In this document: one piece after another, positions 1 to 64,000 of the stretch
How the letters are laid out: every line of letters starts with the position of its first letter
Numbering within the stretch: position 1 is the stretch's first letter
Origin: Squalus acanthias
Taxonomy: Eukaryota
Direction: 5' to 3'
NCBI GenBank assembly: GCA_030390025.1
Contig: JASTWF010000033.1
Location: 4,590,001-4,654,000, forward strand
Length of the DNA: 64,000 bases
Translations under genes and position numbers: made by a program
Notes under the pieces: generated by a model
Told to the model about the DNA's origin: nothing
Seen by the model: only the letters and a program-made list of their open reading frames with translations
Databases searched by the model: none

Positions 1-499
1 TTCCGCACTCATGAAGACGGTCTCAATCGGGATCTTGGGTTTATGTCACGATACATGACGTGATCCGGACTCGAGTCGTCGTTGGCTTGTTCACAGATGT
101 GATTCCCAGTAAAAAAGTAAAAATTTTAAAGTTAATCGTTTTACATACAGACGGCAGCTTTTGACACGTTAGACCCCATGCGATTCCACCTCATTGTCTC
201 AGTTGTATCTTGCTATGTCTTTGATGTGGTACCTTCCTGGCTGACCTGATTAACTTTATCACACCTCGGCAGATAAACAGTCAGGATGATTGAATTCAGT
301 TGTCTGCAATTGTAAGTTACACATGCATTGTTCTCTATCTATATATGCTTTGACGATTCTGTATCTCCTCACTTCACCCGACGAAGGAGTTGTAACTCCG
401 AAAGCTTGTGATTTAAAATAAAACTGTTGGACAATAACTTGGTGTTGTGCGACCTCTCAATTTTGTCCACCCGAGTCCAACACCGGCATCTCCGCATCA
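1..499 (+). repeat. 5' pseudo-LTR (cut by the window edge)
   Basis: Matches 3115-3613 at offset 3114, about 5 substitutions by eye (103, 382, 425, 433, 473). Confidence 0.95.
374..411 (+). ncRNA. Minimal type I hammerhead ribozyme (5' pLTR)
   Basis: TCAC-CCGACGA-A-GGAGT-TGTA-ACTCC-GAAAGCTT-GTGA: stem I TCAC/GTGA, CYGANGA core, stem II, GAAA, palindromic AAGCTT. Confidence 0.75.
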
Positions 500-3177
500 T
501 GACCACTATCGACACCACAAACTGCCGGCTCAAAGTGGAGAGAATCGCCAAGAAGATCGCGCATATCGACACCGACATCAAGTATCTACAGAGATGCAAG
601 AAAGCAGACAAGATCCCGAAAGGACTACAGATCACGAACCCACTCAAGTCGACATACAACACAGACTACGCTGAGAGACTCTGCCGTCGTACCTCTCGCA
701 CACTCCTTAACCATCTCGTACACCAGCTCTACAGCAAACGCCACAACCTCGAAACCAAGATAGAGTCCATGCTCTCAGCCTGTGCTCAGAACACAGCAGA
801 CCAGTTACGAGACACCGCCAAACAGTCGAGGCAATGGAACTACGCTGCCTATATGCGCATCAAGAACAGGAAGCTTGAGAAACTCGGCATCACCACCAGC
901 AGCAACCAAGCCTCCCCCGGTACCACGGCTGCAACCAAAGGGAAGTCCATCGTCAATTTGTCCGACCATACCCTTCAACCAGACGAAATCGAAGTTCTCG
1001 CCCTAGGGCTCAAGTTCTGCCCAACCACCAAAATGGACCCCATTGGTCTCGCGGCAGACACGGAGAAATTCATCAGGAGAATGAGGCTCCGGGAATACTT
1101 CCACAAATCCCAAGATGTCAGCAACAAACCCAATGAGACAATCAATGATCCAGAACAGCAGACAGAGGGACTCGCAGTGCAGCAACCGAAGAAAAAAGAG
1201 TCAAACTGGACCCCTCCGGAGGGTCGATGCCCCAAGCTTGACATGTATGCTCAAGCTGTCAGGAGATGCATCAACGCCAGATTCATCAGCCGCACTCACA
1301 AGACAGTCCAGAATGTCACCCGAGTACAACGCAACGCCATCCACGCTCTCAAGACCAACCGCAACATTGTCATCAAACCAGCGGACAAAGGAGGAGCCAT
1401 CGTCATACAGAACAGAATGGACTATTGTAAAGAAGCAAACCGACAACTGGACAACCTGGAACACTACAGACAGCTACCCGCAGATCCGACCAAAGAACAC
1501 ACCCGCCAACTCAATAGACTGATCAAGACCTTCGATCCAGACCTTCAAAACATCCTACGCGCTCTCATCCCACGTACTCCCCACGTGGGAGACTTCTACT
1601 GCCTCCCAAAGATACACAAAGCCAACACACCCGGACGTCCTATCGTATCAGGCAATGAAACCCTGTGTGAGAACCTCTCTGGATATGTCGAGGGCATTCT
1701 GAAACCCATCGTACAGGGAACCCCCAGCTTCTGTCGTGACACTACAGACTTCTTACAGAAACTCAGCACCCACGGACCAGTTGAACCAGGAACACTCCTC
1801 GCCACGATGGACGTATCGGCACTCTACACCAGTATCCCCCACGATGACGGCATCGCTGCGACAGCCTCAGTACTCAACACCAACAACAGCCAATCTCCAG
1901 ACGCCATCCTACAACTCATCCGCTTCATCCTTGACCACAGTGTCTTCACCTTCGACAACCATTTTTTTACCCAAACACACGGAACAGCCATGGGGACCAA
2001 ATTCGCACCCCAATACGCCAACATCTTCATGCACAAGTTCGAGCAAGACTTCTTCACTGCACAGGACCGCCAGCCAACGCTGTACACCAGATACATCGAC
2101 GACATTTTCTTCCTTTGGACCCATGGCGAAGGATCACTGAAAAGACTACACGATAACATAAACAAGTTCCATCCCACCATCAAACTCACCATGGACTACT
2201 CCTCAGAATCGGTTTCATTCCTGGACACACGAATCTCCATCAAAGACGGACACCTCAGCACTTCACTCTACCGCAAGCCCACGGACAACCTCACGATGCT
2301 CCACTTCTCCAGCTTCCACCCTAACCACGCTAAAGAAGCCATCCCCTATGGACAAGCCCTGCGAATACACAGGATCTGCTCAGACGAGGAGGAACGCGAT
2401 GGACACCTACGGACGCTGAAAAACGCCCTCATAAGAACGGGATATGACGCTCGACTCATCGATCGACAGTTCCGACGGGCCACAGCGAAAAATCGCATAG
2501 ACCTCCTCAGAAGGCAAACACGGGACACAACCAACAGGGTAGCCTACGTCGTCCAGTACTTCCCCGGAGCGGAGAAACTATGCCATGTTCTTCGCAGCCT
2601 TCAACATGTCATCGATGACGACAAACACCTCGCTAAGGCCATCCCCACGCCTCCACTACTTGCCTTCAAACAGCCGCCTAACCTCAGAAGTACCATCGTT
2701 CGCAGCAAATTACCCAGCTTTCAGGATAACAGCGACCACGACACCACACAACCCTGCCACGGCAAACTCTGCCAGACATCCCAGATCATCAACACAGATA
2801 CCATCATCACACGTGAGGACACTACCCACCAGGTACATGGTACATACTCATGTGACTCGGCCAACGTTGTCTACCTCATACGTTGCAGGAAAGAATGCAC
2901 CGCGGCATGGTACATCGGCAAGACCATGCAGACACTGAGACAACGTATGAACGAGCACCGCGCAACAATCACCAGGCAGGATTGTTACATCCCAGTCGGG
3001 GAACACTTCAGCAGTCAAGGACATTCAGCCTCGGATCTGCGGGTAAGCGTTCTCCAAGGCTGCCTTAGGAAAACACGACAGCGCAAAATCATCGAGCAGA
3101 AACTGATAGCCAAGTTCCGCACTCATGAAGACGGTCTCAATCGGGATCTTGGGTTTATGTCACGATACATGACGTGA
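499..3177 (+). CDS. Penelope-like polyprotein: N-terminal domain, reverse transcriptase, GIY-YIG endonuclease (892 aa)
   Basis: Uninterrupted ORF; motifs IKPADKGG, LPKIHK, PGRPIVS, MDVSALYTSIP, GTAMG, RYIDD, FLD, LYRKPT; endonuclease NVVYLIRC..WYIGKT..LRQRMNEH..HF..H..E..GLN. First ATG at 499 (the ORF track starts at an upstream TTG). Confidence 0.93.
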   Translation: MTTIDTTNCRLKVERIAKKIAHIDTDIKYLQRCKKADKIPKGLQITNPLKSTYNTDYAERLCRRTSRTLLNHLVHQLYSKRHNLETKIESMLSACAQNTADQLRDTAKQSRQWNYAAYMRIKNRKLEKLGITTSSNQASPGTTAATKGKSIVNLSDHTLQPDEIEVLALGLKFCPTTKMDPIGLAADTEKFIRRMRLREYFHKSQDVSNKPNETINDPEQQTEGLAVQQPKKKESNWTPPEGRCPKLDMYAQAVRRCINARFISRTHKTVQNVTRVQRNAIHALKTNRNIVIKPADKGGAIVIQNRMDYCKEANRQLDNLEHYRQLPADPTKEHTRQLNRLIKTFDPDLQNILRALIPRTPHVGDFYCLPKIHKANTPGRPIVSGNETLCENLSGYVEGILKPIVQGTPSFCRDTTDFLQKLSTHGPVEPGTLLATMDVSALYTSIPHDDGIAATASVLNTNNSQSPDAILQLIRFILDHSVFTFDNHFFTQTHGTAMGTKFAPQYANIFMHKFEQDFFTAQDRQPTLYTRYIDDIFFLWTHGEGSLKRLHDNINKFHPTIKLTMDYSSESVSFLDTRISIKDGHLSTSLYRKPTDNLTMLHFSSFHPNHAKEAIPYGQALRIHRICSDEEERDGHLRTLKNALIRTGYDARLIDRQFRRATAKNRIDLLRRQTRDTTNRVAYVVQYFPGAEKLCHVLRSLQHVIDDDKHLAKAIPTPPLLAFKQPPNLRSTIVRSKLPSFQDNSDHDTTQPCHGKLCQTSQIINTDTIITREDTTHQVHGTYSCDSANVVYLIRCRKECTAAWYIGKTMQTLRQRMNEHRATITRQDCYIPVGEHFSSQGHSASDLRVSVLQGCLRKTRQRKIIEQKLIAKFRTHEDGLNRDLGFMSRYMT

Positions 3178-3613
3178 TCCGGACTCGAGTCGTCGTTGGC
3201 TTGTTCACAGATGTGACTCCCAGTAAAAAAGTAAAAATTTTAAAGTTAATCGTTTTACATACAGACGGCAGCTTTTGACACGTTAGACCCCATGCGATTC
3301 CACCTCATTGTCTCAGTTGTATCTTGCTATGTCTTTGATGTGGTACCTTCCTGGCTGACCTGATTAACTTTATCACACCTCGGCAGATAAACAGTCAGGA
3401 TGATTGAATTCAGTTGTCTGCAATTGTAAGTTACACATGCATTGTTCTCTATCTATATATGCTTTGACGATTCTGTATCTCCTCACTTCACCCGATGAAG
3501 GAGTTGTAACTCCGAAAGCTTGTGATTTAAAATAAAACCGTTGGACTATAACTTGGTGTTGTGCGACCTCTCAATTTTGTCCACCCCAGTCCAACACCGG
3601 CATCTCCGCATCA
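3115..3613 (+). repeat. 3' pseudo-LTR
   Basis: Direct repeat of 1-499; overlaps ORF end and 3' UTR. Confidence 0.95.
3488..3525 (+). ncRNA. Minimal type I hammerhead ribozyme (3' pLTR)
   Basis: TCAC-CCGATGA-A-GGAGT-TGTA-ACTCC-GAAAGCTT-GTGA followed by AATAAA. Confidence 0.78.
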
Positions 3614-3851
3614 AGATAACTTGAACACAGACAAGCCCTGAATACACAGCTTTTGCTGTCTGTCTCTCTCTCTCACACACACAGACACAGCCAGCCTGCA
3701 AAATTGCCACAAATCACTGTCAGCAATGAAAGAAAGTTGATTTCTATCATTTCTCTGCTCTGCTTGGCAGTTTAAAAGCAAACAGACAGCTGTTTTCAGT
3801 ATTTTATCTTTTCAGTTTGCGGCCTACAGAAACAGGCTTTCTAATCTGCAT

Positions 3852-4112
3852 CAAAAGCAAATGCTGTGCATGTGGAAAATCTGAAATAAAATCAGAAAAT
3901 GCTGGAAATACTCAGGAGGTAAGGTAGCATCTGTGGAGAGAGAGAGAAACAGAGATAATGTTTCAGTTCGATTACCTTTTGTCAGATTCTGGCAAGGTTC
4001 TGACGAAAGGTCATCGAGCTGAAACATTTACTTTGTTTCTCTGTATCTCCACTGATGCTGCCTAACATACTGAGTATTTCCAGCATTTTTTGTTTTTATT
4101 TCTATTCTGCAT
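3852..4112. mobile_element. Palindromic non-autonomous element, probably inverted PLE pLTR ends, with two degenerate hammerhead motifs
   Basis: ~105-bp inverted arms 3882-3986 / 3999-4102; CTGACGA-AAGGTCATCGAGCT-GAAAC on + and CTGACAA-AAGGTAATCGAACT-GAAAC on -. Confidence 0.7.
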
Positions 4113-4679
4113 GTTGTCTTGATTTCATGTGTTTCTCTCAATGCCAGCCTACCTGCCTTATATTGATTTGAGTAGAGTGGAATAAAAAGAATGCAAAGAT
4201 CCCAAATAGCTTTTATTTTCAGACAGTCCACAAAGACATTTTTCGGTATTTCACTGACTGACTGTCTGTCTTGAATTAAAGTGAAATGAAATAAAGTGCA
4301 ATAAAGCGATACACAACAGCATTACATGTGGACCAGGCCAGAATGAAATCAATAGAGTTTAATACAACAACAGCAATTAATAAGACAGCAGACCACATCT
4401 CACACAAACACCAGCTTTTGCCCTTTCTCTCTCTCTCACACAGACACACTCACAGCCTGGCCAGTCTGCAGAGAGATGACTGCCGTGTTGGCTGATTAAA
4501 ATCAAAAAGACACTTTTCAGTATCTTATCTTTTCACTTTGTGACCTACAGAAACAGGCTTTCTGTTCTGCTACTTGCCTTTTGATTTCATGTCTCTCTCT
4601 CTCTCACTGACTCTCTGTCTGTCTTCCACTCACACAGACACCCTCCCACCCACATTGAACTAAAATTTACAGTAACATG

Positions 4680-4850
4680 ACACACACACTCACACAGACT
4701 CTGCAATTAGCAGACACACAGACACCCACGCACACAGACACACTCATACAGACTCTGCAATTTGCAGACACACAGACACCCACTCACTTACAGACACACT
4801 CACACAGTCTCTGCAATTTGCAGAAACTCAACTTCACACAGACACACAGT
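4680..4850 (+). repeat. CA-rich ~55-bp tandem repeat, 3 copies
   Basis: cacacagactctgcaatt(t/a)gcagacacacagacacccac recurs. Confidence 0.75.
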
Positions 4851-7800
4851 CTCCCTCTCAAACCATTCTCTCTCGCTCCCCAGTCTCTCGCTATCGCTCC
4901 GACAGTCTCTCTCTCTCTCTCTTACCATTCTCTCTCTCTCTCCAGTCTCTCTTTCTCCAGTCTCTCTCTCCCCTTTGTCTCTCTCACTCTCCCCAGTCTC
5001 TCTCTCTCTCTGCTCCAGTTCCTCTCTCTCCAGACTCTCTTTCTCCCAAGTCTCTCTAACTCTCTCCAGTCTCTGCCTCTCTCCAGTCTCTCTCTCCCCT
5101 CAGTCTCTCTCTCTCTCCCCAGTCTCTCTCTCTCCCAGTATCACTCTCTCTCCAGTCTCACTCTGTCCACAGTCTCTCTCTATCCCCTGTCTCACTCTCT
5201 ACAGTCTCTCTCTCTCCCCAATCTCTCTCTCTCCCCAATCTCTCTCTCTCCCTGTCTCACCCTCTCTCTAGTCTCTCTCTCTCCGCAGTCTCACTCTAAC
5301 ACTTGTCTCTCTCTGCCACAGTCTCTCTCCCTCTCTCACCCCCAGTCTCTCTCCCTCTGCTCCATTCTCTCGCTTTCTCTCCAGTATCACTCTCACTCCA
5401 GACTTTCTAAAATCCCCAGTCAAATTCTCTCCCCGTTCTCCAACTCTCGTTCAGTCTCTCTCTCTCTCCACAGTCTCTGTGTCTCACTCAGTTGCTCTCT
5501 CTCCCTGCTGTCTCTCTCTCTCTCTGACTGTTTTCTCTCTCTCCCCAGTCTCTCTCTCTCACCCCCAGTCTATCTCACTCCAGTCTCTTTCTCCCCCACA
5601 GTCTCCCTCTCAAACCATTCTCTCTCGCTCCCCCCTGTCTCTCGCTACCTCTCCGACAGTCTCTCTCTCTCCGACAATCTCTCTCTCTCTCTCTTACCAT
5701 TCTCTCTGTCTCTCCAGTCTCTCTTTCTCCAGTCTCTCTCTCTTTCCGCACTCCCTCTCCCCGAGGCTCTCTCACTCTCTCCAGTCTCTCTCTCCCCTAG
5801 TCTCTCTCTCTCTCTGCTCCAGAACCTCTCTCTCCAGACTCTCTTTATCTCCAGTCTCTCTCTCTCCCCAATCTCGCTCTCTCCCCAGTCCGTCACTATC
5901 CGCAGTCACTCTCTCTCCCCTGTCTCCCTCTCTGCATTCTCTCTCTCTCCCCAATCTCTCTCTCTCCCCTTTCTCTCTCTCTTCATTCTCTCTCTCTCCA
6001 ATCTCTCTCTACCCCAGTCTCCCTCTCGCTCCCCAGTCCCTCTCTCTTTCCCGAGACTCTCTCTCTCTCCGCCAGAGTCTCTCTCTCCCCGTCTCTCTCT
6101 CTCTATGCTCCAGTTTATCTCTCTCCAGTCTCTCTTTCTTTATAGCCTCTCTCTTAACCTAATCTATCTCTCTCCAAATCTCTCTGTCTCACCGGACTCG
6201 CTCTCCCACAGTCTCTCTCTCTCTCTCTCCCCATTCTCTCTCTCCCCCAGTCCATCTCTCTGTCCCTAGTCTCTCGCTCTCTGCTACAATTCCGCTCTCT
6301 CCAGTCTCGCTTTCTCTCCAGTCTCTCTCTCTCCCGAGTCTCTCTCTCTCTCCAAAGTCTCCCTCACCCCCAGTCTCTTTCTCTCCCACAGTCCCCCTTC
6401 TCTAACCATTCTCTCTCGCTCCCCAGTCTCTCTCACTCCGACATTCTTTCTCTCTCTCTAGACTCTCTTTTCCAATCTCTCTCTCTCCAGTCTCTGTCCC
6501 CTAATCTCTCTCTCTCTCTCCCCAGTCTCACTCTTCCCAGTCTCTCTCTCTCTGCTCCAGTTGCTCTCTCTCTCGACTCTCTTTCTCTCATGTCTCACTC
6601 TCTCTCTCCAATCTCTCTCTCTGCCCAGTCTCTCTCTCTCCCAGTCTCACTCTCTCTCCAGTCTCTCTCTCTCTCACCAGTCTCCCTCTCTCACTGCTTT
6701 CTATCTCACCCCTTATCACTCTCTCTGCCCAGTCCATCTCTCTGTCCATAGTCTCTCGCTCTCTCCTACAATTCCTCTCTCTCCAGTCTCGCTTTTTCTC
6801 CAGTCTCTCTCTCTCCCGAGTCTCTCTCTCTCCAAAGTCTCTCTCAACCCCGTCTCTTTCTCTCCCACAGACCCCCTCTCTAAAATTCTCTCTCGCTCCC
6901 CAGTCTATCTCTCCGACAGTCTCTCTCTCTCCCCATTCTTTCTCCCTCTCTCGACTCTCTTTTCCAATCTCTCTTATTCCAGTCTCTTTCCCCTAGTCTC
7001 TCTCTCTCTCCCCAGTCTCACTCTCCCCAGTCTCTCTCTCTCTGCTCCAGTTGTTCTCTCCCAAGACTCTCTTTCTCTCCAGACTCTCTTTCTCTCCAGT
7101 CTCTCTCTCCCCAGTCTACTCTCTCCCCAGTCTCTCTCTCTGCTCCAGATCCTCTCTCTTCAGACTCTCTTTCTCTCCAGTCTCTCTCCCTCCCCAATCT
7201 CTTCCTCTCCCCAGTCTCTCTCTCTCTCTCTCTCCCAGTCTCACTCTCTCTCCAGTCTCTCTCTCTCCCTGATATCTCTCTCTGCCCAGTCTCTCTCTCT
7301 CCCAGTCTCACTCTCTCTCCAGTCTCTCTCTCTCCCTCATCTCTCTCTCTGCCCAGTCTCTCTCTCTCCCTCATCTCTCTCTCTGCCCAGTCTCTCTCTC
7401 TCCCAGTCTCACTCTCTCTCCAGTCTCTCTCTCTCCCTGATCTCTCTCTCTTCCCAGTCTCTCTCTCTCCCACTCTCACTCTCTCCAGTCTTTCTCTCTC
7501 CCAGTCTCACTCTATCCCCTGTGTTCAATCTCTCCAGTCTCTCTCTCTCCCCAATCTCTCTCTCCCCCCAGTCTCTCTCTCTCCCCAGTCTCTCTTTCTC
7601 CCCAGTCTCTCTCTCACTCCCCAGTCTCACTCTCTCTCCCCAGTCTCACTCTCTCTCCGGTCTCTCTCTGTCCGCAGTCTCTCTCTATCCCCTGTGTTCA
7701 CTCTCTCCAGTCTCTCTCTCTCCCCAGTCTCTCTCTCTCCCCAATCTCTCTCTCCCCAGTCTCTCTCTATCTCTCTCCCCAATCTCTCTCTCTCTCCCCA

Positions 7801-10551
7801 GTCTCTCTCTCTCCCCATTCTCTCTCTCTCTCTCCCCAGTCTCTCTCACTCCAGTCTCTTTCTCTCCCACAGTCTCCCTCTCAAACAATTCTCTCTAGCT
7901 CTCCAGTCTCTCGCTATCGCTCCGACAGTCTCTCTCTCTCCGACAGGCTCTGTCTTACCATTCTCTCTCTCTCTCTCCATGCTCACTCTCCCCTAGTCTC
8001 TCACTCTCCCCAGTCTCTCTCTCTGCTCCAGTTCCTCTCTCTCCAGACTCTCTTTCTCTCCAGTCTCTCAGTCTCTCTCTCTCCCTCATCTCTCTCTCTG
8101 CCCAGTCTCTCTCTCTCCCTCATCTCTCTCTCTGCCCAGTCTCTCTCTCTCCCAGTCTCACTCACTCTCCAGTCTCTCTCTCTCCCTGATAAATCTCTCT
8201 GCCCAGTCTCTCTCTCTCCCACTCTCACTCTCTCTCCAGTCTTTCTCTCTCCCAGTCTCACTCTATCCCCTGTGTTCACTCTCTCCAGTCTCTCTCTCTC
8301 CCCAATCTCTCTCTCCCCCCAGTCTCTCTCTCTCCCCAGTCTCTCTTTCTCCCCAGTCTCTCTCTCACTCCCCAGTCTCACTCTCTCTCCCCAGTCTCAC
8401 TCTCTCTCCAGTCTCTCTCTGTCCGCAGTCTCTCTCTATCCCCTGTGTTCACTCTCTCCAGTCTCTCTCTCCCCAGTCTCTCTCTATCTCTCTCCCCAAT
8501 CTCTCTCTCTCCCCAGTCTCTCTCTCTCCCCATTCGCTCTCTCTCTCTCCCCAGTCTCTCTCACTCCAGTCTCTTTCTCTCCCACAGTCTCCCTCTCAAA
8601 CAATTCTCTCTCGCTCCCCAGTCTCTCGCTATCGCTCCGACAGTCTCTCTCTCTCCGATAGGCTCTCTCTTACCATTCTCTCTCTCTCTCCAGGCTCACT
8701 CTCCCCTAGTCTCTCACTCTCCCCAGTCTCTCTCTCTCTGCTCCAGTTCCTCTCTCTCCAGACTCTCTTTCTCTCTAGTCTCTCTCTCTCCCCAATCTCT
8801 CTCTCTGCCCAGTCTCTCTCTCTCCCAGTCTCACTCTCTCTCCATCTCTCTCTCTCCCCACTCTCTCTCTCTCCCAGTCTCGCTCTCACTCCAGTCTCTC
8901 TCTCTCTCCACAATATCTCTCTATCCCCTGTCTCACTCTCTCCAGTCTCTCTCGCTCCCCAATCTCTCTCTCTCCCCAGTCTGCAACTCCCAGTCTCTCT
9001 CTCTCTCTCCAATCTCTCTCTCTCAGCAGTCACTCTCTCCCACCTGTCTTTCTCTGTCCATTCTCTCTCTCCCCAGTCTCTCTCTCTCTCCCCTGTCTCT
9101 CTCTCTCCATTCTCTCTCTCTCTCTCTCCAGTCTCTCTCTCCCCTGTCTCTCTCTCTCCATTCTCTCTCTCTCCAAGTCTCTCTGTCTCACCGGCCTCGC
9201 TCTCCCACAGTCTCTCTCTCTCCCCATTCTCTCTCTCCCACAGTCCCTCTCTCTCACCAGTCTCAATCTCTCTGCTCCAGTTCCTCTCTCTCCAGACTCT
9301 CTTTCTCTCCAGTCTCTCTCTCTCCCCAATCTCTCTCTCTCCCCAGTCTCTCTCTATCCCCTGTCTCTGTCTGCCCCAGTCTCTCTCCCTCTCTCACCCC
9401 CAGTCTCTCTCCCTCTGCTCCATTCTCTCGCTTTCTCTCCAGGCTCACTCTCACTCCAGACTTTCTATTTCCCCAGTCTCATTGTCTCCCCATTTTCTAT
9501 CTATCGTTCAGTCTCTCTCTCTCCACAGTCTCTGTGTCTCCCTCAGTTTCTCTCTCTCTGCCGTCTCTCTCTCTCTCTCCGACAATCTTACTCTCTCTCC
9601 CCATTCTCTCTCTCTCTCACCCCCAGTCTCTCTCACTCCAGTCTCTTTCTCTCCCACAGTCTGCCTCTCAAACCATTCTCTCTCGCTCTCCAGTCTCTCG
9701 CTATCTCTGTCTCCCCCAGTCCCTCTCTCTCACCAGTCTCCCTCTCTCACTGCATTCTATCTTGCCCCTAATCCCTCTCTCTCCCCCAGGCTATCTCTCT
9801 CTCCCCAGTCTATCTCACTCTGCTCCAGCCTCTCTCTCTAGTCTCGCTTTCTCCCCATTCTCTCTCTCTCTCCCTAATCACTCTCTCTTTCCACAGTCTC
9901 TCTCACCCCCAGTCTCTCTCTCTCCAGTCTCCCTCTCCCCAGTCTCTTACCCGCCCGCAGTCTCCCACTCACTCCAGTCCTTCTCTCTCCCCCATTATTT
10001 ATCTCCCTCCAGGCTCTCTCACTCCGACAGTCTCGCTCTCTCTACCCATTCTCTCTCTCCTCCAGTCTCGATCTCTCCAGTCTCTATCTCTCCCCCAGTC
10101 GAACTCTCTCTCACATTTCTCACTCCCACCCATCTCCCTCTGTCTCCAGTATCTCTCTCGCCAAGTATCTCTCTCCGTCTCCAGTCCCTCTCTCTTCCCA
10201 GTCACTCTCTCCAGTCTCTCTCCCTCCCACAGTCTCTCTCACTATCGCAATTCTCTCTCTCTCCCAAAGCATCTCTCTCCAGACATCTCTCTCTCCAGAT
10301 TCTCTCTCCCCGTCTCTCTCATCTCCCCCTGTCCCACTATCTCTCCCCAGTCTTTCTCTCTCTCTCTGCCCAGTCTCTCCCTCACCCCCAGTCTCTTTCT
10401 CTCTGCTACAGTCTCGCTCACTCTCTCCAGTCTCAATCTCACTCCAGTCTTTCTTTCTCCCCAATCACACCCTCTCCCTATTCTCTCTCTCTCTTACCAA
10501 ATCTCTCTCACTCCAGTCTCTCTCGCTCCCCAGTCTCTCGCTCTCTCTCCG

Positions 10552-10589
<38 letters not shown>

Positions 10590-12808
10590 CATTATCTCTC
10601 TCTCTCTCTCCAGGATCTTTCTGCAGTCTCTTCTCTCTCCAGTCTCTCTTTATTCCCTAGGCTCTCTCTCGCTGCTCCAGTCTCTCTCTCCAGTCTCTCT
10701 TTCTCTCCAGTCTCACTCTCTCCCCAATCTCTCTCTCTCCCCTAGTCTCTCTCTCTCTCTCTCTCTCCATTTTCTCTCTCCTCGAGGCTCTCTCTCTCTC
10801 CCAGTTTCTCTCTCTCTGAAGTCTCTCTCTCTCCGACAGTCAATATGTCTCTCCCCATTCTCTCCCTTCCCTCAGTCTCTCTCACACCAGTCTCTTTCTC
10901 TCCCCAAACACTCTCTCTCTCCAGTGTCTCTTTCTCTCCAGTCTCTCCCTCTCCCCAAACTCTCTCCCCCAGTCTCTCTCTCTCCCCATTCTCTCTCTCT
11001 CCCCTAGCCTCCCTCTCTCTCCCCAGTCTCTCTCTCTCCCCTAGTCTCTCTCTCCCCTAGTCTCCCTCTCTCTCTCCCCAGTCTCTCTCTCTCCCCAGTC
11101 TCTCACGCTCTGCTCCAGTTGCTCTCTCTCCAGACTATCTTTCTCTCCAGTCTCTCTCTTTACCCAATCTCTCCATCTCCCCAAACTCTCTCCCCTAGTC
11201 TCTCTCTCTGTCTCCAGTCTCTCACTCTCTCCAGTCTCTTTCTCTCCCCTAGTCTCTCTCTCTCTCCAGTCTCTCTCTCTCTCCAGTCTCTCTCTCTCCC
11301 CTAGTCTCTGTCTCTCTCTCCAGTCTCTCACTCTCTCCAGTCTCTCTCTCTCTCCAGTCTCTCTCTCTCCCCTAGTCTCTCTCTCTCTCCCCTAGTCTCT
11401 CTCTCTCCCCCGGTTTCTCGCTCTCTCCAGTCTCTCTCTCTCCCCTAGTCTCTCTCTCTCTCCCCTAGTCTCTCTCTCTCTCCCTCTAATCTCTCTCTCT
11501 CTCTCCAGTCTCTCTCTCTCTCCAGTCTCTCTCTCTCCCCTAGTCTCTCTCTCTCTCTCCAGTCTCTCTCTCTCTCCAGTCTCTCTCTCTCCAGTCTCTC
11601 TCTCTCTCCAGTCTCTCTCTCTCCCCTAGTCTCTCTCTCTCTCCAGTCTCTCTCTCTCCCCTAGTCTTTCTCTCTCTCCAGTCTCTCTCTCTCCCCTAGT
11701 CTCTCACTCTCTCCAGTCTCTATCTCTCCCCAGTCTCTCTCACCCTCCAGACTCTCTCTCTCTCCCCCCAGATTCTCTCTTCTCCCCCCAGTCTCTCTGT
11801 CTCTAGCCTAGTCGCTCTCTCTCTCTCCCCAGTCTCTCTCTCTCCCCAGTCTCTCTCTCTCCAGTCTCTCTCTCTCTCTCCAGTCTCTCTCTCTCTCTCC
11901 AGTCTCTCTCTCTCCCCTAGTCTCTCTCTCTCCAGTCTCTCTCTCTACCCTAGTCTCTCTCTCTCTCTCCAGTCTCTCTCTCTCCCCCAGTCTCTCACTC
12001 TCTCCAGTCTCTCTCTCTCTCCCCCTTAGTCTCTCTCTCTCTCTCCCCAGTCTCTCTCTCTCTCCCCAAGTATCTCTCTCTCTCTCCCCAGTCTCTCTCT
12101 CTCCCCAGTCTCTCTCTCTCCCCAGTCTCTCTCTCTCCAGTCTCTCTCTCTCTCTCCAGTCTCTCTCTCTCTCTCCAGTCTCTCTCTCTCCCCTAGTCTC
12201 TCTCTCTCCAGTCTCTCTCTCTACCCTAGTCTCTCTCTCTCCAGTCTATCTCTCTCTCTCCAGTCTCTCTCTCTCTCTCTCCAGTCTCTCTCTCTCCCCT
12301 AGTCTCTCTCTCTCCAGTCTCTCTCTCTCCCCCAGTCTCTCTCTCTCTCCAGTCTCTCTCTCTCCCCCAGTCTCTCACTCTCTCCAGTCTCTCTCTCTCT
12401 CCCCCTTAGTCTCTCTCTCTCTCTCCCCAGTCTCTCTCTCTCTCCCCTAGTATCTCTCTCTCTCTCCCCAGTCTCTCTCTCTCCCCAGTCTCTCTCTCTC
12501 TGCTCCAGTTGCTCTCTCTCCAGACTCTCTTTCTCTCCAGTCTCTCTCTTTACCCAATCACTCCATCTCCCCAAACTCTCTCCCCCAGTCTCTCTCTCTC
12601 TCCAGTCTCTCTCTCTCCACAGTCTCTCTCTGTCCAGTCTCTCTCTCTCTCTCCCCAGTCACTTTCTCTCTCCCGCGTCTCTCTCTCTCTTTGCCTGACT
12701 CTCTCTCTCCCCAGTCACTTTCTCTCTCCCGAGTCTCTCTCTCTCTCCGCCTGACTCTCTCTCTCCCCAGTCTCTTACTCCCCAGTCTCTCTCTCACTGC
12801 TCCAGTTG
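4851..12808 (+). repeat. Degenerate CT-rich simple satellite (cagt(ct)n cccc), with internal block duplications
   Basis: Polypyrimidine + strand; the block at ~4851-5050 recurs near 7870 and 8580. Confidence 0.95.
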
Positions 12809-14082
12809 AACATAAGAACATAAGAACATAAGAAATAGGAGCAGGAGTAGGCCAATCGGCCCCTCGAGCCTGCTCCGCCATTCAATAAGATCATGGCTGA
12901 TCTGATCCTAACCGCCAATCTACTATCTATCACAGAACCATCTCCTGCATCTAACAGAATTGCACACACAAAATAGGAGCAGAATCAGGCTACACAGTCC
13001 CTGGGCCCGCTCCACTACCCACAGGGCCATGACCGATCCGAACCTAGACTCATGTCCAAATTCCTGCCCGCTCCCCGTAACCCTTAATGCCCTTTACTTC
13101 TAGGAAACTGTCTATTTCTGTTTTAAATTTAATTAATGTTGTAGCTTCTACAGCTTTTTGTGGCAGCATATTCCATGGACCTACCACCCTCTGAGTGAAG
13201 TAGTTCCTCCTCATCTCAGTTTTGAAAGAGCAGCCCCTTATTCTAAGACTATGTCCCCTAGTTCTCGTCTCACCCGTCATCGGGAACATCCTCCCCGCAT
13301 CCACCCGATCCAACCCCTTCACAATCTTATATGTTTCAATAAGATCGCCTCTCATTCTTCTGAACTCCAATGAGTAGAGTCCCAATCTACCCAACCTCTC
13401 CTCATATGACCACCCCCTCATCCCCGGGATTAACCGAGTGAACCTTTTTTGCACTGCCTCGAGAGCAAGGATGTCTTTCCTTAAGTAAGGACACCAAAAC
13501 TGTATGCAGTATTCCAGGTGCGGTCTCACCAATACCTTGTACAACTGAAGCAATACCTCCCTATTTTTATATTCTATCCCCCTAGCAATGAAAGCCAACA
13601 TTCCATTTGCCTTCTTAATCACTTGCTGCACCTGCATACTAACCTTTTGAGTTTCGTGCACCAGGACCCCCAGATCCCTTTGCACTTCAGTACTCTCCAG
13701 TTTCTTGCCATTAAGATAATAAATTGCTCTAGGATTTTTCCTGCCAAAGTGCATCACCTCACACTTTCCAGTGTTGTATTCCATCTGCCAAATCTCTGCC
13801 CACTTACTTAGCCTGTCTATGTCCCCTTGCAGGTTTTTTATGTCCTCCTCACTCACTACTTTCCCTCCCATCTTAGTATCATCTGCAAATTTTGATATGT
13901 TACACTTGGTCCCTTCCTCCAAATCGTTAATATAGATTGTAAAGAGTTGGGGACCCAGCACTGACCCCTGTGGAACACCACTAGTTACTGATTGCCAGTC
14001 TGAGAATGAACCATTTATCCCAACTCTTTGCTTTCTGTTAGATAGCCAATCCTCTATCCATGCCAGAATATTACCCCCAATC
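12809..14082 (-). mobile_element. 5'-truncated young CR1 LINE (C-terminal RT, 3' UTR, (TTCTTATG)n tail)
   Basis: Open frame IGGNILAWIE..SGVPQGSVLGP..KFADDTK..RPHLEYC; aacataag repeats at left end. Confidence 0.95.
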
Positions 14083-17000
14083 TTCAGACTCTCTTTCTCT
14101 CCAGTCTCTCTCTTTACCCAATCTCTCCATCTCCCCAAACTCTCTCCCCCATTCTCTCTCTCTCTCTCTCTCCAGTCTCTCACTGTCCATATTCTGTCTC
14201 TCTATCCCCAGTCACGTTCTCTCGCCCGAGTCTCTCTTACTCTCTCCGGCTGACTCTCTCTCCCCAGTATCTCTCTCTCTCTGCTGCAGTTTATCACTCT
14301 GCTGTCTCTCTTTCTCTATAGTCTATCTCTCTCTCCCCAATTTATTTTCTCCCAGTCTCTCTGTCTCTCCGGACTTTCTCTCCCACAGTCTCTCTCCCTC
14401 TCCCCATTCTCCGTCTCCCCCAGACCCTCTCTCTCACCAGTCTCCCTCTCTCACTGCTTTCTATCTTGCCCCTAATACCTCTCTCTCCCCAAGTCTATCT
14501 CTCTCCCCCCAGTCTATCTCACTCTGCTCCAGCCTCTCTCTCCAGTCTCGCTTTCTCTCCCTAATCACTCTCACTTTCCACAGTCTCTCTCACCCCCAGT
14601 CTCTCTCTCTCCAGTCACCCTCTCCCCAGTATTTTACCCTCCCCATTCTCCAACTCACTCCAGTCCCTCTCTCTCCCCCATTATTTCTCTCCCTCCAGGC
14701 TCTCTCACTCCGACATTCTACCTCTCTCACCATTCTCCCTCTCTCCCCTTGACACTCACTTCTCTCCACTCTCTCTCTCCGACAGTCTCTCTCTCTCTCC
14801 CCCAATTCGCTCTCTCCCCATGTCTCTCTCTCTCACCCTGGCTCTCTCTGTCTCCAGTATCTCTCTCCCCAATCCCGCTCTCTCTCTCTAGTCTCTCTCT
14901 CTATCGCCATTCTCTCTCTCTTCCAAAGTCATTCCCTGTCTCCCCATTCTCTCTCTCTCCCCTGTCTCTCATCTCTCCAGTCTACTGTCTCTCCAGTCTC
15001 TCTCTCCCGCAGACTCTCTCTCCGTTTCTGCCCAGACCCTCACTCTCTCCCCGTCTCTCCCTGTCCCTCAGTATCTTTCGCTGCTCCAGTCTCTATCTCT
15101 CTCTCCAGTCCCACACTCTATCCAGTCTTTCTATCTCCCCAACCACACTCTCTCCCCATTCTCTCTCTCTCGCTCAGTCTATCTCTTTCTCCAGTCTCTC
15201 TCTCCCCAGTCTCTCTCTCTCTCCAATTTATCTTCTCCCAGTCTCTCTGTCTCTCCGGACTTTCTCTCCCACAGTCTCTCTCCCTCTCCCCATTCTCTGT
15301 CTCCCCCAGTCCCTCACTCTCAGCAGTCTCGCTCTCTCACTGCTTTCTATCTTGCCCCTAATCCCTCTCTCTCCCCCCGTCTATCTCTCTCTCCCCAGTC
15401 TATCTCACTCTGCTCCAGCATCTCTCTCCAGTCTCGCTTTCTCTCCATTCTCTCTCTCTCTCTAATCACTCTCTCTTTCCACAGTCTCTCTCACCCCCAG
15501 TCTCTCTCTCTCCAGTCACCCTCTCCCCAGTCTTTTGTCCCTCCCCAGTCTCCAACTCACTCCAGTCCCTCTCTCTCCCGCATTATTTCTCTCCCTCCAG
15601 GCTCTCTCACTCCGACATTCTACCTCTCTCACCATTCTCCCTCTTTCCCCTTGACACTCTCTTCTCTGCACTCTCTCTCTCCGACAGTCTCTCTCTCTCT
15701 CCCCCCATTCGCTCTCTCCCCATGTCTCTCTCTCTCACCCTTTCTCTCTCTGTCTCCAGTATCTCTCTCCCCAATCCCGCTCTCTCTCTAGTCTCTCTCT
15801 CTATCGCCATTCTCTCTCTCTTCCAAAGTCATCCCCTGTCTCCCCATTCTCTCTCTCTCCCCTGTATCTCATCTCTCCAGTCTACTGTCTCTCCAGTCTC
15901 TCTCTCCCGCAGACTCTCTCTCTTTTTCTGCCCAGTCCCTCACCCTCTCCCCGTCTCTCCCTGTCCCTCAGTATCTTTCGCTGCTCCAGTCTCTATCTCT
16001 CTCTCCAGTACCACACTCTATCCAGTCTTTCTATCTCTCCAACCACACTCTCTCCCCATTCTCTCTCTCTCGCTCAGTCTATCTCTTTCTCCAGTCTCTC
16101 TCTCCCCAGTCTCTCTCTCTCCCCAAGTTTCTCTCTCTCTCCAGTCTATCTCTCTCCGACAGTCTCCCTCTCTTTCCCCATTCTCTCTCTCTCACCCAAT
16201 CTCTCTCTCCCCGGTCTCTCTCTCTCTCCAAGTCCCTCTCTCTGCAGACTCTCTCTCCCACAGTCTCTCGCTCTCCTCCTATTGTCTCTCTCCCCCAATC
16301 CATCTCTGTCACCAGTCTCTCTCTGTCTGCTTTCTATCTTTCCCTAGTCCCTCTCACTCTCCAGTCTCTCTCTACCCCTGTCTCACACTCCTCCAGCCTA
16401 TCTCTCCCCAGTCTCTATATCACCCCAGTCTCTCCCACCACCAGTCTCTCTTTATCTCCAGTCTCTCTCTCTCCGCTGTCTCCCTCTCTCTCCCCAGTCT
16501 CTCTCTTTCCCTCAGTCACTCTCTTTAGCCAGTCTCTCTCTCCCCCAGCCTCTCCCGCTCTCTCCCAATATTGCACTCCCTGGTATCTCTCTATCCCTAA
16601 TCATTCACTCTACCCCAGTCTATCTCTCTCTCCAGTCTCACTCTCTCTCCAGTCTTTCTATTTCCCCAATCACACTGTCTCCCCATTTTCTCTCAGTTGC
16701 TCAGTCTCTCTCTCTCTCCAGTCTCTCTCTCTCCGACAGTCTATCTCTCTCTCCCCATTCTCTCTCTCACCCCAGTCTCTCTCTCTCCATTCTCTTTCTC
16801 TCCCACAGTCTCCCTCACTCACCATTCTCTTTCTTTCCCCAGGTTCTCTCTCACCAGTCCGACTCTCCCTGGCAGTATCTCTCTCTCTTCCCCCCCGCCC
16901 ATTCTCTCTCTCTCTCTCCGCAGTCAAACCATCTCCAGTGTCTCTCTCTCAGTCTTTCTCTCTCAAATTTCCCTCTCAATCTCCCCAGTCCCTTTCTCTC

Positions 17001-18449
17001 CCTCCCAAGTTTTTCAGTCTCTCTCCCCCTATCTCACTCTCCCCAGTCTCTATCTCTCTCTGCTCCAGTTCCTCTATCTCCAGACTCTCTTTCTCTCCAG
17101 ACTCTCTCTCTCCCCAATCTCTCTCTCTGCCAAGTCTCTCTCTCTACCCAGTCTCTCTGTATCTCCACTCTCTCACTCTCCCCCGTCTCTCTCTCTCCGA
17201 ATCTCTCTACCTCTGCAGACTCTCTCTCCCACAGTATCTCTCTCTCTGCCCCATTTAACGTTTATCACCAGTCTCTCTCTCTCTGCTTTCTATTTCTCCC
17301 CTCGTCCCTATCTCTCCCCAAGGCTCTCGCTCTCCCGCAGTTTCTCTCATTCTCCAGTCTCTCTCAACCCCAGTCTCACTCTACTACAATCTCTCTCTCC
17401 CCAGTCTTTCTCTCCCCAGTCACTCCCTCCCCCAGTATCTCTCTATCAAATTCTCTCTTTCTCCGCGCTCTCATTCCCCAGTCTCTCTCACTGCCCCGTC
17501 ACTCGCTCTCCAGCCTTTCTCTTCCCCAGTCTCTCTCACTCTCTCTCCCAATCTCGCACTCCCCAGTCTCTCTCTCTCCATTCTCTTTCTCTCCCACAGT
17601 CTCCCTCTCTCACAATTCTCTCTCTTTCCCCTGTCTCTCTCTCACCAGTCTGACTCTCTCCAGCAGTCTCTATCTCTCTCTCCCCATTCTCGCTCTCTCC
17701 CCATTCCTAACCTCTCCAGTGTCTCTCTCTCTAGTCTCTCTCACTAAAAACTATCTCTCTCTCTCCCCGTCCCTTTCTCTCCCTCTCAATCTTTCAGTCT
17801 CTCTCCCCCAAACTCTCTCTTCCCAGTCTCTCTCTCTCTGCTCCAGTTTCTCTCACTCCAGACTCTCTTTCTCTCCAGTCTCTCTCTCTCCCCAGTCTCT
17901 CTCTCTCTCCGAGTCTCTCGATGTCTCATATTCTCTCTCCCACAGTATCTCTCTCTCCCATTGTCTCTCTTCCCCATTCAATGTCTATCACCAGTCTTTC
18001 TCTCTCTGCTTTCTAGTTCTATCCTATTCCCTCTCCCTCCCCAAGGCTCTCGCTCTCCCGAATGCTCTCCCATTCTCCGGTATCTCTCTTCCCCCTTTCT
18101 CACTCTACTACAATCTCTCTCTCTCCCCATTCCTTTACTCCCCAGTCTCTCTCCCCCCCCCGTATCTCTCTATCTCCAGTCTCTCTCTCTCCGCTCTCTC
18201 TCTCCCCAGTCTCTCTCGCTCCCCCAGTCACTCTCTCTCTCCAGTCTTTCTCTTCTCCCAGTCTCTCTCACTCTCTCTCCCAGTCTCGCACTCCCTAGTC
18301 ACTCCCTCTCCATTCTCTCACTCTACCCCGGTCTCTCTCTCTCCAGTCTCACTCTCTTCCCCATTCTCTCTCTCCCCTAGGCGCTCTCTCTGTGCTAGGC
18401 TCTTACTTTCCCCCTGTCTCTCTGTCTCTACCAATTGTTTCCCCTGGCA
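14083..18449 (+). repeat. Degenerate CT-rich simple satellite (continued)
   Basis: Same composition; ~0.9-kb duplication ~14430-15250 vs ~15330-16130. Confidence 0.93.
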
Positions 18450-18768
18450 TGTGTGTCTAGAGTTAGTGGACTAATTCTCAGGATAAGGCGTCGACCATTT
18501 AAGACCGAGATGATGAGGAATTTCCTAAGTCAGACTGTTGTGAATCTTTGTAATTCTCTGCCCCAGACGGCTGTGACTGCTGATTCTTTCAGTATATTCA
18601 AGGCTGAGATAGATAGATTTTTGGACTCAAGGGGAATCAAGGGTTATGGAGTTCGGGCGGGAAAGTTGAGGTCGATGATCACCCATGACCTTATTGAAAG
18701 GTGGAGCAGGTTCGGGGCCCCGTATGGCCTACTCCTGTTCTAACTTCATATTTTCTTATGTTGTTATG
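18450..18768 (+). mobile_element. CR1 3' end fragment
   Basis: LRIRRRPFKTEMMRNF..WNSLPQ-like, FKAEIDRFLD..GIKGYG; CR1 3' UTR and decayed tail. Confidence 0.88.
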
Positions 18769-18955
18769 CTCTCTCTCTCTCCACCCCCAGTCTCTCTTTC
18801 TCTCTCTCTGCCAAAACTCTCTCTCTCTCTCCGAAGTCTCCCTCTCTTTCTCTCACTCACCCCAGTCTCTCTCTCTATCTCCCAGTCTTTCTCTCTCGCC
18901 CAGTCTCTCTCTCTCTACATATGTATCTCTCTCTTCCCAGCCTCTCTCTCTCCGC
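18769..18955 (+). repeat. Short CT-rich satellite remnant
   Basis: cagtctctct motifs. Confidence 0.85.
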
Positions 18956-21900
18956 TAAGTGAGAGTGAGATAGATACTGAGAGATAGTGAGACAGAGACT
19001 GAGAGATTGAGACAGAGACTGAGAGATAATGAGACAGAGACGGAGATTGAATGAGACCGAGACTGAGAGAGAGTGAGACCGAGACTGAGAGAGAATGAGA
19101 CCGAGACTGAGTCAGAGTGAGACCGAGACAAAGAGAGAGTGAGACCGAGACTGAGAGAGAGGGAGACCGAGACTGAGAGAGAGGGAGACCGAGACTGAGA
19201 GAGAGTGAGACCGAGACTGAGAGAGAGTGAGACCGAGACTGAGAGAGAGTGAGACCGAGACTGAGAGAGAGGGAGACCGAGACTGAGAGAGAGGGAGACC
19301 GAGACTCTGATGAGAGTGAGACCGAGATTGAGAGTGAGTGAGACCGAGACTGAGAGAGAGTGAGACCGAGACTAAGAGAGAGTGAGAACGAGTTTGAGAC
19401 AGAGTGAGACTGTGACTGAGAGAGAAACGGACCGAGACAAAGAGAGAGTGAGACCGAGAGTGAGAGAGAGTGATACCGAGACGGAGACAGAGTGAGACCG
19501 AGACTGAGAGAGAATGAGACCGAGACTGAGACAGAGTGAGACCGAGACTGAGAGAGAGTGAGACCGAGACTGAGAGAGAGTGAGACCGGGACTGAGAGAG
19601 AGTGAGAACGAGACTGAGAGAGAGTGAGACCGAGATTGAGACAGAGTGAGAGACCGAGACTGAGAGAGAGTGAGACCGGGACTGAGAGAGAGTGAGAACG
19701 AGACTGAGAGAGAGTGAGACCGAGATTGAGACAGAGTGAGAGACCGAGACTGAGAGAGAATGAGACCGAGACTGAGAGAGAGTGAGACCGGGACTGAGAG
19801 AGAGTGAGAACGAGACTGAGAGAGAGTGAGACCGAGATTGAGACAGAGTGAGAGACCGAGACTGAGAGAGAATGAGACCGAGACTGAGAGAGAGTGAGAC
19901 CGGGACTCTGATGAGAGTGAGAACGAGATTGAGAGTGAGTGAGAGACCGAGACTGAGAGAGCGTGAGACCGAGACTGAGTCAGAGTGAGACCGAGATTGA
20001 GAGTGAGTGAGAACGAGATTGAGACAGAGTGAGAACCGAGACTGAGAAAGAGTGAGACTGAGACTGAGACAGAGTGAGACCGAGACTGAGAGAGAGTGAG
20101 ACCGAGACTGAGACAGAGTGAGACCGAGACTGAGAGAGAGTGAGACCGAGACTGAGAGAGAGTGAGACCGGGACTCTGATGAGAGTGAGAACGAGATTGA
20201 GAGTGAGTGAGAGACCGAGACTGAGAGAGCGTGAGACCGAGACTGAGTCAGAGTGAGACCGAGATTGAGAGTGAGTGAGAACGAGATTGAGACAGAGTGA
20301 GAACCGAGACTGAGAAAGAGTGAGACTGAGACTGAGACAGAGTGAGACCGAGACTGAGAGAGAGTGAGACCGAGACTGAGACAGAGTGAGACCGAGACTG
20401 AGAGAGAGTGAGACCGAGACTGAGAGAGAGTGAGACCGGGACTGAGAGAGAGTGAGAACGAGACTGAGAGAGAGTGAGACCGAGATTGAGACAGAGTGAG
20501 AGACCGAGACTGAGAGAGAGTGAGACCGGGACTAAGAGAGAGTGAGAACGAGTTTGAGACAGAGTGAGACTGTGACTGAGAGAGAAACGGACCGAGACAA
20601 AGAGAGAGTGAGACCGAGAGTGAGAGAGAGTGATACCGAGACGGAGACAGAGTGAGACCGAGACTGAGAGAGAATGAGACCGAGACTGAGACAGAGTGAG
20701 ACCGAGACTGAGAGAGAGTGAGACCGAGACTGAGAGAGAGTGAGACCGGGACTGAGAGAGAGTGAGAACGAGACTGAGAGAGAGTGAGACCGAGACTGAG
20801 ACAGAGTGAGAGACCGAGACTGAGAGAGAGTGAGACCGAGACTGAGAGAGAGTGAGAACGAGACTGAGAGAGAGTGAGACCGGGACTGAGAGAGAGTGAG
20901 AACGAGACTGAGAGAGAGTGAGACCGAGACTGAGACAGAGTGAGAGACCGAGACTGAGAGAGAGTGAGACCGAGACTGAGAGAGAGTGAGAACGAGTTTG
21001 AGACAGAGTGAGACTGTGACTGAGAGAGAGAACGGACCGAGACAGAGAGAGAGTGAGACCGAGACTGAGAGAGAGTGAGACCGAGACGGAGACAGAGTGA
21101 GACCGAGACTGAGAGTGAATGAGACCGAGACTGAGAGCAGAGTGAGACCGAGACTGAGAGAGAGTGAGACCGAGACTGAGAGAGAGTGAGACCGGACTGA
21201 GAGAGAGTGAGAACGAGACTGAGAGAGAGTGAGACCGAGACTGAGAGCAGAGTGAGACCGAGACTGAGAGAGAGTGAGACCGAGACTGAGAGAGAGTGAG
21301 AACGAGACTGAGAGAGAGTGAGACCGAGACTGAGAGAGAGTGAGACCGAGACTGAGAGAGAATGAGACCGAGACTGAGAGAGAGTGAGACCGAGACTGAG
21401 AGAGAGTGAGAACGAGACTGAGAGAGAGTGAGACCGAGACTGAGACAGAGTGAGAGACCGAGACTGAGAGAGAGTGAGACCGAGACTGAGAGAGAGTGAG
21501 ACCGAGACCTGATGAGAGTGAGAACGAGACTGAGAGAGAGTGAGACCGAGACTGAGAGAGCGTGAGACCGAGACTGAGAGCAGAGTGAGACCGAGACTGA
21601 GAGTGAGTGAGAACGAGACTGAGACAGAGTGAGAACCGAGACTGAGAGAGAGTGAGACTGAGACTGAGAGAGAGTGAGACCGAGACTGAGAGAGAGTGAG
21701 ACCGAGACTGAGTGAGAGTGAGACCGAGACTGAGAGAGAGTGAGACGAGACTGAGAGAGAGTGAGACCGAGACTGAGAGAGAGTGAGACCGAGACTGAGA
21801 GAGAGTGAGACCGAGACTGAGAGAGAGTGAGACCGAGACTGAGAGAGAGTGAGACCGAGACTGAGAGAGAGTGAGACCGAGACTGAGAGAGAGTGAGACC

Positions 21901-24900
21901 GAGACTGAGAGAGAGTGAGACCGAGACTGAGAGAGAGTGAGACCGAGACTGAGAGAGAGTGAGACCGAGACTGAGAGAGAGTGAGACCGAGACTGAGAGA
22001 GAGTGAGACCGAGACTGAGAGAGAGTGAGACCGAGACTGAGAGAGAGTGAGACCGAGACTGAGAGAGAGTGAGACCGAGACTGAGAGAGAGTGAGACCGA
22101 GACTGAGAGAGAGTGAGACGAGACTGAGAGAGAGTGAGACCGAGACTGAGAGAGAGTGAGACCGAGACTGAGAGAGAGTGAGACCGAGACTGAGAGAGAG
22201 TGAGACCGAGACTGAGAGAGAGTGAGACCGAGACTGAGAGAGAGTGAGACCGAGACTGAGAGAGAGTGAGACCGAGACTGAGAGAGAGTGAGACCGAGAC
22301 TGAGAGAGAGTGAGACCGAGACTGAGAGAGAGTGAGACCGAGACTGAGAGAGAGTGAGACCGAGACTGAGAGAGAGTGAGACCGAGACTGAGAGAGAGTG
22401 AGACCGAGACTGAGAGAGAGTGAGACCGAGACTGAGAGAGAGTGAGACCGAGACTGAGAGAGAGTGAGACCGAGACTGAGAGAGAGTGAGACCGAGACTG
22501 AGAGAGAGTGAGACCGAGACTGAGAGAGAGTGAGACCGAGACTGAGAGAGAGTGAGACCGAGACTGAGAGAGAGTGAGACCGAGACTGAGAGAGAGTGAG
22601 ACCGAGACTGAGAGAGAGTGAGACCGAGACTGAGAGAGAGTGAGACCGAGACTGAGAGAGAGTGAGACCGAGACTGAGAGAGAGTGAGACCGAGACTGAG
22701 AGAGAGTGAGACCGAGACTGAGAGAGAATGAGACCGAGACTGAGAGAGAGTGAGACCGAGACTGAGAGAGAATGAGACCGAGACTGAGAGAGAGTGAGAC
22801 CGAGACTGAGAGAGAGTGAGACCGAGACTGAGACAGAGTGAGACCGAGACAGTGAGAGAGAGAGACCGAGACTGAGAGAGAGTGAGACCGAGACTGTGAG
22901 AGAGTGAGACCGAGACTGAGAGTGAGAGAGAGACCAAGACAGTGAGAGAGTGAGACCGAGACTGAGAGAGAGTGAGACCGAGACAGTGAGAGAGTGAGAC
23001 CGAGACTGAGCGAGAATGAGACCGAGACGGAGAGAGAGAGAGTGAGACCGAGACTGAGAGAAAATGAGACCGAGACGGAGACAGAGTGAGAGACCGAGAC
23101 TGAGAGAGAGTGAGACCGAGACTGAGACAGAGTGAGACCGAGACTGAGTCAGAGTGAGACCGAGACTGAGACAGAGTGAGACCGAGACTGAGTCAGAGTG
23201 AGACCGAGACTGAGAGAGAGTGACAGACCGAGACTGAGAGAGAGTGAGAGACCGAGACTGAGAGAGAGTGAGACCGAGACTGAGAGAGAATGAGACCGAG
23301 ACTGAGAGAGAGTGAGACCGAGACTGAGAGAGAATGAGACCGAGACTGAGACAGAGTGAGAGACCGAGACTGAGAGAGAATGAGACCGAGACTGAGAGAG
23401 AGTGAGACCGAGACTGAGAGAGAGTGAGACCGAGACTGAGAGAGAATGAGACCGAGACTGAGAGAGAGTGAGACGAGACTGAGAGAGAGTGAGACCGAGA
23501 CTGAGAGAGAGTGAAACCGAGACTGAGAGAGAGTGAGACCGAGACTGAGAGAGAGTGAGACCGAGACTGAGAGAGAGTGAGACCGAGACTGAGAGAGAGT
23601 GAGACCGAGACTGAGAGAGAGTGAGACCGAGACTGAGAGAGAGTGAGACCGAGACTGAGAGAGAGTGAGACCGAGACTGAGAGAGAGTGAGACCGAGACT
23701 GAGAGAGAGTGAGACCGAGACTGAGAGAGAGTGAGACCGAGACTGAGAGAGAGTGAGACCGAGACTGAGAGAGAGTGAGACCGAGACTGAGAGAGAGTGA
23801 GACCGAGACTGAGAGAGAGTGAGACCGAGACTGAGAGAGAGTGAGACCGAGACTGAGAGAGAGTGAGACCGAGACTGAGAGAGAGTGAGACGAGACTGAG
23901 AGAGAGTGAGACCGAGACTGAGAGAGAGTGAGACCGAGACTGAGAGAGAGTGAGACCGAGACTGAGAGAGAGTGAGGCCGAGACTGAGAGAGAGTGAGAC
24001 GAGACTGAGAGAGAGTGAGACCGAGACTGAGAGAGAGTGAGACCGAGACTGAGAGAGAGTGAGACCGAGACTGAGAGAGTGAGACCGAGACTGAGAGAGA
24101 GTGAGACCGAGACTGAGAGAGAGTGAGACGAGACTGAGAGAGAGTGAGACCGAGACTGAGAGAGAGTGAGACCGAGACTGAGAGAGAGTGAGACCGAGAC
24201 TGAGAGAGAGTGAGACCGAGACTGAGAGAGAGTGAGACCGAGACTGAGAGAGAGTGAGAGAGAGACTGAGAGAGAGTGAGACCGAGACTGAGAGAGAGTG
24301 AGACCGAGACTGAGAGAGAGTGAGACCGAGACTGAGATTGAATGAGACCGAGACTGAGATAGAGTGAGACTGAGACTGAGAGAGAGTGAGACCGAGACTG
24401 AGAGAGAGTGAGACCGAGATTAAGAGAGAGTGAGACCGGGACTCTGATGAGAGTGAGACCGATATTGAGAGTGAGTGAGAGACGGAGACTGAGAGAGAGT
24501 GAGACCGAGATTGAGAGAGAATGAGGCCGAGACTGAGAGAGAGTGAGACCGAGACTGAGAGAGAGTGAAACCGAGATTGAGACAGAGTGAGAGACCGAGA
24601 CTGAGAGAGAGTGAGACCGAGATTAAGAGAGAGTGAGACCGGGACTCTGATGAGAGTGAGACCGAGATTGAGAGTGAGTGAGAGACGGAGACTGAGAGAG
24701 AGTGAGACCGAGACTGAGAGAGAGTGAGACCGAGACTGAGAGAGAGTGAGACCGAGACTGAGAGAGAGTGAGACCGAGACTGAGAGAGAGTGAGACCGAG
24801 ACTGAGAGAGAGTGAGACCGAGACTGAGAGAGAGTGAGACCGAGACTGAGAGAGAGTGAGACCGAGACTGAGAGAGAGTGAGACCGAGACTGAGAGAGAG

Positions 24901-27900
24901 TGAGACCGAGACTGAGAGAGAGTGAGACCGAGACTGAGAGAGAGTGAGACCGAGACTGAGAGAGAGTGAGACCGAGACTGAGAGAGAGTGAGACCGAGAC
25001 TGAGAGAGAGTGAGACCGAGACTGAGAGAGAGTGAGACCGAGACTGAGAGAGAGTGAGACCGAGACTGAGAGAGAGTGAGACCGAGACTGAGAGAGAGTG
25101 AGACCGAGACTGAGAGAGAGTGAGACCGAGACTGAGAGAGAGTGAGACCGAGACTGAGAGAGAGTGAGACCGAGACTGAGAGAGAGTGAGACCGAGACTG
25201 AGAGAGAGTGAGGCCGAGACTGAGAGAGAGTGAGACCGAGACTGAGAGAGAGTGAGACCGAGACTGAGAGAGAGTGAGACCGAGACTGAGAGAGAGTGAG
25301 ACCGAGACTGAGAGAGAGTGAGACCGAGACTGAGAGAGAGTGAGACCGAGACTGAGAGAGAGTGAGACCGAGACTGAGAGAGAATGAGACCGAGACTGAG
25401 AGAGAGTGAGACCGAGACTGAGAGAGAGTGAGACCGAGACTGAGAGAGAGTGAGACCGAGACTGAGAGAGAGTGAGACCGAGACTGAGAGAGAGTGAGAC
25501 CGAGACTGAGAGAGAGTGAGACCGAGACTGAGAGAGAGTGAGACCGAGACTGAGAGAGAGTGAGACCGAGACTGAGAGAGAGTGAGACCGAGACTGAGAG
25601 AGAGTGAGACGAGACTGAGAGAGAGTGAGACCGAGACTGAGAGAGAGTGAGACCGAGACTGAGAGAGAGAGAGACCGAGACTGAGAGAGAGTGAGACCGA
25701 GACTGAGAGAGAGTGAGACCGAGACTGAGAGAGAGTGAGACCGAGACTGAGAGAGAGTGAGACCGAGACTGAGAGAGAGTGAGACCGAGACTGAGAGAGA
25801 GTGAGACCGAGACTGAGAGAGAGTGAGACCGAGACTGAGAGAGAGTGAGACCGAGACTGAGAGAGAGTGAGACCGAGACTGAGAGAGAGTGAGACCGAGA
25901 CTGAGAGAGAGTGAGACCGAGACTGAGAGAGAGTGAGACCGAGACTGAGAGAGAGTGAGACCGAGACTGAGAGAGAGTGAGACCGAGACTGAGAGAGAGT
26001 GAGACCGAGACTGAGAGAGAGTGAGACCGAGACTGAGAGAGAGTGAGACCGAGACTGAGAGAGAGTGAGACCGAGACTGAGAGAGAGTGAGACCGAGACT
26101 GAGAGAGAGTGAGACCGAGACTGAGAGAGAGTGAGACCGAGACTGAGAGAGAGTGAGACCGAGACTGAGAGAGAGTGAGACCGAGACTGAGAGAGAGTGA
26201 GACCGAGACTGAGAGAGAGTGAGACCGAGACTGAGAGAGAGTGAGACCGAGACTGAGAGAGAGTGAGACCGAGACTGAGAGAGAGTGAGACCGAGACTGA
26301 GAGAGAGTGAGACCGAGACTGAGAGAGAGTGAGACCGAGACTGAGAGAGAGTGAGACCGAGACTGAGAGAGAGTGAGACCGAGACTGAGAGAGAGTGAGA
26401 CCGAGACTGAGAGAGAGTGAGACCGAGACTGAGAGAGAGTGAGACCGAGACTGAGAGAGAGTGAGACCGAGACTGAGAGAGAGTGAGACCGAGACTGAGA
26501 GAGAGTGAGACCGAGACTGAGAGAGAGTGAGACCGAGACTGAGAGAGAGTGAGACCGAGACTGAGAGAGAGTGAGACCGAGACTGAGAGAGAGTGAGACC
26601 GAGACTGAGAGAGAGTGAGACCGAGACTGAGAGAGAGTGAGACCGAGACTGAGAGAGAGTGAGACCGAGACTGAGAGAGAGTGAGACCGAAATTAAGACA
26701 GAGTGAGACCGGGACTCTGATGAGAGTGAGACCGAGATTGAGACAGAGTGAGACCGAAACTGAGAGAGAGTGAGACCGAGATTAAGACAGAGTGAGACCG
26801 GGACTCTGATGAGAGTGAGACCGAGATTGAGACAGAGTGAGACCGAGACTGAGAGAAAATGAGACCGAGACTGAGAGAGAGTGAGACCGAGACTGAGAGA
26901 GAGTGAGACCGAGACTGAGACAGAGTGAGACCGGGACTCTGATGAGAGTGAGACCGAGATTGAGACAGAGTGAGACCGAAACTGAGAGAGAGTGAGACCG
27001 AGATTAAGACAGAGTGAGACCGAGACAGAGAGAGAGTGAGACCGAGACTGAGAGAGAGTGAGACCGAGATTGAGACAGAGTGAGACCGAGACAGAGAGAG
27101 AGTGAGACCGAGATTGAGAGAGAATGAGACAGAGATTAAGACAGAGTGAGACCGAGACTGAGAGAGAGTGAGACCGAGACTGAGAGAGAGTGAGACCGAG
27201 ACTGAGAGAGAGTGAGACCGAGACTGAGAGAGAGTGAGACCGAGACTGAGAGAGAGTGAGACCGAGACTGAGAGAGAGTGAGACCGAGACTGAGAGAGAG
27301 TGAGACCGAGACTGAGAGAGAGTGAGACCGAGACTGAGAGAGAGTGAGACCGAGACTGAGAGAGAGTGAGACCGAGACTGAGAGAGAGTGAGACCGAGAC
27401 TGAGAGAGAGTGAGACCGAGACTGAGAGAGAGTGAGACCGAGACTGAGAGAGAGTGAGACCGAGACTGAGAGAGAGTGAGACCGAGACTGAGAGAGAGTG
27501 AGACCGAGACTGAGAGAGAGTGAGACCGAGACTGAGAGAGAGTGAGACCGAGACTGAGAGAGAGTGAGACCGAGACTGAGAGAGAGTGAGACCGAGACTG
27601 AGAGAGAGTGAGACCGAGACTGAGAGAGAGTGAGACCGAGACTGAGAGAGAGTGAGACCGAGACTGAGAGAGAGTGAGACCGAGACTGAGAGAGAGTGAG
27701 ACCGAGACTGAGAGAGAGTGAGACCGAGACTGAGAGAGAGTGAGACCGAGACTGAGAGAGAGTGAGACCGAGACTGAGAGAGAGTGAGACCGAGACTGAG
27801 AGAGAGTGAGACCGAGACTGAGAGAGAGTGAGACCGAGACTGAGAGAGAGTGAGACCGAGACTGAGAGAGAGTGAGACCGAGACTGAGAGAGAGTGAGAC

Positions 27901-30900
27901 CGAGACTGAGAGAGAGTGAGACCGAGACTGAGAGAGAGTGAGACCGAGACTGAGAGAGAGTGAGACCGAGACTGAGAGAGAGTGAGACCGAGACTGAGAG
28001 AGAGTGAGACCGAGACTGAGAGAGAGTGAGACCGAGACTGAGAGAGAGTGAGACCGAGACTGAGAGAGAGTGAGACCGAGACTGAGAGAGAGTGAGACCG
28101 AGACTGAGAGAGAGTGAGACCGAGACTGAGAGAGAGTGAGACCGAGACTGAGAGAGAGTGAGACCGAGACTGAGAGAGAGTGAGACCGAGACTGAGAGAG
28201 AGTGAGACCGAGACTGAGAGAGAGTGAGACCGAGACTGAGAGAGAGTGAGACCGAGACTGAGAGAGAGTGAGACCGAGACTGAGAGAGAGTGAGACCGAG
28301 ACTGAGAGAGAGTGAGACCGAGACTGAGAGAGAGTGAGACCGAGACTGAGAGAGAGTGAGACCGAGACTGAGAGAGAGTGAGACCGAGACTGAGAGAGAG
28401 TGAGACCGAGACTGAGAGAGAGTGAGACCGAGACTGAGAGAGAGTGAGACCGAGACTGAGAGAGAGTGAGACCGAGACTGAGAGAGAGTGAGACCGAGAC
28501 TGAGAGAGAGTGAGACCGAGACTGAGAGAGAGTGAGACCGAGACTGAGAGAGAGTGAGACCGAGACTGAGAGAGAGTGAGACCGAGACTGAGAGAGAGTG
28601 AGACCGAGACTGAGAGAGAGTGAGACCGAGACTGAGAGAGAGTGAGACCGAGACTGAGAGAGAGTGAGACCGAGACTGAGAGAAAATGAGACCGAGACGG
28701 AGACAGAGTGAGGCCGAGACTGAGAGAGATGAAACCGAGACTGAGAGAGAGTGAGACCGAGACTGAGAGAGATTGAGACCGAGACTGAGAGAGAGTGAGA
28801 CCGAGACTGAGAGAGAATGAGACCGAGACTGAGAGAGAGTGAGACCGAGACTGAGAGAGAGTGAGACCGAGACTGAAGACAGAGTGAGACCGAGACACTG
28901 ATGAGAGTGAGACCGAGATTGAGAGTGAGTGAGAGACCGAGACTGAGATAGAGTGAGACCGAGACACTGATGAGAGTGAGACCGAGATTGAGAGTGAGTG
29001 AGAGACCGAAACTGAGAGAGAGTGAGAACGAGACTGAGAGAGAGTGAGACCGAGATTGAGACAGAGTGAGACCGAGACTGAGAGAGAGAGAGAGAGAGAC
29101 TGAGACAGAATGAGACCGAGATTAGAGAGAGTGAGACCGAGACTGAGAGTGAGAGAGAGACCGAGACTGAGAGAGAGTGAGACCGAGACTGAGAGAGAGT
29201 GAGACCGAGACTGAGAGAGAGTGAGACCGAGACTGAGAGAGAGTGAGACCGAGACTGAGAGAGAGTGAGACCGAGACTGAGAGAGAGTGAGACCGAGACT
29301 GAGAGAGAGTGAGACCGAGACTGAGAGAGAGTGAGACCGAGACTGAGAGAGAGTGAGACCGAGACTGAGAGAGAGTGAGACCGAGACTGAGAGAGAGTGA
29401 GACCGAGACTGAGAGAGAGTGAGACCGAGACTGAGAGAGAGTGAGACCGAGACTGAGAGAGAGTGAGACCGAGACTGAGAGAGAGTGAGACCGAGACTGA
29501 GAGAGAGTGAGACCGAGACTGAGAGAGAGTGAGACCGAGACTGAGAGAGAGTGAGACCGAGACTGAGAGAGAGTGAGACCGAGACTGAGAGAGAGTGAGA
29601 CCGAGACTGAGAGAGAGTGAGACCGAGACTGAGAGAGAGTGAGACCGAGACTGAGAGAGAGTGAGACCGAGACTGAGAGAGAGTGAGACCGAGACTGAGA
29701 GAGAGTGAGACCGAGACTGAGAGAGAGTGAGACCGAGACTGAGAGAGAGTGAGACCGAGACTGAGAGAGAGTGAGACCGAGACTGAGAGAGAGTGAGACC
29801 GAGACTGAGAGAGAGTGAGACCGAGACTGAGAGAGAGTGAGACCGAGACTGAGAGAGAGTGAGACCGAGACTGAGAGAGAGTGAGACCGAGACTGAGAGA
29901 GAGTGAGACCGAGACTGAGAGAGAGTGAGACCGAGACTGAGAGAGAGTGAGACCGAGACTGAGAGAGAGTGAGACCGAGACTGAGAGAGAGTGAGACCGA
30001 GACTGAGAGAGAGTGAGACCGAGACTGAGAGAGAGTGAGACCGAGACTGAGAGAGAGTGAGACCGAGACTGAGAGAGAGTGAGACCGAGACTGAGAGAGA
30101 GTGAGACCGAGACTGAGAGAGAGTGAGACCGAGACTGAGAGAGAGTGAGACCGAGACTGAGAGAGAGTGAGACCGAGACTGAGAGAGAGTGAGACCGAGA
30201 CTGAGAGAGAGTGAGACCGAGACTGAGAGAGAGTGAGACCGAGACTGAGAGAGTGAGACCGAGACTGAGAGAGAGTGAGACCGAGACTGAGAGAGAGTGA
30301 GACCGAGACTGAGAGAGAGTGAGACCGAGACTGAGAGAGAGTGAGACCGAGACTGAGAGAGAGTGAGACCGAGACTGAGAGAGAGTGAGACCGAGACTGA
30401 GAGAGAGTGAGACCGAGACTGAGAGAGAGTGAGACCGAGACTGAGAGAGAGTGAGACCGAGACTGAGAGAGAGTGAGACCGAGACTGAGAGAGAGTGAGA
30501 CCGAGACTGAGAGAGAGTGAGACCGAGACTGAGAGAGAGTGAGACCGAGACTGAGAGAGAGTGAGACCGAGACTGAGAGAGAGTGAGACCGAGACTGAGA
30601 GAGAGTGAGACCGAGACTGAGAGAGAGTGAGACCGAGACTGAGAGAGAGTGAGACCGAGACTGAGAGAGAGTGAGACCGAGACTGAGAGAGAGTGAGACC
30701 GAGACTGAGAGAGAGTGAGACCGAGACTGAGAGAGAGTGAGACCGAGACTGAGAGAGAGTGAGACCGAGACTGAGAGAGAGTGAGACCGAGACTGAGAGA
30801 GAGTGAGACCGAGACTGAGAGAGAGTGAGACCGAGACTGAGAGAGAGTGAGACCGAGACTGAGAGAGAGTGAGACCGAGACTGAGAGAGAGTGAGACCGA

Positions 30901-33900
30901 GACTGAGAGAGAGTGAGACCGAGACTGAGAGAGAGTGAGACCGAGACTGAGAGAGAGTGAGACCGAGACTGAGAGAGAGTGAGACCGAGACTGAGAGAGA
31001 GTGAGACCGAGACTGAGAGAGAGTGAGACCGAGACTGAGAGAGAGTGAGACCGAGACTGAGAGAGAGTGAGACCGAGACTGAGAGAGAGTGAGACCGAGA
31101 CTGAGAGAGAGTGAGACCGAGACTGAGAGAGAGTGAGACCGAGACTGAGAGAGAGTGAGACCGAGACTGAGAGAGAGTGAGACCGAGACTGAGAGAGAGT
31201 GAGACCGAGACTGAGAGAGAGTGAGACCGAGACTGAGAGAGAGTGAGACCGAGACTGAGAGAGAGTGAGACCGAGACTGAGAGAGTGAGACCGAGACTGA
31301 GAGAGAGTGAGACCGAGACTGAGAGAGAGTGAGACCGAGACTGAGAGAGAGTGAGACCGAGACTGAGAGAGAGTGAGACCGAGACTGAGAGAGAGTGAGA
31401 CCGAGACTGAGAGAGAGTGAGACCGAGACTGAGAGAGAGTGAGACCGAGACTGAGAGAGAGTGAGACCGAGACTGAGAGAGAGTGAGACCGAGACTGAGA
31501 GAGAGTGAGACCGAGACTGAGAGAGAGTGAGACCGAGACTGAGAGAGAGTGAGACCGAGACTGAGAGAGAGTGAGACCGAGACTGAGAGAGAGTGAGACC
31601 GAGACTGAGAGAGAGTGAGACCGAGACTGAGAGAGAGTGAGACCGAGACTGAGAGAGAGTGAGACCGAGACTGAGAGAGAGTGAGACCGAGACTGAGAGA
31701 GAGTGAGACCGAGACTGAGAGAGAGTGAGACCGAGACTGAGAGAGAGTGAGACCGAGACTGAGAGAGAGTGAGACCGAGACTGAGAGAGAGTGAGACCGA
31801 GACTGAGAGAGAGTGAGACCGAGACTGAGAGAGAGTGAGACCGAGACTGAGAGAGAGTGAGACCGAGACTGAGAGAGAGTGAGACCGAGACTGAGAGAGA
31901 GTGAGACCGAGACTGAGAGAGAGTGAGACCGAGACTGAGAGAGAGTGAGACCGAGACTGAGAGAGAGTGAGACCGAGACTGAGAGAGAGTGAGACCGAGA
32001 CTGAGAGAGAGTGAGACCGAGACTGAGAGAGAGTGAGACCGAGACTGAGAGAGAGTGAGACCGAGACTGAGAGAGAGTGAGACCGAGACTGAGAGAGAGT
32101 GAGACCGAGACTGAGAGAGAGTGAGACCGAGACTGAGAGAGAGTGAGACCGAGACTGAGAGAGAGTGAGACCGAGACTGAGAGAGAGTGAGACCGAGACT
32201 GAGAGAGAGTGAGACCGAGACTGAGAGAGAGTGAGACCGAGACTGAGAGAGAGTGAGACCGAGACTGAGAGAGAGTGAGACCGAGACTGAGAGAGAGTGA
32301 GACCGAGACTGAGAGAGAGTGAGACCGAGACTGAGAGAGAGTGAGACCGAGACTGAGAGAGAGTGAGACCGAGACTGAGAGAGAGTGAGACCGAGACTGA
32401 GAGAGAGTGAGACCGAGACTGAGAGAGAGTGAGACCGAGACTGAGAGAGAGTGAGACCGAGACTGAGAGAGAGTGAGACCGAGACTGAGAGAGAGTGAGA
32501 CCGAGACTGAGAGAGAGTGAGACCGAGACTGAGAGAGAGTGAGACCGAGACTGAGAGAGAGTGAGACCGAGACTGAGAGAGAGTGAGACCGAGACTGAGA
32601 GAGAGTGAGACCGAGACTGAGAGAGAGTGAGACCGAGACTGAGAGAGAGTGAGACCGAGACTGAGAGAGAGTGAGACCGAGACTGAGAGAGAGTGAGACC
32701 GAGACTGAGAGAGAGTGAGACCGAGACTGAGAGAGAGTGAGACCGAGACTGAGAGAGAGTGAGACCGAGACTGAGAGAGAGTGAGACCGAGACTGAGAGA
32801 GAGTGAGACCGAGACTGAGAGAGAGTGAGACCGAGACTGAGAGAGAGTGAGACCGAGACTGAGAGAGAGTGAGACCGAGACTGAGAGAGAGTGAGACCGA
32901 GACTGAGAGAGAGTGAGACCGAGACTGAGAGAGAGTGAGACCGAGACTGAGAGAGTGAGACCGAGACTGAGAGAGAGTGAGACCGAGACTGAGAGAGAGT
33001 GAGACCGAGACTGAGAGAGAGTGAGACCGAGACTGAGAGAGAGTGAGACCGAGACTGAGAGAGAGTGAGACCGAGACTGAGAGAGAGTGAGACCGAGACT
33101 GAGAGAGAGTGAGACCGAGACTGAGAGAGAGTGAGACCGAGACTGAGAGAGAGTGAGACCGAGACTGAGAGAGAGTGAGAGCGAGACTGAGAGAGAGTGA
33201 GACCGAGACTGAGAGAGAGTGAGACCGAGACTGAGAGAGAGTGAGACCGAGACTGAGAGAGAGTGAGACCGAGACTGAGAGAGAGTGAGACCGAGACTGA
33301 GAGAGAGTGAGACCGAGACTGAGAGAGAGTGAGACCGAGACTGAGAGAGAGTGAGACCGAGACTGAGAGAGAGTGAGACCGAGACTGAGAGAGAGTGAGA
33401 CCGAGACTGAGAGAGAGTGAGACCGAGACTGAGAGAGAGTGAGACCGAGACTGAGAGAGAGTGAGACCGAGACTGAGAGAGAGAGACCGAGACTGAGAGA
33501 GAGTGAGACCGAGACTGAGTCAGAGTGAGACCGAGACTGAGAGAGAGTGAGACCGAGACTGAGAGAGAGTGAGACCGAGACTGAGAGAGAGTGAGACCGA
33601 GACTGAGAGAGAGTGAGACCGAGACTGAGAGAGAGTGAGACCGAGACTGAGTCAGAGTGAGACCGAGCCTGAGAGAGAGTGAGACCGAGACAGAGAGAGA
33701 GTGAGACCGAGACTGAGAGAGAGTGAGACCGAGATTGAGAGAGAGTGAGACCGAGACTGAGAGAGTGAGAGACCGAGACTGAGAGAGAGTGAGAGACAGA
33801 GACTGAGAGAGAGTGAGTCCGAGACTGAGTCAGAGTGAGACCGAGACTGAGAGAGAGTGAGACCGAGACAGAGAGAGAGTGAGACCGAGACTGAGAGAGA

Positions 33901-36900
33901 GTGAGACCGAGACAGAGAGAGAGTGAGACCGAGACTGAGAGAGAGTGAGACCGAGATTGAGAGAGAGTGAGACCGAGACTGAGAGAGAGTGAGACCGAGA
34001 CTGAGAGAGAGTGAGAGACAGAGACTGAGAGAGAGTGAGTCCGAGACTGAGTCAGAGTGAGACCGAGCCTGAGAGAGAGTGAGACCGAGACAGAGAGAGA
34101 GTGAGACCGAGACTGAGAGAGAGTGAGACCGAAATTAAGACAGAGTGAGACCGGACTGAGAGAGAGTGAGACCGAGACTGAGAGAGAGTGAGACCGAGAC
34201 TGAGAGAGAGTGAGACCGAGACTGAGAGAGAGTGAGACCGAGACTGAGAGAGAGTGAGACCGAGACTGAGAGAGAGTGAGACCGAGACTGAGAGAGAGTG
34301 AGACCGAGACTGAGAGAGAGTGAGACCGAGACTGAGAGAGAGTGAGACCGAGACTGAGAGAGAGTGAGACCGAGACTGAGAGAGAGTGAGACCGAGACTG
34401 AGAGAGAGTGAGACCGAGACTGAGAGAGAGTGAGACCGAGACTGAGAGAGAGTGAGACCGAGACTGAGAGAGAGTGAGACCGAGACTGAGAGAGAGTGAG
34501 ACCGAGACTCTGAGAGAGTGAGACCGAGACTGAGAGAGAGTGAGACCGAGACTGAGAGAGAGTGAGACCGAGACTGAGAGAGAGTGAGACCGAGACTGAG
34601 AGAGAGTGAGACCGAGACTGAGAGAGAGTGAGACCGAGACTGAGAGAGAGTGAGACCGAGACAGAGAGAGAGTGAGACCGAGACTGAGAGAGAATGAGAC
34701 CGAGACTGAGAGAGAGTGAGACCGAGACTGAGAGAGAGTGAGACCGAGACTGAGAGAGAGTGAGACCGAGACTGAGAGAGAGTGAGACCGAGACTGAGAG
34801 AGAGTGAGACCGAGACTGAGAGAGAGTGAGACCGAGACTGAGAGAGAGTGAGACCGAGACTGAGAGAGAATGAGACCGAGACTGAGAGAGAGTGAGACCG
34901 AGACTGAGAGAGAGTGAGACCGAGACTGAGAGAGAGTGAGACCGAGACTGAGAGAGAGTGAGACCGAGACTGAGACAGAGTGAGAGACCGAGACTGAGAG
35001 AGAGTGAGACCGAGACTGAGAGAGAATGAGACCGAGACTGAGAGAGAGTGAGACCGAGACTGAGAGAGAGTGAGACCGAGACTGAGAGAGAGTGAGACCG
35101 AGACAGAGAGAGAGTGAGACCGAGACTGAGAGAGAGTGAGACCGAGACTGAGAGAGAGTGAGACCGAGACTGAGAGAGAGTGAGACCGAGACTGAGAGAG
35201 AGTGAGACCGAGACTGAGAGAGAGTGAGACCGAGACTGAGAGAGAGTGAGACCGAGACTGAGAGAGAGTGAGACCGAGACTGAGAGAGAGTGAGACCGAG
35301 ACTGAGAGAGAGTGAGACCGAGACTGAGAGAGAGTGAGACCGAGACTGAGAGAGAGTGAGACCGAGACTGAGAGAGAGTGAGACCGAGACTGAGAGAGAG
35401 TGAGACCGAGACTGAGAGAGAGTGAGACCGAGACTGAGAGAGAGTGAGACCGAGACTGAGAGAGAGTGAGACCGAGACTGAGAGAGAGTGAGACCGAGAC
35501 TGAGAGAGAGTGAGACCGAGACTGAGAGAGAGTGAGACCGAGACTGAGAGAGAGTGAGACCGAGACTGAGAGAGAGTGAGACCGAGACTGAGAGAGAGTG
35601 AGACCGAGACTGAGAGAGAGTGAGACCGAGACTGAGAGAGAGTGAGACCGAGACTGAGAGAGAGTGAGAACGAGTCTGAGAGAGAGTGAAACCGAGACTG
35701 AGAGAAAGTGAGACCGAGACTGAGAGAGAGTGAGACCGAGACTGAGAGAGAGTGAGGCCGAGACTGAGAGAGAGTGAGACCGAGACTGAGCGAGAGGGAG
35801 AGAGAGGCTGAGAGAGAGAGAGGCCTAGACTGAGAGAGAGTGAGTCCGAGACTGAACGAGAGTGAGACCGGGACTGAGGGAGAGGGAGACCGAGCCTGAG
35901 AGAGAGTGAGACCGAGACAGAGAGAGAGTGACACCGAGACTGAGAGAGAGTGAGACCGAAATTAAGACAGAGTGAGACCGGGACTCTGATGAGAGTGAGA
36001 CCGAGATTGAGACAGAGTGAGACCGAAACTGAGAGAGAGTGAGACCGAGATTAAGACAGAGTGAGACCGGGACTCTGATGAGAGTGAGACCGAGATTGAG
36101 ACAGAGTGAGACCGAGACTGAGAGAAAATGAGACCGAGACTGAGAGAGAGTGAGACCGAGATGAAGACAGAGTGAGACCGGGACTCTGATGAGAGTGAGA
36201 CCGAGATTGAGACAGAGTGAGACCGAAATTGAGAGAGAGTGAGACCGAGATTAAGACAGAGTGAGACCGAGACAGAGAGAGAGTGAGACCGAGACTGAGA
36301 GAGAGTGAGACCGAGATTGAGACAGAGTGAGACCGAGACTGAGAGAGAGTGAGACCGAGACTGAGAGAGAGTGAGAGACCGAGATTGAGAGAGAATGAGA
36401 CCGAGATTAAGACAGAGTGAGACCGAGACTGAGAGAGAGTGAGACCGAGACTGAGAGAGAGTGAGACCGAGACTGAGAGAGAGTGAGACCGAGACTGAGA
36501 GAGAGTGAGACCGAGACTGAGAGAGAGTGAGACCGAGACTGAGAGAGAATGAGACCGAGACTGAGAGAGAGTGAGACCGAGACTGAGAGAGAGTGAGACC
36601 GAGACTGAGAGAGAGTGAGACCGAGACTGAGAGAGAGTGAGAGACCGAGACTGAGACAGAGTGAGAGACCGAGACTGAGAGAGAGTGAGACCGAGACTGA
36701 GAGAGAATGAGACCGAGACTGAGAGAGAGTGAGACCGAGACTGAGAGAGAGTGAGACCGAGACTGAGAGAGTGAGACCGAGACAGAGAGAGAGTGAGACC
36801 GAGACTGAGAGAGAGTGAGACCGAGACTGAGAGAGAGTGAGACCGAGACTGAGTCAGAGTGAGAGACCGAGACTGAGAGAGAGTGAGACCGAGACTGAGT

Positions 36901-37940
36901 CAGGGTGAGAGAGAGACTGAGAGAGAGTGAGACCGAGATTAAGTCAGAGTGAGACCGAGACAGAGAGAGAGTGAGACCGAGACTGAGAGAGAGTGAGACC
37001 GAGACTGAGAGAGAGTGAGACCGAGACTGAGAGAGAGTGAGACCGAGACTGAGAGAGAGTGAGAGACCGAGACTGAGACAGAGTGAGAGACCGAGACTGA
37101 GAGAGAGTGAGACCGAGACTGAGAGAGAGTGAGACCGAGACTGAGTCAGAGTGAGAGACCGAGACTGAGAGAGAGTGAGACCGAGAGTGAGTCAGGGTGA
37201 GAGAGAGACTGAGAGAGAGTGAGACCGAGATTAAGTCAGAGTGAGACCGAGACAGAGAGAGAGTGAGACCGAGACAGAGAGAGAGTGAGACCGAGACTGA
37301 GAGAGAGTGAGACCGAGACTGAGAGAGAGTGAGACCGAGATTGAGAGAGAGTGAAACCGAGACTGAGAGAGAGTGAAACCTAGACTGAGAGAGAGTGAGA
37401 CCGAGACTGAGAGAGAGTGAGAACGAGTCTGAGAGAGAGTGAAACCGAGACTGAGAGAAAGTGAGACCGAGACTGAGAGAGAGTGAGACCGAGACTGAGA
37501 GAGAGTGAGACCGAGACTGAGCGAGAGGGAGAGAGAGGCTGAGAGAGAGAGAGGCCTAGACTGAGAGAGAGTGAGTCCGAGACTGAACGAGAGTGAGACC
37601 GGGACTGAGGGAGAGGGAGACCGAGTCTGAGAGAGAGTGAGACCGAGACTGAGAGAGAGTGACACCGAGACTGAGCGAGAGGGAGAGAGAGACTGAGAGA
37701 GTGTGAGTTCGAGACTGAGCGAGGGGGAGAGAGAGTCTGAGAGAGAGAGAGGCCTAGACTGAGAGAGAGTGAGTCCGAGACTGAGGGAGAGGGAGACCGA
37801 GACTGAGCGAGAGGGAGAGAGAGACTGAGAGAGAGAGGCCGAGACTGAGAGAGAGTGAGTCCGAGACTGAACGAGAGTGAGACCGGGTTTGAGGGAGAGA
37901 GAGACCGAGACTCAGAGAGGGAGCACGGCTGAGAGAGAGG
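18956..37940 (+). repeat. 22-bp tandem satellite (GAGACTGAGAGAGAGTGAGACC)n, ~19 kb, roughly 860 units by length
   Basis: Period read directly; the 22-aa periodicity of the minus-strand ORFs (3 units = 66 bp) agrees. Confidence 0.98.
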
Positions 37941-37949
37941 ACGACGCAC

Positions 37950-37999
37950 AGAACCCGTTCTTTATCTGCCCTTGGAGTGTTTTGTGGGACAGTGTAGAG
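37950..37999 (+). repeat. Left remnant of the 67-bp minisatellite, split off by the CR1
   Basis: ggagtgttttgtgggacagtgtagag matches the unit at 39800-40247. Confidence 0.75.
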
Positions 38000-39797
38000 C
38001 ATAGAAGCATAGAAGCATAGGAGCAGGAGTAGATCATTCGGCCCCTCGGACCTGCTCCGCCCTTTAATGAGCTCATGGCTGATCATCCAAATTCAGTACC
38101 CAGCCCCTGCTTTCTCCCCAAATCCCTTGATCCCTTTAGCATTAAGAAATATATCTATCTCCTTCTTGAATATATTTAATGAATTGTGCTCAACTGTCTT
38201 CTGTGGTAGAGAAATCCACAGGTTCACCACTCTCTGGGTGAAGAAATTCCTCCTCATCTCAGTCCTAAATGGCTTACCCCTTATCCTTCGACTGTGACCT
38301 TTGGTTCTGGACTCCTCCGCCATCGGGAACATCCTTCCTGCATCTAGTCTGTCTAGTCCTGTTAGAATTTTATAAGTTTCAATGCGATCCGCTCTCATTC
38401 TTCGAAAATCTAGCGAATATAAGCGTAATCCACCCAATCTCTCCTCATACGTCATTCCTGCCATCCCAGGTATCAGTCTGGTGAATCTTCGCTGCACTCC
38501 CTCCATGGCAAGAACATCCTTCCTCAGATAATGCGACCAAAACTGCACACAATACTCAAGGTGTGGTCTTACCAAGACCTTGTACAACTGCAGCAAGACA
38601 TCCTTGCTCCTGTACTCGAATCCTCTCGCTATGAAGGACAACATACCATTTGCCTTCTTAACCGCCTACCGCACCTGCATGCTTCCCTTCAGCGATTGGT
38701 GCACACGGACTCCCAGATCTCGTTGCGATTCCCCTTTTCCCAATCTGTTGCCATTCAGATAATAGTCTGTCTTCCTGTTTTTGCCACCAAAGTGGATAAC
38801 CTCGCATTTGTCACATTATACTGCATCTGCCATGCATCTGCCCAATCACCCAACCTGTCCAAATCATACTGGAGTTTCTCTGCATCCTCCTCACACCACA
38901 CACGCCCACCCAGCTTTGTGTCGTCTGCAAACTTAGAGATATTACATCTAGTTTCTTTTTCCAGATCATTAATATAAATTGTGAATAGCTGGGGTCCTAG
39001 CACAGATCCCTGTGGTACCCCACTAGTCACTGCCTGCCACTCGGAAAAAGACCCGTTTATTCCAACTCTTTGCTTCCTGTCTGCCAACCACTTCTCTATC
39101 CAAATCAGTACCTCACCCACATTCCCAGGTGCTGTAACTTTGCACGCTTATCTGTTATGCGGGACCTTATCAAAAGCCTTCTGAAAGTCCAGATACACCA
39201 CATAAACTGTTTCTCCCTTATCTATTCTACCAGTTACATCCTCAAAAAATTCCACTAGATTAGTCAGGCATGATTACCCTTTTCTAAATCCATGTTGACT
39301 TTGTCCGATCCTGTCACTGTTTTCCAAGTGCTCTGCTATGACATATTTTATAATGGACTCTAGCATTTTGCCCACTGCCGATGTCAGGCTTACCGGTCTA
39401 TAATTCCCCGTTTTATCTCTACCACCTTTTTTAAATATTGGGCTTACATTATCTTCCCTCCAATCCATGGGAACTGTTCCAGAGCCTATAGAATTTTGAA
39501 AGATGACCAGCAATGCATCTACTTTTTCTCGGGCCACTTCCTTAATTACGCTCGGATGTAGATTACAGGCCCTGGGCATTTATCGGCCTTCAATCCCGTT
39601 AAGTTCCCTAGCACCATTTCCCTACAAATAGTGATTTCATTCAATTCCTCCCTTTCATTAGACCCTATATTCCCCGACATCTCTGGGAGTTTATTTGCGT
39701 CCTCCTTTGTGAAGACAGTACCAAAGTATGTATTTAATTCGTCAGCCATGTCTTTGTTCCCCATTATAAATTCCCCTGATTCTGACTGCAAGGGACC
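38000..39797 (-). mobile_element. 5'-truncated, frameshifted CR1 LINE
   Basis: Split ORF2 pieces: [42 protein letters not shown]; catagaag tail. Confidence 0.93.
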
Positions 39798-40247
39798 TAG
39801 AGAGAGCTTAATTTTGTATCTATCGCGTGCTTTTAATGCCCTGGGAGTGTTTGATTTGACAGTGCAGGGGGAGCTTTAGTCTCATTCGAAGCCTTGCTGT
39901 ATCTGCATTGGGAGTGTTTGATGGGACAGTGTAGAGGGAGCTTTACTCTGTATCTAACCCGTGCTGTACCTGCATTGGGAGTGTTTGATGGGACAGTGTA
40001 GAGGGAGCTTTACTCTGTATCTAACCTGTGCTGTATCTGCATTGGGAGTGTTTGATGGGACAGTGTAGAGGGAGCTTTACTCTTTATCTCACCCTTGGTA
40101 TACCGGCCCTGGGAGTGTTTGATGGGACAGTGTAATGGGAGCTTTACTCTGTATCTCACCCTTGATATACCTGCCCTGGAAGTTTTTGATGGGACAGTGT
40201 AGATGGAGTTTTACTCTGTATCTAACCCCGAGCTGTACCTGCCGGGG
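39798..40247 (+). repeat. ~67-bp minisatellite (ggagtgtttgatgggacagtgtagagggagctttactctgtatctaacccgtgctgtacctgc..), ~6-7 copies
   Basis: tgcattggga at 39904, 39971, 40038. Confidence 0.92.
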
Positions 40248-40479
40248 GAACAGATTAAACTAAAATGGCTGTCATTAACCACGCCTCAAATTCCTGAGCA
40301 TTCATCTGAGACTGTTTTTGTGTCGGTCAGTCCTGTTAGTACAAAATTCTTTCTGTTCAGCCTGTAAGGTTCTGTCTAGCGCTGGGGTCCGGGTTCCTCG
40401 GGCAGTTCCTTCACGGGTCAATGCTGAGTGTTGCTATTGAACCCTGGGAGTCGTCACGGTCAGACTCTATCGTGATTTA

Positions 40480-40565
40480 TGCTTCCATAACATCGGCCAT
40501 CTCCGCCCCTGCCTGAGCTCATCTTCTGCTGAAACCCTCAACCATGTCTTGGTTACCTCTAGACA
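40480..40565 (+). mobile_element. L2-type LINE fragment
   Basis: Resembles NIARLRPCLSSSAAETLIHAFVTSRL; similar to the L2 at 53.7-54.0 kb. Confidence 0.6.
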
Positions 40566-40629
40566 CGATATCCTGAGAACAAATAGTTATAAATAATGTA
40601 ATAGGAATATAATAAATGGTTTTTAATTC

Positions 40630-42366
40630 ACTGATTGAATTGGTACTAAGTAAAATAATGGGACTCAAGGCGGATAAATCCCCTGGACCTGATGGCTCAC
40701 ATCCTAGGGTCTTGAGAGAAGTGGCAGTAGCAATTGTGGATGGTTTGGTAATAATGTTCCAAAACTCCCTGAACTCAGCAAAGGTCCCGGCAGATTGGAA
40801 AACTGCTAATGTAACACCCTTATTTAAAAAGGGTTGTAGGCAGAAGGCTGGAAATTATAGACCAGTTAGCCTAACATCTGTGGTGGGTAAAATTTTGGAG
40901 TCTATTATTAAGGAGACAGTAACGGAACATTTAGATAAACATAATTTAATAGGACAAAGTCAGCATGGCTTTATGAAGGGGAATCATGTCTGACAAATTT
41001 GCTCGAGTTCTTTGGGGACATAACGTACAGGGTGGATAAAGGGGAACCAGTGGACGTAGTGTATTTAGACTTCCAGAAGGCATTCGACAAGGTGCCACAT
41101 AAAAGATTATTACTCAAGATAAAAAATCACTGGATTGGGGGTAATATTCTGGCATGGGTGGAGGATTGGTTATCTAACAGGAAGCAGAGAGTTAGGATAA
41201 ATGGTTCATTCTCAGACTGGCAAACAGTAGCCAGTGGTGTTCGGCAGGGGTCGGTGCTGGGTCCCCAACTCTTTACAATCTATATTAACGATTTGGAGGA
41301 GGGGACCGAGTGTAACATATCAAAGTTTGCAGATGATACAAAGATGGGAGGGAAAGTAGAGAGTGAAGAGGACATAAAAAACCTACAAGGGGATATAGAC
41401 AGGCTGGGTGAGTGGGCACAGATTTGGCAGATGCAATACAATATTGGAAAATATGAGGTTATGCACTTTGGCATGAAAAATCGGAGAGCAAGTTATTATC
41501 TTAATGGCGAGCAACTGGAAAGTACTGCAGTTCAAAGGGATCTGGGGGTCTTGGTGCAAGAAAATCAAAAAGTTAGTATGCAGGTGGAGCAGGTGATCAA
41601 GAAAGCCTATGTACTGTTGGCTTTTATTGCTAGGGGGATAGAATATAAAAACAGGGAGGTATTGCTGCAGTTGTATAGGGTATTGGTGAGACCGCACCTG
41701 GAGTACTGCATACAGTTTTGGTGTCCATACTTAAGAAAATACATACTTGCTCTCGAGGCAGTACAAAGAAGGTTCACTCGGTTAATTCCGGGAATGAGGG
41801 GGTGGACATACAAGGAGAGGTTGAGTAGATTGGGACTCTACTCATTGGGGTTCAGAGGAATGAGAGGCGATCTTATTGAAACATATAAGATTGTGAAGGG
41901 GCTTGATCGGGTGGACGCGGTGAGGATGTTCCCAATGATGTGTGAAACTAGAACTAGGGGACATAATCTTAGAATAAGGGGCTCCTCTTTCAAAACTGAG
42001 ATGAGGAGAAACTTTTTCACTCGGAGGGTAGTGGGTCTGTGGAATTTGCTACCCCAGGAAGCTGTGGAAGCTACTTCATTAAATAAATTTAAAACAGAAA
42101 TAGACCGTTTCCTAGAAGTAAAGGGTATCAGGGGTTACGGGGAGCGGGCTGGAAATTGGATATGAGTTTGAGTTCGGATCGGTCAAGGCCCTGTGAGTGG
42201 CGGAGCGGGCCCAGGGGCCGAGTGGCCTGGTCCTGCTCCTGCTTCTTGTGTTCTTTAGAGTTGAGGTTGGATCAGATCAGCCATGATCTCATTGAATGGC
42301 GGAGCAGGCTCGAGGGGCCGATTGGTCTTCTCCCCCTCTATTTCTTATGTTCTTATGTTCTTATGT
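40630..42366 (+). mobile_element. 5'-truncated CR1 LINE, same subfamily as 12809-14082; one frameshift near 40980
   Basis: ORFs 40616-40993 and 40999-42165 (DKSPGPDG, YLDFQKAFDKVPH, FADD); (TTCTTATG)n tail. Confidence 0.95.
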
Positions 42367-42409
42367 AAGGCCTGTGATCAGAGCGGGGCGTCATGCTCCG
42401 CTAAACAAA

Positions 42410-42960
42410 TTGCATAGAATGTACAGCACAGAAACAGGCCATTCATTCCATCGAGCCTGTGTCAGCTCTTTGAAAGAGCTATTCAATTAGTGCCCCTCCC
42501 CTCTTCTTTTCCATTATTCCTGCAAATCCCTCACTTCCATAAGTGATCCCGTTCCTTTTTGAAAGTCATACTGATCTTCTTCTATCACATTTTCAGGCAG
42601 TGCATACACGATCATAACAACTCGCTTCTTAGAACAGATTCTCCTCATCATCCCTCTGATTCTTTTCCGAATTATCTTATATCTTTGTCTTCTGGTTAAC
42701 GACCAGATATTTTCTCCTTATTTACTCTATGAAATCAGTCATACTTTTGAACATCTCCATTAAATCTCCCTTTTTATTGCGTGCTCTCTGGAGAACAACT
42801 TCAGCTTCACTTGTCTCTCCGCATAAATTATGTCCTTCATCCTTGGTACCATTCCAGTAAATCTCCTTTGTGTCCACTCCAAGTCCTTGAAATCCTGCCT
42901 AAAGTGTGCAGCGAAGAATTGGACACAATACTCCAGCCGGGGCTTAAAATTGTACAGTTA
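42410..42960 (-). mobile_element. Old degraded CR1 3' fragment
   Basis: catagaatgtacagcacagaaacaggccattc terminus; ..ggacacaatactccag (LEYCVQ-like on -). Confidence 0.7.
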
Positions 42961-43054
42961 AGTTTATATTTTCTCTACTCATTTTCCTCCCAGATTTATC
43001 GTGCACATTTCTCTGCATTAAATGTCTTTAGTCTTTATTTCATTTTTATTAATA

Positions 43055-44042
43055 CATCTGTTGTGGCCATGGATGACAGGGTCAGCAATTAATGCACATC
43101 CTTAATTGCCCTTGAGAAGGTGGAGTTAAGCCACCTTCAGGAAGCGCTGCAGCCCGTGAGCTGAAGGTTCCCCCACAGAGCTGTTAGGAAGGGAATTGCA
43201 GGATTTTGACCCAACGACGATGAAGGAACGGCGATATACTTCCAAACCAGGAAGGTGTCTGAATTGGAAGGGAACTTGGAGGTGGTACGTTTCCTTACAC
43301 CTGCTGCCCTTGTCCTTCTAGGTGATAGAGTTCGCGGGTTTGTGAGATGCTGTCGAAGAAGCCTTGGCCAGTTGCTGCAATGCATCTTGTAGATGGTACA
43401 CACTGCAGCCACGGTGCGCCGGCGATGGAGGGAGTGAACGTTTAATGTCCTGGTTTTGGTGCCAATCAAACAGGCTGCTTTGCACTGGGTGATGTCGAGA
43501 ATCTTGAGTGTTGTTGGAGCTGCACTCATCCAGGCAAGTGGAATGTATTCCATAACACTCCTGACTTGTGCCTTGTATTTGGTGGTAATGCTTTGGGATG
43601 TCAGGATGTGAGACAATCGGAGTAGAATACCCAGGCTCTGACCTGATTTTGTAGACACAATTCTTATGTGGCTGGTCCCGGTCCAGTTAAGTTTCTGTTG
43701 AATGGTGACCCTCAGGATAATGATGGTGGGGGATTTGGCGGTGGTAATGCCACTGAATGTCACGGGGAGGTGACACTTGTTAGAGATTGTCATTGCCTGG
43801 CACTAGTTTTGTGCGAGTGTTAATTGCCACTTATCAGCCCAAGCCTGAAATTCGACCGGGTCTTGCTGCATGTGGACACGGGCTGCTTCATTATCTGAGT
43901 AGTTTCGAATGGAAGTGACCACTGCAAACTTAAGCGAATATCCACATTTCTGACCATATGATGAAGGGATGGTCATTGATGAAGCAGCTGAAGATGGTTG
44001 GGCCAATGAGACTTCATTGAGCAACTCCTGCAGCGACGTCCT
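43055..44042 (-). mobile_element. Degraded non-LTR retrotransposon 3' part, family distinct from the CR1/L2 copies here
   Basis: ORF 43137-43793: YKAQVRSVMEYIPLAWMSAAPTTLK..KAACLIG..SLHRRRTVAAVCTIYKMH. Confidence 0.85.
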
Positions 44043-44044
44043 CA

Positions 44045-44075
44045 TATATATATATATATATATATATGGCATAAT

Positions 44076-44118
<43 letters not shown>
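44045..44118. repeat. (TA)n microsatellite, two tracts
   Basis: Direct reading. Confidence 0.97.
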
Positions 44119-44119
<1 letters not shown>

Positions 44120-44122
<3 letters not shown>

Positions 44123-44705
44123 TAGATCATTAATATTTATCAAAAAGATCAATGGTTAGAATAGGTACCCCTTGGGGAACCACTGGATACTTCCCTCCAG
44201 TCTGAACAACAACCATTCATCACTGCTTTTTGTTTTCTGTCCCTAGCCAAAGTCAGATCCCCATTGCCACAGCCCCTTTAGACTTAACGAGTTTGTTTAA
44301 TGGCACTTCATTAAATGGATTTTTAAAGTCCAAACACGCCAAACTCATCAATCCTCTACGTTAATTCATCAAAAAACTTAATCAAGATTGTCAGACACAC
44401 TTTGCCGTTAACATTTCTGTGCTGGTTGTCATTTATTAATCCATGTTTCTATCCAAGTGACAGATAATTTTCTCCGGGAATATGGCCTCTAGAAGTTTCC
44501 CCTCCGCCGACGTTAGCCTGACTGTCCTGTAGTTACAGGGTTTATCGCTCACTTCTTTTTTATAACTGGGTGTAGCATTTGCAACCGTGCAATCCTTTGG
44601 CACCACTCCCATATCCAAGGAGGATTGAAAGATTCTGGCCAGATCCTGCGCTATTTCCACCATTCCTTCACTCAGCAATCCTCATACATTCCATCCGGAC
44701 CGCGG
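44120..44705 (-). mobile_element. Old CR1 ORF2 fragment
   Basis: IFQSSLDMGVVPKD..ANATP..NYRTVRLTS..GKLLE; SGSPRG region. Confidence 0.8.
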
Positions 44706-44919
44706 AAAAGTTCTAATTTACTATGGTAGAAAACGTGCTGGATTGAAAATGGTTAACTTAAACTGTTTGTTCATTGACTGTAATTAATGTCAGTCTCCAT
44801 GGACCCAAATTGTATCAGTGCAAGGTTTCCCTCTTCTATTAATAAGGGACTCCTTTCAATGTGTTATCCCATAGTATCAGTGACGGCATTACCTCTGGTA
44901 CTAACAGGGATCAGCGCGC

Positions 44920-45111
44920 TGCTCCACAGAGAGGGAGTCGGAATCTGAGAAGAGTAGATTGGAATGTTACACAATGGGCAAGAGTTTTTCCTCGGCGTTT
45001 GACTTTCTTTATGAATATTATGATATGCTATCATTACAAGTCGGATCCTTTACGCACTTCAGACGATTCAATCCATTTACTATCCCCTCCTTGCTGTTGT
45101 TGGTGTTCCTG
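44920..45111 (+). pseudogene. Frameshifted first coding exon of a GPR139-like class A GPCR (N-terminus and start of TM1)
   Basis: 45042-45111 reads RILYALQTIQSIYYPLLAVVGVP then G|gtaag donor; ATG 44974 (MGKSFSSAFDFLYEYYDMLSLQ) is out of frame by 1 bp; in-frame TGA at 45021. Confidence 0.7.
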
Positions 45112-45215
45112 GTAAGGCTCTCTATATTGCTATTACGTCTATAAACCGTGTTTAACAGCATTACTGTTCTTATCTTTTACTCTCCCCTCCTTTGCTGCGG
45201 TTGTTATTCCAGGTA

Positions 45216-45331
45216 GAAAGAAAAATAAAGGCTTTCATTTATATAGAGTCTTTCACGACAACCGTACGTCTCAAAGTGCTTTACAGCCAATTAAGTACTT
45301 TTTGAAGTCGAGTCACTGTTGTAATGTGGGT
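45216..45331 (-). mobile_element. 3' fragment of Deu-type (SacSINE1-like) SINE
   Basis: Matches 46735-46835. Confidence 0.8.
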
Positions 45332-45494
45332 TGTCTCTGTATCCAGCTATTAACTCTCCAAACCTTTGCCGACTGTATTACTATTCTCGGAAGTTACTCT
45401 CTCATCTTTGCCACTGTTGGTGCTCCTGTTAAGTCTCTGCATCCAGCAATTAGATCTGCTCACCACGTCTCACTGTATTACTGTATTTGTCATT

Positions 45495-45970
45495 TAAATC
45501 TTGGGAATACCAAAACCATTGCCTTCATTCCTCGTTACAAAGTCCATTGTTTTAATCTACCAATTCAATCCCCCTCCCTGGCCAACGTGTGAGGATGAAC
45601 CAGACTATTCGCAAGCACGGCGTTTTTTTGACCCTGAGCTGAGTACCGACTTCGTATCCTCTGAATCACCAGTTCTGCCTAAAACCACCTCCATAATATC
45701 GACCGTGCCCGCATCTCCTCAGCCCTTCCACTGCAGAAACCCTCACCCATGCCTTTGTTAAACCTGACTGGACTATTCCAATAATCTCCTGGCTGACCTC
45801 CATAAACTTAAGCTCATTCAAAACTCTGCTGCCCATAACCGAACACGCACCATTTCCTGTTCACCCATCAACCCTTTGCTCGCTGACCAACATTTGCTCC
45901 CGAGCGGTAAATGCCTCGATCTTAATATTCTTATCATTAAGATCAAATCCCAACGTGGCCTCACCCCTAC
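45495..45970 (+). mobile_element. Degraded L2 LINE 3' fragment
   Basis: Homologous to reverse complement of ~53.65-54.1 kb (gactattccaa..ctcctggctg..cccatcacc). Confidence 0.75.
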
Positions 45971-46149
45971 AATTAGTCCCATTCTCCAGTTCTTTTCCCG
46001 TAGTCCTGCAAATTGTTACCCTTCAAGTATTAATCCATTTCCCCTTTTAAAGTTAATTTATTCCCTGCTGTGCCTCTCCCAGTAATTCTGTCACTATTTT
46101 TCTTTCTCTCTGTCTCTCACTCTCCCACTTCTCTCTCTCTGTTTCTTGC

Positions 46150-46530
46150 TCATAGAATCATAAAATGGTACAGCACAGAAGGAGGCCATTCGGCCCATCG
46201 TGTCCGTGCCTTCTGTTTGAAAGAGCTGTCTCATTATTCCTACTCTTTAGCCAGAGCCCTATAAAAAAATCCTCTTCAACTAATTATCCCATTACCTTTC
46301 GACAGTTACTATTGAATCTTCTTCCACCACGTTCTCAGACAGTGCATTCCAGATCACAATAACTCACTGCAAAAAGAAAATTCTCCTCATCGCTCCTCTG
46401 GTTCTTTTGCCTATTACCTTAAATCTGTGACCTCTGTTTAACCACCTTTCTGCCACTGGATAAAACAATTGACAAATGCACTCGATCAAATCCCATCAAA
46501 GTTTTGAAATCTATATTAAATCTCCCTTTA
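46150..46530 (-). mobile_element. Old CR1 3' fragment
   Basis: catagaatcataaaatggtacagcacagaaggaggccattcggcccatc terminus. Confidence 0.75.
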
Positions 46531-46534
46531 TGAA

Positions 46535-47330
46535 AAAGGACTAAGATAGAGAAGGTGTAAAAGGTTTCAAGTTGAGAAAGGTCAATTTTACTAAGCTGAG
46601 ATGTGAGTCACCAAAAGTGAACTGGAAACAGCTACTTGAAGGTAAATCAGTGTCACAGCAGTGGGGGGCATTCAAGGAGGAGATAGTGACGGTTCGGAGC
46701 AAATATGTTCCCACAAAGAAAAAAGGAAAAGGAAGACTTGCATTTCTATAGCGCCTTTCACGGCAAGCGGACGTCTCAACGCGCTTTACAGCCAATGAAG
46801 TATATTTGAAGTGGAGTCACTGTTGTATTGTGGGAAACACGGCAGCCCATTTGCGCACAGCAAGGTCCCACAAACAGCAATGTGATAATGAACAGATAAT
46901 CTGTTCTGTTATGTTGATTTAAAGGTAAATATTTGCCAGGACACCGGGGATAACTCACCTGCTTTTCTTCGAAATGGTGACACGGGGTCTTTTACGTCCA
47001 CCTGAGAGAGCAGACGGGCTCTCGATTTAACGTCTCATCCGAAAGACGGCACCTCCGACAGTGCAGCACTCGACTGGAGTGTCAGCATAACTTTATGTGC
47101 TCAGGTCCCTGGAGTGGGACTTTAAACCACAACCTTCTAACTCAGAGGCGAGTGTGCTACCAACTGAGCCACAGTTGACAAAAAGAATGGGACTCAACAA
47201 ACTAGAGCCCAATGAATGTAAAGGAGCATACAGGGAAGTATAAGGGAAATAAGGGAAGCGTTTCTCAGATACTGAGAGCTCACAACTACAGAGAGCCAAC
47301 AGGAGTATATAAATTGCAGGGGTTAAAAAG
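46535..47330 (+). mobile_element. Degraded CR1 EN-RT linker fragment interrupted by a SINE
   Basis: NWKQLLEGKSVSQQWGAFKEEIV..KYVP; appears to resume after 47180. Confidence 0.6.
46730..47178 (-). mobile_element. Full-length tRNA-derived Deu-type SINE (SacSINE1-like)
   Basis: Head on -: tggctcagttggtagc..ggtttaaagtccc (A/B boxes); L2-like tail; colinear with 62054-63461. Confidence 0.85.
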
Positions 47331-47344
47331 GATTTCATAGGATT

Positions 47345-50045
47345 ACATAGCATATACAGCACAGAAATAGGCTGTTTGACCAAACAAGTCTAGGCCAGTG
47401 TTTATGCTGCACTCGAGTCTCCTCCCGTCTTTCCTCATCTTATTCTATCAGCATAACCCTCTATTCCCTTCTCCCACATATGCTTATCTAACCGCTCCTT
47501 GAATGCATCTACACTACTCGCTTCAACCAATGCCTATGGCAGCGAGTTCCACATTCCCACCACTCTCTTGGTAAATAAGTCTATTCTGAAATTCCTATTT
47601 GATTTTTTGGTGACTATTTCATATTGATGATCTCTTGTTTGCTCTCCCCCAAAAGTGGATTCACAGTCTCTGTATCTACTCTATCAAAAGCATTCATGAT
47701 TTTTAAGAGCTCTATTAGTTCACCACTCAGCCTTCTCTTTGCAAGAGAAGAGACCCAGATTCTTCATCATTTCCTGATAGGTGTTCCCTTGCATTTCTGG
47801 TATCTTCTTTTTAAATCTTCTCTGTTCCCTCTCCAGTGCCTCTATATCATTTTTTATAATGTGGCGATCAGAATTGCACATATTAATCCAAGTGTGGTCT
47901 AACCAAGTCCTCACCAAGGTTCAATGCAAGTTTAGCATAACTTCACTACTTTACAATTCTATCTTTCTGGAAATAAACACTAGTGTTTGGTTTGCTTTCT
48001 GTATGTCCTTGTTAACCTGTGCCAATACTTTTCAATGATTTGTGTATTTGTACTCCTAGATCCCTTTATTCCTCACACTATTGTTGATTCTTATTTTCCA
48101 AGTAATATGTGACCTCCCTATTTGTCTTACCAAAATGAAACACCTCACATTTCTCTGTGTTTAATTTAATTTTCTAATTATATGCCCATTCTGCAAGTTT
48201 ATTAATGTCTTCTTGTAATTTGTTGCAGTCCTCCTCAGTATTGGCCATCCACTCCAATTTGGTGCCGTCTAAAAATTTAGAAATTGTGTTTTAGATTCCA
48301 AAGTCTAATTCATTAATATAAATTATTAACAACAGTGGTCCCAGCACTGATCCTTGTCGAACACCACTACCCACCTTCTGCCACTCTCAATAGCTACCCT
48401 TTACCCCTACTCTTTGCTTTCTTGGTTGAAGCCAACTAGCTATCCATTCTGATTTCATTACTGCATTTGCATTGTCTACTCTCTCTGTTAACTCTTCAAT
48501 AAATACCATTCGTTTGGTCAATCAAGATTCTCCCTTTTGAATTCCATGCTGACTATTAATTCTTAGATTTTTCATTTCTAGATGTACTTAAATGTTATCC
48601 TTTAGCAGGAATTCCATTATTTTTCCAACCACCGATGTTAATCTGATTGGCCTATAGTTCCTTGGATATGTTCTATCTCCCATCTTAGATATAAGTTTTA
48701 CGTTAGCACTCCACTCGACCTCTGGCCATACACCATTTTCTAACGAAATATTAAGTATGTGTAGTAAGGCCTCTGCTATCTCTTCCCTAGATTCTCTTAA
48801 ATGCGTGGATCCGCCCACACCAGGGGTTTTATCCTCTTTGAGTTTGATTAGATTATTTAGTATATCTCTTCATTTTATATTAAAAGCAGTTAACTCATTA
48901 CTAATCTCGTCATCCGATGTCATCTCCACCTCTTCTATCTCCCTGGAAAATACTGAAGAAAAGGAATTATTTAATATCTCTGCCAACTCTCTTTTGCTGC
49001 CTGTGGTATTCTCGTTTCCATCACTTAGTGGCTCTATTCCCATCGCGACCTTCCTTTTTTAATGATATGCCTGTAAAATATTTCAATATTTTGTTTTATG
49101 TTCCTTGATAAATTAATTTCTTAGTTCCTGTTTGCCTTCCTAATTGTTTTTTTGACACCTCTTCTAATCCCTTCATATTCTCTCTCATCACTCTCCCCTG
49201 CTGACCATGGACTTAATGAATGCCGCTTTCCTTCTGCTCAATTTTTCCCTTATGCCTTTCTTCATCCACGGTGTCTCAATAATGTTTACCTTGTTCTTGT
49301 TTATTAGCAGAATATATTTTTCCTGGACTCTGTTGAAGACTGTTTTTAATGTTTCCCATTGCTGTTCTACATCATTGTTTGCCAATGTTGCCCATTTTAT
49401 TTTCCTCAGTGCTTGTCTCAGTCCCTCAATTTCAGCTGTTCTCCAATCTATTACCCTTGTCTTTGTCATACCTATTTCCTTCTCAATTATTATCTTAAAG
49501 CTTATTATATTATGGTCACTATTGCCTCGACGTTCCCCTACTTTTACTTCTCTTATCTGCTAAGGTTCATTCTCTTTTATTGATCCAATAGTGAATCCTC
49601 CCTTGTTGGGCTTTTTACATATTGGGTTAGAAATGAGTCTTGTACACATTGTTGCAGGTCCATTCTCTTATTCCCTTATCCTGCCTCATTTGGCCAATTA
49701 ATATCTGGGTTTTTGAAAGCCCCCATGATTATTATTCTGTGTTTTTTACTAATTTCCCTAATTTGTCTTCATATGTCTTCCTCCACCTCTCTTCCAATAT
49801 TAGGTGGTATATTGACGACCCCTGTTAGTGTGATTGATCCTTTAAAATATTTCATCTATATCCACTTTATATATATTTCTTTCTTGCTGATACCTGCGTC
49901 ACTTTTATCTACTGCCATTATGTTACCCCTAATAATTACAGCTACTCCACTTCCCCTTTTTCCCTTTTTGTATCTTTTCTAAATATGTCATAACCAGCAA
50001 TGTTTAATTTCCAGTCCTTATTTTTCGGTAGCCATGTCTCAGTGA
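47345..50045 (-). mobile_element. Degraded CR1 ORF2 (endonuclease to 3' end) with an internal deletion near 48450
   Basis: TETW, IMGAF, SDHN-like, NYRPIRLTSVVGKIME, 3' terminus catatacagcacagaaataggc. Confidence 0.85.
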
Positions 50046-50046
50046 A

Positions 50047-51920
50047 ATCAAAGAGAGGAGATGAAAAAAGTATTATCTAATTAAATCAAGGAAAACACAA
50101 ATATATTTCATAAACAGATAAAGAGCAATGGGATAACAAAGGAAAGAGTAGAGTCTATTAGAAACCAAAAAGGTAACCTGTGTGTAGAGGTGAAAGACAT
50201 GAGTATGGCTGTTAAGGAATACTTTGTTACTGTCATCACAGAAAAGAGTAGTAATGCAGATACTGTAGTTAAAGAGGAAGTGTGTGAACTATTACATGAG
50301 CTTAGCATAAAGAGAGAGGAAGTATTAAGACCTTTTGCATGTTTGAAAGCAGATAAATTGTCAGGCCCGGATGAAATGTATCCGAGGCTGTTAAGAGAGG
50401 CAAGAGAAATGTGCGGGTTAGGTTGATTTGGCTATGATAAATTGACCCTTAGTGTTAGGGGGGGATTAAATATGTGGGGTTATGGGTATAGGATGGGATA
50501 TGTTAGGGGGAATTAAATATGTGGGGTTACGGGGGTAGGGTGGGATATGTGTACTGTGGGGATTAAAGCAGGGACAGGGTACTGGATTTGGATGATCAGC
50601 CATGATCGTATTGAATGGTGGAGCAGGCTCGACGGGCCGAATGGCCTACTCCTGCTCCTAGATTCTATGTTTCTATGTTTCTATGAGAAGATTGTTTCTG
50701 AGAGACTTGATTGAATGTTTTGAGGAGGTAACGAGGAGGGTCGATGAGGGTAGTGCATTTGATGTAGTCCACACAGATATTAGCTAGGCGTTTGACAAGG
50801 TTTCAATTGACAGGTTGGTCAAAAAAGTAAAAGCCCATGAGATCCAATGGAAAGTTGGATCCATAGTTGGCTCAGTGACAGGAAGCAAAGTGTAATGAAC
50901 AATGGGTGTTTTTTGTGAATGGAAGACTGCTTCCAATGGGATTATGCAGGTCTTAGTACCAGGTGCCTTGCTTTTTGTGGTATATATCAATGATTTAGAC
51001 CTCAATATAGGGGGCATGATTAAAAAGTTTGCAGATGCTACAAAAATTGTCCCTGCGTTTGGCAGTGAGGAAGAAAGCTGTAGACTGCAGGAAGATATCA
51101 ATGGACTGATTAGGTGGGCAGAAAAGTGGCAGAAGGAATTCAATCCGAGGAAGTGGGGAGGGCTAACAAAGCAAGGGAATACACAACAAATGGTAGCATA
51201 CTGAGAATTGTAGAGGAACAGAGGGACCTTGAAGTGCATGCCCACCGATCCCTGAAGGTAGCGGGACAGGTAAATAAGGTGGTTAAGAAGGTATACTGGA
51301 TAATCTCCTTTTTTTAGCCGAGGCATAGAATGTAACAGCAGAGAGATAATGCCAGAACTGTAAAAAGCACTAGTTAGGCCACAGCTAGAATACTGCGTAC
51401 ATTTCTGGTTACTTTACAGGAAGATGTGATTGCACTAGAGAGGGTACAAAGGAGATTTACGAGGATGTTGCCAGGACTGGGGAATTTTAGCTATGAGGAA
51501 ATATTGCACAGGCTGGGGCTGCTTTCTTTGGAGCAGAGGAGGCTGAGGGAAGATTTAATTAAGATGCATAAAATAATAAGAGGCTTGGATGCAGTAGATG
51601 GTAAGCACCTATTTCCATCAGCGGAGTGATGAATGACGAGGGCATAGATTTAACGTTATTGGTAGAAGGATTCGAGGGGAGTTGTGAATTCATTTTACCA
51701 AGTGGGTAGTGGGGGTCTGGAACTCACTGCCTGAAAGGGTGGTAGAGGCAGAAACCCTCATCACATTATAAGGTAGATTTGCCACAACTTTCAAGGCTAC
51801 GGACCAAGAGCTGGAAAGTGGGATTAGGCTGAATAGCTCTTTTGCGACCAGTGCAGCCACGCTGGGCCGAATGGCCTCCTTCTGTGCCGTACATTTCTAT
51901 GATTCTATAATTCTATGTTT
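50047..51920 (+). mobile_element. Degraded CR1 interrupted by a V-SINE fragment
   Basis: ADKLSGPDEMYPRLLREARE; KKFADATK; ALERVQRRFTRMLPG; ttctatga tail. Confidence 0.85.
50410..50685 (+). mobile_element. 5'-truncated HE1/V-SINE-like element with CR1-derived tail
   Basis: gtgcgggttaggttgatttggctatgataaattgacccttagtgt..atgtggggttacggg; CR1 3' stem-loop and (TTCTATGT)n. Confidence 0.7.
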
Positions 51921-51944
51921 CTTGACATTCGCTGCTCTAAAAAT

Positions 51945-52690
51945 AACGATCCCAGCTTCTCCAGTCTCTCCACGTAACTGAAGTCCCAGATCCCAGGTAC
52001 CATTCTGGTAAAATCCCATCACATCCTCTAATCCTTGACATGCTTACCAAACTGTGGTGCCCAGAATAGGACAAAATTCTCCAGCTGTGGCCTAACCAGT
52101 GATTTAGAAAAGGTTAGCATTTCTTCCTGGTATTTGTTACTCTGTGTCTCTGTTTGTAAAGCCAAGGACTCCGTATGTTTTATTAGCAGCTGTCGCAACT
52201 TGCCCTGCCACCTTCAAAAAGTTGTATAATAGTCCCCAGGTCTGTCTGATCGTGCGCCCATTTTAAAATTGTGCCGTTGAGTTTATGTTGCCTCTTCTCA
52301 TACTTCCTACCAAAATGTATCACTTCACACACCTCTATGTGTTAAATTGTTTCTGCCATGTAACTGCCCATTTCACCAGTCTATCTGTGTGCTCCTGAAG
52401 TCTGTTACTACCTTCTCACTGTTAATTAACATTTCCGAGTTTTCTATGATCTGCAAGCTTTGAAATTATATGCTGTATACCCAATTCCATGGCATTGATA
52501 TACATGAAAAGAGCAATGGTCCCAATACCGACCCTGGGGAGCACTAATTTATACTTCCCTCCAGTCTGAAAAACAATCGGTTACCACTACTCTCTGTCTC
52601 TTAGGCAATTTCCGAGCTATGTTGCCACTGCCCCTTTAATCCCACGGGCTTCAATTTTGTTATTATGTGGTACTTTATCAAAAACCTTTC
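51945..52690 (-). mobile_element. Old CR1 RT fragment
   Basis: ggtcccaataccgacccctgggg (PQGSVLGP on -), tctgcaagcttt (KxAD). Confidence 0.78.
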
Positions 52691-52869
52691 GAAAGGATAG
52701 GGAAATTGGGAAAGTGTGAGTAGTATCAATCATAAAACCATAGAATTGATGAGCCAAGTTGCTTTGACAATTTGTTTAGCGGTGCATGACGTCCGCATGG
52801 ATCATATGTCTCGCCTGGTTTCAATCAATGAATTACAAAATTATTGACTTTATTCCCATTTTATTATTT

Positions 52870-53065
52870 ATATTTATTTGTTCTCAGGATATGGGTGGCG
52901 CTGTCAAGGCCGGTGTTACTTGTCCATCCCTTGTTACCCATGATAAAATGGTGGGCCTTCATCTTGAACCGCTGCAGTCCGTGTGGTGAAGGTGCTCCAC
53001 AATACAATTACGGAAGGAATTTCAGACTTTTGACCCAGTGACGATGAAGGAACGGCGATATATTT
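52870..53065 (-). mobile_element. 3' end of the same LINE family as 43055-44042
   Basis: Shared ttttgaccca..gacgatgaaggaacggcgatata and ccgctgcagtcc. Confidence 0.75.
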
Positions 53066-53067
53066 GA

Positions 53068-53255
53068 AGGGTGCGGTAGCATAATATTTATGTTGCTGGA
53101 CTAGTAAACCAGATGCCTGGACGATTGATCCTGAGTTCCAATCCCAACAGCTGGGGAAATTAACTCAATTTATGAAACAAATGTGGAATAAAAAGCTTTT
53201 GTAAGTAATGGTGACCATGGAACTACCGGATTGTAGTAAAAACCCATCTGGTCTT
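53068..53255 (+). mobile_element. 5' part of a tRNA-derived SINE (same family as 56600-57045)
   Basis: ggactagtaaaccaga..gagttccaatccc..ggtgaccatggaactaccggattg; matches reverse complement of 56850-57040. Confidence 0.72.
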
Positions 53256-53259
53256 CTTT

Positions 53260-56105
53260 AACAACAACAACAACAACAACAAGAACAACTTGTTATATAG
53301 CGCCTTTAACGTAGTAAAACTTCACAAGGCACTGCACAGGATAATTATGAGTCAAACAAAATTTCACGGAGCCAGGTAAAGAGAAATTAGGGCAGGTGAC
53401 CAAAAGCTTGGTGAAAGAGGTAGATTTCAATGTGCATCTTTAAGGAGGAAAGAGAGGTAGCGAGCCGAAAGTTTTAGGGAGTAAATTCCAGAGGTTAAGG
53501 CCGAGGCGACAGAAGGCACAGCCACAAATCATTGAGCGATTATCATCAGGAGTGCTCAAGAGGCCAGAATTAGAGAAGCGCAGATATCTCGATGGGCGGG
53601 GGGACGGGGTTGTGGATGAAAAAGATTACAGAGATAGGGAGAGGCGAGCCATGGAGGGATTTTAAAAAAAGGATCAGAAATTTTAAATCGAGGCGATGCT
53701 TAACCAGGAGCAAATCTAGTAAACCGAGAGCATGGGTGATGGGCGAACGGAACTTGCTTGATTTAGGATATGTGCAGCCCTGTTTAGTATGACCTCAAGT
53801 TTCCGTAGGGTAGAATATGGGATGCCAGCCAGGAGTGCATTATCATATTCAAGTCGAGAGGTAACAGAGGCATGGATGAGGTTTTCACCAGCGGATGTGC
53901 TCAGGCAGGTGTGCAGACGGTCGACGTTACGGAGGTCGAAATAGGCACTATTAGTTATGCTGCAGATATTTGTTCGTAAGCTCATTTCAAGGTGAAATAC
54001 GACACCAAGGTTGCGAACAGTGTGGTTCAGCCTCACAAAAATGTTAGGGAGAGGGATGGAGTTAGTGGCTAGGGAACAGAGTTAGTGGCAGGGGCCAAAA
54101 ACAATGGCATCGGTCCAACCAATAATTAATTCGAGAACATTTCAGCTCATCCAGAACAGTACGTATGACAAACAGCCGAGAGAAGAGGTAGTGAGGTAGA
54201 GCTGGGTGTCGTCAGCCTACATGTGGAAACTAACGCTGTTTTCGGATGATGTCGCCAAGGGGTAACATGTATGAGAAATAGGAGGGGGCCAAGGATAGTT
54301 CATTGGGGGACATCAGTGGTAACGATGCGGGTGCGTGAAGAGAAAACCATTGCATGTGATTCTCTGGCTACGATTAGATAGATAAGAATGGAACCAGGCG
54401 AGTGCAGTCCCACCCAGCTGGACGACGGTGGATAGGCGTTGGAGAAGGATGAAGTGGTCAACCTTGTCAAAGGCTGCAGACAAGTCAAGAAGGACGAGGA
54501 TGGAGAGTTTACCTTTGTCACAGTCACAAAGGATGTCATTTGTGACATTGATGAGAGCCGTTTCGGCCCTGAGGCAAGGGCGGAAGCCTGATTGCAGGGG
54601 TTTCAAACAAGGAATTGAAGGAAATATGCCACGGATTTGGACACATTCAATTACTTTGGAGAGGAAAGGGAGGTTGGAGATGTGGTGGTAATTTGCAAGA
54701 CCGGTTAGGTCAAGGGTTCTTTATTGAGGAGAGTTTGCTGATGGCAGTTTTGAATGAGAGAGGGAGCTGTGACTAGAAGTTTACCGCAAGGATCGGTTCT
54801 TGGGCCCAAGCTATTCACAATCTATATGAATCATTAGGATGAGGGATATAATTGTAACATTTCCCAATTTTCTGATGATACAAAGCTAGGTGGCAGTGCC
54901 AGTTGTGAAGAGGTTATGAAGAGGCTTCAATGGGATCTCGACAAGCTCAGCGAGTGGGCGAGGATATGGCAGATGGAAAATAGCGTGGATAAGTGTGAAG
55001 TTACCCACTTTTGTAGAAAAAACAGAAATGCAGAGTATTTCCAAAATGGTGAAAGATTGGGGAATGCAAATGCTCAAAGGGACCTTGGTGTCCTTGTACA
55101 TGAGTCATTGAAAGTGAATGTGCAGGTGCAGTAAGCCATTCGGAAGACAAATGTTATGCTGACCTTCATTACAAGAGCATTTGAGTACAAGAGTAAATAA
55201 GTCTTACTCCAATTATATTGGGCCTTGTTGAGACCACACCTGGAGTACTGTGTACAATTTTGGTCTCCTTACCTAAGGAAGGATATACTTGTCATAGAGG
55301 GTGTGCAACGAAGGTTCACGAGATTGATTCCTGGGATGGCAGGACTGTTGTATTAGAAGAGATTGAGTAAACTAGGCCTGTATTCACTTGAATTCTGAAA
55401 ATTTGAGAGGGGATCTCATTGAAGCATACAAAATTATTACAGGGCTTGATCTGCTGGATGCTTGGAGAATGTTTCCCTTTGCTGGGGATTCCAGAAACAG
55501 GGGCCACAGCCTCAGGATAAAGGGTAGGCCATTCAGGACTGAGATGAGAAGAAATTTCTTCCCACAGAGGTTGATGAATATTTGGAATTCTCTACCCCAG
55601 AGGGCTGTGGAGCTCAGTCATTGGGTATATTCAAAACAGAAGTTGCTAGATTTGTGACAACTAAAGGCATCAAGGGATATGGCGATAGGGCCGGTGAATG
55701 GAGTTGAGGCAGAAGAACAGCCATGATCTTATTGAATGGCGTAGCAGGATCGAACTGCCGTATGGCCTACTCCTGCTCCTATTTCTTATGTTCTTATATT
55801 CTTAGTTCAGGGCTAGTGCAGGGGGGAACCTTAGAGGAAGTTTGGCCCGGTGGGCTAGAGGAAGAAAGGGAAGTGGCAGAGGCAGCTGAACGGATGGTCT
55901 CAATCTTAGAGACAAATATGTCCATGAGCTCCTTACACTTGTTATCGGAGGTGAGGGTGTGCGACACAGGGGAGAGGGGTTTAAGAAGACGGTTAGCAGT
56001 CGAAAATAGGAGCCGGAATTTATCTTTCATTCCAAAAATGATTCTGGAATACTGAACAATTTTGGCAGATGAGAGCAGGACCCGAAAATGAATTATGAGG
56101 TCCTG
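53260..56105 (-). mobile_element. Degraded L2 LINE with (AAC)n tail, interrupted by a CR1
   Basis: LQSGFRP..AETAL..VLLDLSAAFDKVDH; VRNLGVVF..SRLEYDNALLAG; upstream part LLFSTANRLLKP..FVSKIETIR at 55800-56105. Confidence 0.88.
54765..55797 (+). mobile_element. 5'-truncated degraded CR1 nested in the L2
   Basis: PQGSVLGP, DDTKLGG, RPHLEYC, FRTEMRRNFF; ttcttatg tail. Confidence 0.9.
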
Positions 56106-56254
56106 CCTGAACGTTCACACCAGTTAAAGACACACCAGTCACACAGGCATCTTTAATAGACAGACCCAGTCACACAGGCGTGTTAAGGAGAAACAACGGT
56201 GAAAGCTCAAGGGTCTAGAATTCCCTCTCGAGCGAGTTAGATATAATACTCACA

Positions 56255-56402
56255 ACTAGGGGGATCAAGGGGTATGGCGAGAAAGCAGGAATGGGGTACT
56301 GAGGTAGCATGTTCAGCCATGAACGCATTGAATGGCGGTGCGGGCTCGAAGGACCGAATGGTCTACTCCTGTACCGATTTTCTATGTTTCTATGTTTCTA
56401 TG
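56255..56402 (+). mobile_element. CR1 3' terminal fragment
   Basis: gggatcaaggggtatggc..(ttctatgt)3. Confidence 0.85.
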
Positions 56403-56599
56403 AAGGCACGAAACAGAAGGTTTCGGACTGGAATTTCTAGGCCCCCATATCTGTCCTTACAGATTCTTAGATAATTAATGTTCGAAACACAGCTTGTAAT
56501 CTTGTCCTGAATATGATGCCTCAGAACGTGCTTATTTTTGCAGACTCTGAGTTTTAATATGTTTAATTATCCTTATTTTGAGAAAGTTTCGGTGTTTTT

Positions 56600-57045
56600 T
56601 ATTTATTGAATCATTCACGAAATGTGGGCATCGCTGGCAAGGCAAGCCAATCCCTAATTGTCCGTGAGAAGGTGGTGAGCCGCCTTCTTGAAGCGCTGCA
56701 GTCCTTGAGTTTAAGATACTCCCACAGTGTCTGACTTTGGTATAACTGTGTGGCTCTCTTGGCCTTTTCGGAGGGCAGTTAATTGTCAACCACATATGGG
56801 CAGCCCAGGTAAGGATGGCAGATCTCCTTCCTTAAAGGACCTTAGTGAACCAGTTTGTTTTTTCCAACAATCCGGTAGTTTCATGGTCTCCATTACAGAT
56901 ACCAGCTTTTTAATTCCAAATTTATTTAATTAACTGAATTTAAATTCCCCAGCTGCCGTGGTGGGATTTGAACTCACGTCTCACGGATTATTAGTACAGG
57001 CCTCTGGAACACTAGTCCATTAAAATAACCACGATGCTAATACAT
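56600..57045 (-). mobile_element. tRNA-derived SINE whose 3' end matches the LINE family at 43055
   Basis: B-box gagttcaaatccc on -; 56620-56730 resembles 43060-43180. Confidence 0.75.
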
Positions 57046-57061
57046 TCGGTGTCCACAGATA

Positions 57062-57330
57062 GTAATCCATAACACTCTTGACTTGTGCCTTTTAGGTTTT
57101 GGAAATGCTTTGGGGAGTCAGGAGGTGAGTTACACACCGCAGAAAACCAGACTCTGACCTTCTGTTATAATTATTTATGTGGCTGGTCCAGTTGATTTTC
57201 TGATTAATGGCGACCCCTAGGATATTGATGCTGGAGGATTCGGTGATGGAAATGCAATTTACTGTCAACTGGAGCAATTTAGATATCTCTTGCTTAAGGT
57301 GGTCATCGCCTGTTGCTTGTGTGGAGACAA
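57062..57330 (-). mobile_element. Fragment of the 43055-type LINE
   Basis: SINILGVAINQKINWTSHIN; matches ~43545-43800. Confidence 0.8.
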
Positions 57331-57465
57331 TTTACCACAATGGCACCAGGGATGAGGGACTTCAATTAAGTGGAGAGACTAGAGAAGCAGGGCTTCTTTG
57401 CCTTAGAGCAGAGAAGGTTAGGGGGGGATTGAATAGATGTGTTCAACATGTTGCGTGTTCTGATA

Positions 57466-57725
57466 ACCCGGGAGAGTTCAAAAGCAGCGGGAGCAGGGCG
57501 AGATCGATAAAACCCGGGAGAGTTTCAAAAGCAGCGGAGCAGAGCGAGAGCGCCAAATTCCGGGAGAGTTCAAAAGCAGCGGAGCAGAGCGAGAGCGCCA
57601 AATCCCGGGAGACTTCAAAACCAGCGGGTGCAGAGCGAGAGCGCCAAAACCCAGGAGAGTTCAAAAGCAGCCGGAGCAGAGCCAGAGCGCCAGAACCCAG
57701 GAGAGTTCAAGAGCAGCGGGAGACG
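57466..57725 (+). repeat. ~45-bp tandem repeat in the CR1 5' UTR, ~6 copies
   Basis: cgggagagttcaaaagcagcggagcagagcgagagcgccaaatcc at 57561, 57606, etc. Confidence 0.88.
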
Positions 57726-60700
57726 CTGAGACACAAAGTGAGTGTGAAGAAGTAAAAACTTATCGAAGTGTGACGTCACCAGAAAGCAGGCAAGTGATTG
57801 GTTGGTGAGTATTTCTCTATTTCACGCCTTTTTTCCAAACTGAGCGTCTAAATTTAAGTGCCTTGGTGTAGATTAAAAAGATATAAGTTTTCCAAATTTA
57901 AAACTAATCGTTTAATTGAGATTGGAGACCAGGCAATGTGTTGGTGTGGGAGCTGGAGGACAGCATTGAGGTCCAAGACGACCACATCTGCAGCAAATGT
58001 TGGCTGCTGGAAGAACTTTGGCTCAGAGATGATGAGCTGGAGTCCGAGCTTCATAATTGCGAAATATTAGGGAGGGGGAGTGTTACCTGGACACTAAGCT
58101 CCAGGAGGCAGTCACAGCCACTAAAATAATTCCTTCCAATTTGGTCCATGGTCTGGACAGGAGGGTGTGACTACAAGCGAAGCAGGTATTGGGATCCAGG
58201 TGGAGGAGCCTCAGCCCTTGGCCTTGTCCAACAGGTACGAGATTCTTGCTCCCTGTGTGGACGAGGCCAGGGACTGCAGGGAAGGTGAGCAAACTGACCA
58301 CAGCACCATGGTAAAGGGAACCATTCAAGTGGGGGGAGCAAAAATATATGTTGTAGTGATTGGGGAGAGTATAGTGAGGGGGATAGATACTGTTCTCTGC
58401 AGCCGAGAGCCTGAGTCCCGAAGGCTGTGTTGCCTGCCCTGTGCCAGGGTTAAGGACATCTCCTCTGGGCTGGAGAGAAATTGGAGTGAGAGGGGGAAGA
58501 TCCAGTTGTAATTCTCCATGTTGGTGCCAATGACATATGTAGGACAAAGAAAGAGGTTCTGCTGACTGAGTATGAGCAGCTAGGGGCTAAATTAAAAAGA
58601 AGAACCACAAAGGTAATAATCGCTGGATGACTACCTGAGCCACGAGCGAATTTGCATCGGATAAATAAGTTCAGAGAAATGAACGAGTGGCTCAAAGATT
58701 GGTGTGGGATAAATGGGTTTAGATTTGTGGGGCACTGGCACCAGCACTGGGATAAGGGGGAGCTGTTCCGTTTGGACGGGCTTCACTTGAACCATGCTGG
58801 GGCTCGAGTCCTGGCAAATCGAATAACTAGGGCTGTAGAGAGGGCTTCAAACGAAATAGTGGGGTGGGTGGAGGATCCAGGTGAGCGGGAAAATGAAAAG
58901 TCAATGAGAAATGAGAAAGCAATAGAGCAGGTTACAGATGGGGGAAACAATAACCAGTGTGTGACAGGAAGGGACAGAATGTTGAAAAATGAGAGTGTAA
59001 CAGAAAAAAAGGCCAAAACAAGGAAAAATGTGCAAAAGACAAAGCTAGAAGCTCTATATCTGAATGCACGCAGCATTCGTAACAAGATAGATGAGTTGAC
59101 GGCTCAAATAGATACAAATGGTTATGATCTGATCGCCATTACAGAGACGTGGTTGCAAGGCGACATGGCCTGTAACTGAATATTCTAGGGTATATGATAA
59201 TTCGGAAGGGCAGAAAGAAAGGAAAGGGAGGTGTGGTGGCTTTGTTGGTAAAAGATGGGATCAGTGCAGTGGTGAGAAGTGATATTGGCTCAGAAGATAA
59301 AGATGTAGAATCGGTTTGGGTGGTAATAAAAAATAATAAGGGGAAAAAGTCTCTGGTGAGCTTATTATACAGGTCCACGAACAGTAGCAATGCTGTTGGA
59401 CAGAGTATAAATCAACAAACAATGGAAGCCTGAAAAAAATGTTCTCTAATTATCATGGGTGATTTTAATCTCCACATTGATTGTACAAATCAAATTGGCC
59501 ATGGTAGCATGGAGGAGGAGTTCATAGAGTGCATCCAGGTTGGTTTCTTAGAACAGTATGTAATGGAACCAACCTGATAGCAGGCTATCTTGGATCTCGT
59601 ATTATGTAATGAGACAGAATTAATAAATAATCTCATAGTAAAGGATCCTCTCGGAAAGAGTGCTCATAACATGGTTGAATTGCAATTCAGTTGGAGGGTG
59701 AGAAAGTTGTATCCCAAACCAGTTACCTGATCTTAAACAATGGCAAATATAATGGCATGAAGGCAGAACTGGCTGAAGTGGACCTGGAAAAACAAATTAA
59801 AGGGCAAGGAATTTGAAATGCAGTGGCGGACATTTAAGGAGATATTTCATAACTCTCAACAAAAATATATTCCAGTGAGAAAGAAAGATTTTAAGAGAAA
59901 GGTGCACAATCCATGGCTAACTTAGGAAGTAAAGGGTGGTATCAAATTCAAAACGAAGGCATACAATGTTGCCAACATTAGTGGGAGAGCAGAGGATTGG
60001 GAACTATTTAAAAACCAGCAAAGGATGACTAAAAAAATAATAAAGATAGAGAAGATTAATTATGAGAGTAAGCTGGCAAAAAACATTAAAACAGGTAGTA
60101 AGAGCTTCTACAGGTATATAAAAAGGAAAGGGTAGCTAAAGTAAACGTTGGTCCCTTAGAGGATGAGATTGGGGAATTAATAATGGGGAACGGGGAAATG
60201 GCCGAGACTCTGAACAAATATTTTGCATCTGTCTTCACTGCAGAAGACACGAACAACATCCCAATAATGGATAATCAACGGCCACAGGGAGTGGAGAACT
60301 GAAGACAATCACTATCACTAAGGAAATGGTACTCGGTAAAATAAGGGGACTAAAAGACAGGTCCCCTGGATCAGATGGCCTGCATCCCAGTGTCTTAAAA
60401 GAAGTGGCTGCATAGATAATGGATGCATTGGTTGCAATACGCCAAAATTCCTAGACTCTGGAGAGGTCCATGGATTGGAAAACCGCTAATGTATCACCCC
60501 TATTGTAAGAAAGGAGGCAGACAGAAAGCAGGCAACTATAGACCAGTTCGCCTAACATCTGCTGTTGGAAAATGCTGGAGTCCTTCATTAAGGAAGCTTT
60601 TCCAGGGCATTAGAAGAACATGCTGTAGTCAAACAGTGTCCCGCATGGTTTTAGGAAAGGTAATTCATGTTTAACAAATTTGCTGGATTTCTTTGAGGAT

Positions 60701-61928
60701 GTAACAAGCAGGGTGGACAAGGGTGGAGCCAGTGGATGTGGTGTAGTTGGATTTCCAGAAGGCATTCGATAAGATAGCCAAATAAAAGTTTACTGCATAA
60801 GATAAGAGCTCACGAATTGGGGGTAGATATTAGCATGGATAGAGAATTGGCTAACTAACAGAAAGCAGAGATCGGGATAAATGGGTCATTTTCTGGTTGG
60901 CAAACGGTAACTATTGGGGTGCCACAAGGATCGGTGCTGGGGCCCCAACTATTTACAACCTACATTAACGACTTGGATGAAGGGATCGAGTGTAATGTAG
61001 ATAAGTTTGCGGATGATACAAAGATGGGTGGGGGAAGCAAGTTGTGCAGAGGACTCAAAGAAATCTGCAAAGGGATATAGACAACTTTGGTGAGAGGGCA
61101 AATATTTGCCAGATGGAGTATAATGTGGGAAAGAGCGAGTTTATCCACTTTGGCAGGAAAAATAAAAAAGCAAACTATTATTTCAATGGAGAGAGATTAC
61201 AACATGCTACAGTTCAGAGGGACCTGGGGTCTTTGTGCATGAAACACAAAAATTAGCATGCAGGTGCAGTAAATAATCAGAAAGGGCAAATTGCATGTTG
61301 GCCTTTATTTCAGGGGGGTTGGAGTATAAAAGCAGGGAAGTCCTGCTACAACTGTACAAGGGTATTGTTGACACCACACCTGGAGTACTGCGTACAGTTT
61401 TGGTCTCCTTATTTAAGGACGGATATACTTGCATTGGAGGCAGTTCAGAGACGATTCACGAGGTTAATTCCAGAGATGAGGGGGGTTGACTTATGAGGAA
61501 AGGTTGAGCTGGCTGGGCCTATACTTATTTGGAATTTAGATGACTGAGAGGTGATCTTATCGAAATATATAAGATACTGAGGATGCTCGACATGGTAGAT
61601 GCACAGAGGATGTTTCCCCTCGTGGGGAAATCTAGATCTCTGGGGCACAGTCTCAGAATAAACGGTCGCCCTTTTAGAACTGTGATGAGGAAGAACTTCT
61701 TCCCTCAGAGTGTCGTAAATTTGTGGAATCTTCTGCCCCAGAGAGCTGTGGAGGCTGGGTCATTAAATACATTTAAAGTGGAGATAGACACATTTTTGCA
61801 AGATAAGGGAGTGACTGGTTGTGTGGTGCGAGCTAGGAAGTGTCTTTGAGCCCAAGATCAGCCATGATCTTATTGAATGGCGGAGCAGGCTCGAGGGGCC
61901 GTGTGGCCTATTCATGCTCGTATTCTTA
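57466..61928 (+). mobile_element. Near full-length but inactivated CR1: tandem-repeat 5' UTR, ORF1 (Zn finger + SGNH esterase), ORF2 (APE + RT)
   Basis: ORF1 ICSKC, VVVIGESIVRG, HVGAND, DGLHLN; ORF2 from ~59050 LYLNARSIRNKIDEL..ITETWL to 61849; many stops and frameshifts; TGATA on both sides. Confidence 0.9.
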
Positions 61929-62053
61929 TGATAGAGTAAGTAAGGGGAACATTTGCCACTGACTGACTTGTCATTACCAAATGACCGAACTTTGATCACG
62001 CAGTGAGATGATTTGGAATGACCTCTCCGAAAGGTTGTTGGTGCAGATTCAAT

Positions 62054-63461
62054 GGGCTCAGTTGGTAGAAAACTCACCTCTGAGTCAGAAGGTTGTGTAT
62101 TCAATTCCACTCCAACGACGTGAGTACAAAAATCAAGGATGACACTCCAGTCCAGCATTTAGGGAGCGCGGCACTGTCAGAGGGTCAGTACTGGAAGGGA
62201 GCGCCGCACTGTCGGAGGGGCAGTACTGATGGAGCGCTGCACTGTCGGAGGGTCCGTACTGGAGGGAGCGCTGCACTGTCGGAGGGGCAGTATTGAGGGA
62301 GCCCGCACTGTCGGAGGGCAGTACTGATGGAGCGCTGCACTGTCGGAGGGGCAGTACTGAGGGAGCGCTGCACTGTCGGAGGGGCAGTACTGATGGAGCG
62401 CTGCACTGTCGGAGGGACAGTACTGAGGGAGCGCTGCACTGTCGGAGGGGCAGTATTGAGGGAGCCCCTCACTGTCGAGGGCAGTACTGATGGAGCACTT
62501 GCACTGTCAGGAGGGGCAGTACTGAGGGAGCGCTGCACTGTCGGAGGGGCAGTACTGATGGAGCGCTGCACTGTCGGAGGGTCAGTACTGAGGGAGCGCT
62601 GCACTGTCGGAGGGACATTACTTGAGGGAGTGCTGCACTGTCGGAGGGGCAGTAATGAGGGAGTGCAGCACTGTCGGATGGGCAGTAATGAGGGATCGCT
62701 GTACTGTTGGAGGGTGAGTACTGAGGGAGCGCTGCACTGTCGGAGGGGCAGGAATGTGGGAGTGCAGCACTGTCGGGTGGGCAGTAACTGAGGGTGAACT
62801 GCACTGTCGGAGGGACAGTAATGAGGATGCGCTCTGCTGTTGGAGGGACAGGGGAGCAATGCATTGTCGGAGGGACAGTATTGACGGAGCGCTGCACTGT
62901 CAGAGTAAAAGTACTGAGGGAGCGCTCTACTGTTGCCGAGGCAGTACTGAGGGAGCGATGCACTGTCGGAGGGGCAGTACTGAGGGAGAGCTGCTCTGTC
63001 GGAGGGCTGTACTGAGGGAGCGATGCACTGCCGGATGGTCAGTACTGAGGGAGCACTGTATTCGCAGAGGGGCATTACTGAGTTAGCGCTGCGCTGTTGT
63101 AGGTGCATTACTGAGGAGACTGTCCTTTCGGAGGGATCTGATTTAGGATGCGACGTTAAACCGAGGCCTGTTTGCTCTCTCTCAGGTGAATGTAAAAGAT
63201 CCCATGGCAATATTCGAAGAAGAGCAGTAGAGTTATCCTTAGTGTTCTGGTCAATATTTATCTCAATCAACATCACTAAAACAGATGACTTGGTCGTAAT
63301 TGCCATGCTGTTTGTGGGAACTTTCTATTTTACAAACTGCCTGCCGTGTTTCCTGGAGTGCAACACAGACTTCACTTCACCAGTACTTCTTTGGCTCTAA
63401 AGTGCTTTGCGTCATCCCAAGGTCGTTAAAGGCGCTCTATAAATGCAAGTTTTTCTTTCTT
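62054..63461 (+). mobile_element. Deu-type SINE with an internal minisatellite expansion
   Basis: Head ggctcagttggtag..; body resumes ~63130 (acgttaaaccgaggcc..aaagatcccatggc); L2-like tail ggcgctctataaatgcaagt. Confidence 0.88.
62150..63130 (+). repeat. 33-bp GC-rich minisatellite (gcagtactgagggagcgctgcactgtcggaggg), ~29 copies
   Basis: Period read at 62351/62384. Confidence 0.95.
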
Positions 63462-63589
63462 AATAGAAACATTCAAAAGGTAATTCGATATTACTTGAAA
63501 AGGCAGAATTTTTCAGGACTATGGGGAAACGGCTTAATTGTTCACTACCATTCACGAAAGGATATGACAGCTTTGAAATAATCTGATCT

Positions 63590-64000
63590 GTTGCTTGTGG
63601 GATCGCTTGAATCTGTCTAATTTCATCCCTCTGAGCACGATGGTAGTGGCACATGATACGATGGATGGTGTCCTCAGTGTGAAGGCGAGAATTATTCTCC
63701 ACAAATATTGTGTAGTCCTACCAATAGCGTCATGGACAGATGCATATGCGATAAGTAGATTGGTGAGGACGGGGTCATGCAGGCTATATTCTCATGTTGG
63801 TTCTCCCACCACCTGCCGCCATCCTAGACTGGCAGCTCTGTTCTTTAAGGCTCGGTTTATGATGGTGCTTCTGAACCAGTCTTGCTAATGGACATTGACA
63901 TCTCACCCTCCCCACCCAGAGAATACATGTTGTGCCCTTTCTGCTCTCGGTGCTCCATCAACTGGAGTTCAGCATGAAGATGTGCTGATTCATCAGCTGA
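63590..64000 (-). mobile_element. Degraded APE endonuclease region of a LINE, probably the 43055 family
   Basis: Minus strand reads SADES..VH..QVVGEPT..DPVLTNL..ASVHD..SRLHTEDTIHRIMCHYHRA. Confidence 0.7.

Follow-up and report, generated by a model that had tools for sequence, protein, structure and literature searches.

A heritable U4C core variant of the minimal hammerhead motif in a Penelope-like element of Squalus acanthias

The closest described systems are the minimal hammerhead ribozymes (min-HHRs) of Penelope-like elements (PLEs), for which Cervera and De la Pena (2014, PMC4209133), in the part of that paper drawn on here, give an extra base between positions 9 and 10.1 and a palindromic 15.2-16.2 as general traits, together with weak cleavage that takes place only in multimers. 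Small hammerhead variants with a diminished stem III (Lunse, Weinberg and Breaker; RNA Biol 14:1499) are also PLE-linked and cleave as dimers, as summarised in an excerpt of PMC6765202. For the Poseidon element PAc of Anolis carolinensis, the sections of Frangieh et al. (2024, PMC11167929) used here describe a hammerhead that cuts only with its protein, ribozyme-dead mutants that insert normally in vitro with uncut RNA as the main substrate, and no RNA-seq ends found at the cut site; Naiad elements thrive without canonical hammerheads (excerpt of PMC8557442). Within the hammerhead core, U4 touches the phosphate that joins A6 to N7 (excerpt of PMC3088659), and a saturation study of a tertiary-stabilised hammerhead assigned low activity to nearly all CUGA-turn changes except the C3-G8 swap (excerpt of PMC9901934). 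A viroid U4C variant (Ambros and Flores 1998, as cited in PMC3088659), the viroid being PLMVd according to a citation in PMC3884650, was much slower in vitro yet infectious.

We analysed a window of 64,000 nucleotides of Squalus acanthias DNA, which opens with a PLE insertion whose two flanking repeats each carry a hammerhead motif (Table 1). Both PF00078 (reverse transcriptase, RT) and PF01541 (GIY-YIG) scored above cut-off in the single ORF, identifying an EN+ PLE, and the closest named relatives of the ORF product were shark proteins with 79-92% identity. The 5′ and 3′ repeats showed 8 differences in 626 nt. The insertion combines a partial tandem forming pseudo-LTRs (pLTRs), an inverted 5′-truncated copy and a tail at one end, which is the typical PLE arrangement (excerpt of PMC8557442). 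Upstream of the window, the piece of ORF end is followed by the inverted truncated repeat, which holds a third C4 motif on the minus strand (L001:903-1044, N7 = T) and is split by a GC-rich insert; this insert of about 740 bp (L001:161-903) has 15-bp imperfect terminal inverted repeats and looks like a non-autonomous DNA transposon. Of the 45 matches translated from the loci, 44 had the linker zinc finger CX4CxxC, the last Cys of which is changed in the window copy. A CX2-5CxxC linker between RT and EN marks Neptune or Nematis, not Poseidon (excerpt of PMC8557442); the linker thus marks the element, at the level of translated sequence, as probably of the Neptune or Nematis clade and sets its protein family apart from Poseidon, and the vertebrate host would favour Neptune over Nematis.

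Table 1 Coordinates of the element and of its hammerhead motifs (window numbering unless a locus is named).
Feature	Position	Strand	Basis or remark
5′ repeat (pseudo-LTR of partial tandem)	1..499	+	extends 127 nt upstream of window as piece of ORF end
5′ repeat minimal type I hammerhead motif	374..411	+	sequence read, folding, descriptor match
Stem I, 5′ motif (UCAC / GUGA)	374-377 / 408-411	+	sequence read
First core box, 5′ motif (C378-C379-G-A-C382-G-A384)	378-384	+	C3-C4-G5-A6-C7-G8-A9
Core position 4 = C (U4C)	379	+	forms CpG with G5
Extra unpaired A between core and stem II	385	+	sequence read
Stem II, 5′ motif (GGAGU / ACUCC, loop UGUA)	386-390 / 395-399	+	5 bp, 4-nt loop
Second core box GAAA	400-403	+	followed by GCUU 404-407
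Self-complementary AGCU (15.1-16.1; candidate 4-bp intermolecular stem III) and U17	403..407	+	predicted cut after 407, from numbering
U1.7 and AATAAA	414..422	+	414, candidate partner of last loop II A; 417-422, 10 nt past predicted cut
Open 892-aa frame: reverse transcriptase, linker zinc-finger motif, C-terminal GIY-YIG endonuclease	499..3177	+	
3′ repeat including tail	3115..3613	+	tail ends 92 nt past predicted cut
3′ repeat hammerhead motif	3488..3525	+	C4 at 3493, T at N7 (3496), predicted cut after 3521
Right copy of 12-bp direct repeat flanking whole insertion, candidate target-site duplication	3614..3625	+	left copy L001:120-131

A duplicate of window positions 1944-5084, host flank included, lies about 2.1 Mb away (L002, G000:C2561) with 99.1% identity, and represents either a segmental duplication or an uncollapsed allele. 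Elsewhere in the window we observed a 104-nt inverted repeat (3883-4102; 86% complementary, 12-nt spacer) that is probably a small repeat element and gave weak microRNA-model matches far under cut-off, a long CT-rich array that runs from 4830 to beyond 8000 and repeats about every 17 nt, and four ATG-started frames of 268-373 aa (13050-13871, 15722-16528, 41344-42165 and 62185-63306).

An earlier note, made from the letters of this stretch, had described a variant minimal hammerhead in both pLTRs with the core CCGAYGA and one unpaired A before a GGAGT/ACTCC stem II, the copies differing only at N7. This description was borne out at both sites: the motifs lie 3,114 nt apart and N7 is their sole internal difference. 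The C/T difference does not hold as evidence of function: it is a CpG change, and the 99.1% identical duplicate has C there. Covariation of N7 with C4 was likewise ruled out (N7 is C in 93 of 96 C4 copies, T representing CpG decay), and pair counts from the two window copies were uninformative, no pair being variable.

Set against the min-HHR definition of Cervera and De la Pena, the motif is of type I with a stem I of 4 bp in both copies (3-7 bp in the definition); retains the C3-G8 pair, G5, A6, A9, G12-A14 and A15.1-U16.1; has an extra base after A9, a stem II (3-7 bp) opening with G-C and a loop within 3-10 nt; continues as GAAANNUH with palindromic NN (GAAA-GC-U-U); and sits in the flanking repeats of a PLE. 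Its first core box is CCGAYGA, not CUGANGA. The type I order, short stem I, G10.1-C11.1, missing loop 3 and one copy per repeat about 3 kb apart are all shared with the motifs described in the consulted part of PMC4209133, in which GCUU after GAAA also occurs in the turtle and in one rotifer entry. All 56 of the 56 motifs in Fig. S3 of that paper have U4, but the descriptor used there demands cuganga and C4 copies are therefore invisible to it; the core variant that its available text reports is U3-A8, not C4. For PLE motifs, an extra A, a GC palindrome and U17 had all been published before, and only U4C is unusual; our literature search, which did not extend to the text of Lunse et al. 2017, found no PLE C4/U4C hammerhead. 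The viroid U4C hammerhead carries the same core change, but as a rare variant of a monomeric, tertiary-stabilised ribozyme (excerpts of the papers cited above), whereas here U4C occurs in a stem-III-less motif with U17 that has been copied thousands of times in a vertebrate genome. Judged by its sequence, the window motif is a derived variant apparently descended from U4 relatives, not a consensus min-HHR member.

The minimum-energy fold of the 38-mer consists of exactly stems I and II (−8.8 kcal/mol), a stability that is unremarkable (17 and 7 of 200 shuffles fold equally well), and the hammerhead fold is lost from the predicted minimum of the 91- and 141-nt contexts. With position 4 relaxed to C or U, a minimal-hammerhead descriptor matched only at 378 and 3492 across both strands of the 64 kb, with 1 match in 1,000 dinucleotide shuffles of positions 1-3613; a strict U4 descriptor (CUGANGA) had zero matches in the window. 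Rfam returned 5 matches in positions 1-5000 at E ≤ 10, none of them to a hammerhead family, and may not model stem-III-less motifs.

We counted exact motif patterns over the 3.7-Gb assembly, where reversed-pattern controls gave 0. This yielded 3,619 C4 motifs (2,583 + 1,036) and 41,421 U4 motifs (29,528 + 11,893), counts that refer to motifs and not to insertions, many of which carry two; C4 accounts for 8% of the counted motifs and is outnumbered by U4 by about 11 to 1. In the window's own subfamily, defined by its own stem II, C4 prevails (856 C4 vs 222 U4), and the first 100 motifs listed of the 1,032 in a sister subfamily contained 3 U4, 2 T7, 1 A8 and 1 T5, which is at decay level. C4 was found with at least ten stem II/loop forms, although a minority of these motifs may have arisen by sporadic mutation within large U4 families. 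In contigs of public runs, C predominates at 379 in two runs of organism A as well as in some of the contigs from other runs, T being found in others; U4C is hence not an assembly error. It is heritable and not private to the window locus. The earlier note had staked its reading on whether the consensus has CUGA with U4C confined to this locus, and had asked whether U4C is fixed across copies: CUGA is indeed the commoner form, but U4C is neither private nor fixed. The genome-wide total of about 45,000 exact matches to one hammerhead motif family exceeds the 4,000-9,000 min-HHRs that the available part of PMC4209133 gives for coelacanth and frog.

Among 173 sampled copies (96 C4, 77 U4), the extra A and U1.7 were present in all, and the last base of loop II was A in 164. 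The GC at 15.2-16.2 was found in 96/96 C4 and 75/77 U4 copies, and the stem I pairing UCAC/GUGA in 95/96 and 71/77, respectively. The stem II closing pair varied among the 96 C4 copies (U-A 45, U-G 29, C-G 17, C-A 5). Loop II centres are often self-complementary (GU, GC, AU, AUCGAU, ACGU), both in the window (386-399) and in sister subfamilies, and the window stem-loop II can pair with a second copy as a full 14-bp duplex. AATAAA lies within 25 nt in 171/173 copies, and recurs in the window at 3531-3536, again 10 nt past the predicted cut; with AATAAA downstream of it, cleavage would part the upstream RNA from its poly(A) signal.

The history of C4 was examined in a main tree of the 54 of 171 copies with at least 450 nt of upstream match, the ribozyme columns being left out; among 20 further C4 loci, 11 could be aligned upstream and 5 reached the length needed for a tree. 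An 81-row tree that kept the ribozyme columns had unsettled bootstrap values and a 35-row tree was intermediate, and the argument rests on the 54-row tree. Here, 50 rows form a 100/100 group apart from four U4 rows, and three C4 rows are basal within that group; the next clade (100/98) comprises C4 subfamilies, a large U4 family with an AUCGAU loop, and a 100/97 clade that includes the window and holds 18 C4 and 6 U4 rows. A single C4 clade was rejected (p-AU 0.00036). With U4 taken as ancestral (the universal consensus) and the root assumed, these sequence relationships suggest that C4 arose once, lasted through several young subfamilies and reverted to U4 at least twice. Because C4 and G5 form a CpG, a return to U4 is the likeliest single mutation at that site; alternatively, the large U4 family may have acquired its ribozyme by recombination. 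Some of the other C4 copies, with AGC or GGGGC stems, may have arisen sporadically by mutation within U4 families.

The C4 subfamilies are young, with mean pairwise distances of 0.011-0.016, and differ in loop II and in the stem II closing pair, which indicates that C4 outlasted several source replacements. Within the window subfamily the U4 branch is younger (mean distance 0.009, 13 pairs) than the C4 part (0.016, 103 pairs) and often has U4 in both arms of one insertion, so that U4 must have travelled on the RNA. The large U4 family nested among the C4 lines grew to about 11,900 matches. A general displacement of C4 by U4 lines over time was not borne out: C4 subfamilies are on the whole no older than U4 ones, the AGUAA C4 subfamily (0.011) being as young as the large U4 family (0.013).

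We then compared substitutions on the C4 background. Changes at the catalytic-site CpGs (G5A 45, G8A 41) are scattered over the subfamilies at decay level, and the free-site change C7T numbers 110. In the flanks, CpG decay is balanced between the strands (33:33 in 1,797 site-copies), against which the C7T versus G8A asymmetry gave a Fisher p of 0.002; against context-matched controls the C7T:G8A excess was not significant (p = 0.26 and 0.10). Constraint within the C4 subfamilies was also not significant (1/30 vs 27/295 variable columns, p = 0.24), a comparison that is circular, since the search patterns fixed those columns. In two 100-match samples, the return to U4 was the sole core change amplified into a sub-lineage. 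These substitution patterns offer weak evidence for continued selection on the C4 motif. A loop II-U1.7 contact raises the rate of a different ribozyme, with AGUA and AAUA among the best of 23 loops (excerpt of PMC11875169), and both loops are present in C4 sister subfamilies; by analogy, the kept U1.7 and last loop II A would be the partners of this rate-raising contact, which we regard as a lead and not a result.

With respect to the cleavage model, the earlier note had suggested that two ribozymes pair through AAGCTT. The palindromic stem III idea is standard for dimers, but full AAGCUU pairing would tie up A14 and the cleavage nucleotide U17, both of which must stay free; stem III is thereby limited to AGCU, and in hammerhead numbering only A403-G-C-U406 could form it as a shared helix. 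Nearest-neighbour energies gave −18.3 kcal/mol for the stem-III double hammerhead versus 2 × −9.6 for the monomers, and −28.4 kcal/mol for a strand-swapped duplex without stem III, the most stable dimer; the swapped-stem I topology is a valid nested structure. The stem-III dimer is thus predicted to be energetically marginal, which fits the PAc hammerhead cutting only with its protein (excerpt of PMC11167929). A role of the self-complementary loop II in driving dimerisation was discarded: any hairpin can swap in this way, and the swapped duplex builds no stem III.

Copy ends were located relative to the predicted cut. None of the 173 sampled copies ends within 20 nt of it and all run past it, with 87 ends at +50-59 and 65 at +90-109. 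A linear 408-3521 RNA would hold the RT start sites at its 5′ end, and so could not template the sampled copies unless circularised. The template is, from the sequence, presumably an uncut RNA or a re-ligated circle, either of which gives a partial tandem and between which the sequence does not distinguish. The unit of about 3114 nt put forward in the earlier note was accordingly right in its spacing, but a linear product of that kind could not have served as template for these copies. A read-depth step near 396 was rejected as a cleavage sign, because it coincides with the start of the alignment of other subfamilies and not with the predicted cut. PAc shows a similar layout in the sections of PMC11167929 used here, with a hammerhead at the repeat-ORF junction and a tail between two end sites; its internal RT start 85-92 nt past the cut (+111-118 minus +26) matches the end cluster at 90-100 nt here. 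The PAc ORF begins inside the ribozyme, whereas here the first ATG lies 92 nt past the predicted cut.

Thousands of recent C4 copies show that U4C did not stop the element from spreading. With confidence that stands at about even, we read U4C as a heritable change, likely of single origin in a source element, that left a likely slowed but usable ribozyme dependent on protein or dimer. Two motifs would exchange their stem I strands and build a common stem III of 4 bp from AGCU, and the RT-endonuclease protein would hold this marginal fold; with C4, position 4 would contact the A6-N7 phosphate less strongly and the rate would fall, a loss that the loop II-U1.7 contact may offset in part. Slow cutting might be tolerated because reverse transcription begins about 50-60 or 90-100 nt past the cut and needs an uncut or re-ligated (circular) RNA, while CpG deamination or exchange with U4 relatives would occasionally restore U4 in lines that also spread. 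It is rather unlikely, though a serious contender, that U4C instead effectively kills catalysis, that insertion needs no cleavage and that the returns to U4 are CpG decay that hit a source element, the motif surviving for the time being because little time has passed, because it overlaps the poly(A) signal and a protein-binding region, or as plain structure. The mostly low activity of CUGA-turn mutants (excerpt of PMC9901934), the unaffected in vitro insertion of hammerhead mutants with no lizard RNA-seq ends at the cut (excerpt of PMC11167929), the lack of significant constraint inside the C4 lines and the 0/173 copies ending at the cut all point this way, but 41,421 relatives hold the full consensus while their loops vary, neither G5A nor G8A was amplified, the viroid remains viable with U4C (excerpt of PMC3088659), and the stem II closing pair shifted from C-G to U-A within the C4 lines.

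Two further explanations keep cutting relevant and assign C4 another role. C4 RNAs could be cut in trans by U4 relatives, the partner's core cutting each strand and C4 free-riding on the larger U4 pool; C4 and U4 subfamilies do not differ in stems I and III, the U4 pool is about 11 times more numerous, and the swapped topology is available as a nested structure, but both motifs of one transcript are C4, cis pairing should beat trans, and the dimer is marginal in energy, which together make this improbable. We are equally doubtful that U4C is a favoured damper, in which slower cutting spares uncut template with RT start sites downstream of the cut. Inclusion of sequence 3′ of the cut in 173/173 copies, the survival of C4 at a mutable CpG through several subfamilies and the use of uncut RNA as main in vitro substrate by the lizard element (excerpt of PMC11167929) are what a damper would lead one to expect; against it, C4 makes up so small a share of the counted motifs, U4 lines nested among C4 expanded, one of them to ~11,900 matches, and the U4 branch of the window subfamily is the younger (0.009 vs 0.016). 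There is a slim chance that a PLE lineage reached several thousand copies through successive sources with a crippled core, rescued by protein or by U4 relatives, and regained U4 at least twice. If true, the crippled-core lineage would amount to a replicated natural experiment in which a PLE ribozyme was knocked down and rescued within one genome and, where the rescue came from relatives, the first transposon ribozyme free-riding on them in trans.

What appears to be new here is a heritable U4C in a PLE ribozyme; the kind of system, the extra A, the palindrome and U4C in a viroid were known. A descriptor that insists on CUGANGA overlooks thousands of motifs in a single genome. The finding bears on whether PLE hammerheads must cut for movement, given that all canonical PLEs carry them, that they act weakly in vitro, that insertion in one cell-free assay did without them and that Naiads lack them: the near-identical young subfamilies that differ at one core base are natural pairs for the comparison of cleavage and retrotransposition.
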